Origin: Escherichia phage vB_EcoM_PTE-Eco09
Length of the DNA stretch: 64,000 nucleotides
Sequence record: PQ306574.1
Reading direction: 5' to 3' (one strand)
Shown: positions 1-64,000 of the stretch, piece by piece
How positions within the stretch are numbered: the stretch's first letter is position 1
Layout: each line of letters opens with the position of its first letter
Position numbers and translations under genes: made by a program
The notes under the pieces: generated by a model
What the model was told of the DNA's origin: nothing
The model's input: only the letters and a program-made list of their open reading frames with translations
Database searches by the model: none

Positions 1-1
1 A

Positions 2-499
2 AAGCTAGTTCTTGAAAAATATCACCGTGGATTTGTAACAGAAATGTTGAAGGATTCCGGTGTTAAGGCGTCTATCGTCAAGAAATATATTCCATATTTC
101 AATGATCGGATTGCGTATTATCTTGATATCATGGAAGCGGATTATATCTTTACGCTAGATGAAGAGTTTAACGAAACAATCAAATCACGGGGGCGTGAAT
201 CGTTTTCGTATACATCGTTCAGTCAAGGCGAAAAAGCACGTATTGACCTTGCGATGCTCTTTACATGGCGTGATGTTGCTGGTAAAGTATCTGGTACTAA
301 CATTTCTTTGTTGGTACTCGACGAAATTTATGATGGGGCTACGGACGTTCAAGGCGTAAAAGCACTTGATTCCATCATTGACAAGTTAGATGATAACGTG
401 TATATTATCAGCCATCGTGACCATAACCCTGATGATTTTAGCCGTCATCTCAAGATGGTTAAACGTGGGCGATTCACTGAAATGAATGTTAACATTTGA
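2..499 (+). CDS. 46: C-terminal part of recombination endonuclease subunit gp46 (5' end outside window)
   Basis: Frame open from the window edge; sits immediately upstream of 45-44-62-regA-43 as in T4. Assignment mainly by synteny. Confidence 0.5.
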   Translation, partial: KLVLEKYHRGFVTEMLKDSGVKASIVKKYIPYFNDRIAYYLDIMEADYIFTLDEEFNETIKSRGRESFSYTSFSQGEKARIDLAMLFTWRDVAGKVSGTNISLLVLDEIYDGATDVQGVKALDSIIDKLDDNVYIISHRDHNPDDFSRHLKMVKRGRFTEMNVNI

Positions 500-716
500 C
501 AGAGTAACGCAGCCGGAGTTAGAATTGTATACCTTAATCAATCTATATTCCGGTGAAGAATATGTAGTTAGTATGGGGGATATGAAAAACAGCATATACA
601 GCGATGAAGACATAACAAAAATGTTGTCTTGTCGTCATCATGAGTTTATGCTGGTCCCAAACTTTGATAAACTTGATTACCCTGATGCTGGGGTTGCAAC
701 AAACTTTAGAACGTGA
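486..716 (+). CDS. hypothetical small protein
   Basis: 76-aa ORF between 46 and 45, where T4 has small 45.2-type ORFs. Confidence 0.4.
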   Translation: MLTFDRVTQPELELYTLINLYSGEEYVVSMGDMKNSIYSDEDITKMLSCRHHEFMLVPNFDKLDYPDAGVATNFRT

Positions 717-731
717 TATACTGATTTTATT

Positions 732-1124
732 TTGGAGATTAATATTATGACTACTTCCGCAAACCTGGCTAAAATTACTGTAGCAGACATTCAGAACAAG
801 AAAACCAGTCTCGAATTTGACCGAGCAATGAACAAGATCCGTAAAGCGTGGGTACTACAAATGCCGGAAAGCGAGAAAGCTAAAATGAAGGTTATCCCGC
901 AGCAAGCACGCTTTGAACTGTACGCGCATATTGATGATATGGTGCAAAAAGAATGGATCGCGGCAATGCGCAAGTATTACGATGATTCAATTGCTAAAGG
1001 CGCTAAAACTATTCGAGGTAAAGATATTCTCGAAAAGGGTTATCAGATTGATACTGATGAACTGCTGATTGAAGCCGCTAGCGTAGTAGTAACTCGTCTA
1101 ATCGCAATTGCTGATGGGAAGTGA
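732..1124 (+). CDS. hypothetical protein (size and position consistent with RpbA)
   Basis: 130-aa ORF upstream of gene 45; T4 rpbA occupies this position. No motif recognised. Confidence 0.45.
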   Translation: MEINIMTTSANLAKITVADIQNKKTSLEFDRAMNKIRKAWVLQMPESEKAKMKVIPQQARFELYAHIDDMVQKEWIAAMRKYYDDSIAKGAKTIRGKDILEKGYQIDTDELLIEAASVVVTRLIAIADGK

Positions 1125-1128
1125 TAGA

Positions 1129-1506
1129 ATGAAACGTATGAGCTTAAAAGAACAAATGCTATTCATCCTACAAAATAGTAAATTATGTCATATTCCGTTT
1201 GACTATATCAAAGATAATGATGTAATGAACTACCGTCACGGGATAGAGTGTATTGAGTGGTATTTTGTTCTAGATAAATTTGTTGATGATGTGATTCGTC
1301 GTAAACTTGCGTTTGATGTTCGTGGTGATCTGGTATATCTCGACGGCAAAAAGACCGCAAAGAATCCTGTTACTGTCTATGCTCTGCAACAATACTTGAC
1401 AGCTTACATTGGATTGAAGTATACTCACTCATCCGACAAGGAAGCCGAGAAAAAATTTATCGAAAGAATGCTAAAGATTCAAAATGAGCACGAAGTAAAC
1501 CCGTAA
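1129..1506 (+). CDS. hypothetical protein
   Basis: ORF with ATG at 1129; the track ORF 1108-1506 begins at a non-ATG codon. Confidence 0.45.
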   Translation: MKRMSLKEQMLFILQNSKLCHIPFDYIKDNDVMNYRHGIECIEWYFVLDKFVDDVIRRKLAFDVRGDLVYLDGKKTAKNPVTVYALQQYLTAYIGLKYTHSSDKEAEKKFIERMLKIQNEHEVNP

Positions 1507-1536
1507 TTAATTGATTAACATGATAAAGGTGATTTG

Positions 1537-2223
1537 ATGAAACTGACTAAAGAAACCATTGCTACCCTGAAAAACTTTTCCGCTATTAACCCAGGTATCA
1601 TCCTGAAAAAAGGAAACGTCCTAATCACCAAAAACATGACAAACGTTGTATATGGTGAAGCGACTCTGAATCAAGAACTGGAACACGAAATCGGGATCTA
1701 TGATCTTAACTCTTTCTTGGGTATTCTGAATCTGGTAGGCGATGAAGCAGATATTACGGTTGATGACCGCACTGGTAACATTCGTGTGTCTAATGATCGT
1801 CTGAAAATTAATTACCCTGGTGCTAGTGCTGCTGCTATCGTATCACCGAAAGGCCGAGTTACTCCACCTGCAAGCGATGTAGATTACGAACTGAGCAACG
1901 ACGATCTGAAACAGCTTATGAAAATGAGCAATCAGCTTAAAGTGGATCGCCTTGAATTTCTTCCGATTGATGGTCGTCTGATGATCAAAGGTTGGGAAGA
2001 GATTGACAAAAATAATCCTAATGAGATGTTTTGTCTTGATATGGGCGAATATACCGGAACCGCAGACTTCCATTTCTTTATTCGTAAAGATAACATGAAA
2101 CTGGTTGCTACTGACTTCGGCGATTACAAACTGAGCTTCACTCGCCGTAAGGCTGTATGGCTGGCAAGTGAAACCGTATCTTATATGATCGCGTGTGACC
2201 TTGACTCCAGCTACACCGACTAA
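1537..2223 (+). CDS. 45: sliding clamp gp45
   Basis: 228 aa starting MKLTKETIATLKNF, close to T4 gp45 (MKLSKDTTALLKNF); correct size and position upstream of gene 44. Confidence 0.85.
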   Translation: MKLTKETIATLKNFSAINPGIILKKGNVLITKNMTNVVYGEATLNQELEHEIGIYDLNSFLGILNLVGDEADITVDDRTGNIRVSNDRLKINYPGASAAAIVSPKGRVTPPASDVDYELSNDDLKQLMKMSNQLKVDRLEFLPIDGRLMIKGWEEIDKNNPNEMFCLDMGEYTGTADFHFFIRKDNMKLVATDFGDYKLSFTRRKAVWLASETVSYMIACDLDSSYTD

Positions 2224-2235
2224 TATAATGTTTGT

Positions 2236-2260
2236 GGGGAGTATAAATACTCCCCGTTTT
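2236..2260 (+). terminator. intrinsic terminator after gene 45; loop contains TATAAATA
   Basis: GGGGAGTA-TAAA-TACTCCCC perfect hairpin followed by GTTTT. Confidence 0.55.
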
Positions 2261-2288
2261 AATGATGTAATTTGTGAGAGGTGATTAT

Positions 2289-3263
2289 ATGCTGAGTGTT
2301 AATGAAAATGAGTTTCAGTGGGAACAGAAATACCGTCCGAAATCAATTTCTGAATGTATTCTGCCGGAAGCAGATAAAAAGATCTTCGCGCAGATTGTTA
2401 AGCAAGGCCGAATCCCTTCAATGATTCTGCATAGCCCATCGCCGGGTACTGGTAAAACAACCGTTGCTAAGGCGCTTTGCGAAGATGTGGGTGTTGATTA
2501 TCTGTTTGTTAACGGCGCAGATTGTAAGATTGATTTTATCCGCGATGAGATTACACGCTTTGCGCAGAGTGTATCACTCGATGAAGAAAAAAGAGAAAAA
2601 GGCAAAGTTGTTATTATCGATGAGTATGACCGAGCGGGGTTGGCTGACGCTCAAAGACACTTGCGTAGTTTCTCTGAGGCATACTCAAACAATGTGACAT
2701 TCATTATCACAGCAAACGATCTAGAAGGTATTATCCCAGCGTTACGATCTCGATTTGACCCCATAACGTTTGGATCTCCGACTAAAGATGATCAGCTTCG
2801 CATGATGAAAGAAATGATCGTCCGGTGTAAAGCAATTCTTGATAAAGAAGGTGTGCCAGTAGAAGAAATGCGCGTATTAGCGGAACTGGTTAAACAGAAC
2901 TTCCCAGACTTCCGACGCGTAATGAAACTTTTGGACCGCTACGCTAAACATGGTAAAATTGATGCTGGCGTATTGAGCATGGTTATCGAAAGTAGCAATA
3001 CCGAAGTAACCGATGTGGTGGAAGCACTTAAAACTAAACAGTTTGCTAATGTGCGTAAACTTGCGCCGCGATATACCAATACATACGCTCAATTTGTCAA
3101 GAAACTTTATAATGAGTTGTATACTCAAGTTAAGCCAGCGTCTATTATTCGTCTGACCGAGATTATTGGTGAAAATAATCAGATGTTTGCACACGCGGCT
3201 GATAAAGAGATTCACATTGTCTTTTTGTTAATGCAATTAATGGTTGAATTGGAGTTCGTATAA
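2289..3263 (+). CDS. 44: clamp loader large subunit gp44 (AAA+)
   Basis: Walker A SPSPGTGKTT, DEYDR box, SRF motif; ATG at 2289 with RBS. The track ORF starts at an upstream GTG. Confidence 0.9.
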   Translation: MLSVNENEFQWEQKYRPKSISECILPEADKKIFAQIVKQGRIPSMILHSPSPGTGKTTVAKALCEDVGVDYLFVNGADCKIDFIRDEITRFAQSVSLDEEKREKGKVVIIDEYDRAGLADAQRHLRSFSEAYSNNVTFIITANDLEGIIPALRSRFDPITFGSPTKDDQLRMMKEMIVRCKAILDKEGVPVEEMRVLAELVKQNFPDFRRVMKLLDRYAKHGKIDAGVLSMVIESSNTEVTDVVEALKTKQFANVRKLAPRYTNTYAQFVKKLYNELYTQVKPASIIRLTEIIGENNQMFAHAADKEIHIVFLLMQLMVELEFV

Positions 3264-3841
3264 TGTTAGGTCAATTTTTCGGTGAAGATGATACACAATT
3301 AAACGAGCATGAAATTGCATGGCGCTCTCGTGATTGGGAAAAGGTGTCTGAATTAGCGGATACATTCACCGAGAAAACCGACAATGCATTATTTGCTCTG
3401 ATGGATCATATCACCTTAGATAAACAGCGCGTTAATGTGGGAAACAATTCTGCATATAACCAGAGATGGATTAACACCGCTCTTTCCCAGCACGCAGATT
3501 GCCTATATAGCGCGTATGTGATGAATTTAATCGGTCATGGCCTCCCAGATCAAATGCATTTTGATTATCTCTTACAGAGTATTTCTAAGGGGAAACGATA
3601 CGGTAAATGGGCTAAACTAACAGAAGAATTGGACCAAAAATTGGTTTTAATGGCAGTGGCGAAAGCATATTGTGTAAATATGGATGACGCCCGGTTTTAT
3701 CTCGATTTGGCTAATGAAAAGGGATATATGGACAAGTTATTGAAGCACATTAAACCGTATGCGACCGATGAACTTTTGGCGGGTGTTACTAAGAATCAGA
3801 CAGAAAGGAAACGACTTAAAAAGATTATAGAAAGGTGGTAA
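3263..3841 (+). CDS. 62: clamp loader small subunit gp62
   Basis: 192 aa; TAATG overlap with gene 44; QLNEHEIAW and GKRYGKWAKL match remembered T4 gp62. Confidence 0.85.
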   Translation: MLGQFFGEDDTQLNEHEIAWRSRDWEKVSELADTFTEKTDNALFALMDHITLDKQRVNVGNNSAYNQRWINTALSQHADCLYSAYVMNLIGHGLPDQMHFDYLLQSISKGKRYGKWAKLTEELDQKLVLMAVAKAYCVNMDDARFYLDLANEKGYMDKLLKHIKPYATDELLAGVTKNQTERKRLKKIIERW

Positions 3842-3842
3842 A

Positions 3843-4205
3843 ATGATTGAAATTAATTTGATTAGTCCTGAAAACTTCCTTAAAATTAAGGAAACTTTAA
3901 CCCGCTGCGGCATTGCCAACAATCGAGACAAGACGCTGTATCAGTCTTGTCATATTCTCCAGAAGAAAGGGCGCTATTACATCGTTCATTTCAAGGAGTT
4001 GTTGAAATTAGATGGTCGTAGTGTTAAAATGACGTGGGAAGATGAATTACGCCGTAATAACATTGCAAAACTTCTTGCGCAGTGGAATCTGTGTACCCTG
4101 ATTGATAGTGATTTTGAAACTACCGAAGTTAATAATTTCCGTGTACTGTCTTTCAAACAGAAAGAAGAGTGGACGCTGATCGAGAAATATCAGATCGGGC
4201 GATAA
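3843..4205 (+). CDS. regA: translational repressor RegA
   Basis: 120 aa; MIEINL...KETLTRCGIANNRDKTLYQSCHILQKKG closely matches T4 RegA. Confidence 0.9.
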   Translation: MIEINLISPENFLKIKETLTRCGIANNRDKTLYQSCHILQKKGRYYIVHFKELLKLDGRSVKMTWEDELRRNNIAKLLAQWNLCTLIDSDFETTEVNNFRVLSFKQKEEWTLIEKYQIGR

Positions 4206-4226
4206 GATACTGATGGGATAGGGGTA

Positions 4227-4255
4227 TTGACAAACTAAGTCGATTCCCCTATAAT
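4227..4255 (+). promoter_or_regulatory. sigma70-like early promoter upstream of gene 43
   Basis: TTGACA-17 nt-TATAAT; inverted repeat ATAGGGG...CCCCTAT spans the -35/-10 region. Confidence 0.5.
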
Positions 4256-4287
4256 GAGTGTCTTTCGTAAGTGAAGGAGTTTATATT

Positions 4288-5489
4288 ATGTATTTTCTGT
4301 CATGTGAGCGAGTGGGTGATAAGATCTACGAGCGTTATATTGATGATGCTGGACAAGAACAAGAGCGTTACGTTGAATATACGCCAACTTTATTTCATCA
4401 TGCCGCGCCTGGTATGGTTACGAATTATAAAGATATCTATGGCAAGCCTTGCATTGCTAAAAAATTCCCATCTATGAACGAGGCCAACAAATGGCGTAAA
4501 AAGATGGGAGAAATGGGGCAGGAGGCACTAGGGATGGATGATTTTATCATCTCCTATCTGTCTGATACGTATAAAGGCGAGATTCGATATGACCGAAATA
4601 AAATCCGTGTAGCATGGGTTGATATCGAGGTCACTGCCCCAGAATTTCCTAAACCAGAAGAAGCGAAATATCCTATCGATGCAATTACGCATTATGATTC
4701 CGTACATGATCGTTTCTTTGTATTTGACTTGAAAGGAAAAAACGGTGAAATCTGGGAAGCAAGCAAGTCTATTCTTCGACCTGATATTGTAGAGCGCGTT
4801 GTTTATAACGTCTATGACACAGAAGATGAATTGCTGTTAGAATACATCCGATTCTTTGAGGAAAACCGACCCGTTGGTTTCACTGGCTGGAACACAGAAA
4901 CATTCGATATTCCATATATCATTAAACGTATCAGTAATAAGTTCGGAAGTAGAACCGCTAACCGTCTAAGCCCGTGCGGTAAGATTAAATCCAGAATCTC
5001 ACAGGATGATTTTGGCAACGAGCGTGAAGCATTTACGATCATGGGGATCGAAAGCCTTGATTATATTGACCTGTACAAGAAATTTAGCTTTACGACTCAA
5101 CCAACATATGCGTTAGATTATGTTGCTGAATATGAGACAGGAATCGGTAAGGTTGATTATGATGGTCCGTTAAAGAAATTGCGTGATGACAACCATCAAC
5201 TTTACATCGATTATAACATCGGCGACGTTGATCGTGTGCTGGCGATTGATAAAAAGCGTGGATTTATCGATCTTGTGTATAGTCTATGTTTCTATGCAAA
5301 GATTAAATTTAACCATGTTTATAACCCGATGAAAGTATGGGATGCTATTATCTTCGGATCTCTGAAAGCTGAGGGTAAAGTAGTACCGGAAAATAAGATA
5401 CAGCCTAAGCAGACTTATCCTGGCGCATTTGTAAAAGAACCTGTGCCGAATGCTTACCGCTGGATGATGAGTTTTGACCTTACTTCCCT
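4288..5489 (+). CDS. 43: DNA polymerase gp43, exon 1 (N-terminal/exonuclease half, ends within the SLYPS motif)
   Basis: MYFLSCERVGDKIYERYID matches the T4 gp43 N-terminus; FDIEV exo motif. The frame hits a stop 7 nt after the proposed 5' splice site. Confidence 0.9.
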
Positions 5490-6602
5490 AAACTGATATG
5501 GGGCTTTCACTGGTGACAGTGATCGAATAACCTGCTTAATTGCTGGGAAATCTCTAAGGAGACAATCAGCAGCAGTTGCATTTTGAGCTAACGTGTCTTA
5601 TAATGTATATAAATATTGATATACATTGGAGGCGCGAGATGAAAGACATTTTAAGAAAGTACGAAATACATAACGAGGAAGCATTAAACGACTACATTAA
5701 ACTGGTGTCTAATCCGTATCAGGGTGAAGAATATTCCGAGGTGCATCATATATGCCCGAAGTCAATGTTCCCTGAATATCTGTTAGATAAATGGAATCTT
5801 GTTAGGCTTAAGTTTGAAGACCACGTAGAGGCGCATCGGTTATTGTGATTAATATTCAATAACGGTGAATGCAAGAGAGCATATGCTTTCATCTCTAGAG
5901 GATCTTATGACGATAAAGTGAAGGCGTTAACCAAAGATGCATTCGCTGGAGACAATAACCCAGCCAAGCGAGAGGAAGTTAGACTGAAAATATCCGAAAA
6001 CAAGACCGGAAAAGCCAGAACCGATATGAGCGGAAAGAAGTATTTCGGGGCTGATGAGGACATTATACGAAAAGGTCTTGATTCTATGGCAGAAAAGCTA
6101 AAGAATACTGTTATCGTTAAGGATAAGGAAGGAAATCGGTTTAGAGTTAGTTGTGATGATCCTAGATATGTTTCCGGTGAGTTAGTATCATTTAATGCTG
6201 GAGAGAAGCGCGAAAATTCAGCGTCTAAACGACCGGAAGTTATGAGTAAAATAATGTCAAAACGTAATGAAACTTATGCTAAATTTGCAAGTTTCACATT
6301 TGATGAAATGGTGAATTTTCTTGTTGAAGCACATAATTCAGGAAAAGAGATCTTTGGTAAGAAGAAACCTTTTGCCAAGAATTATAGCGGATACTGTAAG
6401 AGAACCCCGTTTGATCAAAATGAGCTTAAAGATGCAGTTGTTCAACGACTATCGAAAGGGTAACGAACCGAGTAGAGTAGAATCAAGCGATTCGAAATGG
6501 CAGGATTCTCTATGAGAATGTGATATAGTCTGATCTACATGGTGACATGTAGCAGTTCGCAAGAGAACGGGCGCGGGAGTAGCGAACCGCGCTGAACATA
6601 TG
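5490..6602 (+). mobile_element. putative group I self-splicing intron in gene 43
   Basis: U at 5489 can pair with G5500 (P1: CCCU/GGGG); terminal G at 6602; P10 pairing GAUAU (5495-5499) with exon 2 GUAUC (6603-6607). Core-like elements AAUUGCUGGGAAA, AAUCAGCAG and GAUAUAGUC; GNRA hairpins. Joining the exons restores TSL-YPSIIRQVNISPETI. Confidence 0.65.
5639..6463 (+). pseudogene. intron-encoded HNH homing endonuclease with NUMOD3-like C-terminal region, interrupted by an in-frame TGA (5846-5848)
   Basis: HNH-like motif EVHHICPKS...NLVRL...HVEAH in the first 69 codons; the same frame continues after the TGA into NUMOD3-like NPAKREEVRLKISENKTGK. RBS GGAGG before ATG 5639. Confidence 0.6.
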
Positions 6603-8079
6603 GTATCCATCAATCATCCGTCAGGTTAATATTTCGCCGGAAACAATCGCCGGATCTTTTGATGCTGCACCGATGCACGAGTATATCAATAAAACTGCCC
6701 CGCGTCCGAGTGATGAGTATTCTTGCTCTCCTAACGGATGGATGTATAGAAAAGATATTCACGGTATCGTACCGATTGAGATTAAAAAGGTATTCGATCA
6801 GCGTAAGCAGTACAAAAACATGATGTTGGCATGTGATCGCAATGCTGAACTCTGTAAAGCGATTCTACACGATGAAAATCATGTTTATGGGGGAACCATT
6901 AGCTATAGCGTTGAAGTACGTCACGACTTTGATGAAGCGTTTAAATCGATGCTTTCTGAATTAAGTAAAGATGCCTTAGAGAAATTGCTGGAAGAATGTA
7001 AAGACGAGTCGATCTTGTGCAATACAAACCAGCTTTCTCGAAAAGTTTTGATCAACTCCCTTTATGGTGCGTTGGGGAATCCTAAATTCCGTTTTTATGA
7101 TCTCCGTAACGCTAGTGCGATCACCTTGTTTGGTCAGCTTGCAATTCAGTGGATTGAGCGTAAGATTAACGAATACTTAAACGAGCTTTGCGGAACAACC
7201 GATTTTGCATATGTTCGTTATTGTGATACTGACTCCGTTTATGTGCTGGTTAACAATGTTGTTGATAAGGTTGGCGGGGAAGACCGTTTCGACGATACCG
7301 AAAAACTTGTTGACTTCCTTGATAATTTCGGTAAACATCGAATGGAACCTATTATCGACAAGGGATATCGCGAGTTATGCGAGTACATGAACAACTATGA
7401 GCACTTGATGTTTATGGACCGTGAGGCAATTGCTGGTCCTCCGTTGAAATCTGCGGGTATCGGTGGATTCTGGACTGGCAAAAAGCGTTATGCTCTTAAT
7501 GTTTGGGATATGGAAGGAACGCGCTTTGCTGAACCTAAGCTAAAAATCATGGGCTTGGAAACGCAACGTAGCTCCACCCCTAAAGCATGTCAGAAATCAC
7601 TGAAAGAATGTATTCGCCGTATGTTGCAGGAAGGTGAAGAGTCATTGCAGGAATACTACGGTATTTTTGAGCAAGAATTTAGAAAACTTGATTATCTTGA
7701 GGTTGCTGCGGTATCATCTGCAAACAACCTACAGAAATACAGCGATTCAAACGGGTATCCGATTAAGGGTTGTCCGTATGCGGTTAAGAGTGTATTGTGT
7801 TATAATCGTAATGCTCGAAAATTCGGACTAGATCCAATTCGTGAGGGCGAGAAGGTTATGATTGTACCGCTGAAAGATCGAAATCCGTTTGGAGAAATCT
7901 GTTTTGGTTGGTTGTCCGGTACTCGTATTCCTCCAGAAATTGAATCAGAGGTGTTAAAGTGGTTAGACTGGCCTTTGTTGTTTAATAAGACTTTCGTCAA
8001 ACCACTGGAGAACATTACCACGGCTGCAAAGCTGCAATATGAGAAAGTTGCTTCTCTGACTGACCTGTTTGACATTTAA
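6603..8079 (+). CDS. 43: DNA polymerase gp43, exon 2 (polymerase half)
   Basis: Frame is open from 6583 and encodes YPSIIRQVNISPETIAG upstream of the first Met (6673). Contains YGALG, DTDS motifs; C-terminal SLTDLFDI resembles the clamp-binding tail. Confidence 0.9.
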
Positions 8080-8140
8080 GATAAAGTGTGTATAATGGCG
8101 GGTGTTGGGTGACGATACCCGCCAACGTGAGAAATATACG

Positions 8141-8329
8141 ATGAGAGACATTGAAAAGATTAAACGTGAACGTGAGGAAGGCATAGAGCATTTCAAGAAA
8201 GTTCACGGAAATCACAGCAACGAAGTATTTGTGACGATCGATGTTGATGCGATGAAAAAGTTAATTCAAGAGCACTACAAAGATCGAATAACAATGAAGC
8301 AATTAAAGTATTACGGATTAACTGAATAG
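8141..8329 (+). CDS. hypothetical protein
   Basis: 62-aa ORF with ATG at 8141 between 43 and uvsX. Confidence 0.4.
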   Translation: MRDIEKIKREREEGIEHFKKVHGNHSNEVFVTIDVDAMKKLIQEHYKDRITMKQLKYYGLTE

Positions 8330-8340
8330 AGGTATTAATA

Positions 8341-9411
8341 ATGTCTGTACTGGAAAAACTGAAAAAGAACTCTACCCTGAAAACTACTGCGGTACTGTCT
8401 AAATCCAGCTTCTTTAACGAAAAAACAAATACTCGCACTAAGATCCCGATGCTGAATATTGCGTTTTCAGGTGATCTTAAAAAAGGCTTTCAATCTGGTC
8501 TGATTTTCTTTGCTGGTCCGTCTAAGCACTTTAAATCAAACATGGGATTAACTTGCGTTAGTGCATACATGAAACAGAATCCTGATGCGGCGTGCTTGTT
8601 CTTTGATTCTGAGTTTGGTATTACGTCCGTTTATCTTGAATCTATGGGTGTAGATCCTGATCGCGTGGTGCATGTTCCAATCAAGAACATCGAAGAACTG
8701 AAATTTGAAATCATGAACCAGCTTGAGCAAATTACCCGTGAAGATAAAGTGATCATCTTTATTGACTCAATCGGTAACTTAGCAAGCAAAAAAGAAGTTG
8801 AAGACGCGATTAATGAGAAATCAGCGCAGGATATGACGCGAGCTAAAGCACTTAAAGGCTTGTTCCGTATGGTTACGCCGTATCTGACTATGAATGATAT
8901 CCCGTGCATCGCTATTAACCACACTTACGAAACGCAAGAAATGTTTAGTAAGACCGTTATGTCCGGCGGTACGGGCGCGATGTATTCAGCCAATGAAGTT
9001 TTCATTATTGGTCGTCGTCAGCAGAAAGAAGGAACCGAAATTACTGGTTATGATTTTATCCTGAATGCGGAAAAATCACGAACCGTTAAAGAAAAATCTA
9101 AGTTCCCGATTAGCGTAACATTTAGCGGTGGTATCGATCCTTATTCCGGGTTGCTGGAATTGGCTGTAGAGTTAGGCTGGGTAGTGAAACCGTCAAACGG
9201 CTGGTATTCTCGTTCAATCCTAAATACCGAGACCGGAGAGATGGAAACCGAAGAACGCAAGTTCCGTGCTAAAGAAACCAATAGCATTGAGTTCTGGAAA
9301 CCACTTCTGACAAACGATAAGTTTAACGAAGCAATCAACGATCATTATAAGCTGGGGCAAGTGATCAGCGACGAAGCAGTTGACAAAGAAATCGAAGATA
9401 TGTTAGCATAA
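8341..9411 (+). CDS. uvsX: recombinase UvsX (RecA-like)
   Basis: 356 aa; long colinear match to remembered T4 UvsX (GPSKHFKSN, IAINHTYETQEMFSKTVM, GGIDPYSGLL). Confidence 0.95.
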   Translation: MSVLEKLKKNSTLKTTAVLSKSSFFNEKTNTRTKIPMLNIAFSGDLKKGFQSGLIFFAGPSKHFKSNMGLTCVSAYMKQNPDAACLFFDSEFGITSVYLESMGVDPDRVVHVPIKNIEELKFEIMNQLEQITREDKVIIFIDSIGNLASKKEVEDAINEKSAQDMTRAKALKGLFRMVTPYLTMNDIPCIAINHTYETQEMFSKTVMSGGTGAMYSANEVFIIGRRQQKEGTEITGYDFILNAEKSRTVKEKSKFPISVTFSGGIDPYSGLLELAVELGWVVKPSNGWYSRSILNTETGEMETEERKFRAKETNSIEFWKPLLTNDKFNEAINDHYKLGQVISDEAVDKEIEDMLA

Positions 9412-9421
9412 CAATGGTAGT

Positions 9422-9446
9422 AAAGGGGCTACGTGCCCCTTTTTCA
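9422..9446 (+). terminator. intrinsic terminator after uvsX
   Basis: AAAGGGGC-TACG-TGCCCCTTT hairpin followed by TTTTTC. Confidence 0.5.
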
Positions 9447-9466
9447 TATCTAGAGAGGATTATATT

Positions 9467-9784
9467 ATGGATAAGAAACCAACAAGTTTAGAAGAAGCAC
9501 ACGGCTTGATTCAAGAAGCAATGAAGACAGTTATTCAGGAACTGATAATTGTTGATGAAGAGGGAGAACATCATATTGTCTATATTCATAATGTTGAATA
9601 CGATACAGACACTAAAGGTATTGTGGTCGACTACTCCACGCCGTCAGATCGTGATGTGGTATATCCACACGTCATTAAGGCGTTAACCGCGCAGATCAAA
9701 GAAGCAGAAGAAAAGTTGAAAAAAGAAACTTTCTGGTATAAACTCAAGACCTTTGTTATGCGTGTAGTTGGGGGCTATGTATGA
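9467..9784 (+). CDS. hypothetical protein; position matches gene 40
   Basis: 105 aa with hydrophobic C-terminus, located between uvsX and 41. Confidence 0.4.
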   Translation: MDKKPTSLEEAHGLIQEAMKTVIQELIIVDEEGEHHIVYIHNVEYDTDTKGIVVDYSTPSDRDVVYPHVIKALTAQIKEAEEKLKKETFWYKLKTFVMRVVGGYV

Positions 9785-11193
9785 TTAAAACTATCTTTTC
9801 ACAGTTGATTTACAATGGCGCATTCTTTACGAATGTATGGCCTCACCTTAAAGCGGACTACTTCACCGAAGACGAAGAAAAACTGATTTATAAGCTGATT
9901 AAAAAGCACGTAGACGAATATTCCAACATTCCTACGCCAACTGCATTACAGATTGCTTTAGACAAGGAGAGAGGCAATCAGACAACATATGAAGGGGCTA
10001 AAACTCTTCTTGATTCGCTTGAGAATACACCGGAAGACCTTGATTGGTTAATGAAGGAAACCGAAAAATTTATTCGTGACCGTGCCATGTATAATGCAAT
10101 GTCACGGGCGCTAGAGATTCAGGCGAACGCACAACTACCAAAAGAGAAACAGAATAAGAAATTGCCGAGTGAGGGTGCTATTCCTGAGATCATGCAGGAA
10201 GCACTATCCATTACGTTTGATTCTGATGTAGGTCATGACTGGTTTAATGACTTTGAAAAACGATTCTTGCTATATCAGACTAAGGCGAATAAGATCCCGT
10301 TTAAGCTGCCGATGTTGAATAAAATCACGAAAGGAGGTGCGGAAAGAAAAACGCTAAATGTGTTGCTTGCTGGTGTAAATGTTGGTAAATCGCTTGGATT
10401 ATGTTCTCTTGCTGCGGATTATATGGAATGTGGTTATGATGTATTGTATATCTCAATGGAGATGGCAGAGCATGTCGTAGCCAAACGTATCGACGCAAAC
10501 TTGCTTGACATTACATTAGATGAATTGGATAATGGTAATGTTTCTTTTGCGGAATATTCCGCACGTATGAAGCGTGTTAAGAATAAGAAGATCGGAGATC
10601 GTCCGGTTGGAAAATTGATGATCAAGCAGTATCCGACTGGTGGCGCGAACTCCAATCACTTTGAGGCGTTAATGAATGAATTGCGACTCAAGAAACAGTT
10701 TAAACCTGATGTTGTGATTGTTGACTATCTGGGGATTTGCGCATCGTCTCGCTTGCGTGTATACTCTGAGAATAGCTACACTCTCGTTAAAGCGATTGCG
10801 GAAGAACTTCGCGGATTTTTTGTTAAGTGGGATGTTGTTGGTTGGACTGCGGCACAAACTACCCGTGCTGGTTGGGATGCTTCCGACCTTAACATGAGTG
10901 ATACCGCTGAATCAGCAGGTCTTCCGGCTACTGCCGACTTTATGTTGGGTGTTATCGAAACCGAAGACCTGGCTAAAATGGGCGTCCAACTCATGAAGCA
11001 GATCAAGTCTCGTTACGGTGATAAGAACTATTATTCACGGTTTAACGTTGGTGTGAAAAAAGGCAATCAGCGTTGGTATGAAGTCCCAAACCAGATCGCA
11101 GATCAGGAGAATGCACAAGTTAAACCACAAAGCGCACAGCAAGCCGAGAAACGAGAAAAACTCGACGAGCTAGCAAATAACATGACTTTCTAA
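9781..11193 (+). CDS. 41: replicative DNA helicase gp41 (DnaB-like)
   Basis: 470 aa; Walker A AGVNVGKSLGL; long match to remembered T4 gp41. Confidence 0.9.
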   Translation: MIKTIFSQLIYNGAFFTNVWPHLKADYFTEDEEKLIYKLIKKHVDEYSNIPTPTALQIALDKERGNQTTYEGAKTLLDSLENTPEDLDWLMKETEKFIRDRAMYNAMSRALEIQANAQLPKEKQNKKLPSEGAIPEIMQEALSITFDSDVGHDWFNDFEKRFLLYQTKANKIPFKLPMLNKITKGGAERKTLNVLLAGVNVGKSLGLCSLAADYMECGYDVLYISMEMAEHVVAKRIDANLLDITLDELDNGNVSFAEYSARMKRVKNKKIGDRPVGKLMIKQYPTGGANSNHFEALMNELRLKKQFKPDVVIVDYLGICASSRLRVYSENSYTLVKAIAEELRGFFVKWDVVGWTAAQTTRAGWDASDLNMSDTAESAGLPATADFMLGVIETEDLAKMGVQLMKQIKSRYGDKNYYSRFNVGVKKGNQRWYEVPNQIADQENAQVKPQSAQQAEKREKLDELANNMTF

Positions 11194-11243
11194 TAAAATG
11201 CGCCCTACGGGGCGCTGGTGAATGATTTGATAGGAGATATAAC

Positions 11244-11879
11244 ATGATCGCTAATGCTTTACCGCCAAAATGGATCGTAAGTCGCTTTTATACTCTCAAG
11301 GAAGGTAACGCACCTGATGGTCGTCCGATCCGAGATCTGTTTCTGGAGATGACTACAGCCGAAGCACAGTTTTATAATGATCTGACAGACGATAAGCCAT
11401 TTCTCGTAAATTCGGTGGACCTTGATGGCAATGTCACATCAATCATCACACATGGTGGGGGAGTGAAAAATATTACTTCTCTGCGTGATCACGGTTGGGA
11501 AATTGCTTGTGTATTTCCTGCGGATGTACGCGGATTCTTTGATGAGGTATCTGATATTAAAGTAAATGCACTGGAACCATATGACGAGATCCCACCACTG
11601 AAAGAAGAAAAAGAGTTGACACCGGAAGATGTAGATAGTACACTACACCCCGACCTATTTAAGAAGATTAGCGGTTTATGGACTGTTACCCTGTATCCAA
11701 CCGCATTAGGTCTAGAATTGGGTATGCCAACTTATTCTGATATTGATAACTGGAATAAGAGCATTGATAAAGAGGTTACAAGAGAGCGAAATAATGCTAA
11801 AATGCAACTTAAAGAGAAACGCAAAGATCTTGAACGACAACTGAAAGAAACAAAACGTTTGCTTTCTACATTCGCTTGA
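11244..11879 (+). CDS. hypothetical protein
   Basis: 211-aa ORF with RBS; no motif recognised. Confidence 0.5.
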   Translation: MIANALPPKWIVSRFYTLKEGNAPDGRPIRDLFLEMTTAEAQFYNDLTDDKPFLVNSVDLDGNVTSIITHGGGVKNITSLRDHGWEIACVFPADVRGFFDEVSDIKVNALEPYDEIPPLKEEKELTPEDVDSTLHPDLFKKISGLWTVTLYPTALGLELGMPTYSDIDNWNKSIDKEVTRERNNAKMQLKEKRKDLERQLKETKRLLSTFA

Positions 11880-11909
11880 TCTATAATGAAACTCTAAGGA
11901 GACGATATT

Positions 11910-12287
11910 ATGAAAAATATGATTACGCCGGAAGATGTAGCATTCAAAACCGCATTCAACGGAGATATTCTTATTTTTATCGACGGTAAACACGCCGGAA
12001 TGATTGAACCGGAAGGTCGCTGGGGTGTTGCTGAACTATATAACGTGGCGGGTGTAGAAGGTCATAAAACAGCACTTGTTTTCTTGTCAGATAAAGATCA
12101 AATGCGTCGAAAAATTGCTGCGCTCTATAATGAAGCAGTATATTTCTACGAACCGTTTCATCGTATTAAAACGATCTCCCGCGTGACTCGAAAAGATGTT
12201 AATGCTTGTGTTATCAAGATTGTAGAGAATCAGGATAAACTGACGAAAGACCAGATTGTTGACTTACTGAAAGAGATTATTCTATGA
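11910..12287 (+). CDS. hypothetical protein
   Basis: 125-aa ORF with RBS. Confidence 0.5.
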   Translation: MKNMITPEDVAFKTAFNGDILIFIDGKHAGMIEPEGRWGVAELYNVAGVEGHKTALVFLSDKDQMRRKIAALYNEAVYFYEPFHRIKTISRVTRKDVNACVIKIVENQDKLTKDQIVDLLKEIIL

Positions 12288-12460
12288 TTGGATTTAAACA
12301 GTTTGTTGAAGAAAATAAACTCAAAGAAGATATGACCGCTGGCGATGCTGGCGGCAATCCTGAGAAGATCGCAGCAGGGGAAACGAGCGGATCTATTACC
12401 AATCGTGGACCTAGTGTAGCGGGTAAAGAAAAACGCAAAAAGGAGAAAGACGGTGCTTAG
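12284..12460 (+). CDS. hypothetical small protein
   Basis: 58-aa ORF, ATGA overlap with the upstream gene. Confidence 0.35.
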   Translation: MIGFKQFVEENKLKEDMTAGDAGGNPEKIAAGETSGSITNRGPSVAGKEKRKKEKDGA

Positions 12461-12467
12461 TATCATC

Positions 12468-12611
12468 ATGTTTATCGTTGGCTTGCTGTCCGCTATTATC
12501 GGTGTTGTTGTTTTCGGATTATCTGGACACAAAACAAAAACAGAAAAGTTATCCGAGATCACAATGTATGTTGGTGTAGTTCTCATTCTGTTGTCGGTGG
12601 CGCTTAAATGA
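12468..12611 (+). CDS. small membrane protein (two predicted TM helices)
   Basis: 47-aa ORF MFIVGLLSAIIGVVVFGL...YVGVVLILLSVALK; the antisense track ORF 12230-12586 is judged spurious. Confidence 0.35.
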   Translation: MFIVGLLSAIIGVVVFGLSGHKTKTEKLSEITMYVGVVLILLSVALK

Positions 12612-12811
12612 TTACGATGAAATGTCTTAAAAGCACATATGCACTTTTTGAAGCCGGAAAAGAATATGAATTTACAGAACTTGATTCGGTAGGCCGTTTT
12701 CGTGTATTCTCTTACACATCGCCAGATGGTAGTGTATACAAATTTGGCTTAGATGAAAACGGAGAGAATGAAAATGAAAGTGTAGGAACTTTCATGAAAT
12801 TTGAGCTATAA
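12608..12811 (+). CDS. hypothetical protein
   Basis: 67-aa ORF. Confidence 0.4.
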   Translation: MITMKCLKSTYALFEAGKEYEFTELDSVGRFRVFSYTSPDGSVYKFGLDENGENENESVGTFMKFEL

Positions 12812-12820
12812 GAGGTTATT

Positions 12821-13849
12821 ATGATTTACTACGCAGATTATGAAATAGCGGAAAAAGCCATATACGGCGAACGAAATTTTAAACGGTTGCATACTAGCTC
12901 ATTTACGCTGGTCTGTAGTTGTCCGATCTGCGGTGACTCAAAGAAAAATCATACTCAAGCGCGATTCCGTATCTATACCTATAAAGATAGTTTGCGTTGC
13001 GGCTGTTTCAACTGTAACTACAATCAGCCGTTAGGTGAATTTCTCAAACAGTATAAGCCGGACCTATTCAGGGAATGGCTTATGGAACGACGGAAGGAAC
13101 AAGGCGACCACAAGAACACCACGTTCAAGCCACTGAAAAAGGTAGAAAAGCCGGAGATTAAGAAAGTGCAAACATTGCCTTTCTGCGAGAGATTAGATAC
13201 TCTTCCGGCTAATCATCCTATAATAAAGTATGTCAGTGATCGTTGCATTCCCCACGATAAATGGGATCTTCTGTATTTCACGAGAGAATGGCAAAAGGTA
13301 GCAAATCACATTAAGGCTGATACTTTCAAGAATCCACAACCTGAACCGCGTTTAGTTATTCCTATCTTTAACCGCGAGAACAAGATAGAATCCGTTCAGG
13401 GGCGAGCATTGAGAAAGGATTACGGAAAGACCAAATATATGACGATTAAAACTCACGAGTTAGCGAGTAAGGTCTATGGTCTTGAACGCGCCGATCCGAG
13501 TAAACCAGTGTATTTCTTAGAAGGTCCGATCGATTCATTGTTTATTGATAACGGGTGTGCAATTACTGGCGGTACGTTGGGATTAGATGAAATCCCTTTC
13601 CCAGACCAGCGAGTGTTTGTACTTGATGCGGAACCACGGTCTGCCGATACAATGCACCGACTGGAAAAGTTTATCAATGCAGGGGAAAAGATTGTTTTGT
13701 GGGATCGCTGCCCGTGGCATTCTAAAGACGTTAACGCCATGATTCAGGACGAGGGCGCTACACGCGACCAGATCATGGAATACATCAAAGAGAACACCGT
13801 ACAAGGTCTGATGGCTAAAATGCGGTTTATGAAATATTGTAAATTTTAA
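12821..13849 (+). CDS. 61: DNA primase gp61
   Basis: 342 aa; N-terminal zinc finger CSCPICGDSKKN...CGCFNC; TOPRIM-like acidic motifs. Confidence 0.85.
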   Translation: MIYYADYEIAEKAIYGERNFKRLHTSSFTLVCSCPICGDSKKNHTQARFRIYTYKDSLRCGCFNCNYNQPLGEFLKQYKPDLFREWLMERRKEQGDHKNTTFKPLKKVEKPEIKKVQTLPFCERLDTLPANHPIIKYVSDRCIPHDKWDLLYFTREWQKVANHIKADTFKNPQPEPRLVIPIFNRENKIESVQGRALRKDYGKTKYMTIKTHELASKVYGLERADPSKPVYFLEGPIDSLFIDNGCAITGGTLGLDEIPFPDQRVFVLDAEPRSADTMHRLEKFINAGEKIVLWDRCPWHSKDVNAMIQDEGATRDQIMEYIKENTVQGLMAKMRFMKYCKF

Positions 13850-13863
13850 TTAATGAGGTGAAT

Positions 13864-14382
13864 ATGTCAGAATTTAATTCTTGTGCTGGTCTGGTTAACG
13901 AAAAAGATATTAACGCGGCTATCGCCGCATATCATCACGCTATTGCAGAAGGTAAAGATCCGTTTCAGGTGATGCTCGAAATGCAAACTGGTTTGCAGGT
14001 TGCATTATCCGAAAAATTTGATTGGGTCCCAAATCCAACTAAGCTAGAGACTTGCGGTGAAATGCTGGATTGGATGCAACGGATGGATGACGCTATCGCA
14101 GACGAAACACGAGAGCTTTACACATCGCTGGGTGGAATGTCCAATGGTAAAGATGCAAGTGCAATCTGGAAAATGTGGAAAAAGAACCACGGAGAAGCGC
14201 GAGCGCGTAAATTCTCTGAACTGTCACCGGAAGATCAGCTTGAAGTGAAATTTGAATTTGTGGACGCGATCCACTTCATTCTGTCAAAGATGATCCCGCT
14301 GGGTATTGACGCTCAAGAACTCTTTATTCTGTACTATCTGAAAAATGCTGAAAACTTCGCCCGTCAAGAACGCGGCTACTAA
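13864..14382 (+). CDS. putative dNTP pyrophosphatase (gp56 dCTPase-like)
   Basis: About 172 aa at the position where T4 has gene 56; acidic helical protein. Assignment tentative. Confidence 0.4.
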   Translation: MSEFNSCAGLVNEKDINAAIAAYHHAIAEGKDPFQVMLEMQTGLQVALSEKFDWVPNPTKLETCGEMLDWMQRMDDAIADETRELYTSLGGMSNGKDASAIWKMWKKNHGEARARKFSELSPEDQLEVKFEFVDAIHFILSKMIPLGIDAQELFILYYLKNAENFARQERGY

Positions 14383-14418
14383 AAATTAGTTGACACTACT
14401 CTATAATGGTTTTATTAT

Positions 14419-14442
14419 GCCTCCCGTCGAAAGATTGGAGGC
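14419..14442 (+). promoter_or_regulatory. 5' leader hairpin immediately upstream of the ADP-ribosyltransferase-like gene
   Basis: GCCTCC-CGTCGAAAGATT-GGAGGC followed by TTTTTTATT and ATG 14452. Confidence 0.4.
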
Positions 14443-14451
14443 TTTTTTATT

Positions 14452-14955
14452 ATGCAATTTACACCAGAAGAACTTAACATCATTGATGAAGTGATGAACT
14501 CTAAAGAAAATATCGATATGTCGATCCTTAATGGATTGATTGAAAAGACTGAGCGGTTAGTGCATCATGAAGCCTTGTATCGCGGTGTGAGCAAAAGAGA
14601 AGGCCGTAAGCTGGATACCTTAATTGTGGGTGATTCTTTCGTTGTAGAGCGTCCTATGAGCTTTACGCCACTACAATCAACAGCAGAGGACTTTGCAACC
14701 GATGTTTATGCAACAGGAAAGATTATTGCAATAAAACCTACCAAGCCTTGCATGAATTATTACGAACATGCTATTGACCGAGTGGTGTCTAAAGAGTATG
14801 ACAATCCGACTACTCGACTGTCTTTGTATGCTATGTTGGCAGATGAGCGCGAGTGCATATACAAGACAGGGACGACCATGATCCTTGATGAGATCGAGGA
14901 AGTTTACGCGTGTAACGGCGATCTGATAGAGATTTACAAATTTTCTTTAATTTAA
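14452..14955 (+). CDS. putative ADP-ribosyltransferase (Mod/Alt-like, R-S-ExE type)
   Basis: Ordered motifs LYRG (Arg), SFT (STS-like) and ERE (ExE); located near dda where T4 has modA/modB. Confidence 0.5.
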   Translation: MQFTPEELNIIDEVMNSKENIDMSILNGLIEKTERLVHHEALYRGVSKREGRKLDTLIVGDSFVVERPMSFTPLQSTAEDFATDVYATGKIIAIKPTKPCMNYYEHAIDRVVSKEYDNPTTRLSLYAMLADERECIYKTGTTMILDEIEEVYACNGDLIEIYKFSLI

Positions 14956-14958
14956 GTG

Positions 14959-14987
14959 TTGACAGCACAAACCAGATAGACAATAAT
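14959..14987 (+). promoter_or_regulatory. sigma70-like early promoter
   Basis: TTGACA with an A/T-rich -10 17 nt downstream. Confidence 0.45.
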
Positions 14988-15016
14988 ACACACATACCAA
15001 CTAAGGAGAATCAATT

Positions 15017-15772
15017 ATGAAACTGTTTGCTTTTAAATCTAACGAAGAATTGGCGCTGGTTGTTTTCCGGCTGAACTCTATCATGGCTGGTGCTTCACGT
15101 CGCAACAAAGACTTCTCTATGAGCTTAGTCACTGTTCGTAACATTTACCGTCAGACTCATTGTGCCTATTCAGGTGAGGCTTTCGGTGAAGGTGATGACG
15201 GACTCTCCTTAGAGCGCATTGATTGCAATCTGGGATATGTTGATGGCAATGTAATTCCGGTTAAACTGAAATACAATTCTTTCCGTGGAAATCACACTAT
15301 CGAATCTCTTAAAGAGATCCAGGAACTGGGAACTAACGGTAAACTTTCTGATGATGAAATTGCCCTACGTGCGAAGTACATCGAGTGGATCGAACTTAAC
15401 GAGAATCGCATCAAAAATCAGGAAATGGCAATCGAAGAAAAGAAATTAGCAATCGAGCGCCACAAAAAGCACAACGAACCGGAGAAAGCAGAGGCAGCCG
15501 AGCGAGCGATTAAAAATACTCTCTTCCGTATGGAAGAACGTTATCAGAAAATTGCAGATCTCAAGCAAGCACTTAGCGAAATCAACAAGAAAGAAGAAAA
15601 ACTTAAGGCTATTGCAAACAATACCGAAATCGTGCTAAAATATACCAGCGTTTTGATTGAATCTCTTTCTAAGTATGAGAACTTAACGCCAGCACAAAAA
15701 GAACGCGTGAAATACGGGCTTCCGATTGATGCGTCGTGGATTGAATTGATGAAAGCGAAGGTAGGTTTATAA
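15017..15772 (+). CDS. hypothetical protein with degenerate HNH-like motif and long coiled-coil C-terminus
   Basis: HCAYSGEAF...LERIDCNLGYVDGNVIPV...NSFRGN resembles an HNH core with the catalytic His replaced; remainder charged and helical. Confidence 0.45.
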   Translation: MKLFAFKSNEELALVVFRLNSIMAGASRRNKDFSMSLVTVRNIYRQTHCAYSGEAFGEGDDGLSLERIDCNLGYVDGNVIPVKLKYNSFRGNHTIESLKEIQELGTNGKLSDDEIALRAKYIEWIELNENRIKNQEMAIEEKKLAIERHKKHNEPEKAEAAERAIKNTLFRMEERYQKIADLKQALSEINKKEEKLKAIANNTEIVLKYTSVLIESLSKYENLTPAQKERVKYGLPIDASWIELMKAKVGL

Positions 15773-16086
15773 TGCATGTATTTGCTGTATGTTATCGTGA
15801 TAAAGACGGATTCTTTCAATACTCAGTGGACGCGAAAGGTCGCGTCCTAACTTGCGAAACACATGATGCTGCGTTAGCGTCAATGTGTGATCAGATAGAT
15901 TATTGTGAGAGTCTATTGGCTGGTGAACCGAAATACAAGGTTGTACCTAAACGAAAATTTGGCATAATCCGGTCTTCTGAAATTGTTCGGGATGGTATCG
16001 AATATAAAATTCCTGAATATGAAAAAGAACGGGTACGGCGAGAACTCAATACTATCTGTGTTCGCAAGGTGAGGATTTTAGGATAA
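15772..16086 (+). CDS. hypothetical protein
   Basis: 104-aa ORF, ATGA overlap with neighbours. Confidence 0.45.
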   Translation: MHVFAVCYRDKDGFFQYSVDAKGRVLTCETHDAALASMCDQIDYCESLLAGEPKYKVVPKRKFGIIRSSEIVRDGIEYKIPEYEKERVRRELNTICVRKVRILG

Positions 16087-17477
16087 TGAGCAGAGTATTA
16101 ACTTTCGATATGTTAACAGACGGGCAAAAACATGCTTTTGATGTTCTAATGAAACGTATTGAACAAAAGAAGCATACAACTGTCCGTGGTGCGGCGGGTA
16201 CTGGTAAAACCGCAATGATGAAATTCATTGTTCAGGAAATGGTCCGCCGTGGTGTAACTGGTGTGGTTTTGGCAACGCCTACCCACCAGGCTAAAAAAGT
16301 TTTGAGTAAAGCGGTAGGTCGTCAAGCATTTACTTTACATGCACTACTGCGACTAAACCCGACCAACTATGAAGATACTCAAGTATTTGAGCAAAAAGAT
16401 ACTCCTAAGCTAGATGATGTTCAGATCATCATTGTTGATGAAGCGAGTATGGTCGATAAGAAACTATTTGATATTCTCATGAAGAGTATCAACGGTCGAA
16501 TTGTTATTATTGCCGTGGGTGATCTGTACCAGTTACGACCAGTTGATCCGAGCGGTGCAACGTCGATCTCTCCTTTCTTCACCGATGAAAGGTTTCAGAA
16601 TGTAGAACTTACAGAGATTAAACGATCTAATGCGCCAATAATTGATGTGGCGACCGCTGTCCGTAATGGTAAATGGGTATTCGAAAAGCAGTGCGGCAAC
16701 GAGGGTGTATTCCATAGCTCAACTCTGCCGGAGTTTATGAAGCATTATTTCGAAACCGTTAAAACGCCGGAAGACCTTCTAGAAAACCGTATTCTGGCCT
16801 ACACTAACAAGAGCGTCGAAAAACTCAATGAAATTGTGCGTAAGCGCGTTTATAACACCGATGAACCAGTGATTGTAGATGAAATTCTGGTTACTCAGGA
16901 ACCATTGATCGAATATCTGCGAGATGAACGCGGGAAGAAGATCCCCAATGTTATTTTTAACAATGGTGAGATGATCCGAGTTAAAGAGGTTATACCGCGC
17001 GAATTTACATTACGTTGCACGGGGGTAGATCCGCAACCAGTTTTAGGCTATACTCTGAAAGTGGAAAGCGTCGATGATGACGAAGACAAAGAAATCCTAA
17101 ATCAGAAAGTCGGTTTAGATACAGTCGGAATCACTACAGATAAACCGGATTTGGTAGAAATCAACATTCTGACAGAACAACGTCAGAAGAACATTTTCTC
17201 TATCTATCTGAATACGGTTGCCGGACAATATCGCGAAATGAAGAAAGAGAATCCAAAATTTAAACCAGATTGGGATTCATTCTGGACGATGAAGCGTATG
17301 TTCTTGAATGTAAAAGCATTACCAGCTTGCACCATTCATAAGTCACAAGGGATCAGCGTAGACCGCGTGTTCCTGTATACTCCTTGCATGTGTACAGACA
17401 ATGTTGACTTTGAATTGGCAATGCAGTTATTATATGTTGGTGTTACCCGTGCGAGGTATCGAGTAGACTATATTTGA
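16086..17477 (+). CDS. dda: DNA helicase Dda (SF1)
   Basis: 463 aa; Walker A GAAGTGKT, DEASM, QGISVDRVFLY; long match to remembered T4 Dda. Confidence 0.95.
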   Translation: MSRVLTFDMLTDGQKHAFDVLMKRIEQKKHTTVRGAAGTGKTAMMKFIVQEMVRRGVTGVVLATPTHQAKKVLSKAVGRQAFTLHALLRLNPTNYEDTQVFEQKDTPKLDDVQIIIVDEASMVDKKLFDILMKSINGRIVIIAVGDLYQLRPVDPSGATSISPFFTDERFQNVELTEIKRSNAPIIDVATAVRNGKWVFEKQCGNEGVFHSSTLPEFMKHYFETVKTPEDLLENRILAYTNKSVEKLNEIVRKRVYNTDEPVIVDEILVTQEPLIEYLRDERGKKIPNVIFNNGEMIRVKEVIPREFTLRCTGVDPQPVLGYTLKVESVDDDEDKEILNQKVGLDTVGITTDKPDLVEINILTEQRQKNIFSIYLNTVAGQYREMKKENPKFKPDWDSFWTMKRMFLNVKALPACTIHKSQGISVDRVFLYTPCMCTDNVDFELAMQLLYVGVTRARYRVDYI

Positions 17478-17487
17478 GGAAATTATT

Positions 17488-17655
17488 ATGATTATGCGAA
17501 GTATCCCCGAATTTGACGAAGTGACGGTACGCCGTCACAATGGAACTGTTACCATGTGTTTTAGTTGGGGTCATTATGGATGGAACGTATCCGGCGACAG
17601 TGAAGCTGAATGTATCAATAAAATGATCGAATATTTCACTAAGCGAGGGTTTTGA
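17488..17655 (+). CDS. hypothetical small protein
   Basis: 55 aa; C-terminus encoded by the repeat at 17611-17660. Confidence 0.35.
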   Translation: MIMRSIPEFDEVTVRRHNGTVTMCFSWGHYGWNVSGDSEAECINKMIEYFTKRGF

Positions 17656-17838
17656 TATGGCTAATGAAGCTAGAAGAAAGAAGAGTTTAGATACGCGGTG
17701 TAAGCCAACAATGACAAACGAACAGTTACAGGATTTTTTGGCCGTAGCTCTTAATTCGTCAAAAAAATCTCGTGACTACCAAGCTGTATGTATCAATAAA
17801 ATGTCAGAACATTCCACTAAGCGAGGGTTTTGATATGG
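17611..17838 (+). repeat. two copies of an approx. 50-bp direct repeat (17611-17660 and 17789-17838)
   Basis: TGTATCAATAAAATG...CACTAAGCGAGGGTTTTGATATGG repeated with about 5 mismatches. Confidence 0.7.
17657..17833 (+). CDS. hypothetical small protein
   Basis: 58 aa; C-terminus ...CINKMSEHSTKRGF parallels the preceding ORF. Confidence 0.35.
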   Translation: MANEARRKKSLDTRCKPTMTNEQLQDFLAVALNSSKKSRDYQAVCINKMSEHSTKRGF

Positions 17839-18077
17839 TTGTTATTAATAATGTGGCTAATGTAATACATCTACAATCAATTGTCGCGTGGAACCGTCAA
17901 AAGATTCATTGTGACTATGCACAACATGTAATGAATTTTAACAACAAAGTACGCGCATACATGGCAACGGAACGACTGTTAACCGATAATTACGGTAACG
18001 GGATTATTGATTGTAGCGGTTTCATTCTGGATAAAAACGATCTGGAGTTGTTCCGGCATATCGCGGAGGATATTTAA
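17835..18077 (+). CDS. hypothetical protein
   Basis: 80-aa ORF from the ATG at 17835. Confidence 0.4.
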   Translation: MVVINNVANVIHLQSIVAWNRQKIHCDYAQHVMNFNNKVRAYMATERLLTDNYGNGIIDCSGFILDKNDLELFRHIAEDI

Positions 18078-18078
18078 A

Positions 18079-18747
18079 ATGCTTCCAGTGGATTTAATGA
18101 TTGACTTTGAAAGTTTAGGTTATCCGCCTGATGGGGCGGTTATCAATATGGCGGCAATCGGATTTAAAGAAGATCCGCACAACCCACCTACATTTAAAGA
18201 ACTGGTTGACAATTCCTTTCTGGTAAAATTTGATATTCCTTCCCAGAAAGGTGTAAGGGTGTTTGATCATGGTGTGGTTGAATGGTGGAAGAGTACCGCC
18301 TCAGAAGGCATGAGAAAGCAATTAATCACAAATGGTACGGAAGTATCAACTAAAGAAGGTTTAGCGCGTTTTAACGCATTCTGTGAAGCCGTAGGGGTAG
18401 ATCCGGTTAAATCCGTATTGTGGTCACGCGGTAATGCGTTTGATATTCCGTTACTAGTTGATATGATCCGCCGTGCACACAATACACGAGAGACGTTCAA
18501 TCTTGAACCTGTGCGATTCTGGAATATCCGAGATGTTCGCACCGCCATTGAGCGTACATTGATGCATCGCGGGATGTGTGAGTGTCCGTTACCAATGGGT
18601 ACGCTAGATGGTTTTATCGCACATGATGCAATTCATGATTGCGCTCGCGATATTCTTATGCTAATCTATGCACAACGTTATGCTATGGGTCTGGAAGACC
18701 TACCAGAAAATCCAGATCCAAATTCAGTTAAGAAACAAAGGGGATAA
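18079..18747 (+). CDS. dexA: exonuclease A (DexA, DEDD-type 3'-5' exonuclease)
   Basis: 222 aa; IDFES, GTLDGFIAHDAIHDCARDILM, YAMGLED closely match remembered T4 DexA; adjacent to dda. Confidence 0.85.
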   Translation: MLPVDLMIDFESLGYPPDGAVINMAAIGFKEDPHNPPTFKELVDNSFLVKFDIPSQKGVRVFDHGVVEWWKSTASEGMRKQLITNGTEVSTKEGLARFNAFCEAVGVDPVKSVLWSRGNAFDIPLLVDMIRRAHNTRETFNLEPVRFWNIRDVRTAIERTLMHRGMCECPLPMGTLDGFIAHDAIHDCARDILMLIYAQRYAMGLEDLPENPDPNSVKKQRG

Positions 18748-18748
18748 T

Positions 18749-18922
18749 ATGCCATTATACGATTATTCTTGTGAAGAACACGGTCAATTTCAGAAAATCC
18801 GCAAAATTTTCGAGCGTGAAAAGGCAGAATGCCCTGAATGTGGGAAAGAATGTAAACAGGGATTAACTGCCCCGCGCGGGATTAATGGCGGGTATTACGA
18901 TAAAAATGTGCGCGTGTCATGA
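18749..18922 (+). CDS. small zinc-ribbon protein (FmdB-like CxxC...CxxC)
   Basis: MPLYDYSCEEHG...CPECGKEC. Confidence 0.5.
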   Translation: MPLYDYSCEEHGQFQKIRKIFEREKAECPECGKECKQGLTAPRGINGGYYDKNVRVS

Positions 18923-18954
18923 GTCATATACTTGACAATCACTCAATTTTTAAT

Positions 18955-19029
18955 ATGATTGTTGCAGCCGTCTTTGTGGCGGTTGCAGTAAGTTATGGTT
19001 ATGTTATGAAGAGGTTTAATAATGAGTGA
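18955..19029 (+). CDS. tiny hydrophobic leader ORF overlapping the gene 39 start
   Basis: 24 codons (MIVAAVFVAVAVSYGYVMKRFNNE); its stop overlaps ATG 19022. Confidence 0.25.
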   Translation: MIVAAVFVAVAVSYGYVMKRFNNE

Positions 19030-20845
19030 GTTTCGCATTTTATCTGATCGTGAACATGTCCTTAAGCGTGCAGGAATGTATATAGGATCAACAACTTACG
19101 AAGAACACCAACGTTTCCTGTTCGGTAAATGGACAAAAATTTCATATGTTCCAGGACTGGTTAAAATCATTGATGAGATCATCGACAACTCTGTAGACGA
19201 GGCGATTCGCACTAATTTTGAATTTGCCAATGTGATTAGCGTCGATATCCAAAACAATATTGTTACGGTAACAGACAACGGTCGCGGTATTCCTCAACAT
19301 ATGGTTACTACCCCAGAGGGCACGCAGATTCCGCAACCTGTAGCCGCATGGACACGAACAAAAGCAGGGTCTAACTTTGATGATACCAATCGATTAACGC
19401 AAGGGATGAACGGTGTGGGGTCGTCGTTGTCAAATTTCTTTAGCGATTGGTTTACTGGTGTGACCTGTGACGGAGAAACAGAAATGACCGTTCAATGTAC
19501 AAACGGTGCTGAAAATATCACATGGTCATCGAAACCATCAAAATTGAAGGGAACAAAGGTTACATTTTGTCCAGACTTCGACCACTTCGAAGGTTATATG
19601 ATGGACAACTCTGTTTTAGATATTGTTCATGATCGTCTGCAATCATTGAGCGTAATCTTTCCTAAGATCACGTTTAAGTTTAATGGTAAACGTATTGTTA
19701 GTAAGTTCAAGGATTATGCTAAACTATACAATGATGATCCGTTTGTCATTGAAGATAAAAACTTTTCACTTGCCCTAGTTCCTGCGGTCGAGGGAGAAGG
19801 TTTTAAATCAGTATCCTTTGCTAATGGTCTGTTTACCAAAAACGGGGGAACACACGTAGACTACGTGACAGATGATCTTTGTGAAGAGATTGTAAAACGA
19901 ATCAAGAAAGAACATAAGGTTGATGTTACTAAAGCTGCGGTTAAGTCTGGATTGACCTGTATTCTTATTGTTCGTGAATTGCCTAACCTTCGTTTTGATT
20001 CACAGACAAAAGAACGATTGACTAATCCAACTGGTGATATCAAGCGTCATATTGATCTTGATTTTAAAAAGCTGGCTAAAGTCATTGCGAAGAAAGAAAA
20101 CATTATCATGCCTATTATTGCTGTAGTCCTGGCACGCAAAGAGGCAGCAGATAAAGCGGCAGCGACTAAGGCAGCCAAAGCAGCGAAACGGGCTAAGGTA
20201 GCAAAACACGTTAAAGCTAACCTTATTGGAACTGACGCAGAAACTACCCTGTTTTTGACGGAAGGTGATTCCGCGATCAACTATCTGGTCTCTGTACGTG
20301 ATCCAGATTTACATGGAGGTTTCCCGTTGCGAGGCAAAACTCTTACAACGTGGGAACAACCGGAGGCAAAGATCGTTAAGAACGCCGAAATTTTTAACAT
20401 CATGGCGATCACTGGTTTGCAATTTGGTGTTGATGCATTGGAAGTTATGCAATACAAAAATATTGCGATTATGACAGACGCTGATACTGACGGGATCGGG
20501 TCTATTAAACCTAGTCTGATCTCTTTCTTTGCACGTTGGCCTGAATTGTTCGAAGATGGACGAATCCGGTTTATCAAAACACCTATTATCATTGCGGAAC
20601 CAAAGAAAGGTGATGATGTTCGATGGTATTATGACCTAGAAGATTTCGAGAACGACCGAGATAATATCAAAGGTTATAGCATTCGATATATCAAAGGGTT
20701 AGCATCTCTTACAGAATCAGATTATCATCGCGTGATCAACGATCCTGTAATGGAAATCATCACGTTACCGGAAAACTATAAAGAGCTATTCGATTTGCTC
20801 TATAGCGAAGATTCAGACCGCCGCAAAATTTGGATGCAATCATAA
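19022..20845 (+). CDS. 39: topoisomerase II large subunit (GyrB-like), fused gp39/gp60-type
   Basis: 607 aa; GHKL ATPase motifs (IDNSVDE, DNGRGIP); Toprim region continuous with no gap. Confidence 0.85.
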   Translation: MSEFRILSDREHVLKRAGMYIGSTTYEEHQRFLFGKWTKISYVPGLVKIIDEIIDNSVDEAIRTNFEFANVISVDIQNNIVTVTDNGRGIPQHMVTTPEGTQIPQPVAAWTRTKAGSNFDDTNRLTQGMNGVGSSLSNFFSDWFTGVTCDGETEMTVQCTNGAENITWSSKPSKLKGTKVTFCPDFDHFEGYMMDNSVLDIVHDRLQSLSVIFPKITFKFNGKRIVSKFKDYAKLYNDDPFVIEDKNFSLALVPAVEGEGFKSVSFANGLFTKNGGTHVDYVTDDLCEEIVKRIKKEHKVDVTKAAVKSGLTCILIVRELPNLRFDSQTKERLTNPTGDIKRHIDLDFKKLAKVIAKKENIIMPIIAVVLARKEAADKAAATKAAKAAKRAKVAKHVKANLIGTDAETTLFLTEGDSAINYLVSVRDPDLHGGFPLRGKTLTTWEQPEAKIVKNAEIFNIMAITGLQFGVDALEVMQYKNIAIMTDADTDGIGSIKPSLISFFARWPELFEDGRIRFIKTPIIIAEPKKGDDVRWYYDLEDFENDRDNIKGYSIRYIKGLASLTESDYHRVINDPVMEIITLPENYKELFDLLYSEDSDRRKIWMQS

Positions 20846-20848
20846 CAC

Positions 20849-20891
20849 TTGACATACAAGGGAGATTCTCTATAATGGGAGTCTCCCTTTT
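20849..20891 (+). promoter_or_regulatory. sigma70-like promoter with the -10 element inside a GC-rich inverted repeat
   Basis: TTGACA-16 nt-TATAAT; GGGAGA...TCTCCC flank the -10, followed by TTTT. Confidence 0.5.
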
Positions 20892-20910
20892 CGTTTATGA
20901 GGATTTAATA

Positions 20911-21210
20911 ATGAGCAAAAAGAATAACATGATGATGAGTATGACAAAGTTCATGGAAGTAGACCTGATCAAAAATACAGTACAACATGAACGCCAGCGA
21001 GAAGCCGCAGTGATTGCAGAACAAGGTTTTCAGGTTATCCACAATCCACCTAAAGACACGGTTAAATCGAAATACAGAGACGATCTGAAAGACCATGAAG
21101 TACGGGAACTGGTTAATGATCTGCGTGACATTGCCATCAAATATCATGGTTATCAGTGCTTACGAGAACTGATCGCAGAGCGAGTAATGGATGCATTGAA
21201 AAAAGATTAA
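20911..21210 (+). CDS. hypothetical protein
   Basis: 99-aa ORF with RBS GAGGA. Confidence 0.45.
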   Translation: MSKKNNMMMSMTKFMEVDLIKNTVQHERQREAAVIAEQGFQVIHNPPKDTVKSKYRDDLKDHEVRELVNDLRDIAIKYHGYQCLRELIAERVMDALKKD

Positions 21211-21217
21211 AAATCTG

Positions 21218-21246
21218 TTGACACTGGATCGGGGATATATCATAAT
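21218..21246 (+). promoter_or_regulatory. sigma70-like early promoter
   Basis: TTGACA-17 nt-CATAAT; GGGGA...TCCCC flank the -10; CATCGAAAAC leader. Confidence 0.5.
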
Positions 21247-21267
21247 GTCCCCATCGAAAACAAAAGG

Positions 21268-21471
21268 TTGACTTATATGAAACCGTTTAAGAATGAAGAA
21301 ACTCAAAAATTTTGTGAAAAAATTGCAGAAATCTACTTGACAGGGGAGAAGGAAAAAGCTAATATTATGTTCAAAGAGTCAGTTTCCATGATGAAAGTAG
21401 CACGCTGGGAACTGATCGCAATGCAAGACCAAATTCGTTATCTAGTAACAAAGGAGAATCAAAATGCGTAA
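21268..21471 (+). CDS. hypothetical small protein
   Basis: 67-aa ORF. Confidence 0.4.
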   Translation: MTYMKPFKNEETQKFCEKIAEIYLTGEKEKANIMFKESVSMMKVARWELIAMQDQIRYLVTKENQNA

Positions 21472-21658
21472 CCATTACATCGAATTGGCAAGCCGTAAAG
21501 TTTCAGACCTGAAAGGCGTAATTGCTTACTATGAAGAAGTCCTGAAAAACGAAATTGCCGAGTGGGAACGTAAAGAATACAGCAAGTGCTTAGAGAAAAG
21601 CCGCGCTGAACTGGTTGACGCAGAAGCCCATCTGCAATGGGTAATTGAAAATGTATAA
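21464..21658 (+). CDS. hypothetical small protein
   Basis: 64-aa ORF. Confidence 0.4.
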   Translation: MRNHYIELASRKVSDLKGVIAYYEEVLKNEIAEWERKEYSKCLEKSRAELVDAEAHLQWVIENV

Positions 21659-21669
21659 GGAGTAGAAAA

Positions 21670-21927
21670 ATGAGTCGAAGTTTTGATTTTATGATCGCCA
21701 AGTGTCATCGAGAAAAGAAATCGATGGACCTGTTTATGAAATGTCTGAGATATGAATATGCGCACCTTCGTAAACACAAAATTGACCCGCAAGTTTCCTA
21801 CGAAAACATCAAGAAATATGCGAAAGAAGTGATTGACAACGATTGCACCGTGACATATAATGCGTTTATTGATTTATGGGCGTGGGATGTAATCTACGCA
21901 GAGATGGACAAAGAAGATTTTAATTAA
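21670..21927 (+). CDS. hypothetical small protein
   Basis: 85-aa ORF. Confidence 0.4.
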   Translation: MSRSFDFMIAKCHREKKSMDLFMKCLRYEYAHLRKHKIDPQVSYENIKKYAKEVIDNDCTVTYNAFIDLWAWDVIYAEMDKEDFN

Positions 21928-21941
21928 GTGAGGATTATATT

Positions 21942-24056
21942 ATGAAAATGCATATTGATAATGAAGAAGTATTTGGCAGTGACCTGAGCGGTGCGGTTGA
22001 TTTTTCACTGAAAGCAAGTAGCAAGGCTTTTATGGTGCTTTCTAAGAACACTTATCAATATTGTGAGCGTGCTTGCGTCCGTGAGTATTCGTGCAATGCT
22101 ACCGACACTCACAAAGAAGCCGGAACCTTAGATCGTCCGTTTGATATTCATTTACCGACTGCAATCGAACCGTATTTCTCTGTGCGTGATTATGGTACTG
22201 GTATTCCGTCTAAGAAAGAATTAGAACAACTGTTTACGGTTTACTTTGAATCAACAAAAGACCAGACTAATGACTATATCGGGTCTTTTGGTTTAGGTGC
22301 GAAATCTGCTTATAGCTACACTGACACCTTTACAATCGTAAACTATTACAATGGTCGCGCTTATGGCTTTACGGCATTTGTGCAAAACTCTATGCCGAAA
22401 ATGGTGCAGATTTTCGACGAACCGACCTATGAAGACAATGGTCTGAAAATCACTATTCCGGTGAAAGAAAAAGATATTCAGACATGGCATCGAGAAGCGC
22501 AATTTGTACTGCGTCATTTTGGGGAACACAAACCTAATATCAATGCAATCGAAATTAATTATTTCCCTAGCTTTGATAATTATTATGTTTGTAATGGGCG
22601 TGATAACGATTCCTATGTAGTATATGCAATCATGGGTAAGATCCAGTATCCGATCCCGTATGAATATGTTCGCGGAACATGGTTAGAAGCTGTAAACCGC
22701 CAGCACCAGACCATTTACATTAATTTTGAGTTGGGTGATCTGGACCTGATGCCATCGCGTGAAGAAGTTCACTTGTCAATTGAGACTAAAGCGAACATCG
22801 AAAAACGCATTGCAGAAATCAATGAAATGATGTTGGAAAAGGTCAAAGAGAAGATCGCCAACATTAAAACAGAGCGTAAACTTGCGCAATTTATGAGCGA
22901 GTATTCATCGACTCAACGCAATATTATTAGCAAGATGGGTAAGATCGGGCAGTGGGATGATCCGGTAGCAATCTATAATAAGTTTGTGAATGCGGGTAAA
23001 GATTCGCCTAATGACGTAGAAGGTCAGGTGTATACTCTGTATCGTACTCGTCACACAATCAGTAAATTGCGCCCTGCTTTCGTTAGCAGTCAATACAACA
23101 TTACGCATTTTGTATGGATGCATAAAGAAGATATTATGTGTCTTATTGATGATACCGATAAACCGAAACTACGCGCACTGACTCTTAACGGTATGGTCCA
23201 GGAATACGGCATCAATAAAAAGGTACTGGTGTTCCGTCAGCGCAACGAAAAACATATGGAAACTTTCGAGTACATCAAACAGTATTATGATGATTCTGAA
23301 ATGACCGTGATTAAAGTTTCTGAGGCCGATGATCTGCGTGCTAAAGCAGTTAAACCGGAGAAGACCGAGCGTACACGTACACAACGTGAAGCGACTCCTA
23401 AGCTGCCTAACGTGTATATCATGGAAAAGATTGGTGACAGTTGGCATAAAACCAGCCATCACATGAAAGCGGCAGAGATTCGCGAGTTATCAGGCTTGCA
23501 CATGTTCCGCGTAGGTGATGCATTCGAAAGCCGTAGTCGTAAATCGATCCATAGTGAAAATACATTACACACGGCGCTTGACTACTTCGGGGTAACAAAG
23601 TATATTATTACTCGAAACGAGACACAAAAATATCTCGTTGACGAACAATTGGAATGTGCGCTAGAATTTGTTCGCGGTAAGCTGGCTGGTCTGGCTAAGA
23701 AGGTTAAGACCAATCATCTGGGGTATGGCGAATATCTGGGTGTGATCACTATGTTGTTTCATGACGATGAACTAGAAAGCTGTGTTCCAGAATTTATTGA
23801 CAGACTGTACGGTCGTCATTATAATAAAGAGGTTTCCAAGTTACTCCTTCGTACTCGTTGGATTATGGACGAAGAAACTAAAAAGATTTGTGATGAAAAA
23901 TTCACGGTAGCAAACGAACGAATTAAAGCAGTTTGTGCGAAGTTTAAAGAGAATAGCCCGTTACTGTATGATATTGTAGATAACTGGTATCGTATTCTGC
24001 ATAATGACAAACGCGCACAAGACTTTATGAAACTGGTTAAGAATGTTAAATTTTAA
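21942..24056 (+). CDS. rIIA: rIIA-like protein with N-terminal GHKL-type ATPase fold
   Basis: 704 aa; Bergerat-fold motifs (DYGTGIP, GSFGLGAKSAYSY); position 39 -> rIIA -> rIIB as in T4. Confidence 0.7.
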   Translation: MKMHIDNEEVFGSDLSGAVDFSLKASSKAFMVLSKNTYQYCERACVREYSCNATDTHKEAGTLDRPFDIHLPTAIEPYFSVRDYGTGIPSKKELEQLFTVYFESTKDQTNDYIGSFGLGAKSAYSYTDTFTIVNYYNGRAYGFTAFVQNSMPKMVQIFDEPTYEDNGLKITIPVKEKDIQTWHREAQFVLRHFGEHKPNINAIEINYFPSFDNYYVCNGRDNDSYVVYAIMGKIQYPIPYEYVRGTWLEAVNRQHQTIYINFELGDLDLMPSREEVHLSIETKANIEKRIAEINEMMLEKVKEKIANIKTERKLAQFMSEYSSTQRNIISKMGKIGQWDDPVAIYNKFVNAGKDSPNDVEGQVYTLYRTRHTISKLRPAFVSSQYNITHFVWMHKEDIMCLIDDTDKPKLRALTLNGMVQEYGINKKVLVFRQRNEKHMETFEYIKQYYDDSEMTVIKVSEADDLRAKAVKPEKTERTRTQREATPKLPNVYIMEKIGDSWHKTSHHMKAAEIRELSGLHMFRVGDAFESRSRKSIHSENTLHTALDYFGVTKYIITRNETQKYLVDEQLECALEFVRGKLAGLAKKVKTNHLGYGEYLGVITMLFHDDELESCVPEFIDRLYGRHYNKEVSKLLLRTRWIMDEETKKICDEKFTVANERIKAVCAKFKENSPLLYDIVDNWYRILHNDKRAQDFMKLVKNVKF

Positions 24057-24067
24057 GAGGTGATATT

Positions 24068-24199
24068 ATGACTAAACTGACCGCTATCCAGAAAGAAACA
24101 ATCCGTAAACAATACGCTCGCGGCTTGACTAAAGGCGAACTGGCACGAATCTATAATGTATCAGACCGCACAATCCGCAAGGTTGTAGAAGCAAAATAA
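24068..24199 (+). CDS. stand-alone helix-turn-helix mini-protein, paralogous to the rIIB N-terminus
   Basis: 43 aa LTAIQKETIRKQYARGLTKGELARIYNVSDRTIRKVVEAK; similar to residues about 20-60 of the downstream ORF. Confidence 0.5.
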   Translation: MTKLTAIQKETIRKQYARGLTKGELARIYNVSDRTIRKVVEAK

Positions 24200-24252
24200 T
24201 TCTGGTATACTGATGTGAATCGGGCGGCGAGAGTCGCCCAACTAATAGAGGA

Positions 24253-25254
24253 ATGAATACTATGACTAAAGCAAAAATCACCGTCTCTGACCGTAACGTT
24301 CAATGCCTGGATTCTGAAAAACAAATCAAACTGGCTAAACAGTGGGGCGAAGGTAAGTTTACTACCCGCGAAGCACTTGCGGCAGCATTTGGGGTATCTC
24401 GTCGTACTGCCTCCCGTGTATTACTGATTCAGAAAGACGCAGTAGCGGAAGGTCGCAAGGCACTAGAAAAACGTAAAGCACGCCGTAAAACCAGTAAAGG
24501 AAAAGGCGGTGAACGCGCAAAAAAGCCCGTAACTACTTCCTCAAAAATCGTAGCCATAGCCTCAACTAAGTTTATTACTATTACATGTGGTGACATTGTT
24601 TATACTGCTGATCCATCACATGTTAACTTTAAGGAAGCACTGGAAGCGATTAAACATAATGATTTCATCAAAGCTATTACGCTGATTGACATTAAGAAAG
24701 CGGTTGAAGTATATTATCACGGCGCTTTCCGTATCGAAAATGGTATTGTGTATTATCATAATATTGTTCTTGATAATAATCTGACTCGTCGAGTTGTGGA
24801 GTCGATTAAAGAGAATAAGCCATATACGCACTATCTTAACTTCTTTGAGAAGTGCAAGAAAAACCCTAGCCGTAAGGCCGTAGATCGTCTATTTGACTTC
24901 TTAGAGCACAACGACATTGAGATCGTGGAAGATGGTTGTTTCTATGCATGGAAACGTGTTGATGTTGATTATAAAGATTTCTTTACGCATACGTTTGATA
25001 ATAGCCCAGGTCGCACGGTTAAAATGAAGCGTAAAGACGTGGACCCAGATGATGATCGCACTTGCTCTAATGGCCTCCACGTTGCAGCTAAACACTATAT
25101 TCCGCACTATGGCGGTGGACGAGGCCGAATCATTAAATGTAAAGTTGATCCGCGTCACGTTGTAAGTATCCCGAAAGATTATGCGAATGCCAAAATGCGC
25201 TGTCATCGTTACTATGTGGTTGAAGATGTAACCGAAGGTTTTAGACATTACTAA
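24253..25254 (+). CDS. rIIB: rIIB protein
   Basis: 333 aa; PSRKAVDRLFDFLEHNDIEIVEDGCFYAWKRV...FDNSPGRTVKMKRKDVDPDDDRTCSNGLH matches remembered T4 rIIB. Confidence 0.8.
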   Translation: MNTMTKAKITVSDRNVQCLDSEKQIKLAKQWGEGKFTTREALAAAFGVSRRTASRVLLIQKDAVAEGRKALEKRKARRKTSKGKGGERAKKPVTTSSKIVAIASTKFITITCGDIVYTADPSHVNFKEALEAIKHNDFIKAITLIDIKKAVEVYYHGAFRIENGIVYYHNIVLDNNLTRRVVESIKENKPYTHYLNFFEKCKKNPSRKAVDRLFDFLEHNDIEIVEDGCFYAWKRVDVDYKDFFTHTFDNSPGRTVKMKRKDVDPDDDRTCSNGLHVAAKHYIPHYGGGRGRIIKCKVDPRHVVSIPKDYANAKMRCHRYYVVEDVTEGFRHY

Positions 25255-25268
25255 CAGAGGAATTAATT

Positions 25269-25595
25269 ATGGTTGATATGAAAGTTACTTGCGAAAGTGC
25301 ACATGTTGAAGTTGAAAGTAGCCAATATTCATTGCGTCCGTCCGGTCGCGTTACTGTGACTATGGATGATGTTGATTTGGTTAATAATGTTAGTGTTGAA
25401 GATATCGTTAATGAGTATGATCATAGCGAACTACTAGACGCAATTCCTGAACATGTTGTGATCCAGCACGTAGTAAGCAATAATGATCCATCGACTTTCA
25501 TCAAAGAATATGGCTCTGATGAAATGCTCGATGAAATTGGCGAAAAGATTGTTATTGCATGGCTTGAAAACAACGGTTATACTGTAGAACAATAA
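25269..25595 (+). CDS. strongly acidic small protein (DNA-mimic candidate)
   Basis: 108 aa with about 24 Asp/Glu versus 5 Lys/Arg. Confidence 0.5.
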   Translation: MVDMKVTCESAHVEVESSQYSLRPSGRVTVTMDDVDLVNNVSVEDIVNEYDHSELLDAIPEHVVIQHVVSNNDPSTFIKEYGSDEMLDEIGEKIVIAWLENNGYTVEQ

Positions 25596-25640
25596 TCAAC
25601 ATAGGCCGCTTTGCGCGGCCTTTCTTAGAGGGAATACATT

Positions 25641-25934
25641 ATGACGGTCACGGTTATTACCAAATACGACGACGAAAATGTGATTTACGGTGACGTGGTT
25701 GTTGTTCACGGTCGTAGCATGAAAGTTACTGGTAATTGTAAAGATGGTGCTATTATTTGCGGTGAATTGGTGAGAACAGTCAATCCTATCACCGACGAAC
25801 AAAAGCGAGTCATTATCAGAAAACTTAAAGACAGTGGATATTGTAACGTCGTGGTGATTCAAGAAAAAATTGAAGTAGGCCACTTATACACAAATCAGAA
25901 AACAATTCCTGTATCAATGGTTAAAGGCGGTTAA
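25641..25934 (+). CDS. hypothetical protein
   Basis: 97-aa ORF following a hairpin. Confidence 0.45.
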   Translation: MTVTVITKYDDENVIYGDVVVVHGRSMKVTGNCKDGAIICGELVRTVNPITDEQKRVIIRKLKDSGYCNVVVIQEKIEVGHLYTNQKTIPVSMVKGG

Positions 25935-25936
25935 TA

Positions 25937-26299
25937 ATGCTAGGTCATTCTAAAATAGAAGATTGCTCATTCAGAGCAATGAAAGATGATTTTTCGGTCC
26001 TGTACGCGTCTATCCGAGAGTTGTTTGTAGATTTTAAGCAATTCAGAGAATACAAAGGCGTTAAGATGCGGGAGTGGGTATTCTGGCCTTTCTATATCAT
26101 TACTCTGTTTTCTATGGTATTTTGTTTTGTCGGGATCACTATCGCTAGTTTTGTCACTTGCGTTTTCCTGATTATCAGGTGTATCATGTTTGCTTTGATT
26201 GCTGCCCCGTTTATTGTGTCAATCCTTCCGTTAAAATGGCTATTGGATTGGGCTGATAAATCTGATAAAGTAAAGAATGTGATTTGTAAGCGTGTATGA
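25937..26299 (+). CDS. integral membrane protein (2-3 predicted TM helices)
   Basis: Hydrophobic stretches WVFWPFYIITLFSMVFCFVGITIASFVTCVFLII and MFALIAAPFIVSILPL. Confidence 0.5.
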   Translation: MLGHSKIEDCSFRAMKDDFSVLYASIRELFVDFKQFREYKGVKMREWVFWPFYIITLFSMVFCFVGITIASFVTCVFLIIRCIMFALIAAPFIVSILPLKWLLDWADKSDKVKNVICKRV

Positions 26300-26306
26300 G
26301 GTGAAG

Positions 26307-27653
26307 ATGAATAAATCAGTTACTTACCGCAGCCTTGAAAGCATTGTACATAATGAAGCTAAGGAATATGCGATCTATTCTGCCGAGGAACGCGGGATTC
26401 CTCAATTAGTGGATGGGCTTAAACCAGTGCAACGCTTTGTTATGGAATGTGCTTTGCAAAAGAGTAAAGGCGACCGTAAGAAATTCCGTAAGATGGCAGA
26501 TATTGGATCTGGTGTCGCTGAGTTGGGGTATCACCACGGCGAAACTAATGCCGTAGAAGCCGGATCACTCATGGCGAATACATGGAGCAATAATACTCCA
26601 CTGCTTGACGGTCAAGGTAACTTCGGATCGCGTTTAGTCCAGAAAGCAGGAGCGGCACGTTATATCTTTGCTCGTGTGCATGAAAACTTCTTTAAAATCT
26701 ATAAAGATATGAATTGCGCACCTAAGCACGAAGATCTGGAACACATCCCGCCAGCGTTCTACTTGCCAGTTGTGCCAATGGTATTGGCTAATGGTATTAG
26801 TGGTATTGCTTCAGGGTATAAAACTGACATTTTACCGCATTCACTGGAAAGCCTTATTGAATGCACAGAGCTAGCACTTGCCGGAAAACTGGATAAAGAA
26901 CCTAATGTTCAATTCCCGAAATTCACGGGTAAAGTTATCCCGCGAGATGATCGCGATGGTGTGATTCTTGAGGGTACATATGAACTAAACGGCAAGACTA
27001 AACTGACAATATCAGAAGTTCCTTATAAGTTCGACCGTGAAGAATATGTAGCGGTACTGGATGCACTGGAAGAAAAAGATCTGATTGTATCGTATAATGA
27101 CCGTTGCTCTAAGGACGGATTCAGATTTGAAGTAACACTGAAACGCGATTATTTCAAAAGCGAAGATGAATCCGCTCGACATGAGCAAATCATGAAGGAT
27201 TTTAAACTAACACAGTTAGTAGCCCAGAATATCGTAGTGGTTAATGAACGTGGTTTAGTAGAAGTATTCGAGAAAGCGAGCGATCTGATCCGTCGATTCG
27301 TCGAAATCCGATTAGGGTATGTCGATAAACGCATTGAATTGATGCAAGCGGAAACGCTGGAAGCATACAATTATGCAATGGCTAAAGCCGAATTTATCGA
27401 CCGCGTAATTAAGGGCGAAATCGAGCTACAGGGCAAGAAAAAGGCCGAGGTAATGCAATCCATCAATGGACATGAAAAACTGCGTCCATACGCCGATAAG
27501 CTAGTTTCTATGCCATTGTATAGCGTTACTCAAGAAGAGTATGATCGACTGGTCAAAGATGCCGATAAACATCATAGTGAATATGAGTATTGGACAAAGA
27601 CGACCGCAATGAAGGAATATAAGAAAGATCTTAAAGAACTTAAGAAGGGTTGA
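26307..27653 (+). CDS. 52: topoisomerase II medium subunit gp52 (GyrA-like)
   Basis: GLKPVQRF, ANTWSNNTPLLDGQGNFGSR, ARYIFARV; ATG 26307 with RBS. The track ORF begins at an upstream GTG. Confidence 0.9.
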   Translation: MNKSVTYRSLESIVHNEAKEYAIYSAEERGIPQLVDGLKPVQRFVMECALQKSKGDRKKFRKMADIGSGVAELGYHHGETNAVEAGSLMANTWSNNTPLLDGQGNFGSRLVQKAGAARYIFARVHENFFKIYKDMNCAPKHEDLEHIPPAFYLPVVPMVLANGISGIASGYKTDILPHSLESLIECTELALAGKLDKEPNVQFPKFTGKVIPRDDRDGVILEGTYELNGKTKLTISEVPYKFDREEYVAVLDALEEKDLIVSYNDRCSKDGFRFEVTLKRDYFKSEDESARHEQIMKDFKLTQLVAQNIVVVNERGLVEVFEKASDLIRRFVEIRLGYVDKRIELMQAETLEAYNYAMAKAEFIDRVIKGEIELQGKKKAEVMQSINGHEKLRPYADKLVSMPLYSVTQEEYDRLVKDADKHHSEYEYWTKTTAMKEYKKDLKELKKG

Positions 27654-27853
27654 TTATGAAAGAATATCCAGAAGGCGGTTATATTGCATTTGTGTACAAC
27701 AATAAAAAGATTGTGCCAATGGTCGTTGAGACTATGGAAGAAGCCAACCGGATCACTATTGAATCTCTGAGCAAATTAGCAGAGATGACAAACACACCAG
27801 AACACAGAGCAAAGATCGACAGCTTGATGAAAGAATTTTCAGAGAGGAAATAA
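27650..27853 (+). CDS. hypothetical small protein
   Basis: 67-aa ORF, ATGA overlap with gene 52. Confidence 0.4.
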   Translation: MIMKEYPEGGYIAFVYNNKKIVPMVVETMEEANRITIESLSKLAEMTNTPEHRAKIDSLMKEFSERK

Positions 27854-27856
27854 ATT

Positions 27857-28252
27857 ATGACTGAACGACGCATCACTTCAAATGGTTTGGGTACTCATCA
27901 TGCATGGATGGTTGACCCAGACAAAAATCCTTATAAACTTTACGACACAACGATTAAACCGTGGAATAATGGTGTATGGAAAACACCACCAACAACAGCA
28001 CCTATTATGACTGATCCGAAACCGATTAGCCCGATGGCTGAACCAGTACAGATCAAGCCGTTGCCTTACCAGATAACGACGAATAGCATCGCCAACAAAC
28101 AAGAAAATGATATTGATATGATCTACGAGATGATTAAACTTTGGCGTGATGTTTATCTGGGTGTTCTCTGCAACACAGATAAAAGTGCACATGCGGCAGC
28201 GGTGCTGGCATCTCATGCAGTAGACGAAGCCAAAAAGAAATTTAGTAAGTAA
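27857..28252 (+). CDS. hypothetical protein
   Basis: 131-aa ORF. Confidence 0.45.
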   Translation: MTERRITSNGLGTHHAWMVDPDKNPYKLYDTTIKPWNNGVWKTPPTTAPIMTDPKPISPMAEPVQIKPLPYQITTNSIANKQENDIDMIYEMIKLWRDVYLGVLCNTDKSAHAAAVLASHAVDEAKKKFSK

Positions 28253-28263
28253 CTGATTATTAA

Positions 28264-28290
28264 GCCGATCCTTGTGGTCGGCTTTTTTAT
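28264..28290 (+). terminator. intrinsic terminator
   Basis: GCCGATCC-TTG-TGGTCGGC hairpin followed by TTTTTTATTTT. Confidence 0.7.
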
Positions 28291-28302
28291 TTTAAAAAGT
28301 TG

Positions 28303-28331
28303 TTGACTTACAGAATCCAACATTGCATAAT
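28303..28331 (+). promoter_or_regulatory. sigma70-like early promoter
   Basis: TTGACT-17 nt-CATAAT; conserved leader CCAAACAAAAGGAGAATCA before the ATG. Confidence 0.55.
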
Positions 28332-28362
28332 ACACCCATACCAAACAAAAGGAGAATCAAAG

Positions 28363-28635
28363 ATGAACAACGAAAACAGCAAAGTGTTGGCAATTGCAGA
28401 TAAAGTATGTTACTGGAAATGCTGGGATGATATGGAGAAATTAGGCGGTCGCTATCTCGATAACTTAGAGTTGCATTATTGCCAAGCGCGTAATACAGAA
28501 GTTGCGGGAGTAGCAATTGAAGATATCCCGTCTAAGGTCTTCGGATTCTCTAAAGATGATACTTTAGAATATGTTTTCAAGGCTGTTATGGATCAAGCAT
28601 GGGAAGACGCAGAGACACGCGCTCTTGACTGGTGA
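28363..28635 (+). CDS. hypothetical protein
   Basis: 90-aa ORF with RBS AGGAG. Confidence 0.45.
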   Translation: MNNENSKVLAIADKVCYWKCWDDMEKLGGRYLDNLELHYCQARNTEVAGVAIEDIPSKVFGFSKDDTLEYVFKAVMDQAWEDAETRALDW

Positions 28636-28639
28636 TATT

Positions 28640-28810
28640 ATGAACTGGTATAAAATTTGGAAAAATCAGGTTGAGGCTTATCTAGGGTATAAGCCCACCG
28701 ACAAAGAATTACTTGATGCAATGTACGAAGACGGACTAAATCCGAAAGTAGCCGCACAAGAATACGCGGAATGGGTGAAGGTCGAAGATAACCTAAAGGG
28801 GAAACTATGA
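28640..28810 (+). CDS. hypothetical small protein
   Basis: 56-aa ORF from the ATG at 28640. Confidence 0.35.
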   Translation: MNWYKIWKNQVEAYLGYKPTDKELLDAMYEDGLNPKVAAQEYAEWVKVEDNLKGKL

Positions 28811-29031
28811 AGAAAATGATTGCGATTGCTTTGCTGGCTAGTGCATGTACGGTAAATGCTAATACCGCAGCGATGGTCGCGGCTGTAACTGCTGCAAATG
28901 CGTCTGTTATGGCATCTCAAGAGGCAGCACGCCAGCAAGCACAACAAGAAGCCCAGCGAAAAGCACATGAGGCGACGAAAAATTTTCACGAAAATAACAA
29001 AAAACTAGTTGACGCCAAAGGTCATCGGTAG
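28807..29031 (+). CDS. small secreted/periplasmic protein (signal peptide)
   Basis: MKKMIAIALLASACTVNA signal-like N-terminus, then an Ala/Gln-rich helix. Confidence 0.45.
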   Translation: MKKMIAIALLASACTVNANTAAMVAAVTAANASVMASQEAARQQAQQEAQRKAHEATKNFHENNKKLVDAKGHR

Positions 29032-29037
29032 TATTAT
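29009..29037 (+). promoter_or_regulatory. sigma70-like early promoter
   Basis: TTGACG-17 nt-TATTAT, then ACTCCCATACCGAAACGAA leader. Confidence 0.5.
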
Positions 29038-29071
29038 ACTCCCATACCGAAACGAACTGGAGGAAATAAAA

Positions 29072-29218
29072 ATGGTTAAAGTTAATGTTATCGAAGTTGC
29101 ACTGTACGACGCTGGAATCTTCCTGAATGAAAAAGAAGCTGCTGTGCTCGACGAACTGAAAACTGTTTTTGTTCCTGTAGTAGAAGACGTTGAAGCAATC
29201 AAAAATCGCTTCTCGTAA
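29072..29218 (+). CDS. hypothetical small protein
   Basis: 48-aa ORF with RBS GGAGG. Confidence 0.35.
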   Translation: MVKVNVIEVALYDAGIFLNEKEAAVLDELKTVFVPVVEDVEAIKNRFS

Positions 29219-29321
29219 ACTGTCCCGCGAAGCATTCGATATGATTGACCCGGTTTTCAAAGTTATGCACGAATGCGCGGTGATGATGACCGAAGAAGAA
29301 GCGAAAAATTTCTAAAACTGG

Positions 29322-29356
29322 TTGATGTAAAGAAATGGGAGTATTAACATACTCCC
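29322..29356 (+). promoter_or_regulatory. sigma70-like early promoter with palindrome around the -10
   Basis: TTGATG-17 nt-TAACAT; perfect inverted repeat GGGAGTA-N6-TACTCCC (29337-29356). Confidence 0.5.
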
Positions 29357-29383
29357 ACACAGAAACGAAAGAAGGAGAATCAC

Positions 29384-29596
29384 ATGAAATCTATTGAGCA
29401 AGTAGTGACCGAATTTATGAGCTACGAAGGAAACCGCATCTTTGGACGTTCTCAAGTTCGCGAGATCGTAGAAGAAGTTGCGGGAGAGTTTGCGGAATCT
29501 GGTCACGTTATCACGCAAGAACGTAAAGAAGAAGCTGTAAGCCAGATCATGGCTATGCAGAAAATGCGTATTAATGCACGAGCGGGTAAAAATTAA
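29384..29596 (+). CDS. hypothetical small protein
   Basis: 70-aa ORF with RBS. Confidence 0.45.
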   Translation: MKSIEQVVTEFMSYEGNRIFGRSQVREIVEEVAGEFAESGHVITQERKEEAVSQIMAMQKMRINARAGKN

Positions 29597-29603
29597 AAAG
29601 TAG

Positions 29604-29638
29604 TTGACACCGGATTAAGGGAGTAGTAAGATACTCCC
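29604..29638 (+). promoter_or_regulatory. sigma70-like early promoter with palindrome around the -10
   Basis: TTGACA-17 nt-TAAGAT; GGGAGTA-GTAAGA-TACTCCC (29619-29638). Confidence 0.55.
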
Positions 29639-29666
29639 ATCAAGACAAAACATTGAGGAATATATT

Positions 29667-30425
29667 ATGAAAAACATTATCGCTGCTATCGTTCTTTCCG
29701 CTACTGCTTTCGGTGCTAATGCTGCGTCCTTTGATTGCGCTAAAGCCACTACCAAATCAGAGAAGTTTATTTGTGCTAATGAGTCAATCTCCGCACTGGA
29801 TTCGAAACTTCATGAAGTATATGTTAAGGCTGTTAAGATTGATCCGTCTCTTAAACAAGAGCAACGTAACTGGAATAAAACTGTTCGTGATACAATGATC
29901 AATATCGGGCAGATTCAGCCACTGGAGGCTGTATATAACGCTCAAATCCAAAACTTGATGAATGTATTACCTAAAGAAGAAACCGCGTCAGAAAGCGATT
30001 CAGAGACTTCTGTGAAGGTTGAAGAAGAACAACCGAAACAGGAAGCAAAAGTGGTAGAAGAACCGAAGGTCGAAACTTTTACCTATCAATGCACCGTTCG
30101 TTATGAGTGGAGTATGAAAGATGGAATTTCTACCAAAATTAAAGAAGCGCCACTGTATGCCAAATATGGAAATCAACCAGGAGATCTTAAAGTAACCATT
30201 AAAAATGGGAAGATGGTTGATTTTGTATACATTGATGAATACAACGTACACAAAGCAAACGTACAAGAAACCGTTATGACTAAAGGCGGGTTTTATAAGA
30301 ATGTTGGCAAGAAAGATCTATATGAATACTCCGTTTTCGAACCAAACGACGGAACTATTCGATTTGAAAAACGTCATCCGACATTCGGTGGAGCAATTGA
30401 TGTAGATCAATACGTTTGCAAGTAA
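29667..30425 (+). CDS. secreted protein with DUF1311/LprI-like N-terminal domain
   Basis: Signal peptide MKNIIAAIVLSATAFGANA; then FDCAKATTKSEKFICANESISALDSKLHEVY, matching the DUF1311 pattern as remembered. Confidence 0.5.
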   Translation: MKNIIAAIVLSATAFGANAASFDCAKATTKSEKFICANESISALDSKLHEVYVKAVKIDPSLKQEQRNWNKTVRDTMINIGQIQPLEAVYNAQIQNLMNVLPKEETASESDSETSVKVEEEQPKQEAKVVEEPKVETFTYQCTVRYEWSMKDGISTKIKEAPLYAKYGNQPGDLKVTIKNGKMVDFVYIDEYNVHKANVQETVMTKGGFYKNVGKKDLYEYSVFEPNDGTIRFEKRHPTFGGAIDVDQYVCK

Positions 30426-30436
30426 GAGGTTAAATT

Positions 30437-30724
30437 ATGCAATTCAATAACATGAAGGTCACAAAAGATTGGTGGGATGCAATGCGAGATACTCCAGAAA
30501 CCAAATTGAATGAGACCACAACCACAATACAAGTTGATTACGAAGATCCTAAAGACATATACAGAGAGATTTTAATCAGAGAGCTTATAAAAGCTGGAAA
30601 CTATCAAACACCAGATGGCCTTATTGACATGATGGTTAAAGGTCTGTATAGTGGTAAAAATCCAGATATTTTACCGTGGTACGAGGGATATTTTAAAACA
30701 TATCGTGATCACAACCGAAAATAA
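30437..30724 (+). CDS. hypothetical protein
   Basis: 95-aa ORF. Confidence 0.45.
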   Translation: MQFNNMKVTKDWWDAMRDTPETKLNETTTTIQVDYEDPKDIYREILIRELIKAGNYQTPDGLIDMMVKGLYSGKNPDILPWYEGYFKTYRDHNRK

Positions 30725-30747
30725 GTTGTTGACGTGAGGATTATATT

Positions 30748-30939
30748 ATGGTAATTTTTAATCGTGATGGTATCATAGTTCGACAGCATCCATTCCTTGA
30801 ATACTATCAGGTTGAACAATGGGGATATGGAGATTGCAACCGCTCATACGGTCAAAGCTGGGGATACCGTACAGTTTTTGAATCAACTAATATTGACAAA
30901 GTACGACAGAAAGTTTTAGAACTTATTAACGATAAGTGA
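30748..30939 (+). CDS. hypothetical small protein
   Basis: 63-aa ORF. Confidence 0.4.
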   Translation: MVIFNRDGIIVRQHPFLEYYQVEQWGYGDCNRSYGQSWGYRTVFESTNIDKVRQKVLELINDK

Positions 30940-30949
30940 GGATTATATC

Positions 30950-31318
30950 ATGGAAATTCAAAACAATTACGAAAAATGTGTTATTATCAATGATCTGCAA
31001 CGTCAATTGCACAACTACGAAACCGATTATAAAACAGCAACCAAAACCGGAAAGTTGAAAGTGTGGGAAGTCTGGTATAACCGGAACTATCTAGGAAGCA
31101 TCCACAAACTTGATCGCAGTGATGTTTATACAATGCATGTAGGCGCGTGTGGTGAATCGGATGTAGCATCTAATTTCATGGAAGCACTTGCATTCTATGT
31201 AGAATATCTGGTAGACTATATCGAGTTGGAAGAGGAAGTGGTAGAATTGCTTCCTCCACCGGAAGAAGCGCCGGAAGCAACGATCTTGAAAGCATTAAAG
31301 AAAATCTTTGTTAAGTGA
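30950..31318 (+). CDS. hypothetical protein
   Basis: 122-aa ORF. Confidence 0.45.
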   Translation: MEIQNNYEKCVIINDLQRQLHNYETDYKTATKTGKLKVWEVWYNRNYLGSIHKLDRSDVYTMHVGACGESDVASNFMEALAFYVEYLVDYIELEEEVVELLPPPEEAPEATILKALKKIFVK

Positions 31319-31326
31319 GGTGAACT

Positions 31327-31659
31327 ATGAAAAATGTACTGATTGTGTGGGAACTGATTCCAGAAACTACTGAATTATACATGGTACAGGTTGACAATAA
31401 AGAATTTGAAATTCTGAAACGCGTCAACTGCAAATATATTAACATTGATGACATGACCCCAGAAATGGACTATGTAAACTATGCTCTCATGCAGCCTAGT
31501 TGGATTATGGATGAAACTAAAGCAGACGCCGAATCGCTGGGTGTACCGGAAGAAGTATTAGCGAAATGGCATCAATTCAAAGTTGAAATAAAAGAGGGCG
31601 AACCGTTTATTCCTAGCGGTATGATCGATGCGGTGATCGTAACAGGTTTTCATCTGTAA
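31327..31659 (+). CDS. hypothetical protein
   Basis: 110-aa ORF. Confidence 0.45.
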   Translation: MKNVLIVWELIPETTELYMVQVDNKEFEILKRVNCKYINIDDMTPEMDYVNYALMQPSWIMDETKADAESLGVPEEVLAKWHQFKVEIKEGEPFIPSGMIDAVIVTGFHL

Positions 31660-31671
31660 GGAGATTATACA

Positions 31672-32004
31672 ATGTTTAACTATGACAAATATGAATCATG
31701 GAAAGCGACTGAATTGAAAGAGGCAGCGCGGTTAATCACACCGCGTCTTTATCCGGTGTTGTTTAGCGCCGATAAAGTAACAAGGGAAGTAAACGAGGCG
31801 CTATCGGCTTTAGGCTATCTGATCGATAAAGTCGAGAAAACATCGGTATTCACAAATAGCGTAGAATATACCCGGTATCGAGTGTTTTTAGATTCCTTGC
31901 TCGTTGTTATTAAAGCACTAAATGATCATAACTACACCATGAACATGACGAAAATAATCGACGAAGCAAGAATTATGACAGAGAATATTTTCGGTAAATT
32001 TTGA
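31672..32004 (+). CDS. hypothetical protein (paralog of 32113-32442)
   Basis: 110 aa; shares size and the C-terminal motif EN(I/V)(F/Y)GKF with the next ORF. Confidence 0.45.
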   Translation: MFNYDKYESWKATELKEAARLITPRLYPVLFSADKVTREVNEALSALGYLIDKVEKTSVFTNSVEYTRYRVFLDSLLVVIKALNDHNYTMNMTKIIDEARIMTENIFGKF

Positions 32005-32112
32005 TTATGAAAGATGATGAATCATTGAAAATTGCACTGGTTATGCTATTACAAGGTATAGAATTAGCAAACCACGAAAAAATGTTGAAACAACAGCGTG
32101 AAATTATGAGAG

Positions 32113-32442
32113 GTGATTATGATCGAGTTTGAAATTGACAACTTTCACGAAAAAGCAGAAGACCTAACCAAAATTTTGATTAGTCGAGGTGCATATAATA
32201 CGAAAGATATTATAAAAGAAGTTAATGTAGCGATGGACGCGATCCGAAAGGAATTTAAACATATTTCAGCAATTGGAGAAAATGGTCATCTTGAAGATGT
32301 TGAGCTGGTAGCACTGCGACGCTATTACTTCTTTGTTGATTGCATCATTGATCTAGCTAAAAATTATAGTCATTACATGAAAGATATTGTAAAAGATGCA
32401 CGTAAGCTGGCAGAGAATGTTTACGGGAAGTTTCCAGAATGA
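32113..32442 (+). CDS. hypothetical protein (paralog of 31672-32004)
   Basis: 109 aa; see above. Confidence 0.45.
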   Translation: MIMIEFEIDNFHEKAEDLTKILISRGAYNTKDIIKEVNVAMDAIRKEFKHISAIGENGHLEDVELVALRRYYFFVDCIIDLAKNYSHYMKDIVKDARKLAENVYGKFPE

Positions 32443-32687
32443 AATTAGAACAAGCGATTGTTTATTTTGAGATGGGCTATGATATTGCTCGTGTAGAGTG
32501 GGAAGATGGTGATTTTGTCCGATTGATTGATCTTCCCGAAACAGCTATTGCACTGGTCAAAGTAGAAAACGGCATACAACGCAATTACGCGTTTTCTGAC
32601 GAAGACAAACAAGCCGATGACTGGTACGCTACCTGTTTTCATCATACAGCGTCAAAATGTGATTCAGGGGCTTCTATGCGCCAATAA
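32439..32687 (+). CDS. hypothetical protein
   Basis: 82-aa ORF, the last + strand gene before the convergent holin. Confidence 0.4.
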   Translation: MKLEQAIVYFEMGYDIARVEWEDGDFVRLIDLPETAIALVKVENGIQRNYAFSDEDKQADDWYATCFHHTASKCDSGASMRQ

Positions 32688-32720
32688 AAAAGAAGGGGAG
32701 GCCGAAAGGCTTCCCCTTTA
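32687..32720. terminator. bidirectional terminator between convergent genes
   Basis: AAAAAGAAGGGGAGGCC-GAAA-GGCTTCCCCTTTA hairpin with A-run and T-run on either side. Confidence 0.6.
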
Positions 32721-32722
32721 AG

Positions 32723-33379
32723 TTATCTAATCCTTCCGAGGATTCTGGCAGATTGATTGCAAAGAGTATCTAAATTCTCAATGTCAATATCCGGTTTATT
32801 CTTCCATGCAATGGCGATACTACCAGAATAGACATTATCGAGATTGAATATAGGGCAAGAATACATAAACCCTATATCGATACTCTCTAATTTCTTTTCT
32901 CTTGATGGAATATACTGGAAATCTTTATCGGTAAAATAGGATTTACCTAAAAGATGCCTACGATATTCTTCACTCGTTTTATTGATAGGGAATCCGCCTA
33001 AATTCTTTTCGTCGATTGTATGAGGTAACTTTCCTTCATATGCCACCAAATCAACAAAATAGTTTAGGTTTTTCGGACGAAAACTAAAAACAGCAGAAAA
33101 ATCGGCATCAGCCGACACATGAACTATCTGTAACTGCTCCTGTGCTGCATTATCAAAATTGCGGTCTTTCTCTACCTGGAGAACGTGAGCATAAGTCTCA
33201 TAACGAGTCTCTTTATAAAGCGCAAATAACTCGTTTTTACTATAAACGACAAATGCTAATATGGACAACACGACGGCAGCAAAAACACGAAGTACGAGCA
33301 ACTCCGTGCTTTTAGTTGTGAAAATAGCGCGCAGGACATTTGAGATAGCAAAGTCTTTCCCTTTTTCAGAAACTTGCAT
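32723..33379 (-). CDS. t: holin T (T4 t-type, single N-terminal TM plus periplasmic domain)
   Basis: 218 aa; EQLQIVHVSADADFSAVFSFRPKNLNYFVDLVAYEGKLP...ARILGRIR matches remembered T4 gp t. Confidence 0.9.
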   Translation of the reverse strand: MQVSEKGKDFAISNVLRAIFTTKSTELLVLRVFAAVVLSILAFVVYSKNELFALYKETRYETYAHVLQVEKDRNFDNAAQEQLQIVHVSADADFSAVFSFRPKNLNYFVDLVAYEGKLPHTIDEKNLGGFPINKTSEEYRRHLLGKSYFTDKDFQYIPSREKKLESIDIGFMYSCPIFNLDNVYSGSIAIAWKNKPDIDIENLDTLCNQSARILGRIR

Positions 33380-33412
33380 ATAATGCCCTAAGATAACTAT
33401 GACAGTGTACTC

Positions 33413-33652
33413 TTATTTAGGTAGTTGACTATCACTAGGGTTATCTTGCTCGTTACTATCTTCTGACTGATCTTTATTAAACTCCTTATAAAGTTCTTCC
33501 ACAAAACGATCATCAATTGGCGTATTGGTATAAGCCGCAAGACGACGAGCGCAATAGAAGAAAATTTTAGTGAGCATCTTTTCACTAATTAGCTTTGACA
33601 ATAATTTCATTCCGAAATTAGACAAAGCACCAATGACGATATTATAGACCAT
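33413..33652 (-). CDS. hypothetical small protein between fibre gene 37 and holin
   Basis: 79 aa; amphipathic N-terminus and acidic C-terminus; occupies the slot where T4 has gene 38. Confidence 0.4.
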   Translation of the reverse strand: MVYNIVIGALSNFGMKLLSKLISEKMLTKIFFYCARRLAAYTNTPIDDRFVEELYKEFNKDQSEDSNEQDNPSDSQLPK

Positions 33653-33692
33653 AGCCGTTTCTCCTTAGTAGTTCCCTTCCCTGGGAGTTTCC

Positions 33693-36635
33693 TTAATTCT
33701 TTTTAAGTTCCGCTAGTTCAGCTTTAACGGCTTTCAATTCTTCGCTCATTTCCTGAAACGCCTTAATTAAAAGAGCGTTGACAGCGGAGTTAGAAATTGT
33801 TAAGATCTCTTCTGGATTATCTGGATCGCCGATCTTAGAAGTTGTTACGGCTTCCGGCAATTCTTTTTCAAGATCCTGAGCAATAATACCAACTTCATGA
33901 GCAATGACAGTACGGTCGGTTAAAGATTTAACCTTGTCATAGGTGTATACCGTCAAGCGATTAACTTTATCGGTTGCATTCTCTTTATACTCTTCCTTGT
34001 TGATTTTAAGGCGAGCATCAGAACGAATATACACATCGTTAAAGTTACCATTGCGACCAGCTTGGAAATCACCGGAGGCGTTAAAGTCAAAGTTTGTGGT
34101 ATGAATATGAAGACGTGCCATAGCATTAGTAATAACACCACTAGGAACGTGTACACCCATTGCTGCGATGTGGTCGAAACCCCATTTGGTCGCTTTCCAT
34201 ACGTTATATGCGGAAGTTTGAGCATTAGGACAATCAACCAATAAGCCAGCAGCGCGAGTTTTCCATTCTGACCATGCACCACCTTGTACTTCTCCGCGAA
34301 TCAGGCCATTACCATCACCGGATACAGTGCCAGATTCCAACTGGATCATTTTATCCGCAAATTTCCACGCCTGGGCTTGTTTCTGACCACGGAAGCGAAT
34401 AACACCAGCATCATCGCAGTACATCAAGCCTAACTCTAAACCGTTTGGATCTCTAAACCAGATGTGCTTATTGCCAGTGCGTTTAAACTCAATATCAGCA
34501 CCGTTCAGGGTAATATTACCGCCAGTGTGAATTGCTTTAGGCTTAACAGTACCATTAATGCCAAACTCGATTAATTCAGTACCCGGACCACCCGCACGTT
34601 GAGTATACCAATGCCAGCCGCTTTCATCAGCACATTCAAATACTTGTTTACGAGCATCAGCGCCCCATGCACGAATATTGAAACTAGAAGTAGCTGTACC
34701 CTTACCCCAGCGAATCAGACCAGCAGATTCCAAATCACCGAAGAATTTAGTTTTAATCGCACCAGTTGCTAAAGTACGTTCAGTGGTGAAGTGAGCACCT
34801 TTACTATCTTCAAGCTGTATAACGTTATCACGAGCGTTATTGCTATCGCCCCAATGACTCAAACGGAAATAGTCGCGGGATTGTCCAGCACCAGCATCAA
34901 ATGTTAAATATTGGCCTTTAATGTATGTGTTTCCAGCAAAACGAGCAGCACGACTTGCACGTTCTAAGACTAATGCACCTTCTTTACCATCACCACCCAA
35001 AGTAACATTACCGCTACCCAGATTGTAAGTGAATGGACGATAGCCGTTCCAACCACCAAATTTATCATTTTCGGCAGTAGACAGAAGATATACGTTTTGA
35101 CCATCATTACGCCAGAATGCACCATAGTTACCGTAAATCATACGGAATGCATCACTGTTAGCAGCTACATATTGACCATTGGTGTATACAATTTTTGTTT
35201 TTCCTGTAGTCAAATTTACTTGTCCACTACCTTCCAAATCAAATGAGTTAGCACCAACATCATTACGCCACACAAAACCATCACTAGTACCATCCGCATG
35301 ACCGATATAACCACTACGTTGGTTTTTACCATCACGACGATCCCACCACGCCATATATGCAGCTTGACCAGTCTGTCGATGTAAAGTCATCGCATTACCA
35401 CCACCGTGCAATTCCATTTTACCAGTAATTACATATCCTTTATAATTACCCGGTATTGCACTATTAGAATCAATTCTAATAACTTCTGTAGAATCTGTAG
35501 CACCAGTAGCAAGACGATATACAGCACCCTGAACGGTTTCATGCCAGGTCATTTCATTATAGTTACTACGGAATTTACGAATATATTTTCGTCCAGTACC
35601 CCTATCATTACTCAAGTGAACAATATCATAACTGTTTTGTGTGTTATCGTCAAAACTCAACACACCTCGTTTGTTTTCGGTGTTGAAAAGAGTTACAGCA
35701 CGACCGCCAATAACATTATCACCAGCAGGACGTTCAGCAACAAAATCTGGAACGTCATGAACTACCAGATTAACACCAACACTTTTACCAAATTCAACAA
35801 TAACGTTATCAGTGTAACGCTGATATTTCACATAGATATCATAGTTATCACCAGAAGTATTAACAGCCAAAACATCAAATGATTTGTTTGTATTTCGGCG
35901 ATATGCAATAACGTTAACACCTTTAGGGCGACCATTTCCACTGCGAATAACAATTTCTACAATATCAACTTGATCGTATGCAGTAACGTTATATCCGTTA
36001 CCGCCATGAATACGGAAAAATACGCTAAGACCGTTTTGTGGAATCATTGCAGTTGCTAATTTAAAATAGCCTTCAACGATATCACTAGGAGATGTAGCAA
36101 GTTTAACGTTCTTAACAAACATACGGTCAACTTCTTGTTTGCTATAGACGTTCAATTCTCCTGGAGTTGGTTTATCACCTTCGTGATACATTTTATAGCT
36201 AAATGCTTTTTGACCTTCTCTATTATAGCCATAGGTTTCAACACGAGATCCAGCAGACGCATAACGGAAAGTAAATCCGCGACCGTGCGCTTTACCGGCA
36301 GAATGAGGAACGTTAAGAGTTAGATCCCTGAGTCCATCTTGACCATTGGTACGGAAAGCACCAAAGTAGTTAAGATCTCTCGCTGTCTGGTCTTCCAAAT
36401 AGTTAGCTGTTTTACTTAAGATATAATTATTACCTTTAACCTTACCCGCCATTGTAACATCGCGGTCATACACCGGAGGACAACTTAAATTGATAATATC
36501 ACCGGAATCATTTTTAGTAAGAAGATATTGATCCGCAAGGTTGATTGCCAATTCCCCCGGATTCATCGTACTAGCATCCGGTTTACGACCTTTAGTGCTA
36601 GTGCGTTTAAATTGGATTCTGCTTAAATCTGCCAT
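33693..36635 (-). CDS. 37: long tail fibre distal subunit gp37 with C-terminal intramolecular chaperone domain
   Basis: 980 aa; N-terminus MADLSRIQFKRTSTKGRKPDAS...GELAINLAD matches the T4 gp37 N-terminus; C-terminal SDARLKINKEEY plus coiled coil is typical of autoproteolytic chaperone domains. Confidence 0.8.
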   Translation of the reverse strand: MADLSRIQFKRTSTKGRKPDASTMNPGELAINLADQYLLTKNDSGDIINLSCPPVYDRDVTMAGKVKGNNYILSKTANYLEDQTARDLNYFGAFRTNGQDGLRDLTLNVPHSAGKAHGRGFTFRYASAGSRVETYGYNREGQKAFSYKMYHEGDKPTPGELNVYSKQEVDRMFVKNVKLATSPSDIVEGYFKLATAMIPQNGLSVFFRIHGGNGYNVTAYDQVDIVEIVIRSGNGRPKGVNVIAYRRNTNKSFDVLAVNTSGDNYDIYVKYQRYTDNVIVEFGKSVGVNLVVHDVPDFVAERPAGDNVIGGRAVTLFNTENKRGVLSFDDNTQNSYDIVHLSNDRGTGRKYIRKFRSNYNEMTWHETVQGAVYRLATGATDSTEVIRIDSNSAIPGNYKGYVITGKMELHGGGNAMTLHRQTGQAAYMAWWDRRDGKNQRSGYIGHADGTSDGFVWRNDVGANSFDLEGSGQVNLTTGKTKIVYTNGQYVAANSDAFRMIYGNYGAFWRNDGQNVYLLSTAENDKFGGWNGYRPFTYNLGSGNVTLGGDGKEGALVLERASRAARFAGNTYIKGQYLTFDAGAGQSRDYFRLSHWGDSNNARDNVIQLEDSKGAHFTTERTLATGAIKTKFFGDLESAGLIRWGKGTATSSFNIRAWGADARKQVFECADESGWHWYTQRAGGPGTELIEFGINGTVKPKAIHTGGNITLNGADIEFKRTGNKHIWFRDPNGLELGLMYCDDAGVIRFRGQKQAQAWKFADKMIQLESGTVSGDGNGLIRGEVQGGAWSEWKTRAAGLLVDCPNAQTSAYNVWKATKWGFDHIAAMGVHVPSGVITNAMARLHIHTTNFDFNASGDFQAGRNGNFNDVYIRSDARLKINKEEYKENATDKVNRLTVYTYDKVKSLTDRTVIAHEVGIIAQDLEKELPEAVTTSKIGDPDNPEEILTISNSAVNALLIKAFQEMSEELKAVKAELAELKKN

Positions 36636-36669
36636 TTTATAAAATCCTTAAACGGTTATTAGAATAATA

Positions 36670-36700
36670 TTATTTAGAAAAGCGGGGAGATAATCCCCGC
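36670..36700 (-). terminator. hairpin terminator between genes 36 and 37, with a late-promoter-like element for gene 37 nearby
   Basis: Minus strand GCGGGGATTATCTCCCCGC followed by TTTTCTAAATAAT. Confidence 0.45.
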
Positions 36701-36705
36701 TAAAA

Positions 36706-38196
36706 TTAGAAAGTACCAAAATCAATCACCGCATTAAGTGGAACCGCTCCAACATCAGCCGGAGTAGGTTTATTACCTTCATGATAAAGCTGATAGCGGT
36801 CCACGGTTTGAGTATTGTTTCGAGAACGGAAAAACACGACCTTTGAGTCGTGGGTGATCCCCAGCTTTTCGGTCCCTTTAATATCACTAATGCGGTGAAT
36901 CATAGCAGTACCATCAGCACCGCTTAACGCCGCATAACAGTTATCCCCGTTATAGTTAGTTTTAGCTGTTCTAACGCCATTTGCAGCCGGAACAGTTAAC
37001 GGTCCTGTCATGGTATCGCCAGTTACGTTAACATAGCGAATATCGGCTAATTTACGGTGATCTACATAGTTCCATGCAGTCCAGGATTCATTAGAACACG
37101 AACGCCAGCACATCGGATGGTCAATAGATTCAGGATAATACACCTGAACAATTCGACGAGTACCGACCGCATCTTCTGGTCGATATACCATCAAAACGCC
37201 GTTATAATAGCTATCAGACGGTTTATTAGTACCTGACCCAGCATTTTCCACACGATAGATACCGCGATTAATAAGAGTGTTCCAATCAACGTTTCCAATG
37301 ATGGTTGGATTTGCTACCATTGATTTTCGCTCAAAGTAGCTCAAACGAACCAATTCATTAGGACCAGCGGGATCGTTTGTCGCCAACATTCTAGGCGCTT
37401 GCAAGTTACCTTCCATAATATCACCAGCACGTTTAACCTGTGCATCATTGGTGACATTGCCTAGCCCAACATCGGCTTTAGTTGGTTTATTGTTGGTGTG
37501 ATAAAAACGACCTTCTCTGCCATTAACAAAAATGGTAGGCTCATCTTTACTTCGGAAGACCAACGTATCAAGAACGTTACCATAATAGATCTTAGTCGCA
37601 TCAAAATTAATTAAATCACGTTCCCTTGCAATTAATTTCGAATCAACCGATAGTTTAACAGTGACAGTGTTTAAATTATACGTTCCTGAGAGAGTATCAC
37701 CGCGACGGGAAACTAAATCCAAATCATTATTCGTTGGTTTATTAACAGGGCTATAGACACGTTGACCTGTGTCTTTAATGGTTGTCCCTTCGATAGTCCC
37801 TTTAGACTTAAATTCGCCCGTTGTGGTGTCAATATACGCCATAATAACGCCATCACGGGCATTAACAAAGCCGATTGACTTCCATGAATGCAAACCCCAG
37901 CTTACGCCGTCAAAATTAGCAGCGTCGCTCTGACCTTTAAAGATACCATTCTTTTTGGTTTCTCCAGCCGATGCGCTACCTACGCTTAAACCTTCCTCGA
38001 AATGAACTTGCTTTTGAAATGTGCCACCTTCGGATGCACTAACAGCATCAAAATCGGTAGCCGAAGGTCTATCAAAAGCGGTATAGATTTTATGACCTTT
38101 GTAGAAAAGCTGATCCCCCGCTGGCTGGATCGTCAAGTTTCCTTGCGTCCAAATGGGAGATCCACCTACAGTAGATCCATATTTCAAATCTGCCAT
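36706..38196 (-). CDS. 36: long tail fibre hinge/distal connector gp36 (enlarged)
   Basis: N-terminus MADLKYGSTVGGSPIWTQGNL matches T4 gp36 (MADLKVGSTTGGSVIWHQGNF), but 496 aa versus about 221 aa in T4. Confidence 0.75.
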   Translation of the reverse strand: MADLKYGSTVGGSPIWTQGNLTIQPAGDQLFYKGHKIYTAFDRPSATDFDAVSASEGGTFQKQVHFEEGLSVGSASAGETKKNGIFKGQSDAANFDGVSWGLHSWKSIGFVNARDGVIMAYIDTTTGEFKSKGTIEGTTIKDTGQRVYSPVNKPTNNDLDLVSRRGDTLSGTYNLNTVTVKLSVDSKLIARERDLINFDATKIYYGNVLDTLVFRSKDEPTIFVNGREGRFYHTNNKPTKADVGLGNVTNDAQVKRAGDIMEGNLQAPRMLATNDPAGPNELVRLSYFERKSMVANPTIIGNVDWNTLINRGIYRVENAGSGTNKPSDSYYNGVLMVYRPEDAVGTRRIVQVYYPESIDHPMCWRSCSNESWTAWNYVDHRKLADIRYVNVTGDTMTGPLTVPAANGVRTAKTNYNGDNCYAALSGADGTAMIHRISDIKGTEKLGITHDSKVVFFRSRNNTQTVDRYQLYHEGNKPTPADVGAVPLNAVIDFGTF

Positions 38197-38227
38197 AAAG
38201 TAACCTCAAAAATTAGTTATAGTTCCG

Positions 38228-38250
38228 AGTATTTATAGAATGTTAACAAA
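38228..38250 (-). promoter_or_regulatory. T4-type late promoter (TATAAATA) upstream of gene 36
   Basis: Minus strand reads CTATAAATACTC about 40 nt upstream of ATG 38196. Confidence 0.5.
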
Positions 38251-38355
38251 ATATCGCTTCGCGACGTGCCGTAGGCACTGGCTATTTTTTAACCGAAACA
38301 AATTTTCTATTATTCTAAAGATCTTTCTTCGTTTTGGTTACAATTTAACCAACTG

Positions 38356-38386
38356 TATAAAAATAAAGCCGACCACATGGATCGGC
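38356..38386 (-). terminator. intrinsic terminator after gene 35
   Basis: Minus strand GCCGATCC-ATG-TGGTCGGC followed by TTTATTTTTATA; same hairpin as the + strand terminator at 28264. Confidence 0.65.
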
Positions 38387-38398
38387 TTGTTAAAAATG

Positions 38399-39538
38399 TT
38401 AATCAACATCGAACTCTTTAAAGTTGTTGGATGTGATGTGTTTATTATCTCTGGGTAGTTTAAGAAGACTCATTACAGGGTTAGTAAAATCACCGTTATC
38501 CTGAATATGAGTTGTTCTAACACCATTAACACCAAATGAAGTAGGACCAGTAGTTTTGACGACTCCACTGATCGGCGTTATTAGTATGTTTCTAATTTTA
38601 ACCATACCTTCATTGGAGTTGGTTGGATATCTGATACAACCAGTTACTACACTATCAACTCCTTCCGGTACGGTATAGACGGCTTCAAACTTTTCCCATT
38701 GGTCTTTTTTGCTGGCATTGTATCGAACACCAGTTTGATATTGTCCATCGGTGAAGTAGTTGTGATAGAAACGCGCTGTTACGTTGGCTGCGGCTGCGGC
38801 ACTATCACGGAACAATTCAAAGGATATTGATAGTTTGTCACCTGCCTTTATGTTAAAATCCTCAAGTGGGGCGCTGGTCTCATCATGAGGCCATTGTATT
38901 AGCTCGAAATGTTCGGCATCTTCGCTAACATACTCAACCGGATAATCTAAAAATCGTTGTGGTGTTCCTGTTATAGCAAGATCATCTATAGTATCATAGA
39001 CTTTCTCAATTTGTATAGATGAATCTTGTCCTTCCCCGTGAGTTGCTTGCATCCCTTCGCACACAATTTTACCCATTTTAGTAGAATAAATTGCTGCATA
39101 TGATACACGAGGCATTTGCTGTAGCAAAATGTGATTCGGGAATGATACAGATCCCAGCTTAGAGAATACACCATCACTGATCGGATCTGCAAACAATTCT
39201 CCATGCGTTGCCATCGCAATGATATAGTCACCTTTCAGCAAAGAAAGATAATCACGCATTGCCAAAACAGCACCGCGACCATAGAATACCTTTTCTTCGT
39301 GTAGTTGTCCAGTTGGAGTAAGAACTTTAAAATTTAGGCCATTTTCATAGCCAGTGCCAACGATCTCCACTCCATTAAATCTAATCCTTGCTGGTTTGGT
39401 AGAATCCGCATTAGATCCGCGCACTTCCAGCTTATACATCACAGAGTTATTTTCTGAAATGCTGGTAAATGTCGCAGAGTCTTCGTCGAAATGCGCAAAC
39501 CTAATTCCAGTATTGCGTAATTCTATATCTTGTGTCAT
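38399..39538 (-). CDS. 35: long tail fibre hinge protein gp35
   Basis: 379 aa (T4 gp35 is about 372 aa); position between 34 and 36. Confidence 0.6.
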   Translation of the reverse strand: MTQDIELRNTGIRFAHFDEDSATFTSISENNSVMYKLEVRGSNADSTKPARIRFNGVEIVGTGYENGLNFKVLTPTGQLHEEKVFYGRGAVLAMRDYLSLLKGDYIIAMATHGELFADPISDGVFSKLGSVSFPNHILLQQMPRVSYAAIYSTKMGKIVCEGMQATHGEGQDSSIQIEKVYDTIDDLAITGTPQRFLDYPVEYVSEDAEHFELIQWPHDETSAPLEDFNIKAGDKLSISFELFRDSAAAAANVTARFYHNYFTDGQYQTGVRYNASKKDQWEKFEAVYTVPEGVDSVVTGCIRYPTNSNEGMVKIRNILITPISGVVKTTGPTSFGVNGVRTTHIQDNGDFTNPVMSLLKLPRDNKHITSNNFKEFDVD

Positions 39539-39571
39539 AATAACCCCATAGGGGGCTTTCGCCCCCTTTAA

Positions 39572-42500
39572 TTAGTCTTCCCAGATAAAGTCTACGGTAC
39601 GAGTCAGATTATTGGCGATGATTTTAACATTACCAACCTTGATCCAGTCACGAACCGTCATAGAGTTCATTAAACCACCTTCTGCAACAACTGCCCCGAT
39701 TTCCTGAGCGGTAGGCTTATTCTGTTTGGTGTAAATTTCACCCCATGCGGTCCATTGACCACCAGTACCGGAACGGATATAATGTTTATGAGTACCATCA
39801 GGGGACCAAAGCTGGGTAAGCCCGTCCGCGTCAGTACCCCATTGCATCAGAGTACCGTTTTTCTTCTCTGGATAAGTTTCTTTGATGTTCTGGGTAGTAA
39901 CTCGCATATTCCAGAAACCGATGTTACCGATTGCCGGAGCGGTTGCCGCGCTAGCTTCATGCTTAACAGAAACAATAGGCGCATTATCCATAGTCAGCTT
40001 GCCGACCATTGTATCGCCAGCATTCTTAACAAACCGACGGTTAAGAACTTCGTCGGCGTTTCCTGCGTGTACGATCTGATATTTCTGTCCGGCGATCTCT
40101 GTAGTTAACGTTTGAGAACCTGCCTTGATGTTAACACTTCCACCGTGACCGATATTCAGCGTACCATCTGGGGAACGAGTCATTGCCGGATTAGACTGGT
40201 CAACAATGTATAAACCGCCTTGTTTCGCATACAGGTTACGACCTGCAATAAAGTCTCTATATGCTGTCGCGTCGCCATTGTGTTTCATAGCAAAGGCGTA
40301 ATGCTCAACGACTCCACCATCATTGATTTTACCGAAAGAGATAGCATCACTATCAACAACTTGCGCTGTTCCAGTACCACCAACGATAATAGACCAAGAG
40401 TTTTTCATTCCTTCCGATGCGGTTGTGCCATGCAGAGTAATTCCGGTGTGACCGTCAACTCCACGATCACCCAACACCAGATGACCATTACTCGGAACAT
40501 CGGTCGAGTTCTTAGTCACAGACAGAGTTTCAAAGGAACCTGATTTTAAGCACTCTAAATCGCCCTTCACGTTAACGTTTTTATTAAACGTGTAATTGCT
40601 CTCTATGGTCTGATCAATGTCTCTACGCGCCCATTTAGAGGCCTCTACGTTACCCAATTTCAAACTATTCTGAGCGGTTGCCATCTTAGGTAAGAAATTA
40701 GCAAGTGCGTAGTTTAATCCTTTAGGGGTAACAGCAATTCCGTCATGCTGGTAGTTTCCTAGTTCTTGAGTAGAACCTTGCAGATTATCACCAACAAAAC
40801 AGTTTTCCTGAGTAGCAACTTTCAAGAATCCACGACGCGCTTCGGTTGCTTTCCATGTATCCTCTGTCTGAACAACATATTTGAAGTTCTTCGGAGAAAT
40901 TGCTACATTGTCCATAATACCAGCCACGGTTTCGGCGTGAGTACCAACTCGGATAATACCTTCTTTACCTTCGGTGGCCTTTTTGCCTTGCAGCTTTTTA
41001 GGCGTGATGATTGTAGTATCATCTTGACCAGCGTCAGTAAGCTGAGTAGTCGCAACTTTAGCGACACCTTTTGTATCTTCGGTTGCATCCAGACCGCTGA
41101 TCATGATACCTTGCCACAAATCACCAGTAAGGTTAAGCCCCTGAGTCGGATCTACTTTCAAACGCTGTGCATTCTCAAAGAAGGTTTTAATCTTCAATGG
41201 GGTAGAAATGCGATCATCGTCACGACCTGCGTCAAATTCCGGCTGAGTTGCAATTTCTGCTAAACCGTGTAAAGTTTCCGTTGCGCGGCGAGTATGCAAC
41301 TTTTTAGGCGTGATGATATGGTTATCACTTTGACCTAAGTTTGTTTCTTCCTGAGTTGCAATTTCAGCGATACCAGTGCGCGATTCGGTAGCAGTACGTT
41401 TCGTTAGCGTGCGAGTCGTGATTAGTAAAGCATCTTGCGGGGTTGATTCTGTAGCCCCTTGCACTTCCGCGTCAGTTGCCAGATAGCCAACACCACGGGA
41501 AGTTTCGGTCGCCTTGACTTCGTTGATGTTTTGTGGCGTAACAATTTTAGCATGGTCGTTGATGTTATAGATCCCTGTACCAGCTTCGCCACGTCGAGCG
41601 GCAGCACTACCGCCAACCTGAACAATTTCAGCAATACCAGCGAGATCTTCGGAAGCGCGACGTTCTTCTAATTTCTTAGGAGTTATTGCGCGAGTATCGT
41701 CTAAACCTTCATTGGTTTCGTGCTGGGTTGCAATTTCCATCACACCACGACGGGCTTCGGTAGCAACACAGTCATTTAACTTTTTGGGTGTAACGATAAC
41801 ATCATCCAGGAAGTTGGAACCAGTATCTTGATGCGTTTCCGCTTGAGTCGCAATGCGAGCAATACCGCGTCGAGTTTCGTTGGCTGTTTTATTAGACAGC
41901 ATTTTTGGTGTTACAGCAACTTCGTCGCTAGGATTCTCTTCATGGTTTTTATTCGTTTCAGTCTGGGTAGCCAGTGCAATTACACCAACACGATCTTTAC
42001 GAGTCGGATCTACTCGTTCTACAATCGGGTGAGCATGTGCCACCAACCAGTATTTCTTACCATCATCACCTTCTGAATAAGAGAACTCCAGATAAGGTAC
42101 ATAATCATTTGCAGCGTTGAAAGACAATTCAGACACTCCAGTCCATGTATCGGTCCCATTGAATGGGTACTCGCTACGCTTAGGAAACTGAACCATGTTT
42201 TTCTGCATAAGGATTTTTGTATCCTCTTCTGAGGTAATGATTCGGCAAGTCTGGTTTCCGTGCATATACTGCATAGAAACTTGAATACGATCACCCGGCT
42301 CGACATTGGTCGGCAGCGTCAGAGTAACATCACGACCACCAAATACAGCAACATAGCTATTAGGTTGCAAGCGAGTGTCATTGATGATCGGTTTAAGACG
42401 AACAGACTGATCACCATCCCACAAACGCCATAAGTTTTCCGTCTTGTCAAAGATGAATACACCATGACCGCTACGCTTACCGATAATCTCTTTTAGACCG

Positions 42501-43312
42501 GACGTGCCAATTGATTGTTCTTCTGCGTGCTCATGAACTTTAACCGTAACGTGGTTGGTTGCGGTTAATCCGTCAAGGTCTGTAGTCTGGATCATGTCGC
42601 CATTGTTGGCAAACTTAGGAAGCACTAAGGTAATATTACCCAACGAACTACGACGAAATACCTGATCACCATTCTGCATTTGAATAGCATCAATCGCTGG
42701 CTGTGCGTACACACCGCGTGGCTCTGTTCCTGTCTGATAAACATGCCAACGATTACGAACAAAGATGAAATAGTTCATTGCATACGGGGTAGTGCAATAC
42801 CATTTTCGGTTGTACACATTACCGTTATGGTAAAACTCATGTCCTGTACTCAAAAACGATAATTCGTTAACACCACACTTGCCACCGATATCTTTTACTG
42901 TTATAGTGTCTCCCTCTGCTGGTTTAGTTGGCATAGAGAAAGTCAAGTTTGCAAATTGACCATCTGCTGCGATATAATCACCAGACTGTAAAGGAGTATC
43001 ACCGGAAGTTGCTGCAATATAATCCCAACGTGGGTCCGTGCGCAGTGCTTGCCATTTAGTCGGGTCAAAATCACCTGCTGGCTTTGTGATATCTTCTTTT
43101 GCATAATACGGACGGTTTTGATAGATTGTAGTTCCGTATTGATCATAACCGCGAGTTGTGTCATACTGAGTAATGCCATTATGGTAATTGAAAAATTCAA
43201 CGTTGACCGCATCCGTTGATGTGTTTTTATCTGCGTATGCTACATTGACGACCTTTTCATTACCAGCGTCAAAGCCAAATGTGGCCTTGAAATGTTGAGA
43301 AAAATCTGCCAT
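39572..43312 (-). CDS. 34: long tail fibre proximal subunit gp34
   Basis: 1246 aa; repeated ATE(T/A)RRG(V/I)AEIATQ units; C-terminus GNVKIIANNLTRTVDFIWED matches the T4 gp34 C-terminus. Confidence 0.9.
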   Translation of the reverse strand: MADFSQHFKATFGFDAGNEKVVNVAYADKNTSTDAVNVEFFNYHNGITQYDTTRGYDQYGTTIYQNRPYYAKEDITKPAGDFDPTKWQALRTDPRWDYIAATSGDTPLQSGDYIAADGQFANLTFSMPTKPAEGDTITVKDIGGKCGVNELSFLSTGHEFYHNGNVYNRKWYCTTPYAMNYFIFVRNRWHVYQTGTEPRGVYAQPAIDAIQMQNGDQVFRRSSLGNITLVLPKFANNGDMIQTTDLDGLTATNHVTVKVHEHAEEQSIGTSGLKEIIGKRSGHGVFIFDKTENLWRLWDGDQSVRLKPIINDTRLQPNSYVAVFGGRDVTLTLPTNVEPGDRIQVSMQYMHGNQTCRIITSEEDTKILMQKNMVQFPKRSEYPFNGTDTWTGVSELSFNAANDYVPYLEFSYSEGDDGKKYWLVAHAHPIVERVDPTRKDRVGVIALATQTETNKNHEENPSDEVAVTPKMLSNKTANETRRGIARIATQAETHQDTGSNFLDDVIVTPKKLNDCVATEARRGVMEIATQHETNEGLDDTRAITPKKLEERRASEDLAGIAEIVQVGGSAAARRGEAGTGIYNINDHAKIVTPQNINEVKATETSRGVGYLATDAEVQGATESTPQDALLITTRTLTKRTATESRTGIAEIATQEETNLGQSDNHIITPKKLHTRRATETLHGLAEIATQPEFDAGRDDDRISTPLKIKTFFENAQRLKVDPTQGLNLTGDLWQGIMISGLDATEDTKGVAKVATTQLTDAGQDDTTIITPKKLQGKKATEGKEGIIRVGTHAETVAGIMDNVAISPKNFKYVVQTEDTWKATEARRGFLKVATQENCFVGDNLQGSTQELGNYQHDGIAVTPKGLNYALANFLPKMATAQNSLKLGNVEASKWARRDIDQTIESNYTFNKNVNVKGDLECLKSGSFETLSVTKNSTDVPSNGHLVLGDRGVDGHTGITLHGTTASEGMKNSWSIIVGGTGTAQVVDSDAISFGKINDGGVVEHYAFAMKHNGDATAYRDFIAGRNLYAKQGGLYIVDQSNPAMTRSPDGTLNIGHGGSVNIKAGSQTLTTEIAGQKYQIVHAGNADEVLNRRFVKNAGDTMVGKLTMDNAPIVSVKHEASAATAPAIGNIGFWNMRVTTQNIKETYPEKKNGTLMQWGTDADGLTQLWSPDGTHKHYIRSGTGGQWTAWGEIYTKQNKPTAQEIGAVVAEGGLMNSMTVRDWIKVGNVKIIANNLTRTVDFIWED

Positions 43313-43346
43313 TATTGGGTCTCCTGTTATAATATGAAATTATTTA

Positions 43347-43928
43347 TTGTGTGAGGTGTTTGTTGTGGCAAAAACAAAATTTTGGGATATCGAGACACAG
43401 AAAGCGATAAAAGGTAGATTCTATCATGTCGATGGAATATTATACCATTTAAAGGATTCTGTAGCTGCTGGATTCCGAAAAGAAGGGTCCATATACAAAA
43501 AAGGTGATGTGGTAAGGGTATGTCTCCATAAAGAAGGATATTTATACTTTACATTTTACAACAATGGTCATAAACTTAATCTGTTTGTACATAGAGTTGT
43601 CTGGTTTTTAGAGTATGGTACTCAGGTTGAACGAATAGATCACATAGACCAAGACAAAACTAACAATAGACCGTCAAACATGAGAGAAGCAACCGAACAG
43701 CAAAATCAGTTTAACGTCTCAAAGAAAAAGGCTTGCCATAGCAAATATAAAGGTGTATCATTATCACCAAGCAAGAAAAAGCCGTGGAAGGCGTATATTG
43801 TTATCAATCGAAAGAATATACATCTAGGATACTTTGAGACAGAAGTTGAGGCGGCTAAGGCTTATGACCGTGCAGCACATGAAATAGTTGGCGAGTATGC
43901 TTATTTAAATTTTCCAAAAAGAGGATGA
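43347..43928 (+). CDS. free-standing HNH homing endonuclease with C-terminal AP2-type DNA-binding domain
   Basis: HNH_3-like HRVVWFLEYG...ERIDHIDQDKTNNRPSNM; AP2-like YKGVSLSPSKKKPWKAYIVINRKNIHLGYFETEVEAAKAYDRAA. No in-frame ATG; start is TTG 43347 or GTG 43356/43365. Confidence 0.7.
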   Translation: MCEVFVVAKTKFWDIETQKAIKGRFYHVDGILYHLKDSVAAGFRKEGSIYKKGDVVRVCLHKEGYLYFTFYNNGHKLNLFVHRVVWFLEYGTQVERIDHIDQDKTNNRPSNMREATEQQNQFNVSKKKACHSKYKGVSLSPSKKKPWKAYIVINRKNIHLGYFETEVEAAKAYDRAAHEIVGEYAYLNFPKRG

Positions 43929-43934
43929 TATATT

Positions 43935-44120
43935 ATGGTTAAAGTTGATTTGTCAGAAGGTGCAAAATGGGTAGTTGACAGAATCCCTGATAAGGATTAC
44001 AATTATTTCCGCGCCGAATTAAACAATGCAATTCTGCGAGTTATGGAGAAGTACGGGTATGACCGTGAAGTATCTAACTCGTTTGGCGAATATGTTGTTG
44101 TGAGAGTGGAGAGAACTTAA
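43935..44120 (+). CDS. hypothetical small protein
   Basis: 61-aa ORF. Confidence 0.4.
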   Translation: MVKVDLSEGAKWVVDRIPDKDYNYFRAELNNAILRVMEKYGYDREVSNSFGEYVVVRVERT

Positions 44121-44122
44121 TT

Positions 44123-45070
44123 ATGACGTATAACCCATTTACAAAAACGACCGCTACACTTAATGATTTCTTCGATGATCCAGAAGATAAACTGCCGGAA
44201 GGTGTGCATTTGATTGATATGTCGCAGCTTATGATTGCTACTATCTCACATACCTTTAAACCGGAAGATCCTATTAATGAAGGTATGATCCGTCATCTTA
44301 TCCTTGACACCATGCGTTATAATATGACAAAATTCAAAGAGCAATACCCAATTACGGTACTTGCCTTTGATTCAAGCAAAGGTTACTGGCGACGTGATAT
44401 CGCCCCTTACTATAAACGCAACCGTAAGGAAAAACGAGACGCAGATCCGCGTGATTGGGAGATGATCTTTGCTGCGATCAATAAGATCACCGAAGAGTTT
44501 AAAGAGAACATGCCTTATCACGTTATTAAGGTTGACAAAGTTGAAGCGGATGATATAATCGCTGTATTAACTAAAAAGTTTTCTGTAGAAGGTCGCCAGG
44601 TGCTAATCAACTCCGGCGATGGTGACTACACACAGTTGCACAAATACAAAAATGTGAAACAGTGGGCACCAGTACAGAAAGCGTGGAAGAAATGCAAATA
44701 TGGTAGCCCTTACAAAGACCTTATGGTAAAATGTGTTAAGGGTGACGCAAAAGACGGTGTAGCTTCTATCAAGTGCCGTAGTGATTTCATTATCTCACGA
44801 CTGGAAGGAGAACGAGCTAAACCAATTGCAACCAAATGGTTAGAGCAAATTTTCGATGCCGAAGATCCAAAGTCTTTGATGACAGAGGAAGAAGCACGAC
44901 GCTTTGACGAAAACCGCGAACTTATTGATTTTGAATTTATTCCTGATAACATCGAATATGAAATTTTGTTAGCATGGGAAAAATCTAAACCAGCACCACG
45001 CGGTAAAATTTATAACTATTTTGTAACAAATGCGTTAGTTAAAATGTTGCAGAAAATTGGTGAGTTCTAA
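44123..45070 (+). CDS. rnh: RNase H / 5'-3' exonuclease (FEN-1 family)
   Basis: 315 aa; GYWRRD, ADDIIAVL, SGDGDYTQLHKY, RGKIYNYF match remembered T4 RNase H. Confidence 0.9.
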   Translation: MTYNPFTKTTATLNDFFDDPEDKLPEGVHLIDMSQLMIATISHTFKPEDPINEGMIRHLILDTMRYNMTKFKEQYPITVLAFDSSKGYWRRDIAPYYKRNRKEKRDADPRDWEMIFAAINKITEEFKENMPYHVIKVDKVEADDIIAVLTKKFSVEGRQVLINSGDGDYTQLHKYKNVKQWAPVQKAWKKCKYGSPYKDLMVKCVKGDAKDGVASIKCRSDFIISRLEGERAKPIATKWLEQIFDAEDPKSLMTEEEARRFDENRELIDFEFIPDNIEYEILLAWEKSKPAPRGKIYNYFVTNALVKMLQKIGEF

Positions 45071-45080
45071 GGGTTGACAC

Positions 45081-45680
45081 ATGAAAGAACTTGAATTAAA
45101 ATACTATGCACACTCACAAATTGGCGTCGAAACCATCTGTGATTTGTGGGTGGCAATGTATGACGGGTACAATCTCTTAGACCGAGATAACATATTAAAA
45201 CACGAATTTTATTATGATACCGAAGATCATGCGCTACGTCAAAAAGGAATTTATGCACGACTTGACTGTAGAAAATCAGAGATCATGGTCAAAATGGGTG
45301 ATAATGAATCTGGACTATTCAACCGCGAGGAAATGACATTTTCAAATTGGGATGAGTTCGTCCATTTTATTGATAGTCTAGGGGTAAACTCCGACTATAT
45401 CACTGCAATAATGCAAGTAATGACATATCGCAAGTCATTGACTCTAGATATGGGTTGTGGTATAGTGGAAATGTGCAAAGACACTTTCTATTATGGCAAA
45501 GTAGGCGAAGGATTGGGAAACACTGCTCATTATGAACTTGAGTTCGAGTTAAAATCAGGTGATGAAAAAGCACTTGACATTATCCGAGAAATGATGCTAG
45601 AATATGTTGGTGACGATTTAAGTCCTAGCGAAATTTCAAAAGCTGAACGTGGTTTTCAATTAATGACGAAAGAGGGTTAA
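45081..45680 (+). CDS. CYTH-like (triphosphate tunnel metalloenzyme) domain protein
   Basis: N-terminal ExExK (MKELELKYY) and C-terminal ExExExK (HYELEFELK) signatures; 199 aa. Confidence 0.5.
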   Translation: MKELELKYYAHSQIGVETICDLWVAMYDGYNLLDRDNILKHEFYYDTEDHALRQKGIYARLDCRKSEIMVKMGDNESGLFNREEMTFSNWDEFVHFIDSLGVNSDYITAIMQVMTYRKSLTLDMGCGIVEMCKDTFYYGKVGEGLGNTAHYELEFELKSGDEKALDIIREMMLEYVGDDLSPSEISKAERGFQLMTKEG

Positions 45681-45685
45681 ATATT

Positions 45686-45961
45686 ATGACTGAACAGAAA
45701 AAAGAAAAAGTAGTATTCGATGAAAATGTACACGGAAATACCCTGGCACAACTGATTAAAGAAGCCAGCGATCAGAAAACCATTCAAGAAGCATATGGCG
45801 ATAAGATCAAAGAGATCAAACAGCGTGCTAAAGAAGAATTAGGCGTAGATGGTAAAATGTGGGGCATTCTGTTTAAACTGTATCACCAGCAACAGCGCGA
45901 AACCTTCGAAGCAGAACGCGACGAAGCGGTAGAACTCTATGATCGGGTGTTCAATGCTTAA
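45686..45961 (+). CDS. hypothetical protein (dsbA/33-region)
   Basis: 91-aa charged helical ORF. Confidence 0.4.
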   Translation: MTEQKKEKVVFDENVHGNTLAQLIKEASDQKTIQEAYGDKIKEIKQRAKEELGVDGKMWGILFKLYHQQQRETFEAERDEAVELYDRVFNA

Positions 45962-46208
45962 TGAACATGCGGTAAAAGCCGCGAATAAAACAGCAAACGG
46001 TCTTGCAATCGAAAAACTGGTTGTTGAAGAGGGATTGACTTATCTTGAAGCGACAACGCAGTTTGTAGAGGAAAACTCTATCGAATATGGTCACTATCAG
46101 AAGTATATTCCGGTGTCCATTATTGACAAGATCACACAAGAATGTATAGTAAATAGAACACTCAGGAAGGGAGTGATCGACGAACCAACCAACACTCTCG
46201 ATATTTAA
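45939..46208 (+). CDS. hypothetical protein (possible gp33-like late transcription co-activator)
   Basis: 89 aa; C-terminal ...EPTNTLDI resembles clamp-binding tails; position between rnh and 59. Tentative. Confidence 0.35.
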   Translation: MIGCSMLNEHAVKAANKTANGLAIEKLVVEEGLTYLEATTQFVEENSIEYGHYQKYIPVSIIDKITQECIVNRTLRKGVIDEPTNTLDI

Positions 46209-46217
46209 GGGGTATGT

Positions 46218-46898
46218 ATGATCAGAAACCGTCTTCCTCCAGATCCAGATATGCGAATTAATGCTAAATCTGTGTATATGTTATATTGCATGATGAAAGC
46301 TCATATGAACGGGCGTTATGATTGCGTAAAATACAATTGGAGGATGCGGTTGTCTGATGCCGCATTCAATAAACGCAGAGATAAGTATTATTTCGCAAAA
46401 TTAGCGGAAAAGTACAATCTAAGAGAATTATACTTCCTATTCCTAAGCAATCTGGTAGCTAATACCGATGCATGGGTAGGTGAAATCACCGATGTTGACG
46501 CATACGGGTTTTACATGGAGTACATCGGTAAAATCACTGATGCGGCAACACGATTTGACGATGACATTAAAAGTCTTGTATACTTCTCAGAGAAACGCGG
46601 GGTTACTCTTAAAGAGCTAATTACATATAATCCCGCAACCGAAACTAGCGGTATCTTTAAACTACTGCAAAATCGGATTATATCGTTTGAGTCGTTTATG
46701 TTGTTAGATAGCTTTCTAAATATAATCGACGAACACGACAAGGTAGCCAAAGACTTGATTTGGCAAACTTATAGTGTTAAAATGAAGGCGTACAAGAAAC
46801 TACTTGTTATTGACGCCGCAAAAGCAAGAGCATTATTTGTTAAAGTAGTTAAAGAGTGTAAAGAAATATCTCAATTAAAAGCCGAAACAAATAGTTGA
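46218..46898 (+). CDS. 59: helicase loader gp59
   Basis: 226 aa; SVYMLYCMMKAHMNGRYDCVKYNWRMRLSDAAFNKRRDKYYF and FLSNLVAN match remembered T4 gp59. Confidence 0.9.
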   Translation: MIRNRLPPDPDMRINAKSVYMLYCMMKAHMNGRYDCVKYNWRMRLSDAAFNKRRDKYYFAKLAEKYNLRELYFLFLSNLVANTDAWVGEITDVDAYGFYMEYIGKITDAATRFDDDIKSLVYFSEKRGVTLKELITYNPATETSGIFKLLQNRIISFESFMLLDSFLNIIDEHDKVAKDLIWQTYSVKMKAYKKLLVIDAAKARALFVKVVKECKEISQLKAETNS

Positions 46899-46958
46899 CA
46901 AGTAAATTTAAATCTGTATAATAGTCTAGTAAATTAATCAAAAGAAGGAATAGTGAAT

Positions 46959-47927
46959 ATGTTTAAACGCCAAGATTCTTCCAAACTGCAAGCTCAACTG
47001 GCCGCACTGAAAGGTGGCAACGGTTTCTCCAAAGAAGATCCGAAAGAGTGGAAGATTAAGACTGATGCAGCAGGTAACGGTGAAGCCCTGATTCGCTTCC
47101 TGCCGTCTAAGACAGAAGACGGTCTGCCGATTGTGAAACTGGTAAACCATTCCTTCAAAGTTAATGGCAAATGGTATTGGGAAAACTGCTCCAGCACCCA
47201 CGGTGATTTTGATTCTTGCCCTGTGTGCAAATATATTAACGAAAAAGACTTGTACAATACCGATAAAACCGAATGGCAACTGATTAAGCGTAAAGCGTCT
47301 TACTACGCAAACATTCTGGTACTGAAAGATCCTCAAGCACCAGAAAATGAAGGTAAGGTATTCAAATTCCGCTTCGGTCAGAAAATTTATGATAAGATCG
47401 TTGCAATGGTGAACGTGAATACCGATATGGGCGAAGTTCCGGTCGATGTAACTTGTGTGTTCTCTGGTGCTAACTTCCTCCTGAAAGCTAAGAAGGTTGA
47501 TAAACACCAGAACTATGATGATTCTCGTTTCATGCAGCAATCACAGCTTCCGAAAATTGAAGACGAAGCATATCAGAAATATCTGATGGAAAACATGGTT
47601 GATCTGAGTGAGATTGTAGCGCCTAGCCAGTTTAAACCGTTCGATGAACTGGAAACCAAATTTAAGAAAACTATGGGCGTTTCTATGGTAGCTGGTGCTG
47701 CGGCTTCCAGTGCTGCGGCAGCGATTAACAGCCAGCTTGACGATTTTGACGCACAGATGAATGCATTCGATTCTGGTATGACCGCAGCTAACACTGTAGT
47801 TGGTATTAACGCAGCTAGCACGGCGTTAGATTCTTCCGCTGATGACCTGATGGCATCTCTGGACCTGGGTGGCGGTACTTCCTCCGCTTCTGATCTGGAT
47901 GATCTTGACGCTCTGTTAGGGATGTAA
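46959..47927 (+). CDS. 32: single-stranded DNA-binding protein gp32
   Basis: MFKRQ...IRFLPSK...[17 protein letters not shown]...[12 protein letters not shown]; acidic C-terminal tail; long match to remembered T4 gp32. Confidence 0.95.
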
Positions 47928-47936
47928 TGAATTTTA

Positions 47937-47965
47937 CAGCCTCCCTCCGGGAGGCTTTTTTATTG
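47937..47965 (+). terminator. intrinsic terminator after gene 32
   Basis: AGCCTCCC-TCCG-GGAGGCT followed by TTTTTTATT. Confidence 0.7.
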
Positions 47966-47987
47966 CCTAAAATTTTATGAAAAGGTG

Positions 47988-48015
47988 TTGACATGCTTAT
48001 GTGGTAATGTATAAT
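47988..48015 (+). promoter_or_regulatory. sigma70-like early promoter
   Basis: TTGACA-16 nt-TATAAT, then CATCGAAACAATGGAGGA leader. Confidence 0.55.
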
Positions 48016-48045
48016 GCACACATCGAAACAATGGAGGATAAAAAT

Positions 48046-49260
48046 ATGTTAGTACGTCAAGCGCATGAAATTGAATGGACTAAGGAGAAACATAATTGTA
48101 GAGCGAAAAGCCCAACAGATTTTTATGGTAAAATTTTAGAAATATGTAAAACAGAAAATTTAGTTTTTGTCGGCTTTGTTGGGGAATGGGAAGGAAACAA
48201 AACAAAAATAAAACTTATCTGCGAACATGGTCATGAATGGATATGTTCGATAGATAAATTTGTAAGTAAAGGAACAAGATGTTCTCATAAACAATGTAAA
48301 GGTAAACGAATATCTAAAAAATTGTCTATATCCGAAACGGAATACAAAACGAGAATTTTAGAAATATGTGAAACTGAAAATCTAATTTTCTTAGGTTTTG
48401 TTGGTGAATGGAAAGGGTGTGATACTAAAATTCGCATAAAATGCAAATACGGTCATGAATGGGATGTATCTATATATAGCTTCACAAAAATGAATACCAG
48501 ATGCCCTACATGCGCAGGACAGAACAGGACAAAAGACGAATACAAAACGAGAATTTTAGAAATATGTGAAACTGAAAATATAATTTTCTTAGGTTTTGTT
48601 GGTGAATGGAAAGGATGCCGCACAAAAATAAAACTTAGCTGCAAACACGGTCATGAATGGATATCTTCCATATTATGTTTTGTGTATCAAAATACTCGCT
48701 GTCCTGTATGTGTTGGTAGATTGTCTATCGACGATAGAATGATACAGATTAATCAAGTTTGCAATTCTTTAGGTTATGTAATAATTAAGATCCACGAAGA
48801 ATGGAAAAACACAGAAACTAAAATTGATGTTAAATGTTTATGTGATTATATATGGACAACAACAATACATAGAGTCATACATGGGACTACAGGTTGCAGA
48901 AAGTGTGCTACACATGGATACAATACAAAAAAATCGGGGACTCTTTATATACAGAAATTAACCAACGATGATTCCTTTGTTGGTGTGAAATTTGGAATAA
49001 CAAACAGAGACACGAATGAACGAATGAAAAACCAATCATCAAAGTCTAAATTCGACCATGAGATCTTTTATGAATTGACTTTACAAGACGGTCAAAAGAT
49101 CTTAGAATTAGAGAACAAGATCAAGAAAGCGATGAAAGGTAAAACTTCCTATATCTCAAAAGAAGATATGCCGGATGGCTGGACCGAAACAGTAGCGCCG
49201 TCTGAATTGAGCACTATCATGTATATCGTAAAAACTTTTGAAAAAGAGTTGACAGCGTAA
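48046..49260 (+). CDS. protein with three tandem zinc-ribbon repeats and a C-terminal T5orf172/GIY-YIG-like domain
   Basis: Repeats FxGFVGEW.G..TKI...C..GHEW......F......RCP.C; C-terminal GTLYIQKLTNDDSFVGVKFGITNRDTNERM. Confidence 0.55.
   Translation: MLVRQAHEIEWTKEKHNCRAKSPTDFYGKILEICKTENLVFVGFVGEWEGNKTKIKLICEHGHEWICSIDKFVSKGTRCSHKQCKGKRISKKLSISETEYKTRILEICETENLIFLGFVGEWKGCDTKIRIKCKYGHEWDVSIYSFTKMNTRCPTCAGQNRTKDEYKTRILEICETENIIFLGFVGEWKGCRTKIKLSCKHGHEWISSILCFVYQNTRCPVCVGRLSIDDRMIQINQVCNSLGYVIIKIHEEWKNTETKIDVKCLCDYIWTTTIHRVIHGTTGCRKCATHGYNTKKSGTLYIQKLTNDDSFVGVKFGITNRDTNERMKNQSSKSKFDHEIFYELTLQDGQKILELENKIKKAMKGKTSYISKEDMPDGWTETVAPSELSTIMYIVKTFEKELTA
48340..48735 (+). repeat. 198-bp tandem duplication inside the 48046-49260 CDS
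   Basis: About 78 bp from 48340 and from 48538 are identical apart from one mismatch; a more diverged third unit lies upstream near 48121. Confidence 0.75.
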
Positions 49261-49276
49261 CGCAATAGTGTATAAT
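49249..49276 (+). promoter_or_regulatory. sigma70-like early promoter
   Basis: TTGACA-16 nt-TATAAT, then ATCGAAACAACGGAGGA. Confidence 0.55.
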
Positions 49277-49305
49277 GCACATATCGAAACAACGGAGGAT
49301 TAACA

Positions 49306-49635
49306 ATGTTTTTGAATGCCACCCTTTCCCAGAAAAGTGATAAAATCGAACTTCTGTATGTCATTGCTGATGTGGACGTACAACGAAGAAATATAGATTT
49401 AAAAATTCACAAATATTATACTATGAGCGAATATCATGAAATAGAGATCCCACATAGTGTGTATCCTGCATTATTGTTAGGAAAAGGAAATCTAAGTGAA
49501 TATTCTTTGAAAGTCATCAAAGATTCTAAATCAATGCTTGCTCATATGGAAAAAGATTTTCTTGATGAAGTTTCCGCGCTAGTTATTAAACTGAAAGAAG
49601 AAACAGCACCGCTTTTCATGGAACAAAAAGGTTGA
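49306..49635 (+). CDS. hypothetical protein
   Basis: 109-aa ORF. Confidence 0.45.
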   Translation: MFLNATLSQKSDKIELLYVIADVDVQRRNIDLKIHKYYTMSEYHEIEIPHSVYPALLLGKGNLSEYSLKVIKDSKSMLAHMEKDFLDEVSALVIKLKEETAPLFMEQKG

Positions 49636-49659
49636 CGCCGAACACAGATGATGTATAAT
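49632..49659 (+). promoter_or_regulatory. sigma70-like early promoter
   Basis: TTGACG-16 nt-TATAAT, then CATCGAAACAAAGAGAGGA. Confidence 0.55.
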
Positions 49660-49690
49660 ACAAACATCGAAACAAAGAGAGGACTATATT

Positions 49691-50020
49691 ATGTGGACAG
49701 TAGAAAAAATCGTTGACGAATCAACCGAAATTGTCTCGTGTGGCACTATTGAAGAATGTCTTAAAGCCGCTAACCGTGAATGTATTACGGTTTATGAATC
49801 CCGTCGCGGTGATGGTAGCTTGATTCAAAGTGATTATCGTTACACCGCACATAAAATTGTATTCCGTTTCTGGGAAAACGGTGTCAATGTCGGTGTCAGC
49901 TTACTGAAAATGTGGCGTGATTATTCCGAACGCTACTATGTTTCTCCTGATGATGGTAATGAATTTAAGACAGCAATCACAGAAGAAAATGTAAACGAAA
50001 ACTATTTCAAACTGATTTGA
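49691..50020 (+). CDS. hypothetical protein
   Basis: 109-aa ORF. Confidence 0.45.
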   Translation: MWTVEKIVDESTEIVSCGTIEECLKAANRECITVYESRRGDGSLIQSDYRYTAHKIVFRFWENGVNVGVSLLKMWRDYSERYYVSPDDGNEFKTAITEENVNENYFKLI

Positions 50021-50035
50021 TGGGAGATTTATATT

Positions 50036-50605
50036 ATGATTCAATGTGTATTTGCTATTGGTGACACTAAAATGTCAGATGAAAATTGGGCTTTTGGTTT
50101 TAAAGGCGGTTTACCGTGGGGGCGTCCAATTAAAAAGGACATGGAAAACTTTAAAATGCGCACTATGGGAGATGTTGATCTTGCGGCGGTTGTAATGGGA
50201 CGTAATACCTTTGAAAGTCTGCCTAAAGCACTGGAAGGTCGTCTTAATGTGGTTATTAGTACCGATGCCAGCAAGCCGACACCGAAAGCCAAAAACGGCG
50301 ACCAGCCTAATGTGTATACTGGAATTGAATTAAAGGATCTGTTAAAAGTCCTGGAGAAAACGCAAGGTTTGGTAAGTGTTATCGGTGGACCTTCCCTGAT
50401 TGAAAAAGCGGTTGACTTTGCGGATCGTATTGTGTTAACATATGTTCAACGAGCAGGAATTAATGATCCGTTCGAATATGATGTTGGTATCTCTAAGGAA
50501 ATGATTCAGGAATTATATTTTGACTTTGCAACAAAAGAAGAACATAATTACTTCCTTGATGATTACCTGATCAGCGAACAAATTTTAGAACGTAAGAAGG
50601 CGTAA
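50036..50605 (+). CDS. frd: dihydrofolate reductase
   Basis: 189 aa; GGLPWGRPIKKD, AVVMGRNTFESLP, VIGGPSLIEKA are DHFR motifs; position before td. Confidence 0.8.
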   Translation: MIQCVFAIGDTKMSDENWAFGFKGGLPWGRPIKKDMENFKMRTMGDVDLAAVVMGRNTFESLPKALEGRLNVVISTDASKPTPKAKNGDQPNVYTGIELKDLLKVLEKTQGLVSVIGGPSLIEKAVDFADRIVLTYVQRAGINDPFEYDVGISKEMIQELYFDFATKEEHNYFLDDYLISEQILERKKA

Positions 50606-50606
50606 C

Positions 50607-50699
50607 ATGAAAATTCTGACAGATTATGAGTGCAAACATTGTGGTGAATCTTTGATGTTTGCTGGTAGTCGGTGCTTACATTGCGGACGGGAACAATAA
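50607..50699 (+). CDS. tiny zinc-ribbon peptide
   Basis: 30 codons with CxxC...CxxC (YECKHCG...RCLHCG); TAATG overlaps on both sides. Confidence 0.3.
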   Translation: MKILTDYECKHCGESLMFAGSRCLHCGREQ

Positions 50700-50968
50700 T
50701 GAAAGTCGGTATTATTCAATTATGGACGGCTACCAGTGAAAACTACGCAGTAGCCGTAGATTATTACGGTTTACAATATCTCTATGATGAAGCGAGCGCA
50801 TCATGGCTTCCTGTGCAAGAAAATAGCGATATCTCAAGACCTGCTACTATATTCGACCGTGGCGTTGTCTTTATCGATATTGACGAGACAGTAGCAAAAC
50901 TGCGTAAGAAAGCAATCAACAAGAAAAAGGTGATGTGGGATGAAAGAATATTTGAAACTATTGCGTGA
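50699..50968 (+). CDS. hypothetical protein
   Basis: 89-aa ORF from ATG 50699; overlaps the td start. Confidence 0.4.
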   Translation: MKVGIIQLWTATSENYAVAVDYYGLQYLYDEASASWLPVQENSDISRPATIFDRGVVFIDIDETVAKLRKKAINKKKVMWDERIFETIA

Positions 50969-52160
50969 TGTTCTCGATAATGGCTGGCCTCGTGAAGATC
51001 GAACGGGGGTAGGTACGCTCTCTAAATTCGGCGCAGAGATGCGAATTGACTTAAGCAAGGGTTTCCCATTACTGACCACTAAAAAGATGGCTACAGCCTC
51101 TGTAATTGGCGAATTGCTATGGTTTATGGAGGGATCACTTGACCGCCGTCGCTTACAGGAAATTACACGCGGTAAGTTTGACGAAGAAGCCTTCGACATT
51201 TGGCGCGGCAACTGTCTTGATATGAAAGAAAAGAATCCTTTGCGATTCAATGGTTATAATGTCGGCAATATGTATGGTATGGCGTGGCGACGCAAACCGA
51301 TTCATCCACACGGTGAAATCAAAATTAAGCGCGTTAAGAGCAAATATACACATACATTTAAGCACCCGTGGGTAGAAGACTTTACGCCAACCAATGAAAC
51401 AGAAGACCGTTTATGTGCTATCTGGCGTGGTATGCGTTATGAAGAGTTTGATTATATTCTGGTAGCAGACCACTGGAAGACTCAATCTAATTTTGTTAAT
51501 GATGCATATTGCTTGTGGGGATTCCAGGAATGGGTAGATGATGGTTATTTCGGTTATCTGCTTGATAGTGATTATCTGGGTGGGGATATTATAGCACCGG
51601 ATACCACGATGTTTGTTAGTATGGACGTAGACACATCAAGCACTAAAGACGATGAAGAATATGTCTATCGCCCGAAGATTTGGGAAGACCAGTTACAAAA
51701 CGTGATCGAACAAATTAAAAACAATCCAACGGATCGCCGGATCATTATTGACTCATGGAACGTACAAGGAACACATAATGCTGTATTAGGTGTATGTCAT
51801 CCTTTCGTGCAATTCTACGTCAATGAAGGTAAACTGTCTTGTATGTGGTTTCAGCGAAGCGTAGACAGCTTTTTAGGCTTGCCCTTTAACGTCGCCAGCT
51901 ATGCGCTGTTAACTCACATCATAGCGAAAATGTGTGATCTTGAGGTAGGAGAACTGATTTTCTCTGGTGGAGATACTCACATTTACAAAAACCATTTTGA
52001 TCAAGTCATGGAACAGTTAAGCCGTGTTCCGTTTGATAAACCAACAATTGAGTTGCCGGAATTTAAATCTTTAGATGAGGTATTGACAAAGACTCCGAAA
52101 GACTTTAAAATTCACAACTATCAAAGCCATCCAGCGATCACCGCTCAAATGGCAGTATAA
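50940..52160 (+). CDS. td: thymidylate synthase with a large internal insertion
   Basis: TS motifs DRTGVGT, YGMAWRR, DRRIIIDSWN, LGVCHPFVQFYV, LSCMWFQRSVDSFLGLPFNVASYALLT; 406 aa with extra residues between WRR and DQL. Confidence 0.9.
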   Translation: MKEYLKLLRDVLDNGWPREDRTGVGTLSKFGAEMRIDLSKGFPLLTTKKMATASVIGELLWFMEGSLDRRRLQEITRGKFDEEAFDIWRGNCLDMKEKNPLRFNGYNVGNMYGMAWRRKPIHPHGEIKIKRVKSKYTHTFKHPWVEDFTPTNETEDRLCAIWRGMRYEEFDYILVADHWKTQSNFVNDAYCLWGFQEWVDDGYFGYLLDSDYLGGDIIAPDTTMFVSMDVDTSSTKDDEEYVYRPKIWEDQLQNVIEQIKNNPTDRRIIIDSWNVQGTHNAVLGVCHPFVQFYVNEGKLSCMWFQRSVDSFLGLPFNVASYALLTHIIAKMCDLEVGELIFSGGDTHIYKNHFDQVMEQLSRVPFDKPTIELPEFKSLDEVLTKTPKDFKIHNYQSHPAITAQMAV

Positions 52161-52165
52161 ACAAA

Positions 52166-52181
52166 GGGGGCGAAAGCCCCC
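52166..52181 (+). other. GNRA-loop hairpin after td
   Basis: GGGGGC-GAAA-GCCCCC with no U-tract; the same hairpin occurs at 39551-39566. Confidence 0.4.
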
Positions 52182-52228
52182 AATATGGAGGATAAACTTG
52201 TTCCTGCTAAAATATGAAGTGAGGTAAT

Positions 52229-54472
52229 ATGATTAAAAATGTTGTTAAGTCTTCCGGTCTGACTGTTCCGTTTGAAAAAGAAAAAGTAATGAAAATTCTG
52301 GAAGCGGCAGCCGAAGGTCATAACGTTGATCCATATGAATTGTTTGATATGGTTGAACCACTTCTGACAGAAGGTATGTCTACCAATGATATCCAGAAAG
52401 TATTGATTAAGGTCGCCGCAGATAACATCACGGTAGAAACACCCGATTATCAATATGTAGCAAGTAACCTTGCAATGTTCGCGCTTCGTAAATCAGTATA
52501 CGGTCAATTCCAACCTATTGATTTTTATAGCCATATTGAGCGTAATATTGCAACCGGAAAATATGATCGCGAAATTCTGCAAAAATATTCCCGTGAAGAA
52601 GTGGAATATCTGGAGAAATTCATCGACCATAAACTTGATTTTAAAATGACCTATGCTGGTGCGATGCAGTTAAAAGAGAAATATCTTGTTCAGGATCGCA
52701 GCACTAAGAAAATCATCGAAACACCGCAATTTGCGTATATGCTGATCGGTATGTGCTTGCATCAAGAAGAGACCGAAAATCGACTTGAACATGTGATTGA
52801 TTTTTATAATGCGGTTGCGAATAAGCAAATCTCTCTGCCTACTCCGATTATGGCAGGTGTGCGTACCCCAACACGCCAATTTAGTTCGTGTGTGGTGATT
52901 GAAAGTGATGACTCATTGCAGGGTATTAATGAAACCGCAAATGCAATCATCAAGTATATTAGCAAGCGTGCTGGTATCGGTATCAACGCTGGCATGATTC
53001 GCGCGGAAGGATCTAAGATCGGGCATGGTGAAGTTCGTCATACTGGAGTTATCCCATTCTGGAAACATTTTCAGACTGCCGTTAAGTCATGCTCACAAGG
53101 CGGTATTCGTGGCGGGGCGGCGACTCTCTATTACCCAATGTGGCATTTAGAGTTTGAAAGTCTGATTGTGTTAAAGAACAATAAGGGGGTGGAAGATAAC
53201 CGCATTCGTCATCTTGATTACGGCGTACAGATTAATAACCTGATGGTAGAGCGATTCCTTAAACGGGATTACATTACTCTGTTTAGTCCAGATGTTGCAG
53301 GTGGCTTGTTGTGGGATCTATACTTCCGAGATGAGGAAGGTTTCCGCCAGCTTTACGAAAAACTGGAAAAAGATCCGAGTGTTCGTAAAACTCGTGTTAA
53401 AGCCGAAGACCTGTTTTTAGCGGTGGCAATTGAACGTTTTAACACTGGTCGAATCTACCCAACGTTCACAGACAACATGAACAATCACGGGGCGTTTATT
53501 CGTAATGTAGCACCGATTAAACAATCTAACCTGTGTTGTGAAATTGCTCTGCCAACAAAACCGATGGGTCGTGATGATTCAGAGATCAGCCTATGCACTT
53601 TGGCAGCATATGTTTTAGGTAATTTCGATATCGAAAATATGGAAGAAGTAGAACGCATTGCTATGGTTATGGTGCGTGCACTTGACAACCTGTTAGATTA
53701 TCAGGATTATCCTGTAGAACAAGCTCTGACAGCCAAAAAACGTCGCTCTCTGGGTGTTGGTGTGACTAACTTTGCATCGTATCTAGCAGATAATTTCTTC
53801 ACATATGAAGACGCTAGCGAGTTTACGCATAAAACGTTTGAACGCTTGCAATATGCTCTGATTAAGGCTAGTGTGCGACTGGCTAAAGAGAAGGGTGCTT
53901 GCGAACTGATGCACGAAACACGCTATGGTCGCGGTGAACTTCCTATCGACTGGTACAAAAAGACAGTAGATGAACTGGTTGATCCGGTGTATGAGATGGA
54001 TTGGGAAGAACTGCGCGAAGACCTGAAAAAATATGGCATTCGTAACAGTACGCTTTCGGCGCTGATGCCCTGTGAGTCATCTTCTCAGGTGTCTAACAGC
54101 ACAAACGGTATTGAACCGCCTCGCGGGATTGTATCGGTTAAAGGATCGAAAGAAGGGCAATTTAATCAGGTTATTCCGAACGTAGAGAATAATGCTGATG
54201 TTATTGACCTGCTTTGGACACTGATCAAGAAAGGTAACAAGCCCTATCTGACACTGGCAGCGATCATGCAGAAGTTTGTAGATCAGGCGATTAGTTCCAA
54301 TACATCCTATGATCCAAGCACTTATAAGACTGGTAAAGTCGATATTGCTGATGTGTTAGATGATATGTTGTTCGCTCAACATTACGGTCTGAAAACCCTG
54401 TATTATGCGAACGTTCGCGACGGTGCAGATGGTACGGAAGACGCTAGCGAGTGCTCATCTTGCAAGCTGTAA
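52229..54472 (+). CDS. nrdA: ribonucleotide reductase large subunit NrdA
   Basis: 747 aa; N-terminal ATP-cone, class I RNR core; C-terminal CSSCKL-type tail. Confidence 0.9.
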   Translation: MIKNVVKSSGLTVPFEKEKVMKILEAAAEGHNVDPYELFDMVEPLLTEGMSTNDIQKVLIKVAADNITVETPDYQYVASNLAMFALRKSVYGQFQPIDFYSHIERNIATGKYDREILQKYSREEVEYLEKFIDHKLDFKMTYAGAMQLKEKYLVQDRSTKKIIETPQFAYMLIGMCLHQEETENRLEHVIDFYNAVANKQISLPTPIMAGVRTPTRQFSSCVVIESDDSLQGINETANAIIKYISKRAGIGINAGMIRAEGSKIGHGEVRHTGVIPFWKHFQTAVKSCSQGGIRGGAATLYYPMWHLEFESLIVLKNNKGVEDNRIRHLDYGVQINNLMVERFLKRDYITLFSPDVAGGLLWDLYFRDEEGFRQLYEKLEKDPSVRKTRVKAEDLFLAVAIERFNTGRIYPTFTDNMNNHGAFIRNVAPIKQSNLCCEIALPTKPMGRDDSEISLCTLAAYVLGNFDIENMEEVERIAMVMVRALDNLLDYQDYPVEQALTAKKRRSLGVGVTNFASYLADNFFTYEDASEFTHKTFERLQYALIKASVRLAKEKGACELMHETRYGRGELPIDWYKKTVDELVDPVYEMDWEELREDLKKYGIRNSTLSALMPCESSSQVSNSTNGIEPPRGIVSVKGSKEGQFNQVIPNVENNADVIDLLWTLIKKGNKPYLTLAAIMQKFVDQAISSNTSYDPSTYKTGKVDIADVLDDMLFAQHYGLKTLYYANVRDGADGTEDASECSSCKL

Positions 54473-54480
54473 AATAAGTG

Positions 54481-54509
54481 TTGACGCGGGGAGAAATCCC
54501 CGCTATAAT
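54481..54509 (+). promoter_or_regulatory. sigma70-like early promoter with hairpin in the spacer
   Basis: TTGACG-17 nt-TATAAT; GCGGGGA-GAAA-TCCCCGC lies between -35 and -10. Confidence 0.5.
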
Positions 54510-54540
54510 ACAACCATCAAAAACAAGTGAGGATTTTATT

Positions 54541-54708
54541 ATGACCAAATTAAAATGTGTTGCTGTAGATTTTGAGCTAGCTGATAGCTTTGTTGTTGGT
54601 GATGAATATGATGCTCGACATGATGGGACTTGCTACTACGTCGAGGATGAATACGGTGTAGAATGGGCGATTCTTCCTGATGATAAATGTTTTGAGGTTG
54701 TCGGATAA
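54541..54708 (+). CDS. hypothetical small protein
   Basis: 55-aa ORF. Confidence 0.35.
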   Translation: MTKLKCVAVDFELADSFVVGDEYDARHDGTCYYVEDEYGVEWAILPDDKCFEVVG

Positions 54709-54881
54709 TGGCTACTGTATGGTTATTGATTGCAATAAGCAATTCAATGTATAATTACGGAAATATGTCAAGCATTGAGTTTGCAACAAAGCAGGATTGC
54801 GTTAAAGCTCGCGAGATTATCCGCGAAGACAATAAACGCTTTATGAATCTATATTGCGTTGAAAAACAAAAGGTGAACTAA
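54708..54881 (+). CDS. small hydrophobic-N-terminus protein (tandem paralog 1)
   Basis: 57 aa MATVWLLIAISNSMYNYGNMSSIEF...; TAATG overlap. Confidence 0.4.
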   Translation: MATVWLLIAISNSMYNYGNMSSIEFATKQDCVKAREIIREDNKRFMNLYCVEKQKVN

Positions 54882-55048
54882 TGGCTACATTATGGTTATT
54901 GCTTTCCGTTAGCGTAGGCGTATATAATAAAGGAACTGTTACCAGCGTAGAGTTTTCATCATATCAAAATTGTTTTGAAGCTGTGCAGGAATTGCAGCAG
55001 GATAGCGAAATAAACAGAAATACTAAGTTCTTTTGTGTTAAAAAGTGA
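54881..55048 (+). CDS. small hydrophobic-N-terminus protein (tandem paralog 2)
   Basis: 55 aa MATLWLLLSVSVGVYNKGTVTSVEF...; similar to the preceding ORF. Confidence 0.4.
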   Translation: MATLWLLLSVSVGVYNKGTVTSVEFSSYQNCFEAVQELQQDSEINRNTKFFCVKK

Positions 55049-55057
55049 TAGTGAGGT

Positions 55058-55117
55058 GAATTAATCCTTCTTCTGGATACCTGATAAATAATGGTATACA
55101 GAAAAGAGGATTAATTC
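55058..55117 (+). promoter_or_regulatory. RBS-sequestering inverted repeat with late-promoter-like element upstream of the mobE-like gene
   Basis: Perfect 11-bp inverted repeat GAATTAATCCT (55058-55068) / AGGATTAATTC (55107-55117); the 3' arm covers the RBS; loop contains GATAAATAAT. Confidence 0.55.
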
Positions 55118-55765
55118 ATGAACTTACAAAAACTACATGACGCAATCATAGAAAAAGCAAAGACGAGAGGAACCGTTGAAGGGTATAAGGAAACACATCA
55201 TATTTTACCGCGATCTATGGGTGGCGGTGATGAAGTTGATAACCTGATTGAGTTGACAGCAAAAGAACATTTCGTGATTCATCATCTGCTAGCAAAAATT
55301 CATGGTGGACCTATGGCACAAGCATTTGGTATGATGTGTTTAGCAAAAAATGCGAAGACCAATAAAAGAGATTATATTGTTTCGTCTAGGGTATATGAAC
55401 AAGCTAGGGTACTTATCTCTGAACAAAGAAAGGGCAAACCTATGAAAGAAGAAACGCGAAGAAAGATTAGCGAATCTTCGAAAGGTGTGTTGAAATCAGA
55501 AGAGACAAAAGCTAAAATGCGTAAGCCAAAAACAAAGGAGCACGCGTTAAACATTTCAAAAGCTAGAATGGGCAGTAAAAATCCTATGTTTGGGAAACCA
55601 TCGCCAACTAAAGGAATACCACATAGTGAGGAAATGAGAAAGCTGATTGCACAAAGGACAAAGGAAGCAACAATGGCAGATCCTTGTCCGCATTGCGGTA
55701 AAATTACCAATAAAGGCAATTCTCTACGATGGCACTTTGATAACTGTAAAATGAGGAATATGTGA
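55118..55765 (+). CDS. mobE: HNH homing endonuclease with NUMOD3-like repeats (MobE-like)
   Basis: HNH motif HHILPRSMGGGDEVDNLIELTAKEHFVIHH; repeated ...R.KIS.S.KG... NUMOD3-like units; located between nrdA and nrdB like T4 mobE. Confidence 0.75.
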   Translation: MNLQKLHDAIIEKAKTRGTVEGYKETHHILPRSMGGGDEVDNLIELTAKEHFVIHHLLAKIHGGPMAQAFGMMCLAKNAKTNKRDYIVSSRVYEQARVLISEQRKGKPMKEETRRKISESSKGVLKSEETKAKMRKPKTKEHALNISKARMGSKNPMFGKPSPTKGIPHSEEMRKLIAQRTKEATMADPCPHCGKITNKGNSLRWHFDNCKMRNM

Positions 55766-56932
55766 ATGGGAAATACGGTATTTAATCGTGAACACGTTGA
55801 TATTATGAATGAACCGATGTTTCTGGGCAGCGGTTTAGGTATCGCTCGTTATGACATTCAGCGTCATCAAGTATTTGAAGAATTAATTGAAAAATCTCTG
55901 TCATTTTTTTGGCGCCCCGAAGAAATTTCACTTGCAACCGACCGCATTCAATATCTTAATATGGGTGACGTTGAAAAGCGTTTCTTTACTGAAAACTTGA
56001 AGTATCAGACATTACTTGATTCTATTCAAGGTCGCGCACCGTCCGCAGCATTTGGTCCAATTGTATCTGATCCAACTCTCGATACATGGTTGCAAACATG
56101 GACATTCAGCGAAACGATTCATAGCCGAAGCTATACACACATTATGCGTAACTGTTTCATTGATCCGGCTAGTGAGTTCGACCAGATCATCGATAACCCT
56201 GCTATCATGAAGCGAGCGGAATCTATCGGGAAATATTATGATGATGTTCTTTATTGGATTCGTAAGTATGAGAATGCAAAAGAAGATCTCCGCTATTGGG
56301 AAGAACGAGACGACCAGACAGCATTAGATGATGCAAGAAGATTTTTTGAAGATACAAAACGAGATCTGATGGCTTCGATTTATCTGTGTGCACACTGCGT
56401 AAATGCACTGGAAGCAATCCGTTTTTATGTGTCCTTTGCATGTACTTTCAGCTTTGCCGAACGTGGTTTACTGGAAGGTAACGCGAAGATCATGAAATTT
56501 ATTGCGCGTGATGAACAACTTCACTTAAAAGGAACACAATACATTATTCGTCAATGGCAAACGGGGGTTGATGGTGATGAGTGGAAACAGATTGCGGAAG
56601 AACTTGAAGGCGAAGCAACGAAAATCTTTCTGGATGTTGTCGAGCAAGAAAAAGAATGGGTAGACCACCTATTCGCAATGGGGGCAATTCCTAACCTGTC
56701 ACCGGAAATTCTGAAAACCTATGTAGAATACCTGGCAGATTCCCGTATGCGTGCTGCCGGACTGAAAAGCCCGTTTAGTGTTCGTCGTCATCCGTTACCG
56801 TGGATGCGTAAATGGTTGAACTCTGACGAAGTACAGAATGCAGCGCAGGAAGTAGAGATTATGTATCTGGTATCTCAGGTTAATACCGATTTAACAGACG
56901 ACGACTACAACCGATTCGGGAAATATCTATGA
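55766..56932 (+). CDS. nrdB: ribonucleotide reductase small subunit NrdB (uninterrupted)
   Basis: 388 aa; di-iron ligand regions (SETIHSRSYTHI, EAIRFYVSF, DEQLHLKG); continuous ORF. Confidence 0.85.
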   Translation: MGNTVFNREHVDIMNEPMFLGSGLGIARYDIQRHQVFEELIEKSLSFFWRPEEISLATDRIQYLNMGDVEKRFFTENLKYQTLLDSIQGRAPSAAFGPIVSDPTLDTWLQTWTFSETIHSRSYTHIMRNCFIDPASEFDQIIDNPAIMKRAESIGKYYDDVLYWIRKYENAKEDLRYWEERDDQTALDDARRFFEDTKRDLMASIYLCAHCVNALEAIRFYVSFACTFSFAERGLLEGNAKIMKFIARDEQLHLKGTQYIIRQWQTGVDGDEWKQIAEELEGEATKIFLDVVEQEKEWVDHLFAMGAIPNLSPEILKTYVEYLADSRMRAAGLKSPFSVRRHPLPWMRKWLNSDEVQNAAQEVEIMYLVSQVNTDLTDDDYNRFGKYL

Positions 56933-57405
56933 TATATTTTGTCGATTTAGATTTTACGATCACAGATCCAACGCATCGACTAGCAAAGATGCCAACCGAA
57001 AATCTTGATAAAGTCGAGTCATGGATCGAATATAACAAAGCATGTGGGGGAGATTCCCCCATTTACGATGTAATTCGTGTTATTAATGCTCTTTCCGACA
57101 ACGGGCATTTGATTTACATCCTCACAGGACGAAGTTCACATGCTTACATGGAAACAATTGATTGGTTAATTTCTAACGGGGTGTGTTTTGATAAAATCTT
57201 TATGAGAGGCCGTACCGATTCCCGTAAAGACTATCACATCAAATTAGAGGTAATTAAATCCTTTGATAAAGATGAAGTTGTCGGAGTCTTTGAGGATAAC
57301 CCAGAAGTGATTAAAGTTTTGCGTGAAAATGGTTATCGTGTCTTTGACGTAGGAAATCACAAAGATAAGACGCGAGCGGATATTGCAAATCACGGTCATG
57401 ATTAA
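56929..57405 (+). CDS. HAD-superfamily phosphatase/nucleotidase-like protein
   Basis: HAD motif I FVDLDFTIT; later DN-type acidic motif; ATGA overlap with nrdB. Confidence 0.5.
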   Translation: MIYFVDLDFTITDPTHRLAKMPTENLDKVESWIEYNKACGGDSPIYDVIRVINALSDNGHLIYILTGRSSHAYMETIDWLISNGVCFDKIFMRGRTDSRKDYHIKLEVIKSFDKDEVVGVFEDNPEVIKVLRENGYRVFDVGNHKDKTRADIANHGHD

Positions 57406-57417
57406 TGTTTGTTCAAA

Positions 57418-57441
57418 GTCGCCCATAGTGGCGACTTTTTT
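57418..57441 (+). terminator. intrinsic terminator
   Basis: GTCGCC-CATAGT-GGCGAC followed by TTTTTTG. Confidence 0.7.
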
Positions 57442-57452
57442 GTTATTGGGTG

Positions 57453-57481
57453 TTGACAATCGGATCGGGGTATAGCATAAT
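57453..57481 (+). promoter_or_regulatory. sigma70-like early promoter
   Basis: TTGACA-17 nt-CATAAT, then GCACCCATCGAAACGGAGGA. Confidence 0.55.
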
Positions 57482-57505
57482 GCACCCATCGAAACGGAGG
57501 AACAT

Positions 57506-57724
57506 ATGGAAACAGAAGAACAAGTCATTGCATATTTTCATCGTAAAAAGATGAAACTTAGAATCGAAAAGCAGTACATCAATCACTACATTGACCGAGT
57601 TCACTTAACAAGTACACCTTACCTATTCCGGTTGATAAACCCTAGAAAACGGTGGGAGAAGTTGGATAGAAACACAAAAATAATTGATAAGCTCACCCAG
57701 TGGTGGAATGAATACAACAAGTAA
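57506..57724 (+). CDS. hypothetical small protein
   Basis: 72-aa ORF. Confidence 0.45.
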   Translation: METEEQVIAYFHRKKMKLRIEKQYINHYIDRVHLTSTPYLFRLINPRKRWEKLDRNTKIIDKLTQWWNEYNK

Positions 57725-57731
57725 AAAGTAG

Positions 57732-57766
57732 TTGACACTGAATAACTGGGGTAGTAAGATACTCCC
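57732..57766 (+). promoter_or_regulatory. sigma70-like early promoter with palindrome around the -10
   Basis: TTGACA-17 nt-TAAGAT; GGGGTAG-TAAGA-TACTCCC; CATCGAAACGAAACAAAGGAGAATCA leader. Confidence 0.55.
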
Positions 57767-57793
57767 ATCGAAACGAAACAAAGGAGAATCAAA

Positions 57794-58012
57794 ATGAAAT
57801 TTACTTGCACCGACTCTATCAGCAAGCACTTTGTAGTAGGCGAAGTATACGAATCTACTACCATTCGCCAGCGTGACCTGATGGGTCGCCTTTACAATCA
57901 GCCAGTATTCATTATTGGCGAAGAATTGTTCTACATTGAAAACCGTCCGTGGGTTGCTTTCAATAAACGAGGACGCAAGGTAGCAAAATTCGAACTTGTC
58001 ATTAAAAAGTAG
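57794..58012 (+). CDS. hypothetical small protein
   Basis: 72-aa ORF. Confidence 0.45.
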   Translation: MKFTCTDSISKHFVVGEVYESTTIRQRDLMGRLYNQPVFIIGEELFYIENRPWVAFNKRGRKVAKFELVIKK

Positions 58013-58047
58013 TTGACAGCATGAAACGGGGGTAGTAATATACCCCC
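58013..58047 (+). promoter_or_regulatory. sigma70-like early promoter with palindrome around the -10
   Basis: TTGACA-17 nt-TAATAT; perfect inverted repeat GGGGGTA-GTAATA-TACCCCC; CATCGAAACGAAA leader. Confidence 0.55.
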
Positions 58048-58079
58048 ATCGAAACGAAATACACTTTAAGGAGAATCAA

Positions 58080-58229
58080 ATGAACAACTTTGACGCGGTA
58101 CTGAAAATGGCAATCGAAACTTACGCGGAGATCTCCGGCGAGAAAGTAGAGGACATTATCAAAGAATGTCAGAACTTTGAAAGCCAGACAGCCAAGAATG
58201 TTCAAATGTTGATGTTTGCGGTTGCATAA
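58080..58229 (+). CDS. hypothetical small protein
   Basis: 49-aa ORF with RBS AGGAG. Confidence 0.4.
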   Translation: MNNFDAVLKMAIETYAEISGEKVEDIIKECQNFESQTAKNVQMLMFAVA

Positions 58230-58237
58230 AAAAGCAG

Positions 58238-58272
58238 TTGACAGCATATCACGGGAGTAGTAAGATACTCCC
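58238..58272 (+). promoter_or_regulatory. sigma70-like early promoter with palindrome around the -10
   Basis: TTGACA-17 nt-TAAGAT; GGGAGTA-GTAAGA-TACTCCC. Confidence 0.55.
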
Positions 58273-58299
58273 ATCCCAAAACAACTAAGGAGTATCAAG

Positions 58300-58698
58300 A
58301 TGATTAAATTTCAAACTCGCAAAGACGTTCTGGACTTCGTTAAAGTTTTCGGTTACGCTGCATTGCAACATGCAATGGACAAAATGACCATCTCCCCAGA
58401 TCAGACTATGCTGATCCGTATGGTTAAAGCAACCGCCTACAAAAACGACATTACCCTCTCAGAAATCAACGACGGTAATACTGTCCGCGAGGTAATTGTT
58501 TCTTTCGAATCACCGAAAATTGGAGGTTTTCATACCACGATGTTAGGTGAAATCACTGTCACTGTATACGGGCAAGGTGGCGGAGTGTTTACCGTCAAAG
58601 AAGCAATGGAAAACGGAACACTGAACAAAGAAAAACTGGAATTTGTCCTGAAAATCATCAATGAGCGTAACGAAGCTCGCGATATTCTGGAAAGTTAA
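58300..58698 (+). CDS. hypothetical protein
   Basis: 132-aa ORF with RBS AGGAG. Confidence 0.5.
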   Translation: MIKFQTRKDVLDFVKVFGYAALQHAMDKMTISPDQTMLIRMVKATAYKNDITLSEINDGNTVREVIVSFESPKIGGFHTTMLGEITVTVYGQGGGVFTVKEAMENGTLNKEKLEFVLKIINERNEARDILES

Positions 58699-58705
58699 TA
58701 AGGTG

Positions 58706-58730
58706 GGCGGGAGAAATCCCGCCTTTGTTG
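58706..58730 (+). terminator. intrinsic terminator
   Basis: GGCGGGA-GAAA-TCCCGCC followed by TTTGTTG. Confidence 0.6.
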
Positions 58731-58748
58731 TGACGTGAGGAAAGGATA

Positions 58749-59210
58749 ATGATTAATGAGCTAATAGAAAACTATGGATTCGTTAAATATTCATGTTTAG
58801 AGTGTAAAGATGGTGACGTGATTCTACCGCCTCAGAAGAACCGTTTAAATGTTCTTTACGCTATTTCGGTTGATGATGAACTGGTATACATTGGTCAGAC
58901 TGTCAATCTCAGAAAGCGGATCAATTATTAACGGACTAGCATTAACAGACAAACACCAACAGCGGATACTCGCAAGAGTAAGAATATTCATAAGGCGCTA
59001 GAGGAAGGTAAGACAGTAACATTCTATTACCGCCAGTGCTTTGAGTTATATATTGAGAATCCAACGGGTAAAGATATTATAAGCACTGCCGATATCGAAG
59101 AACCTGTTTTGATCACCAAATTTAAACCAGAATGGAACACAAATTATGTCAACAAAAGAAAACAACAAAAAAGTTTTAGCATTGTTCAAAAATCTGATGG
59201 CACTATGTGA
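58749..59210 (+). pseudogene. GIY-YIG nuclease-like reading frame interrupted by an in-frame TAA (58929-58931)
   Basis: N-terminal VLYAISVDDELVYIGQTVNLRKRI (GIY...YIG...R); the same frame continues after the TAA through ...EEPVLITKFKPEWNTNY and overlaps the rnlA start. Confidence 0.5.
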
Positions 59211-60315
59211 CGGATCTGATACGTTCTATTACAAAGATGAAATTACGGCGATGCAAACCCGTATGCGCATTTTTAGCTATCTGTACTTGAGCAAACCTGA
59301 AATGTGGAATAAACCAGATGCGTTAGAGTGTCGCGGGATCATGTTTGAAATTGACGATAAAGGTCGTCCGGTCCGCATCGCATCTCGTCCTATGGAGAAG
59401 TTTTTTAATTTGGGTGAGAATGATCGCGCTCGCTTTAAGCCGGAAGATGTGGAAATGGTCATGGACAAAATGGACGGTAGTCTAGTAAGCACATACATTG
59501 ATAACGGCTATGTTCAGTTGAAGTCTAAAGCGGCCTTGTACTCAAGCCAGGCAGAGAGAGCAAACGGTCTTCTGTATTCAGAGAAGTATGCGGATCTACG
59601 CGCTAAGATTGCTGATATTGGGTCTGATTATACTTTCAACTTTGAATATACAGCGCCCAGCAACCGAATTGTTGTAGAATATTCTGAACCGTCGCTAACA
59701 CTTCTGAATGTACGCCATAACGTCACAGGAGAGTACGTACCGCATCAAATGCTATTTTCTGACGCAATCCTACGTCCTCATCTGGTAAATGCGTTACAGG
59801 TTGATTCAGCGCGTTTTAGCAATATTCTTGATGAAGTTCGGACCGCAGAAGGTATCGAAGGAATTGTTGCACGCACTAAAGACGGTCAAATGTTCAAAGT
59901 GAAGAGTGAATGGTATATTGGTGTGCATAACATTAAAAACACATCGATGTTTCCTAATAACCTGATCTACTATGTCGTAGAAAGCGAAACCGATGATTTG
60001 CGTGCTGCATATGAAGGCGAACCGGAAGCACTGGAACGAATCGAGCTATTCGAGGAAGCATTCAGGTCTATTCTTCGCAATGCCTTCACGACAGCAACAG
60101 AATTTTATAACGCACACGCGGGAGAAGACAGAAAGACATATGCATCAAATGCGACTATCGAATCACGTAAACATGGTGATGCACAAGCATATATTTTCAT
60201 GTGTCTGATGATTGCATTTGATGGTCTTGATTATGACCGTATTCTGGATTCAATGAAAACTTACTATCTACGGAATTATAAGAAACTTATTCCGGCTGAT
60301 AAGATTGATTGGTAA
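59146..60315 (+). CDS. rnlA: RNA ligase 1 (gene 63-type)
   Basis: 389 aa; LECRGIMFE, IASRPMEKFFNL, KMDGSLVS, FEYTAPSNRIV match remembered T4 Rnl1. Confidence 0.9.
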   Translation: MSTKENNKKVLALFKNLMALCDGSDTFYYKDEITAMQTRMRIFSYLYLSKPEMWNKPDALECRGIMFEIDDKGRPVRIASRPMEKFFNLGENDRARFKPEDVEMVMDKMDGSLVSTYIDNGYVQLKSKAALYSSQAERANGLLYSEKYADLRAKIADIGSDYTFNFEYTAPSNRIVVEYSEPSLTLLNVRHNVTGEYVPHQMLFSDAILRPHLVNALQVDSARFSNILDEVRTAEGIEGIVARTKDGQMFKVKSEWYIGVHNIKNTSMFPNNLIYYVVESETDDLRAAYEGEPEALERIELFEEAFRSILRNAFTTATEFYNAHAGEDRKTYASNATIESRKHGDAQAYIFMCLMIAFDGLDYDRILDSMKTYYLRNYKKLIPADKIDW

Positions 60316-60321
60316 TAATAA

Positions 60322-60344
60322 GCGGGGCTAGTTCCCCGCCTTTT
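60322..60344 (+). terminator. intrinsic terminator after rnlA
   Basis: GCGGGG-CTAGTT-CCCCGC followed by CTTTTG. Confidence 0.6.
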
Positions 60345-60359
60345 GTCGTTGGGGGTAAT

Positions 60360-60683
60360 ATGTCAAAGCTGATATACATTGTTATCATCTCTGTGTTGCT
60401 AGGGGTAGGTGGTAATATGTGGTGGGAAAATAAAAAGGAGGTAGATCGACTGAATCAGGAATTTACAGAGTATAAGAAAAAGACAGATGAAAAGATGAAG
60501 GTCGTAGACTCACTACAAAAGGAGATGTACGGAATAAGAACTAAGTTTGCAGAAGAACAAAACAAAGCAATGAAAGACGCTACACGAGGCTATGTAGTAG
60601 CACAAAAACCAAAGTTGGTAGAGAAACAGCTTAATGATTCATTTAAGGAGTTTACCGAAGAATTAAAGGAGGCTACTAAATGA
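60360..60683 (+). CDS. putative i-spanin (N-terminal TM plus coiled coil)
   Basis: 107 aa; TM LIYIVIISVLLGVGGNMWW then charged coiled coil; directly upstream of pseT, like T4 pseT.3. Confidence 0.55.
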   Translation: MSKLIYIVIISVLLGVGGNMWWENKKEVDRLNQEFTEYKKKTDEKMKVVDSLQKEMYGIRTKFAEEQNKAMKDATRGYVVAQKPKLVEKQLNDSFKEFTEELKEATK

Positions 60684-60799
60684 GCATAGAAATATTGCCT
60701 ACACAAGAGCAGATAAGCAATTTTAATCTGGTTGATTATCTGTGGATAGGTGCAAGCATTATTATCCTGATGGTGTTTTCAATTTTCGTGATACACTGG

Positions 60800-61132
60800 A
60801 TGTTTAAGAAAGCACATAAGAATTTTCAGACCTCCATAATCCATGTCTTCGCTTTGCCTATTGTATTTGCGCTTTCTTCGTGTACAATGGACCATTATTC
60901 ACAGGAACCGAAAGTACATCCTCCACTACCAGCACCAATAGAAAAAGTTGACATTGACCTGAAAGTGGATACAATAGACGGTAAACCTAGAGTTTCTATG
61001 TCGTGGGAGGACTCCCAAAAATTCAGAGTCTGGCTTGCGGATATTAAGAGATATACACTTGAAAGTAAGTTGATCATGTGTTATTATCGAAAAGAACTTA
61101 ATGAGGAACGGTGCAAACCGAAGGAGAAATAA
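60800..61132 (+). CDS. putative o-spanin lipoprotein (in-frame start within track ORF 60680-61132)
   Basis: MFKKAHKNFQTSIIHVFALPIVFALSSC looks like a lipoprotein signal with a lipobox; TAATG overlap with pseT. Confidence 0.45.
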   Translation: MFKKAHKNFQTSIIHVFALPIVFALSSCTMDHYSQEPKVHPPLPAPIEKVDIDLKVDTIDGKPRVSMSWEDSQKFRVWLADIKRYTLESKLIMCYYRKELNEERCKPKEK

Positions 61133-62010
61133 TGCCGAAATGTGAAGTGATTTTAACCGTTGGTTGTTCTGGGTCCGGTAAAACTACATGGGCGATGGAA
61201 ACATGTAAACGGTTTAGTAATTATCGTAATGTGAATCGTGATGATCTTCGTCTTATGTTGTTTGGTGTTGACTCACATTTGAAATACAAGTATACTAAGG
61301 AAAAAGAAAAGCTGGTAGAGTCTATTCAGAGAATGATTGCTCGTGAGACTCTATCACGCGGATTGAGTATCATTATCTCCGATACCAACCTGAAAGAAAA
61401 ACATCGTGTATTCTACAAAGAACTTGCAAAAGAATTTAACGCGGTGTATACTGAACAAGTGTTCAATGAATCATTTGAGACACTAAAGAAACGTAATTTC
61501 TATCGCGGTGAGAAAGCAATTCCACTTTCTCATTTGCGCAACCAATTTTATCTGATGCAGGAATATATGGGTCAAGAAGTATACAAACCGAATACCATGC
61601 TGCCAAAGGCAGTGATCTTTGATATTGATGGGACATTAGCGGATAAGGGCGGTCGTCATCCGTTTGACTGGACAAAGGTCAAAGAAGATAAACCTCGTCC
61701 GCAAGTGGTCGAAATGCTTAAACTGTATCGTGATAATGGTTATCGTATCATTACATGCTCAGGGCGTGAGGATGTTTGCGAAGAAGATACTCTGCAATGG
61801 TTGCGTGAACAGGGTATTGAACCGAGTGATCACTTTCAACGTGAAACTAATGATCGTCGTCCTGATCATGAAGTGAAGAAAGAGATCTTCTTCTCTGAAA
61901 TTGCACCGCGTTATCATGTTGTTTTGGCGGTAGATGACCGTGATCAAGTGGTTGACATGTATCGCTCAATTGGTGTAGAATGTTTTCAGGTTAACTACGG
62001 AGACTTTTAA
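61132..62010 (+). CDS. pseT: polynucleotide 5'-kinase/3'-phosphatase
   Basis: Walker A GCSGSGKTTWA; HAD phosphatase motif VIFDIDGTLA; C-terminus IGVECFQVNYGDF matches remembered T4 Pnk. Confidence 0.9.
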   Translation: MPKCEVILTVGCSGSGKTTWAMETCKRFSNYRNVNRDDLRLMLFGVDSHLKYKYTKEKEKLVESIQRMIARETLSRGLSIIISDTNLKEKHRVFYKELAKEFNAVYTEQVFNESFETLKKRNFYRGEKAIPLSHLRNQFYLMQEYMGQEVYKPNTMLPKAVIFDIDGTLADKGGRHPFDWTKVKEDKPRPQVVEMLKLYRDNGYRIITCSGREDVCEEDTLQWLREQGIEPSDHFQRETNDRRPDHEVKKEIFFSEIAPRYHVVLAVDDRDQVVDMYRSIGVECFQVNYGDF

Positions 62011-62213
62011 TGTTTACCGATAAACTCAAGCAATTAGGCGAAGCACTTGCTAAACGTGGTTTTAGTGTTGATATTGAACCAGCGCCAGTTATGCCGTTTA
62101 GCGATGAACGTCGCAGTGTATATGTCATCATGAGAAATAATCATGGTGTGAATACATTCAATGTAAAACAGTATAGCGACGGATCAGTAGAATACTTTCG
62201 CGTATACGGTTAA
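62010..62213 (+). CDS. hypothetical small protein
   Basis: 67-aa ORF, TAATG overlap with pseT. Confidence 0.4.
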   Translation: MFTDKLKQLGEALAKRGFSVDIEPAPVMPFSDERRSVYVIMRNNHGVNTFNVKQYSDGSVEYFRVYG

Positions 62214-62234
62214 TTAATATGTGAGGATTATATT

Positions 62235-62741
62235 ATGTTGTCACAAACTTACATGCAGATCGCCTATCTGATCGCAAAGAACTCTAAATGTGTTTCGTGG
62301 AAGGTAGGCGCACTGATCGAAAAAGACGGGCGAATCATTTCTACTGGATTTAACGGAACTCCAGCAGGGCAAGTAAATTGTAGCTGTCATGCACATAAAA
62401 ACGGTTGGCTGGATGATGACGGCAAAATGATCCCAGAAAAACGACCAGAGCATAGTGCATGGTCACAGAAAAACGAGATCCACGCTGAATTAAATGCTAT
62501 TTTGTTTGCTGCCCGTAGCGGTGTATCGATTGAAGGCGCTAGTATGTGGTGTACTGCTTCACCGTGTCCAGATTGCGCTAAAGCAATTGCAAACAGTGGA
62601 ATTAAATATCTATACTATTGCGACACATATGATCGAAATGGTGGGCGTGATTGGGCTGATATTCTGAATAATGCAGATATTACAATCACGCGTATTCCAA
62701 AAGCATTATTGACTGATTTGAAGGGTATTGATAATGACTGA
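62235..62741 (+). CDS. cd: dCMP deaminase
   Basis: Zinc-binding deaminase motifs HAELNAI and CTASPCPDCAKAI; 168 aa. Confidence 0.85.
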   Translation: MLSQTYMQIAYLIAKNSKCVSWKVGALIEKDGRIISTGFNGTPAGQVNCSCHAHKNGWLDDDGKMIPEKRPEHSAWSQKNEIHAELNAILFAARSGVSIEGASMWCTASPCPDCAKAIANSGIKYLYYCDTYDRNGGRDWADILNNADITITRIPKALLTDLKGIDND

Positions 62742-63048
62742 ACAAGTTGATAATATCGCACTTCGTGAAGCACTAAAGAAAATGTTTTCGGTCGGTACTC
62801 ACTCTTTTCAGTTTACTAAGAAAGATGGTACTGTCCGTGAGATGATCGCCACGCGAGATCCGGCACTGATGCCGTTTGAAACATACGAAAAGTGGTTAGT
62901 TCCGAATGTTGAAAAACCGCGTAAAGAATCAGAAACATCTTTGCCAGTATATGAAATTGCAGTTGAAGGTTTCCGTAGTTTTGGGCTTGATAGTCTGATT
63001 AATGTAGACGGGCTGACTCCAGCGCAGATCGTCGAAATTTATAAATAA
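62728..63048 (+). CDS. hypothetical protein
   Basis: 106-aa ORF. Confidence 0.45.
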   Translation: MIMTEQVDNIALREALKKMFSVGTHSFQFTKKDGTVREMIATRDPALMPFETYEKWLVPNVEKPRKESETSLPVYEIAVEGFRSFGLDSLINVDGLTPAQIVEIYK

Positions 63049-63089
63049 TTCATCATTAAACTGTATTGATTTGAAGAGGTAATAAAATT

Positions 63090-63413
63090 ATGACCGTTAA
63101 AACTCCTAAAGCACTTGGTGACTATGTGATCATTGAAGCTAAAGCAGAAAGCGCAGGGACAGAAGTAAAAAGCTCTATGGGGATCATTATTGAGCAAAAG
63201 CGCACTATGGGCGAGATTCCGCTGGTAGGTAAGATTATTGATATCGGTGAAACGGTAGATAAAGAATTGCTGGGTAAAACTGTTTTACTGCCACATGGCA
63301 AGATGAATAAAGTTCCTCATCCAGACGTTATTAACGGCGTTAAGAAGGAAGAAGAGATCGACCTGAAATGGACTGTAACACACAAACAGAATATTGTGGT
63401 AGTTTACGGTTAA
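63090..63413 (+). CDS. 31: GroES-like co-chaperonin (gp31-like)
   Basis: 107 aa; GDYVIIEA...GIII...VGKIIDIG...VLLPHGKMNKVPHPDV fits a GroES/gp31-like pattern; position after cd as in T4. Confidence 0.55.
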   Translation: MTVKTPKALGDYVIIEAKAESAGTEVKSSMGIIIEQKRTMGEIPLVGKIIDIGETVDKELLGKTVLLPHGKMNKVPHPDVINGVKKEEEIDLKWTVTHKQNIVVVYG

Positions 63414-63423
63414 TGATTTTAAA

Positions 63424-63449
63424 CGGCGGGAAATAATCCCGCCTATATT
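63424..63449 (+). terminator. intrinsic terminator
   Basis: GGCGGGA-AATAA-TCCCGCC followed by TATATTTT. Confidence 0.55.
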
Positions 63450-63495
63450 TTGGCTATATGATTTTGTAAGTTATTGATTATTAAGGAATTTTATT

Positions 63496-63660
63496 ATGAA
63501 AACTATGAATGTAAACATCCACGAAATCCATACCGAAGTATTCACCGAAGAAGACCAGTTTGGTGTATGGGTAAATCCTCATTCGATTACTATCGATATT
63601 CCTAATGACGATTATGATCCGTTCTCTCTGATTAGCGAGATTAGTTTTAATGACTTCTGA
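63496..63660 (+). CDS. hypothetical small acidic protein
   Basis: 54-aa ORF. Confidence 0.35.
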   Translation: MKTMNVNIHEIHTEVFTEEDQFGVWVNPHSITIDIPNDDYDPFSLISEISFNDF

Positions 63661-64000
63661 AATTGATATCTATGCGGGTGGACCTTATCCATCGGGTGAA
63701 TTGAGTAATTTCAATAAAAGACCATTCCGTCTATTTGGTTGCGATATTAACAGCACAGAAGGATTTTTACAGGGGCTAAGATTTAAGAACCCTCAGAGAC
63801 AAAGAGAAATCTTTTTGATGCACGGTGGCAAAGCAAAAAGAACCGGAAGAACTGAAAAGATTGAGAATCACCTGTTATATTTTCAGGGTCGCCAGATTCA
63901 TCGAATGAGTGAGCATTATTACAGACTGGTACATCTGGCATTTGTTACGATGGCACGGAATAACCCAGAATTTTGTAAAGCATTACTCGCTACCGGAAAT
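63650..64000 (+). CDS. NADAR/YbiA-like domain protein (3' end outside window)
   Basis: GGPYPSGELSNF, STEGFLQGLRF, KAKRTGR, ALLATGN resemble the NADAR pattern; ORF runs off the window end. Confidence 0.45.
   Translation, partial: MTSEIDIYAGGPYPSGELSNFNKRPFRLFGCDINSTEGFLQGLRFKNPQRQREIFLMHGGKAKRTGRTEKIENHLLYFQGRQIHRMSEHYYRLVHLAFVTMARNNPEFCKALLATGN

Follow-up and report, generated by a model that had tools for sequence, protein, structure and literature searches.

Four small genes behind four promoter units: a probable tandem array of PeSL cassettes in an RB49-like T4-type phage

Introduction

The interval from 57,418 to 58,272 in a 64,000-nucleotide stretch of Escherichia phage vB_EcoM_PTE-Eco09 (record PQ306574.1; this whole stretch is referred to below as the window) is very probably a tandem array of four promoter-early stem-loop (PeSL) cassettes in an RB49-like T4-type phage. 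PeSLs were defined in RB49 and phi1 (Arbiol, Comeau, Kutateladze, Adamia, Krisch 2010, Genome Biol Evol 2:140), with about 51 in RB49 (PMC2839356), and the array is a clear example of this described mechanism rather than a new one. The interval combines a promoter, an AT-rich tract with a stop codon, a stem-loop, and a Shine-Dalgarno sequence with the start of an ORFan, and its relatives carry indels with chimeric junctions. PeSL arrays are among the few concrete mechanisms proposed for the gain and loss of small accessory genes in large lytic phages. The locus described here is a compact natural data set, comprising four cassettes, at least three independent precise deletions of readable direction, one JSE-type event that is a loss or a gain, one replacement, and mapped crossovers.

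Organization of the Locus

The window comes from a T4-type coliphage of the RB49-like group (Krischvirus), and the segment 57000-59200 is covered to at least 80%, at 95-99% identity, in 55 of the 58 matching phage records, all of which are RB49-like or Krischvirus. In the RB49 annotation, ORFs 225-228 sit between a phosphatase gene and denA; the locus belongs to the nucleotide-metabolism block (nrdB to denA), outside the main hyperplastic region. The window carries homologs of RB49 ORFs 228, 227, 226, and 225, in that order, and canonical intrinsic terminators flank the array at both ends (Table 1), the first of which closes the upstream transcription unit. A terminator scan of the locus reported only these two flanking elements (57415-57438 and 58705-58724). 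In the record of phage GEC-3S the same four promoters, complete with -35 and -10 signals, are already marked, as are terminators at both ends. The first-pass annotation, made from the window alone, had placed promoter cassettes at 57453, 57732, 58013, and 58238, each followed by a short ORF (72, 72, 49, and 132 aa), and all of these features were recovered at those positions.

Table 1. Features of the array and its flanks, with positions in the window
Feature	Coordinates	Strand	Details
Terminator after phosphatase gene (RB49 ORF229 homolog)	57415..57444	+	9-pair stem AAAGTCGCC/GGCGACTTT, then T-run TTTGTTATTG; from fold; annotated in GEC-3S
Unit 1, PeSL before ORF228	57453..57505	+	-35 TTGACA 57453-57458; -10 CATAAT 57476-57481; marginal stem 57468-57487; predicted +1 A at 57488; 18-nt leader with GGAGG
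ORF228 homolog	57506..57724	+	72 aa, basic, pI 9.9; phrog_18672 (unknown function)
Unit 2, PeSL before ORF227	57725..57793	+	A-rich tract after ORF228 stop TAA (57722-57724); -35 57732-57737; -10 TAAGAT 57755-57760; stem-loop 57747-57766; predicted +1 57767; Shine-Dalgarno AAGGAG
ORF227 homolog	57794..58012	+	72 aa, basic, pI 9.7; phrog_14957
Unit 3, PeSL before ORF226	58003..58079	+	-35 58013-58018, abutting ORF227 stop codon TAG; -10 TAATAT 58036-58041; stem 58028-58047; predicted +1 58048; Shine-Dalgarno AAGGAG
ORF226 homolog	58080..58229	+	49 aa, acidic, pI 4.4; phrog_21179
Unit 4, PeSL before ORF225	58228..58299	+	-35 58238-58243; -10 TAAGAT 58261-58266; stem 58253-58272; predicted +1 58273; Shine-Dalgarno AAGGAG
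ORF225 homolog	58300..58698	+	132 aa; phrog_10173
Terminator closing the array	58705..58734	+	GGGCGGGA/TCCCGCCT, then TTTGTTG; -16.9 kcal/mol, z -3.0; annotated in GEC-3S

All four units hold a near-consensus sigma-70 promoter, with TTGACA at -35, a 17-bp spacer, and the -10 hexamers given in Table 1. In units 2-4 an AT-rich tract (gTAAaaagtagTTGACA, attaaaaagTAGTTGACA, and caTAAaaaagcagTTGACA, respectively) includes or borders on the stop codon of the preceding gene, whereas unit 1 is preceded by the T-run of the terminator. Downstream of the stem the leader begins with ATCGAAAC (ATCCCAAA in unit 4); it is short and is followed by a strong Shine-Dalgarno sequence, GGAGG or AAGGAG, 6-8 nt before each of the four ATGs, and by one small ORF. 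Units 2-4 are three copies of one 79-nt direct repeat, 75-76% identical and spaced 281 and 225 bp apart; the exact words common to the units are only 12-19 nt long.

Loss and Replacement of Single Cassettes

Among the 58 Krischvirus records, 40 have all four cassettes, 13 are without ORF226, 2 are without ORF227, and 3 have ORF228 replaced, so that 18 of the 58 differ by whole cassettes. The suggestion that these are one-gene modules is therefore borne out, as the units prove separable, and the interval is not invariant across related phages, a result that the first-pass annotation had named as contrary to its reading. Every junction, whether in ELT3, AV108, phiS, the JSE-type genomes, or E26/ELT4, lies within a promoter unit, and the junction sequences are chimeric units. 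The 281 bp missing from ELT3 equal exactly the period from unit 2 to unit 3, and JSE and UPWr_E1 lack 217 bp. The ELT3 sequence also contains several homopolymer indels. The crossover points are at the -35 box in phiS, in the leader in the JSE-type genomes, at the stem and -10 in ELT3, and at the Shine-Dalgarno sequence in AV108; because they differ between lineages, the losses are considered recurrent. As read from these alignments, ORF226 and ORF227 each appear to have been removed precisely at least two times, with differing crossover points, the JSE-type event being a loss or a gain.

The direction of change can be read where phiS, ELT3, and AV108 nest among full-array genomes, which makes them deletions, and at least three independent precise deletions are thus indicated. 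The proposal that the modules were serially inserted is not borne out by these events; incoming DNA is seen only in the E26/ELT4 replacement. Here, in the E26/ELT4/011D4 group, a foreign two-ORF module takes the place of ORF228, and both E26/ELT4 junctions lie inside units. The module occurs in those three records only, and no homolog of it was found in the window or in the RB49 stretches compared. There is also patchy conversion between units, in that the spacers of units 2 and 3 are identical in Phi1, GEC-3S, and E26. In the window, the spacer and discriminator of unit 1 (ggggtatag...gcaccc) form a patch that is unlike RB49 (ttgccatag...acgcac) and the same as E26.

None of the cassettes turned up elsewhere: in all Krischvirus records listed, each ORF matches one place only, which in those genomes that were examined is the present locus. 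Because each cassette is found at one locus only, the "mobile, reinsertable" half of the PeSL model appears to be without support here. In addition, about 50 bp is cited as needed for efficient T4 homologous recombination (PMC2839356), and because the 12-19 nt exact words of the units fall short of this, the deletions could arise by replication slippage, not by reciprocal mini-circle exchange. This leads to a possible, though rather unlikely, account in which the units are plain strong early promoters with a shared leader and the losses are slippage or illegitimate deletion between short repeats, with no cassette mechanism or mini-circle, the hairpin mattering only by stalling replication. The shortness of the shared words, the fact that all events of readable direction are deletions, the confinement of each cassette to one locus, and a slippage-like 12-nt tandem duplication beside the stem of AV108 unit 4 are all consistent with it. 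However, the E26/ELT4 replacement imports foreign DNA with both junctions within units, the conversion between units in Phi1, GEC-3S, and E26 is patchy, and mini-circles have been detected experimentally at other PeSL pairs (PMC2839356), which argues for the cassette reading. Of the two products of the mini-circle model, a circle with one ORF and one chimeric unit and its reciprocal, the precise deletion, only the deletion is seen at this locus. It should be noted that slippage bears on the recombination step alone and does not call the anatomy of the units into question.

Stem-Loops over the -10 Box

The inverted repeat keeps one register relative to the -10 box: its 5' arm occupies -20 to -14 within the spacer, and its 3' arm (-7 to -1) takes in the final base of the -10 hexamer together with the discriminator, leaving the remaining -10 bases in the loop. 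A palindrome of the GGGAGTA/TACTCCC type had been claimed for three units, and the claim stands in full for two of them. The palindrome is a perfect 7 bp in unit 4 (GGGAGTA/TACTCCC; -13.1 kcal/mol, z -2.7, 0 of 200 shuffles as good) and in unit 3 (GGGGGTA/TACCCCC; -14 kcal/mol, z -2.0), whereas unit 2 (TGGGGTA/TACTCCC) forms 6 of 7 pairs, including one G.T, and at -8.1 kcal/mol (z 0.23) is no better than shuffles in the window. Unit 1 has only a marginal stem that barely pairs. The hairpin is thus not essential to every unit, being weakened in unit 2 and barely pairing in unit 1 in the window. The stems of units 3 and 4 fit the PeSL subclass "overlapping the -10 box" (PMC2839356).

Across 16 Krischvirus sources, all seven pairs are kept in one register by 13 distinct unit sequences. 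One stem pair varies as A-T, G.T, or G-C and never as A.C, a count that is descriptive only, since the variants are a few linked haplotypes, in which -10 type and stem type go together, and represent few independent events. TTGACA sites without a recognisable unit mostly form 0-4 of the 7 pairs in the same register, with 5 at the site inside an ORF at 21337. No U-tract of the kind that marks an intrinsic terminator stands right after the -10 stems, where CCCAUCGAAAC (CAUCGAAAC or CAUCCCAAA) follows, and classical intrinsic termination at these stems is therefore doubtful. The stem of PeSL211/210, GGGGAT-cacgt-ATCCCC followed by TATACTAC, is likewise without a U-run; it cut lacZ expression as much as rrnB T1 did and is the sole PeSL stem tested (PMC2839356). 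An Rfam search of 57300-58800 gave two sub-threshold chance matches only.

It would be improbable, on balance, that the inverted repeat is not an RNA hairpin but a DNA operator bound by a dimeric protein of the phage or the host, such as an early-promoter repressor or a recombination factor. The palindrome does span the -10 box and discriminator, a classic repressor position, its half-site GGGRGTA is fairly conserved, and the authors who described PeSLs themselves raise, as speculation, a DNA-binding protein with GGGG...CCCC as its target (PMC2839356). However, the PeSL subclasses have loops of 3, 5, 6, 8, and 11 nt and stems placed between the boxes or over the -10, a variation in arm spacing and position that a fixed dimer would not tolerate. 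Moreover, no candidate regulator was identified, and the sense strand has three G.T or U.G wobbles and no A.C, a hint of single-strand pairing, albeit three versus zero is not significant. The operator was provisionally rejected.

A further idea, which we consider very improbable, is that the G/C hairpin at the -10 is more than an RNA attenuator and acts as a DNA-level signal, the non-template strand forming a hairpin or cruciform, for a dedicated phage protein or for junction-cleaving recombination machinery. The arrays would then amount to integrase-free, integron-like capture and shedding of genes in a lytic phage, and would have left their mark here in the recurrent precise losses and the replacement. 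Neither RB49 nor phi1 has an identified integrase (PMC2839356).

Promoter Activity and Proposed Mechanism

The window contains 16 matches to TTGACA-N17-TAADAT with at most one mismatch, where 2.65 would be expected; every one is on the + strand, and none of 100 shuffles yielded as many. A broader promoter scan of the window gave 38 sites on the + strand and none on the - strand. The array at 57453-58238 is the densest cluster of such promoters in the window, as had been proposed; the only comparable stretch, 20849-21833, has four matches in 984 bp, two of which (21337 and 21833) are apparently within ORFs. The four promoters are kept across the full-array genomes examined, with one GEC-3S unit having TTTACA at -35. 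It is hardly conceivable that the arrangement is a functionless chance cluster of consensus-like hexamers: a general scan of the AT-rich 54000-64000 does yield many weak matches (37 versus 27 expected), but the four sites are top-scoring, share the 79-nt homology, lie between genes just upstream of a Shine-Dalgarno sequence and ATG, are all on the coding strand, are conserved in relatives, and are annotated as promoters in GEC-3S, and chance was rejected on the excess and strand bias of the matches, the repeat homology, and the conservation.

Host RNA polymerase would fire all four predicted promoters immediately after infection, as the consensus match and published assays of other PeSLs suggest, and each small gene would thus have its own early promoter. 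Promoter activity in vivo has been published only for PeSL193/192 and PeSL206/205, the latter giving about 13,000 Miller units (PMC2839356). Less firmly, because a transcript from the unit's own promoter is predicted to start past the 3' arm, that RNA would be without the hairpin, which would form only in RNA read through from an upstream unit. In such read-through RNA the hairpin may attenuate or process the transcript and so partly insulate each gene. The similarity of about 80 nt between units serves, in addition, as a crossover site, as the natural variants show.

Relation to Known Systems

The closest counterparts are the PeSLs of RB49 and phi1 (PMC2839356; Comeau et al. 2014, PMC4122927), which come from the same phage group and have the same anatomy: an AT-rich tract with the upstream stop, a TTGACA-N17-TATAAT-like promoter, a G(n)-loop-C(n) stem over the -10, a 3' end carrying an ORFan's Shine-Dalgarno sequence and ATG, and indels with chimeric-unit junctions. 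The units in the window are orthologous to the ones that precede RB49 ORFs 228-225 and show no difference in kind. RB49 and phi1, the pair compared in PMC2839356 and PMC4122927, both carry all four cassettes, which explains why the locus is not among the examples of these papers, and neither text names it. What the present comparison adds is the recurrent, independent loss of ORF226 and ORF227 and the replacement of ORF228 across 58 genomes. The first-pass annotation did not recognise the published PeSL element (PMC2839356).

In the account of Repoila et al. (1994) given in PMC2839356, the early promoters and IP-locus repeats of T4 resemble these units in being strong and early with an A-rich upstream tract, and in fronting small non-essential genes in regions that are variable among relatives. 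Its authors give the T4-type early consensus as TTTACW...TAYWAT, with weaker, AT-rich stems, whereas the RB49-type is near-perfect sigma-70 with G/C stems (PMC2839356).

Integron gene cassettes have as their hallmarks an attC site, a tyrosine-recombinase integrase, and one shared Pc promoter. Like them, the present cassettes are tandem one-gene units excised singly, and the PeSL model invokes a circular intermediate; unlike them, they have no attC-like site, and each has its own promoter in place of a single Pc. Morons, reportedly described by Hendrix and colleagues in 2000, are said to be single genes, each with a promoter and a terminator of its own, that have been inserted between others in a phage genome. 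The likeness lies in units that each join a single gene to a promoter and in dispensable, patchily distributed genes. In contrast to morons, it is here the regulatory sequence itself that is repeated and acts as crossover site, the cassettes point in the same direction as their neighbours, and the stems are not canonical terminators. The same distinction between PeSLs and morons is made by the PeSL authors (PMC2839356).

The Four Small Genes

Although synonymous sites make up only about 20% of the total, most changes in each of the four ORFs are synonymous, and the four are real protein-coding genes under purifying selection. ORF226, ORF227, and ORF228 are individually dispensable genes that are predicted to be early. 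The four are related neither to one another nor to anything else in the window. Pfam gave nothing above noise and NCBIfam nothing, PHROGs returned unknown-function families only, a PDB sequence search gave no match, and the only matches in a word-indexed protein search were relatives sharing at least 90% identity. The first-pass annotation had suggested host-takeover or anti-defence genes, a role for which the predicted early sigma-70 promoters and the dispensability are the sole support. A literature search found no paper naming ORFs 225-228, and one on Krischvirus early promoters gave nothing new.

The genes had also been expected to be lineage-specific, which holds for two of them. ORF228 (55 of 58 records; replaced in the E26/ELT4/011D4 group) and ORF227 (56 of 58; absent from ELT3 and AV108) are confined to Krischvirus. 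By contrast, Cronobacter phage CSP1 (62% identity) and Aeromonas phage 56 have homologs of ORF226, which is missing from 13 of the 58 Krischvirus records, and ORF225 is present in all 58 records and in 71 other large phages, jumbo and other myoviruses, at about 32-38% identity. The promoter does not travel with the gene in the homologs inspected: that of ORF226 in CSP1 is translationally coupled inside an operon, and those of ORF225 in PBECO4 and ChuuTotoro have their own, different upstream regions.

The four ORFs are reasonable candidates for an accessory-gene screen, while knowledge of the mechanism is unchanged by them. The predicted structure of ORF225 matched none of the solved structures with which it was compared, and an exhaustive HMMER search of 1.84 billion proteins returned 16 representatives, all of about 130 aa and none annotated. 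This protein, kept in every genome and common to unrelated jumbo phages, is confidently predicted to adopt an alpha/beta fold (pLDDT 92.9).

Organization of the Array

Between a HAD-type phosphatase gene and denA, the interval 57406-58748 consists of four units of one common design, each preceding a small ORF, and a canonical intrinsic terminator lies at either end. The first-pass annotation had described four promoter cassettes here, and this observation is accurate, as the positions listed below indicate.

Features of the cassette array and its flanks in the window
Feature	-35	-10	Predicted +1	Coordinates	Product or remark
Phosphatase gene				56929-57405	Pfam HAD_PNKP, E 2.9e-13
Intrinsic terminator				57415-57438	upstream end of array
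Unit 1	TTGACA 57453	CATAAT 57476	57488	ORF 57506-57724	ORF228, 72 aa
Unit 2	TTGACA 57732	TAAGAT 57755	57767	ORF 57794-58012	ORF227, 72 aa
Unit 3	TTGACA 58013	TAATAT 58036	58048	ORF 58080-58229	ORF226, 49 aa
Unit 4	TTGACA 58238	TAAGAT 58261	58273	ORF 58300-58698	ORF225, 132 aa
Intrinsic terminator				58705-58724	downstream end of array
denA				58749-59213	endonuclease II

The spacer is 17 bp in all four units, and every ORF has a Shine-Dalgarno (SD) sequence, GGAGG or AAGGAG, 6-8 nt 5' of its ATG. Units 2-4 form a 79-nt direct-repeat family (75-76% identity; start-to-start distances of 281 and 225 bp) in which the stop codon of the upstream gene lies in or against an A-rich tract immediately 5' of the -35 box, while exact words common to the units are only 12-19 nt long.

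Across the window, TTGACA-N17-TAADAT (at most one mismatch) occurs 16 times vs 2.65 expected, a count reached by none of 100 shuffles, and all 16 sites are on the + strand. A broader scan of the whole 64 kb (perfect TTGACA, 16-18 bp spacer, at least 4/6 in the -10) returned 38 sites on the + strand and 0 on the - strand, a bias that fits a single long early-gene block with one transcription direction. The densest cluster of such sites is units 1-4, with four within 786 bp. Another small group of units with promoter and stem, 5' of short ORFs, occupies 20849-21290; the unit at 20849 has a GGGAGA/TCTCCC stem with a T-run, and that at 21218 a different 8-bp stem, GGGGATAT/ATGTCCCC. The word CATCGAAAC occurs seven times on the + strand vs 0.79 expected (sites include 48021, 57487, 57766, and 58047), at least four times at the predicted +1 of an early promoter, where it forms a conserved leader start. 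In addition, the same arrangement, TTGACA-N17-TAANAT-N6-ATCGAAAC, is found without a G/C stem in at least seven viral contigs from IMG/VR that seem to lie outside Krischvirus (among loci L007-L011, L013, and L016-L018 of the comparison).

Relationship to Known PeSL Elements

Matches to the region come from 58 phage records, every one RB49-like (Krischvirus, Straboviridae); in 55 of them coverage of 57000-59200 is 80% or more, at 95-99% identity. The RB49 names of the four ORFs are RB49p228, p227, p226, and p225. The GEC-3S record is already annotated with the same four promoters (-35/-10 signals) and both flanking terminators. Motifs of this kind, some 51 in RB49 and 52 of them in phi1, were named promoter-early stem-loops, or PeSLs (Arbiol et al., 2010; PMC2839356). 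In that study, PeSL206/205 had very strong promoter activity, the PeSL211/210 stem lowered lacZ expression about as much as did rrnB T1, and PCR gave evidence of mini-circles from recombination between adjacent PeSLs (PMC2839356). PeSL211/210 in RB49 is TTGACAGGGGATcacgtATCCCCtaTACTAC, with a short G/C stem and no U-run, and the hairpin in the published test was therefore of the type found in the present units.

Units 1-4 show every sequence-level character of the PeSL family, and all four cassettes are present in both RB49 and phi1; neither PeSL paper (PMC2839356, PMC4122927) names the array locus or phage JSE. Elements of this kind have been described before, and the modular reading is essentially the published PeSL model. 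What our analysis adds is evidence at a single locus that cassettes have been lost repeatedly and independently, together with a map of the crossover points.

Cassette-Wise Variation and Its Junctions

Cassette states were scored in 58 Krischvirus records, including some RefSeq/GenBank duplicates, with per-ORF tblastn as a cross-check, and the interval proved to vary, whereas invariance among related phages was what the first-pass annotation had named as refuting its reading. All four cassettes are present in 40 records (among them RB49, Phi1, GEC-3S, and the window), ORF226 is missing from 13 (including JSE, ECD7, Brandy, Whisky, G2494, Skers, JK32, phiS, UPWr_E1, SSG23, SFHK24), ORF227 is missing from two (ELT3, AV108), and ORF228 is replaced in three (E26, ELT4, 011D4). 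The earlier reading as one-gene modules is supported by natural variation at this one locus, which is cassette-wise, with junctions inside units. ORF226-228 each match a single place per listed Krischvirus record, with no reinsertion seen elsewhere, and in the genomes examined that place is the array locus.

The junctions differ from case to case. ELT3 lacks 281 bp, exactly the period from unit 2 to unit 3, and its single chimeric unit joins the -35 and spacer of unit 2 to the -10, stem, and leader of unit 3. In AV108 (289 bp missing) the crossover lies farther downstream, at the SD, so that a leader of unit 2 type precedes the ORF226 ATG. In phiS (224 bp missing) it lies in the -35 box, fusing the upstream tract of unit 3 to the spacer of unit 4, and in JSE, UPWr_E1, and JK32 (217 bp missing) it lies in the leader. 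The foreign module that replaces ORF228 is ~400 bp with two 55-aa ORFs (ELT4 locus L026, 1310-1654; E26 locus L004, 1500-2011); it starts directly after 'catcgaaac' of unit 1 and ends at a different unit, TTGACAcacattaggg[a/g]gtattgCATAATactccc, 5' of ORF227. No homologs of these two ORFs were found in the window or in phage records beyond the E26/ELT4/011D4 group. Both are unannotated in the E26 record.

Patchy conversion is seen in the unit 3 spacer, which reads 'gcatgaaac' in the window, RB49, ELT4, and UPWr_E1 and 'ctgaataac', the unit 2 spacer, in Phi1, GEC-3S, and E26. The spacer and discriminator of unit 1 (57466-57487) differ from RB49 (locus L001, 3454-3490) in one patch, ggggtatag...gcaccc vs ttgccatag...acgcac; the window has the E26 version, a near match to phiS, and because this patch resembles the unit at 21218, gene conversion between distant units is suggested.

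Trees of the two flanks and of ORF225 are mutually discordant, and the genomes are therefore mosaics. Since phiS, ELT3, and AV108 are placed among full-array genomes, each of the three has lost its cassette by a derived deletion; the JSE-type genomes may have undergone a loss or may preserve the arrangement that preceded a gain. The deletions may have arisen by reciprocal exchange with release of a mini-circle or by slippage between the 12-19-nt repeats, as the sequence fits either. The AV108 unit before ORF225 (locus L023, ~1740-1800) is rearranged, gcagTTGGGGAGTAGTAAGATACTTAGTAAGATACTCCC, with a 12-nt tandem duplication of TAGTAAGATACT and loss of the -35 and spacer, which could reflect hairpin slippage or misassembly.

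The Stem-Loop and Its Possible Role

The palindrome has a single fixed register, with the 5' arm at -20 to -14, the 3' arm at -7 to -1 (last T of the -10 through the discriminator), and the remainder of the -10 hexamer as the loop. Stems are predicted for unit 4 (GGGAGTA/TACTCCC, -13.1 kcal/mol, z -2.7) and unit 3 (GGGGGTA/TACCCCC, -14 kcal/mol, z -2.0); unit 2 of the window has lost the first pair (TGGGGTA vs RB49 GGGGGTA) and is no more stable than its shuffles, and the stem of unit 1 is marginal. Full 7/7 pairing in this register is retained by 13 distinct unit sequences from the window and 15 Krischvirus loci, and TTGACA sites without a recognizable unit mostly have 0-4/7 (the in-ORF site at 21337 has 5). 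The fourth pair is A-T in four distinct sequences, G.T in three, G-C in seven, and never A.C, and the alternative unit of E26/ELT4 has unchanged arms and an 8-nt loop. Pairing thus appears to be maintained, with support that is descriptive and not statistical proof because the variants fall into few linked haplotypes.

The unit anatomy, inter-unit homology, bracketing terminators, and cassette-wise polymorphism with junctions inside units are directly observed, as is purifying selection on the ORFs. Host sigma-70 polymerase probably fires all four promoters early, judging from the consensus match and the published assays on other PeSLs. Because the predicted +1 is directly 3' of the 3' arm, the unit's own transcript does not include the 5' arm, and hairpin formation is therefore possible only in upstream read-through RNA or single-stranded DNA. 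Hairpins may act on read-through transcripts, insulating each gene. Classical intrinsic termination at the stems is doubtful, since sequence and terminator scans and folding found no U-run after those of units 1-4.

The Four ORFs

All four ORFs are real genes under purifying selection: in most comparisons with seven related sequences, codon changes are more often synonymous than not (a few pairs with low counts are ties), even though synonymous sites amount to only ~20%, no relative has an internal stop, and the SD sites are strong. As viable phages lacking each have been isolated, ORF226, ORF227, and ORF228 are each probably dispensable on the isolation host.

ORF227 (56/58 records) and ORF228 (55/58) are confined to Krischvirus, and ORF226 (45/58) is also found in Cronobacter CSP1 (62%) and Aeromonas phage 56. 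ORF225 is present in all 58 records and, at ~32-38% identity, in 71 other phages (Asteriusvirus and other jumbo phages, RaK2-like phages, Vequintavirinae, and one Acinetobacter phage). The PeSL promoter unit is absent upstream of the distant homologs examined; it is the gene that travels, with its promoter supplied locally. In the unrelated jumbo phage PBECO4 (locus L021, 585-675), the ORF225 homolog has its own promoter-like site, CTTGCA-17-TATAAT, and a leader with a G/C stem, GAGGGGGA/CTCCCTC, 3' of it, a PeSL-like layout outside T4-like phages.

The first-pass annotation had regarded the interval as a likely place for host-takeover or anti-defence genes; Pfam, NCBIfam, PHROGs, and PDB sequence searches returned no function for any of them. 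The pI is basic for ORF228 (9.9) and ORF227 (9.7) and acidic for ORF226 (4.4). The ORF225 family is small and phage-only (16 representatives among 1.84 billion proteins), with conserved residues including F17, G18, D58-G59-N60, and A102. Its confidently predicted fold (pLDDT 92.9) has no meaningful match among solved structures and only uncharacterized relatives in BFVD.

The Neighboring denA Gene

In ELT3, denA is frameshifted, which may be a sequencing error because this record has several homopolymer indels. In the window, codon 61 (58929-58931) is an in-frame TAA, and denA therefore looks inactivated in this genome; the codon is TAC in RB49, JSE, E26, UPWr_E1, and GEC-3S (RINYY to RINY* in the window).

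Follow-up and report, generated by a model that had tools for sequence, protein, structure and literature searches.

The genome of Escherichia phage vB_EcoM_PTE-Eco09 (sequence record PQ306574.1) was analysed over a stretch of 64,000 nucleotides, referred to below as the window. On the plus strand of the window an open reading frame of 60 codons starts with the ATG at 58749 and terminates with the TAA at 58929–58931. Past this codon the same frame stays open for 92 further sense codons and ends with the TGA at 59208–59210, its last 65 nt overlapping in another reading frame the start of rnlA (ATG at 59146). The question raised by this locus is which gene has been split here and what the stop within it means. 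The original prediction considered the frame to be a Seg-like homing endonuclease, i.e. a selfish nuclease that is either decaying or tightly restrained, and pointed to a second interrupted nuclease frame within the insert in gene 43. The coordinates given there were confirmed; the interpretation had to be revised. The features discussed below are collected in Table 1.

Table 1. Positions of denA, of its neighbouring elements and of other nuclease-like frames in the window
Feature	Position	Strand	Description and evidence
Intrinsic-terminator-like hairpin	58705–58734	+	GGGCGGGA/TCCCGCCT then TTGTTGTG; between the 132-aa ORF and denA
denA, 5' part	58749–58931	+	Codons 1–60 and premature ochre stop; ORF, alignment with 2WSH, phrog_1111
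Premature stop TAA in place of Tyr61	58929–58931	+	C→A transversion at 58931; alignment with RB49, kvi and ELT3
denA, 3' part	58932–59210	+	Codons 62–153 and natural TGA; phrog_1111, residue map
Sigma-70-like promoter match	59053–59080	+	TTGAGA, 16-nt spacer, TATTAT; 10/12, consensus match only
rnlA (RNA ligase 1), 389 aa	59146–60315	+	RB49 annotation; an identical protein matches Pfam RNA_lig_T4_1 and T4_Rnl1_C
HNH ORF in the gene 43 insert	5639–6463		Private TGC→TGA at 5846–5848, codon 70; third-position C→A
193-aa ORF with HNH-like motif	43347–43928		Between gene 34 and rnh; intact, probably mobile
419-aa ORF with repeated Cys-rich modules	48001–49260		No counterpart there in kvi; intact, probably mobile
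215-aa HNH ORF	55118–55765		Immediately before nrdB; 32% identity with the ORF of the gene 43 insert; intact, probably mobile

Identity of the interrupted frame

The frame 58749–59210 is one GIY-YIG coding frame split by a TAA. The GIY...YIG...R signature noticed in the original prediction is real, and the residue map of the part preceding the stop contains K13, a degenerate GIY motif (VLY, residues 35–37), YIG (residues 47–49) and R57. The part following the stop contains K76 of the middle region as well as E118 and N130, which correspond to the conserved downstream Glu and Asn described originally. Separate translation of the C-terminal part was considered and rejected: the ORF list has no in-frame ATG, GTG or TTG between the stop and 59109, where a TTG is the first such codon.

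When codon 61 is read as Tyr, the joined frame matches endonuclease II (EndoII) of phage T4 (PDB 2WSH) with E=2.1e-38 over residues 3–134, i.e. across the stop, with 50% identity over 133 residues. The same joined frame matches the PHROG family phrog_1111 ("endonuclease") with E=4.2e-52. The two halves taken separately fall on adjacent parts of the phrog_1111 profile: residues 1–60 on positions 2–62 (E=1.8e-17) and residues 62–153 on positions 64–138 (E=1.5e-26). The matches of the joined frame and of each half mean that the similarity across the stop is far beyond chance. The Pfam GIY-YIG model (PF01541) is passed by the joined frame only (score of 23.9 bits, cut-off 22.6), the N-terminal half alone staying under the cut-off with 18.8 bits, and NCBIfam has no model for the denA protein. 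As Pfam alone is weak here, the family assignment is based on PDB, PHROGs and the comparison with orthologues.

The 1.1-kb stretch around the frame is matched by 58 phage genomes with 95–99.3% identity, none of them being identical to it; those whose classification was checked are Krischvirus phages (RB49, Phi1, JSE, GEC-3S, kvi and others). The 462 nt that correspond to the frame carry in RB49 the annotation "denA, endonuclease II" (AAQ15449), with exactly matching coordinates, and in kvi the gene kvi_91 is an uninterrupted 153-codon gene of 462 nt whose coordinates match exactly as well. Both genes are located between nrdB and rnlA, and the gene order 32-frd-td-nrdA-nrdB ... denA-rnlA-pseT of the window is that of RB49, kvi and T4. 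By homology and position, the frame is the orthologue of T4 denA (endonuclease II) in an RB49-like Krischvirus.

The protein itself has the architecture of EndoII. It is a single-domain protein of the GIY-YIG type, the homologues of ~136–153 aa align with it end to end and contain no separate DNA-binding domain, and the residues K12 (K13 in the present frame), G49, R57, K76, E118 and N130 of T4 EndoII are conserved. In contrast to the T4 enzyme, the Krischvirus version has a C-terminal tail of 17 residues which overlaps rnlA. A search of the frame for a C-terminal DNA-binding domain revealed no further domain, the extra 17 residues being the tail that JSE has lost by a frameshift. In this phage (EU863408, 254–685) denA consists of 143 codons, and its frame departs from that of the relatives after codon 141, where a frameshift in an A-run, close to the A-rich part of the overlap with rnlA, removes only the non-conserved, Krischvirus-specific tail. 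This loss suggests that the C-terminal tail of denA is dispensable.

These data bear directly on the reading of the frame as a Seg-like GIY-YIG homing endonuclease, i.e. a selfish mobile gene in decay. The idea is a natural one, the frame having the GIY-YIG catalytic motif in common with the Seg/I-TevI-type enzymes and T4-type genomes carrying many mobile nucleases of the Seg and HNH types, several of them in the window. However, the homing enzymes are two-domain proteins with a linker-joined C-terminal DNA-binding domain, and they are sporadic and mobile, whereas the present frame matches nothing else nearly as well as EndoII, a single-domain enzyme with which it aligns over its whole length. 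The gene is also far from sporadic: a denA homologue was found by tblastn in 1150 phage records, 1123 of which cover at least 80% of the query, and every one of the 58 Krischvirus records has denA at this locus. Pooled within Krischvirus, pN/pS of denA is 0.047, and for codons 62–140 it is as low as 0.017, which shows denA to be a functional gene under strong purifying selection in this genus. Finally, the frame carries one lesion only, with no further decay. The homing endonuclease is hardly credible against this background; orthology, distribution and the selection tests effectively refute it.

The premature stop and the other alleles of denA

In the alignment with RB49, kvi and ELT3 the TAA of the window stands against TAC, which is a single C→A change at 58931. 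According to the codon table, TAC→TAA is the sole non-synonymous difference between denA of the window and of kvi, two other differences being synonymous. The denA products of RB49 (AAQ15449), kvi (kvi_91) and other Krischvirus phages, located at the same coordinates, have 99.3% protein identity to that of the window; their genes differ from it in having TAC or TAT at codon 61 and in encoding 153 residues. Besides RB49 and kvi, ~70 other Krischvirus alleles have an uninterrupted gene of 153 codons with Tyr (TAC or TAT) at this position, so that the intact versions sought in related phages at the suggestion of the original prediction do exist.

Of 48 phage records, not one matches exactly a 71-mer bearing the TAA. 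If TAC is put back, 31 records become 100% identical to it, and most of the others gain exactly one match; the Makalu phages do not improve, codon 61 being TAT (also Tyr) in Makalu_002. In each of the 10 SRA/metagenome contigs whose upstream gene gives exactly the same 132-aa protein, codon 61 is TAC and the called denA is 153 aa long. Two environmental alleles (L067 and L069) differ from denA of the window solely at base 58931. Two Logan contigs with identical RnlA (L059 and L060) start within denA past codon 61 and do not cover the site. In the 41 denA loci of IMG/VR no internal stop was found, and the exact-pattern scan of IMG/VR for the TAA form of the site gave no match. A pattern allowing any base at 58931 had no exact match in the metagenome and species-genome collections, and an exact-protein look-up of the 60-aa product returned no record. 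So far, the TAA allele is unique among the collections searched, and gene loss of this kind is itself well known. For example, denA null mutants of T4 (nd28) have lost EndoII by point mutation as well, and the phage is viable (PMC12115623). These mutants differ from the present case in being laboratory-selected and in having hydroxymethylcytosine DNA, whereas the null allele of the window resides in a natural-looking Krischvirus genome.

An intact denA of 153 codons is present in all other Krischvirus alleles examined but one. The exception is ELT3 (PQ368571, 1950–2204), where a 2-bp TA insertion in the YIG-coding region has left an 84-aa product annotated as "endonuclease II". As in the window, denA is inactivated in ELT3, but by a frameshift and not by a nonsense mutation, and at a different position. 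The ELT3 frameshift appears to be independent of the stop in the window, and the loss of denA seems to recur in the genus.

Past the stop, denA of the window shows no non-synonymous change in comparison with 9 of the 10 relatives. The stop has thus arisen too recently for decay to have set in. The term "decaying" used in the original prediction is therefore overstated, as the gene has one C→A change and all the other differences past the stop are synonymous. "Tightly restrained" has no support either, the stop being absent from every other allele examined. The alignments rather point to a very recent null allele created by one C-to-A change. An open frame for the whole enzyme, as EndoII requires, is broken in the window by the TAA at codon 61; being cut at Tyr61, the frame presumably cannot give the enzyme made by T4. 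By descent the locus is the denA gene, and by its predicted product it is a null allele or pseudogene and not a functional member of the family. We consider it quite probable that denA, coding for the single-domain GIY-YIG EndoII of an RB49-like Krischvirus, has undergone here a very recent loss of function by the Tyr61 change TAC→TAA. Overall, the interruption was observed correctly but is nothing unusual: denA is a known gene, and a single recent base change has made it a null allele. The result is mostly a correction of annotation, since a naive reading of the locus gives a decaying homing endonuclease or a 60-aa "hypothetical protein".

Private changes of the window and the second interrupted gene

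Comparison of 96 kvi proteins with the window by tblastn shows that nearly all shared genes are full-length and in a single piece. In-frame stops are present in exactly two of ~90 genes, namely denA and the homologue of kvi_168 (HNH). The latter resides in an insert of ~1.2 kb (5494–6672) which splits gene 43 (DNA polymerase) into the parts 4288–5493 and 6673–8076. The second stop-interrupted nuclease frame of the original prediction is thus an HNH ORF with a single in-frame TGA. The 69-aa remnant of this ORF keeps the HNH motif region and has lost the C-terminal part. With 33.2 bits (E=2.7e-6), the match of the Rfam model Intron_gpI to 6292–6552 falls short of the threshold of 50 bits. Ten phage records have the insert, kvi and ECD7 among them, and AV108 lacks it. 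The stop in the HNH ORF is private to the window as well: over a 73-mer, each of the 10 records having the ORF shows the same two mismatches to the window. The three other endonuclease-like ORFs of Table 1 are intact, so there is no general decay of nucleases in the window.

Counted against a panel of 3–4 genomes, the private differences of the window number 188 and comprise 115 synonymous and 41 non-synonymous substitutions, 1 nonsense substitution (that in denA), 23 non-coding or unmapped changes and 8 indel positions. As nonsense changes are few among private differences dominated by synonymous ones, the genome resembles that of an ordinary natural isolate, in which the stop in denA stands out as an exception that a dispensable gene can tolerate. 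Three more general explanations were considered, and the first two were rejected. An altered genetic code or reassignment of stops is at variance with the observation that 2 of ~90 genes are interrupted, by TAA in one case and TGA in the other, with different amino acids aligned to them. A low-quality assembly disagrees with the lack of frameshifts and with the mostly synonymous character of the private changes. Deliberate engineering or an odd mutational signature, conceivable in view of both stops being C→A, finds no ground in the frequency of this type, which accounts for an unremarkable 23 of the 188 private changes.

A more specific doubt concerns the base at 58931 itself, which might in reality be C (TAC), the A being an error of base calling, consensus or assembly, or a minority variant that has entered the consensus. 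Such an artefact would agree with the uniqueness of the TAA among all alleles examined, with the otherwise complete identity of the allele to the environmental L067 and L069, and with the strong constraint on denA elsewhere. On the other hand, random substitutions in the coding sequences of the window create a stop ~4.5% of the time, and yet two private stops are found, both in dispensable nucleases and none in ~85 other genes. This distribution is better accounted for by real mutations filtered by selection than by random error. The divergence of the window is moreover clean, dominated by synonymous changes and devoid of frameshifts. Altogether, an artefact is unlikely, and a real loss of denA is preferred.

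It was also considered, in the sense of the "tightly restrained" nuclease of the original prediction, that the stop is real and the gene is still expressed, either at a low level by ochre read-through with a near-cognate tRNA-Tyr or fully in an ochre suppressor host inserting tyrosine, so that a toxic nuclease, active on unmodified cytosine DNA, would be made in trace amounts. Both private stops are third-position changes (UAC→UAA and UGC→UGA), and near-cognate misreading of UAA and UGA would restore the original Tyr and Cys. UAA is the most efficiently terminated stop codon in E. coli, which speaks against appreciable read-through, and no tRNA gene, hence no suppressor, is present within the 64-kb window. 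Both stops are located in DNA endonucleases, and Krischvirus phages have no genes for hydroxymethylcytosine synthesis, the shielding of their own cytosine DNA from DenA being an open question in the literature (PMC8056088; PMC12115623). The perfectly preserved frame downstream of the TAA would fit read-through, but a recent mutation explains it equally well. The stop occurs in no relative examined, all of which have TAC or TAT; this excludes an evolved means of regulation, and ~70 relatives express intact denA without such a restraint. Leaky or conditional expression is quite improbable for these reasons, and the simple loss of denA remains the preferred reading.

The location of the second private stop in a nuclease gene hints at something non-random (selection or leaky expression) which is not explained by a simple neutral pseudogene. 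The two stops would then be no coincidence: nucleases attacking the phage's own cytosine DNA might be counter-selected under some conditions, or be kept at trace level if UAA and UGA are misread by near-cognate tRNAs as Tyr and Cys, with regeneration of the wild-type proteins. We regard this as a very speculative idea with little chance of being correct; if true, the isolate would capture the down-tuning of nucleases in progress.

Some other differences of the window were observed in the course of the comparison. The distal tail-fibre gene (33714–36635, minus strand) is 45–65% identical to kvi_118, and no match to the receptor-recognition protein kvi_119 was found in the window, which suggests that a host-range module has been swapped. 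In rIIA a 6-nt in-frame insertion (23377–23382) is private to the window in comparison with kvi, AV108 and OZ035808.

Predicted consequences and neighbouring elements

The roles of K12, G49, R57, K76 and E118 in T4 EndoII have been established previously (PMC2764454), while N130 is known here as conserved in the alignment only. E118 coordinates Mg, and the enzyme is catalytically dead when this residue is replaced by Ala (E118A); recognition and binding require K76 (PMC2764454). In the window, translation would end after residue 60, and the resulting fragment, devoid of K76, E118 and N130, would give no active EndoII; the 60-residue product is expected to be inactive because K76 and the catalytic E118 are lost. 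The 3' 279 nt of the gene would not be translated as EndoII.

In T4, denA initiates the breakdown of host DNA and the scavenging of its nucleotides, denA mutants are viable (PMC2764454; PMC12115623), and strains with the denA mutation nd28 are in routine laboratory use (PMC12115623). The present phage should be viable too because denA is dispensable. Nicking and breakdown of host DNA are expected to be weaker or absent, with less nucleotide scavenging. Transduction might be increased, and some polarity on the overlapping rnlA is possible. The setting differs from that of T4, as Krischvirus phages are without the hydroxymethylcytosine pathway which protects T4 DNA from EndoII, and the genes denB, ndd and alc are absent from them as well, denA and dCTPase being kept (PMC12115623, PMC8056088). 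RB49 is a generalized transducer (PMC12115623, PMC8056088).

A natural denA-null Krischvirus together with near-isogenic intact relatives (kvi, or phages of the L067/L069 type) would be a ready test of the role of EndoII in the absence of hydroxymethylcytosine. Such a pair bears on the degradation of host DNA, on the escape of the phage's own DNA and on the rise of generalized transduction upon loss of denA, the last question being relevant to the therapeutic use of RB49-like phages (PMC12115623). The second nuclease knockout alongside denA is a small curiosity in a T4-type phage with cytosine DNA. The strong selection on ~70 alleles argues that the loss of denA is not neutral in nature, and for this reason the allele may be a variant of laboratory propagation or a transient one, and not a stable trait of the lineage.

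With the strong terminator-like hairpin situated just 5' of denA (Table 1), denA and rnlA need either read-through or a promoter of their own. Several related genomes have a terminator annotated at this place. The 3' part of denA contains a sigma-70-like promoter match located 66 nt before the ATG of rnlA. By itself this match is not significant, as 5 promoter-like sites were found against 3.4 ± 2.4 expected, but it could supply rnlA independently of denA. The start of rnlA is annotated inconsistently: the equivalent of 59146 is used in RB49, Makalu_002 and SSG23, that of 59197 in kvi, ECD7 and KFS-EC, and in JSE and ELT4 the start is placed elsewhere. The 389-aa form is called in the two Logan contigs starting inside denA.

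Follow-up and report, generated by a model that had tools for sequence, protein, structure and literature searches.

The closest described counterpart of the gene analysed here is gene 30.3 of phage T4, whose product is listed among the phage NADARs and hydrolyses guanine-ADP-ribose (G-ADPr) on DNA in vitro, not thymine-ADP-ribose (T-ADPr) (PMC11125620). The T4 protein is also active on G-ADPr RNA, a property of all NADAR families, T4's included, which show no activity towards the phosphate-end ADP-ribosylation of RNA (PMC11833690), and it does not act on C-ADPr (PMC12945103). Johannesman et al. (Nat Commun 2025, PMC11825919) renamed gp30.3 AdfN (anti-DarT factor NADAR): T4 without adfN becomes sensitive to DarTG1, and AdfN is both necessary and sufficient against this system. 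RB69, which has an allele that is 15 residues short and naturally inactive, is rescued when AdfN is supplied ectopically; AdfN is weakened by E36A and K43A, and inactivated by removal of its C-terminal helix (PMC11825919). AdfN does not bind DarT1, is fully functional only during T-even infection and is unable to replace DarG1 in uninfected cells; the T-even panel tried against DarTG1 consisted of T2, T4, T6, RB69 and Bas35-Bas47 (PMC11825919). In a transposon screen, adfN was conditionally essential under DarTG1 (bioRxiv 10.1101/2025.11.20.689424). The T4 NADAR construct has been given as 'gp30.3; residues 1-208' (Toxins 2024), as against 152 aa in MT984581.1 (2998-3456).

Two further phage-encoded NADARs, AdfN-Bas32 and AdfN-Bas60 (of T5-like and Vequintavirinae phages), likewise counter DarTG1. 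They fall into separate NADAR clades, for which the phylogeny suggests independent acquisition, and unlike T4 AdfN they neutralise DarT1 without phage infection (PMC11825919). In other NADARs of known structure, a glutamate (E43 in the P. nicotianae protein, Pn) and an acid on the last strand (Pn E125) hold the distal ribose, and a lysine (Pn K50, E. coli C7 K95) coordinates phosphate; DarG1 has Asp as its last-strand acid, whereas phage NADARs have His in that place (PMC11543638). Our literature search found no paper on Krischvirus, or on Krischvirus gp30.3, together with DarTG.

We analysed a window of 64,000 nt from Escherichia phage vB_EcoM_PTE-Eco09 (PQ306574.1). Nucleotide matches to its last 2 kb, with 90-99% identity, were found in 59 phage records (57/59 at 95% or more), all from RB49/Phi1/JSE-like coliphages (genus Krischvirus, family Straboviridae), and by its nucleotide identity (98-99%) the source of the window is a T4-type coliphage of this genus. 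An ORF that opens with ATG runs for 117 sense codons to the window's end with no stop, and translates as MTSEIDIYAGGPYPSGELSNFNKRPFRLFGCDINSTEGFLQGLRFKNPQRQREIFLMHGGKAKRTGRTEKIENHLLYFQGRQIHRMSEHYYRLVHLAFVTMARNNPEFCKALLATGN. Being cut off by the window end, it is missing from the ORF list. The initial annotation had described a NADAR/YbiA-like ORF here from four sequence motifs; all four are present in the translation (Table 1), and the start that it proposed is exactly the start codon. The ORF constitutes the 5' three-quarters of gene 30.3, which occupies the syntenic place, under that name, in Phi1 and RB49. All 59 Krischvirus records match at least 80% of its length, and it is intact in the four that were translated.

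In those four phages (RB49, Phi1, KMB43 and UPWr_E1) the full-length protein has 159 aa, so that 42 codons lie past the window end. We found no deposited genome with 100% identity from which to take the missing end, the best being UPWr_E1 at 99.5%, and the C-terminus in PTE-Eco09 is inferred from these relatives. RB49, Phi1 and UPWr_E1 have the same last 42 aa, and the continuation expected from them ends in KKLRHSIGGTDPLKTILTESEFCSILNDIRERLTKRGENVNS and a stop codon. Within the window, the allele differs from those of RB49, Phi1 and UPWr_E1 by one or two substitutions (M75L and P82Q, with Q82 also present in UPWr_E1). Annotation of the gene is uneven: in KMB43 (OR525698.1, 7952-8131) only the last 60 codons are annotated though the 159-codon ORF is intact there, and most other Krischvirus records label the product 'hypothetical protein'. 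In T4 an internal out-of-frame ORF, 30.3', is annotated inside 30.3 (MT984581.1, 3134-3361); no counterpart of at least 30 aa was found on the plus strand among the ORFs that end inside the window. Two minus-strand ORFs that overlap the gene (63776-63871 and 63783-63941) had no support and were treated as chance.

Table 1. Coordinates of the features discussed, numbered along the 64,000-nt window.
Feature	Position	Strand	Basis
DNA polymerase gene 43, first part: 412-aa ORF, PolB exonuclease domain	4258-5496	+	
HNH endonuclease ORF between the gene 43 parts	5918-6463		phrog_12434, E=2e-84
Group I intron match between the gene 43 parts, sub-threshold	6292-6552		RF00028, 33 bits vs 50, E=2.6e-6
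DNA polymerase gene 43, second part: 468-aa ORF, PolB polymerase domain	6673-8079	+	
211-aa ORF, function unknown	11244-11879	+	Phi1 ORF021, phrog_16187
ModB-like ADP-ribosyltransferase, 167 aa	14452-14955	+	Phi1 modB synteny; phrog_832 'RNA polymerase ADP-ribosylase', E=1e-20
Terminator-like GC hairpin and T-run, 3' of gene 31	63425-63443	+	Consensus scan, pattern match only
31.-1 (ORF215), 54-aa ORF, function unknown	63496-63660	+	ORF list, Phi1/RB49 annotation; phrog_15277, E=3.7e-42
Gene 30.3 (adfN orthologue, phage NADAR), codons 1-117 of 159	63650-64000	+	PF08010, phrog_652, synteny with Phi1 and RB49
GELSNF, aa 16-21, with L18-S19-N20 as the near-invariant NADAR motif of the N-terminus (cf. 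GDFSNF of E. coli YbiA)	63695-63712	+	Translation, alignment
STEGFLQGLRF motif, aa 35-45	63752-63784	+	Translation
Glu37 (GAA); T4 AdfN E36, P. nicotianae NADAR E43, E. coli C7 NADAR E88	63758-63760	+	Alignments to T4 and YbiA
Arg44 (AGA), at the conserved phosphate-coordinating Lys position (T4 K43, Pn K50, EcC7 K95)	63779-63781	+	Family alignment
KAKRTGR motif, aa 61-67	63830-63850	+	Translation
Lys63, in the conserved G59-x-x-A62-K63-x-x-G66 helix	63836-63838	+	Family alignment
ALLATGN motif, aa 111-117	63980-64000	+	Translation

Sequence profiles place the protein firmly among the phage gp30.3 proteins. The Pfam family PF08010 (Phage_30_3, 'Bacteriophage protein GP30.3'; cut-off 36 bits) matched the window fragment with 87.6 bits (E=8.3e-25) and the full-length Phi1 protein with 132.5 bits (E=1e-38), and PHROG 652 (phrog_652) did so with E=6.9e-32 and E=2.5e-45, respectively. 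Compared with T4 gp30.3, the fragment is 35% identical (BLASTP, E=1e-18) and the full-length protein 38% (E=5e-18). Matches of this strength are well outside the range of chance. The family is a large one, since a profile of 12 homologues matched 1665 cluster representatives at E<=1e-3 in a library of 1.8 billion proteins; by tblastn it occurs in 1509 phage records, mostly from T4-type phages infecting Escherichia, Klebsiella, Shigella, Aeromonas, Acinetobacter and Vibrio. Gene identity and membership of the phage NADAR family (PF08010) are direct results of the present analysis. The PF08010 domain also occurs in metagenomic and bacterial proteins, either in tandem or fused to other regions (P0074, P0109, P0086, P0111, P0131 and P0014), with partners that include BspA-type LRR_5 repeats, LGT (prolipoprotein diacylglyceryl transferase), an FtsW/RodA-like region and a D-Ala-D-Ala-ligase-like (Ddl-like) domain. 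As a hint to function these fusions yielded nothing coherent, and some may be gene-calling artefacts.

The wider link to the NADAR superfamily is marginal by simple sequence profiles. An HMM search against NADAR, as the initial annotation had advised, stays below threshold, because the Pfam model PF08719 (DUF1768; gathering score 35.1 bits) scored the fragment at 13.3 bits and the full-length protein at 15.5 bits. Taken alone, such a search would have wrongly refuted the NADAR idea, since the link becomes visible only through PF08010, profile alignment by hhalign or the fold. When a family profile of 65 sequences was aligned by hhalign with the YbiA sequence, the probability was 90.7% (E=1.3e-6, 128 columns), with LSNF paired to FSNF, E37 to the Glu of SEH, position 44 to the Lys of QKF, and ALLATG to LLLATA. 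In PDB, the single gp30.3 sequence matched no NADAR (a match to D-alanyl carrier protein ligase, E=4e-4, was judged spurious), and family profiles retrieved YbiA alone, weakly, with E=0.12 and 0.05. Sequence searches of PDB were therefore not decisive, and we relied on the fold search and on hhalign.

With AlphaFold2 we modelled P0001, a full-length cluster representative that is 99% identical to the window protein (mean pLDDT 94.2, pTM 0.89). In the fold search this model scored 12.1 against E. coli YbiA (2b3w), 12.0 against the P. nicotianae NADAR with ADP-ribose (8bau) and 9.9 against the G. lovleyi DarG1 NADAR (8bat), the next best match reaching 4.2. Foldseek likewise placed YbiA and the P. 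nicotianae NADAR on top, with nothing else below E=1. According to the model, full-length gp30.3 has the NADAR/YbiA fold and matches no other, and superfamily membership, which rests on this predicted fold together with hhalign, is secure at the fold level. The NADAR identity proposed in the initial annotation is accordingly borne out both by the PF08010 match and by the modelled fold.

The residues on which NADAR activity depends could be compared across 162 family sequences aligned to the profile. The N-terminal motif is near-invariant (L18 in 153/162, S19 in 155/162, N20 in 157/162), and the glutamate at position 37, the equivalent of which coordinates the distal ribose (PMC11543638, PMC11825919), occurs in 157/162. 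Lys63 (141/162) lies in a helix with similarly conserved neighbours (A62 in 156/162, G59 in 149/162); going by the description of the PnNADAR-ADPr structure, it would line the pyrophosphate pocket as a candidate equivalent of Pn K75/R79. The near-invariant positions kept in the fragment include L18, S19, N20, F26, E37, Q41, G59, A62, K63, G80, R85 and L112. The last-strand histidine, His122 (KKLRHSIG; 157/162), lies five codons past the window and is present in RB49, Phi1, KMB43 and UPWr_E1; the relatives also keep G125, L134, T135, E138, F139 and the C-terminal helix, which spans residues 136-157 in the P0001 model. The glutamate and a basic residue at position 44 are seen in PTE-Eco09 itself, and the histidine and the helix in its relatives, in which the full ORF sought beyond the window is 159 aa long with H122 and the helix intact.

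The exception to this conservation is position 44, at which the family has Lys in 155/162 sequences, Arg in 5/162 and Thr in 1/162. The Arg carriers are P0001, P0002 (69% identical), the intact member P0144 and two degenerate domains that have lost the Glu as well; in Krischvirus, Arg44 is common to the four translated alleles, and it is shared with the P0001 cluster representative and P0002. A cautionary precedent comes from the DarG1 NADAR of E. coli C7, in which K95R keeps G-ADPr hydrolysis in vitro and loses DarT1 rescue (PMC11543638). We read Arg44 as a tolerated or adaptive variant and not as decay, because it is common to relatives and because no other departure was seen among the conserved positions examined. 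Arg preserves the basic charge, and the substitution may lower efficiency or shift specificity; efficiency of the protein against DarT1 cannot be assumed. It is rather improbable, in our judgement, that the change is adaptive in the sense of retuning the enzyme to another ADP-ribosyl target or DarT variant, or that it leaves the protein ineffective against canonical DarT1. If the latter were true, Krischviruses would be natural DarTG1-sensitive T4-type phages, and in both cases nature would have supplied a means to probe NADAR substrate specificity and the dependence of AdfN on phage context.

Compared with T4 AdfN, then, gp30.3 belongs to the same PF08010/PHROG 652 family at 35-38% identity, is of similar length (159 vs 152 aa) as a bare NADAR core, and keeps LSNF, the glutamate (E37, T4 E36), the last-strand histidine (H122, T4 H113) and the C-terminal helix. 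The two genes share an early-gene neighbourhood between gene 31 and gene 30 (DNA ligase), and differ in the residue at position 44 (Arg44 vs T4 Lys43), in the upstream partner (31.-1 vs 30.4) and in the phage lineage, as Krischvirus lies outside the subfamily Tevenvirinae according to the taxonomy line of the record. DarG1 proteins (DarT1-NADAR/DarTG1, BC4488 family; 8BAT) are more distant: they have 219-234 aa with an N-terminal DNA-binding extension that the 159-aa gp30.3 lacks, starting as it does 17 residues before LSNF, and carry Asp on the last strand in place of His122 (PMC11543638, PMC12945103). They are also encoded next to DarT1, whereas gp30.3 has no DarT neighbour. From the YbiA family (E. 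coli YbiA, 2B3W; P. nicotianae NADAR, 8BAU) gp30.3 differs in having His122 instead of the last-strand Glu and in an extra beta-hairpin, at about aa 75-84, for which hhalign leaves a gap.

The genes around 30.3 are arranged in the order pseT, cd.2, cd, 31.1, 31, ORF215 (31.-1), 30.3 and 30. No DarT lies next to 30.3, whose neighbours are 31.-1 and the DNA ligase gene, and because DarT is absent the locus is no DarTG cassette. The stop end of 31.-1 overlaps the start of 30.3 by 11 nt, and because of this overlap the two genes are probably co-transcribed and translationally coupled. Downstream, 30.3 in Krischvirus adjoins the ligase gene and overlaps it, the T4 genes 30.2 and 30.1 being absent. 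The terminator-like hairpin 3' of gene 31 would mark the upstream boundary of a block formed by 31.-1, 30.3 and 30. A promoter scan of 63000-64000 gave sites no more numerous than in shuffled controls. T4 gp30.4 occupies the same position as 31.-1, yet has no similarity to it, and the idea that 31.-1 is a 30.4 homologue, and thus a possible 'additional phage factor' for AdfN, was dropped.

Concerning the substrate, the chemistry and the role against DarTG1, we infer from the T4 orthologue. It is likely that gp30.3 is an ADP-ribosyl glycohydrolase that erases DarT1-type marks and acts as an adfN orthologue in counter-defence against DarTG1. Were it to behave as its T4 counterpart, it would be produced at an early stage of infection, from a transcript shared with 31.-1 and the DNA ligase gene, and would cut the N-glycosidic bond that joins ADP-ribose to the guanine N2 amino group in DNA, and probably in RNA. 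The ADP-ribose marks set on replicating phage DNA by the DarT1-type toxin of a host DarTG1 would thereby be erased and phage replication could continue, making gp30.3 in effect a phage-carried orphan antitoxin. An anti-DarT role through removal of ADP-ribose had been put forward in the initial annotation, and it draws support from the T4 orthologue, for which both hydrolysis of G-ADPr DNA and DarTG1 resistance are documented (PMC11825919, PMC11125620). Several points nonetheless weigh against this reading: the conserved lysine is Arg44 here, and the corresponding EcC7 exchange cost DarT1 rescue; identity to the T4 protein is only 35-38%; the T4 protein is fully active only in T-even infection, so that transfer to another genus is not guaranteed; and the histidine and C-terminal helix lie outside a window fragment that, in addition, does not reach the Pfam NADAR model.

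The same arginine would mirror a different specificity if gp30.3 were catalytically active as a NADAR but its physiological substrate were not DarT1-modified phage DNA. Candidates would be G-ADPr RNA, a soluble ADPr derivative that serves host immune signalling, or DNA bearing the marks of a different transferase (DarT-like or pierisin-like). We hold this to be unlikely, though not negligible. Activity on G-ADPr RNA is general among NADAR families, including T4's (PMC11833690), a survey of viral NAD-ADPr metabolism proposed soluble ADPr derivatives as the main substrates of phage NADARs (PMC9503650), R44, though rare, recurs in the 69%-identical P0002, and the EcC7 K95R protein is without DarT1 rescue. 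The sole known genetic phenotype in the gp30.3 family is nevertheless anti-DarTG1, the T4 NADAR is inactive on T-ADPr and C-ADPr, and no soluble substrate has been demonstrated for any phage NADAR. Arg44 could also signal a decayed or attenuated allele that fails to protect, through the Lys-to-Arg exchange or a defect beyond the window. Natural inactivation has a precedent in the RB69 allele, the K95R exchange costs EcC7 NADAR its rescue in vivo and the last 42 codons are outside the window, but every Krischvirus record matches at least 80% of the gene's length, the gene is intact wherever it was translated, three relatives share the same C-terminal 42 aa, the other near-invariant positions examined are kept, and the recurrence of R44 in a relative as distant as 69% identity argues for selection over decay; we regard this as very unlikely.

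A role directed at the phage's own transferases, with gp30.3 reversing or tuning the marks of ModB (encoded in the window) and of Alt (encoded elsewhere), is in our view highly improbable. The window does encode a ModB-like ADP-ribosyltransferase, in T4 the alt gene is found a few genes downstream of 30.3, and NADARs and ADP-ribosyltransferases are co-expressed as early genes in T4-like phages (PMC9503650). ModB is however about 49 kb from 30.3, the known NADAR activity concerns nucleobase N-glycosidic ADPr, with none on phosphate-end RNA ADPr (PMC11833690) and none on ADP-ribosylated protein in the literature examined, and the T4 adfN phenotype is confined to the presence of DarTG1. The suggestion that the gene serves ADP-ribose metabolism linked to the phage ADP-ribosyltransferase hence found no support, given this distance and given that published phage NADAR activity concerns G-ADPr DNA and RNA, not protein. 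A further alternative is a YbiA-like N-glycosidase of riboflavin-pathway intermediates with a housekeeping role in metabolism, but the last-strand Glu of the YbiA family is replaced by the phage-type His, no riboflavin genes lie nearby and no phage need for such a role is evident, and the phenotype of the T4 orthologue is specific to defence, leaving next to no probability for this assignment.

The gene itself is already known: the genome records of RB49, Phi1 and JSE carry it under the name 30.3, and experiments in 2024-2025 established the function of the family. Mildly new is only the Lys-to-Arg variant that occurs naturally in the RB49 group, and it offers a cheap experiment on NADAR mechanism. 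The gene can be named a phage NADAR or AdfN-family ADP-ribosylglycohydrolase with a likely counter-defence role against DarTG1, a result of little import beyond annotation, although relevant to choosing or engineering RB49-like phages for therapy against DarTG-carrying E. coli. A practical warning is that the Pfam NADAR model, used alone, misses the whole gp30.3 phage family.

Elsewhere in the window, the ModB-like ORF, which had no match in a Pfam search, is probably the 'phage ADP-ribosyltransferase' mentioned in the initial annotation. A 211-aa ORF occupies the place of T4 61.2 (adfA), between 41 and 61.1; as a candidate AdfA it was rejected, having no similarity to T4 gp61.2, and for T4 gp61.2 against the whole window the best tblastn value was E=2.5. 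Provided that gp30.3 has the AdfN role, it may be the only known anti-DarT1 factor of this phage, at least within these 64 kb. Finally, DNA polymerase gene 43 is split into two parts about 1.2 kb apart (4258-8079 (+) overall), separated by an HNH endonuclease ORF and a sub-threshold group I intron match, whereas in Phi1 it is a single 2679-nt CDS. Because Phi1 is uninterrupted and, of the phage records that match, only 13/72 extend over at least 80% of the stretch, the interruption has the appearance of a mobile, polymorphic insertion of an intron or homing endonuclease.
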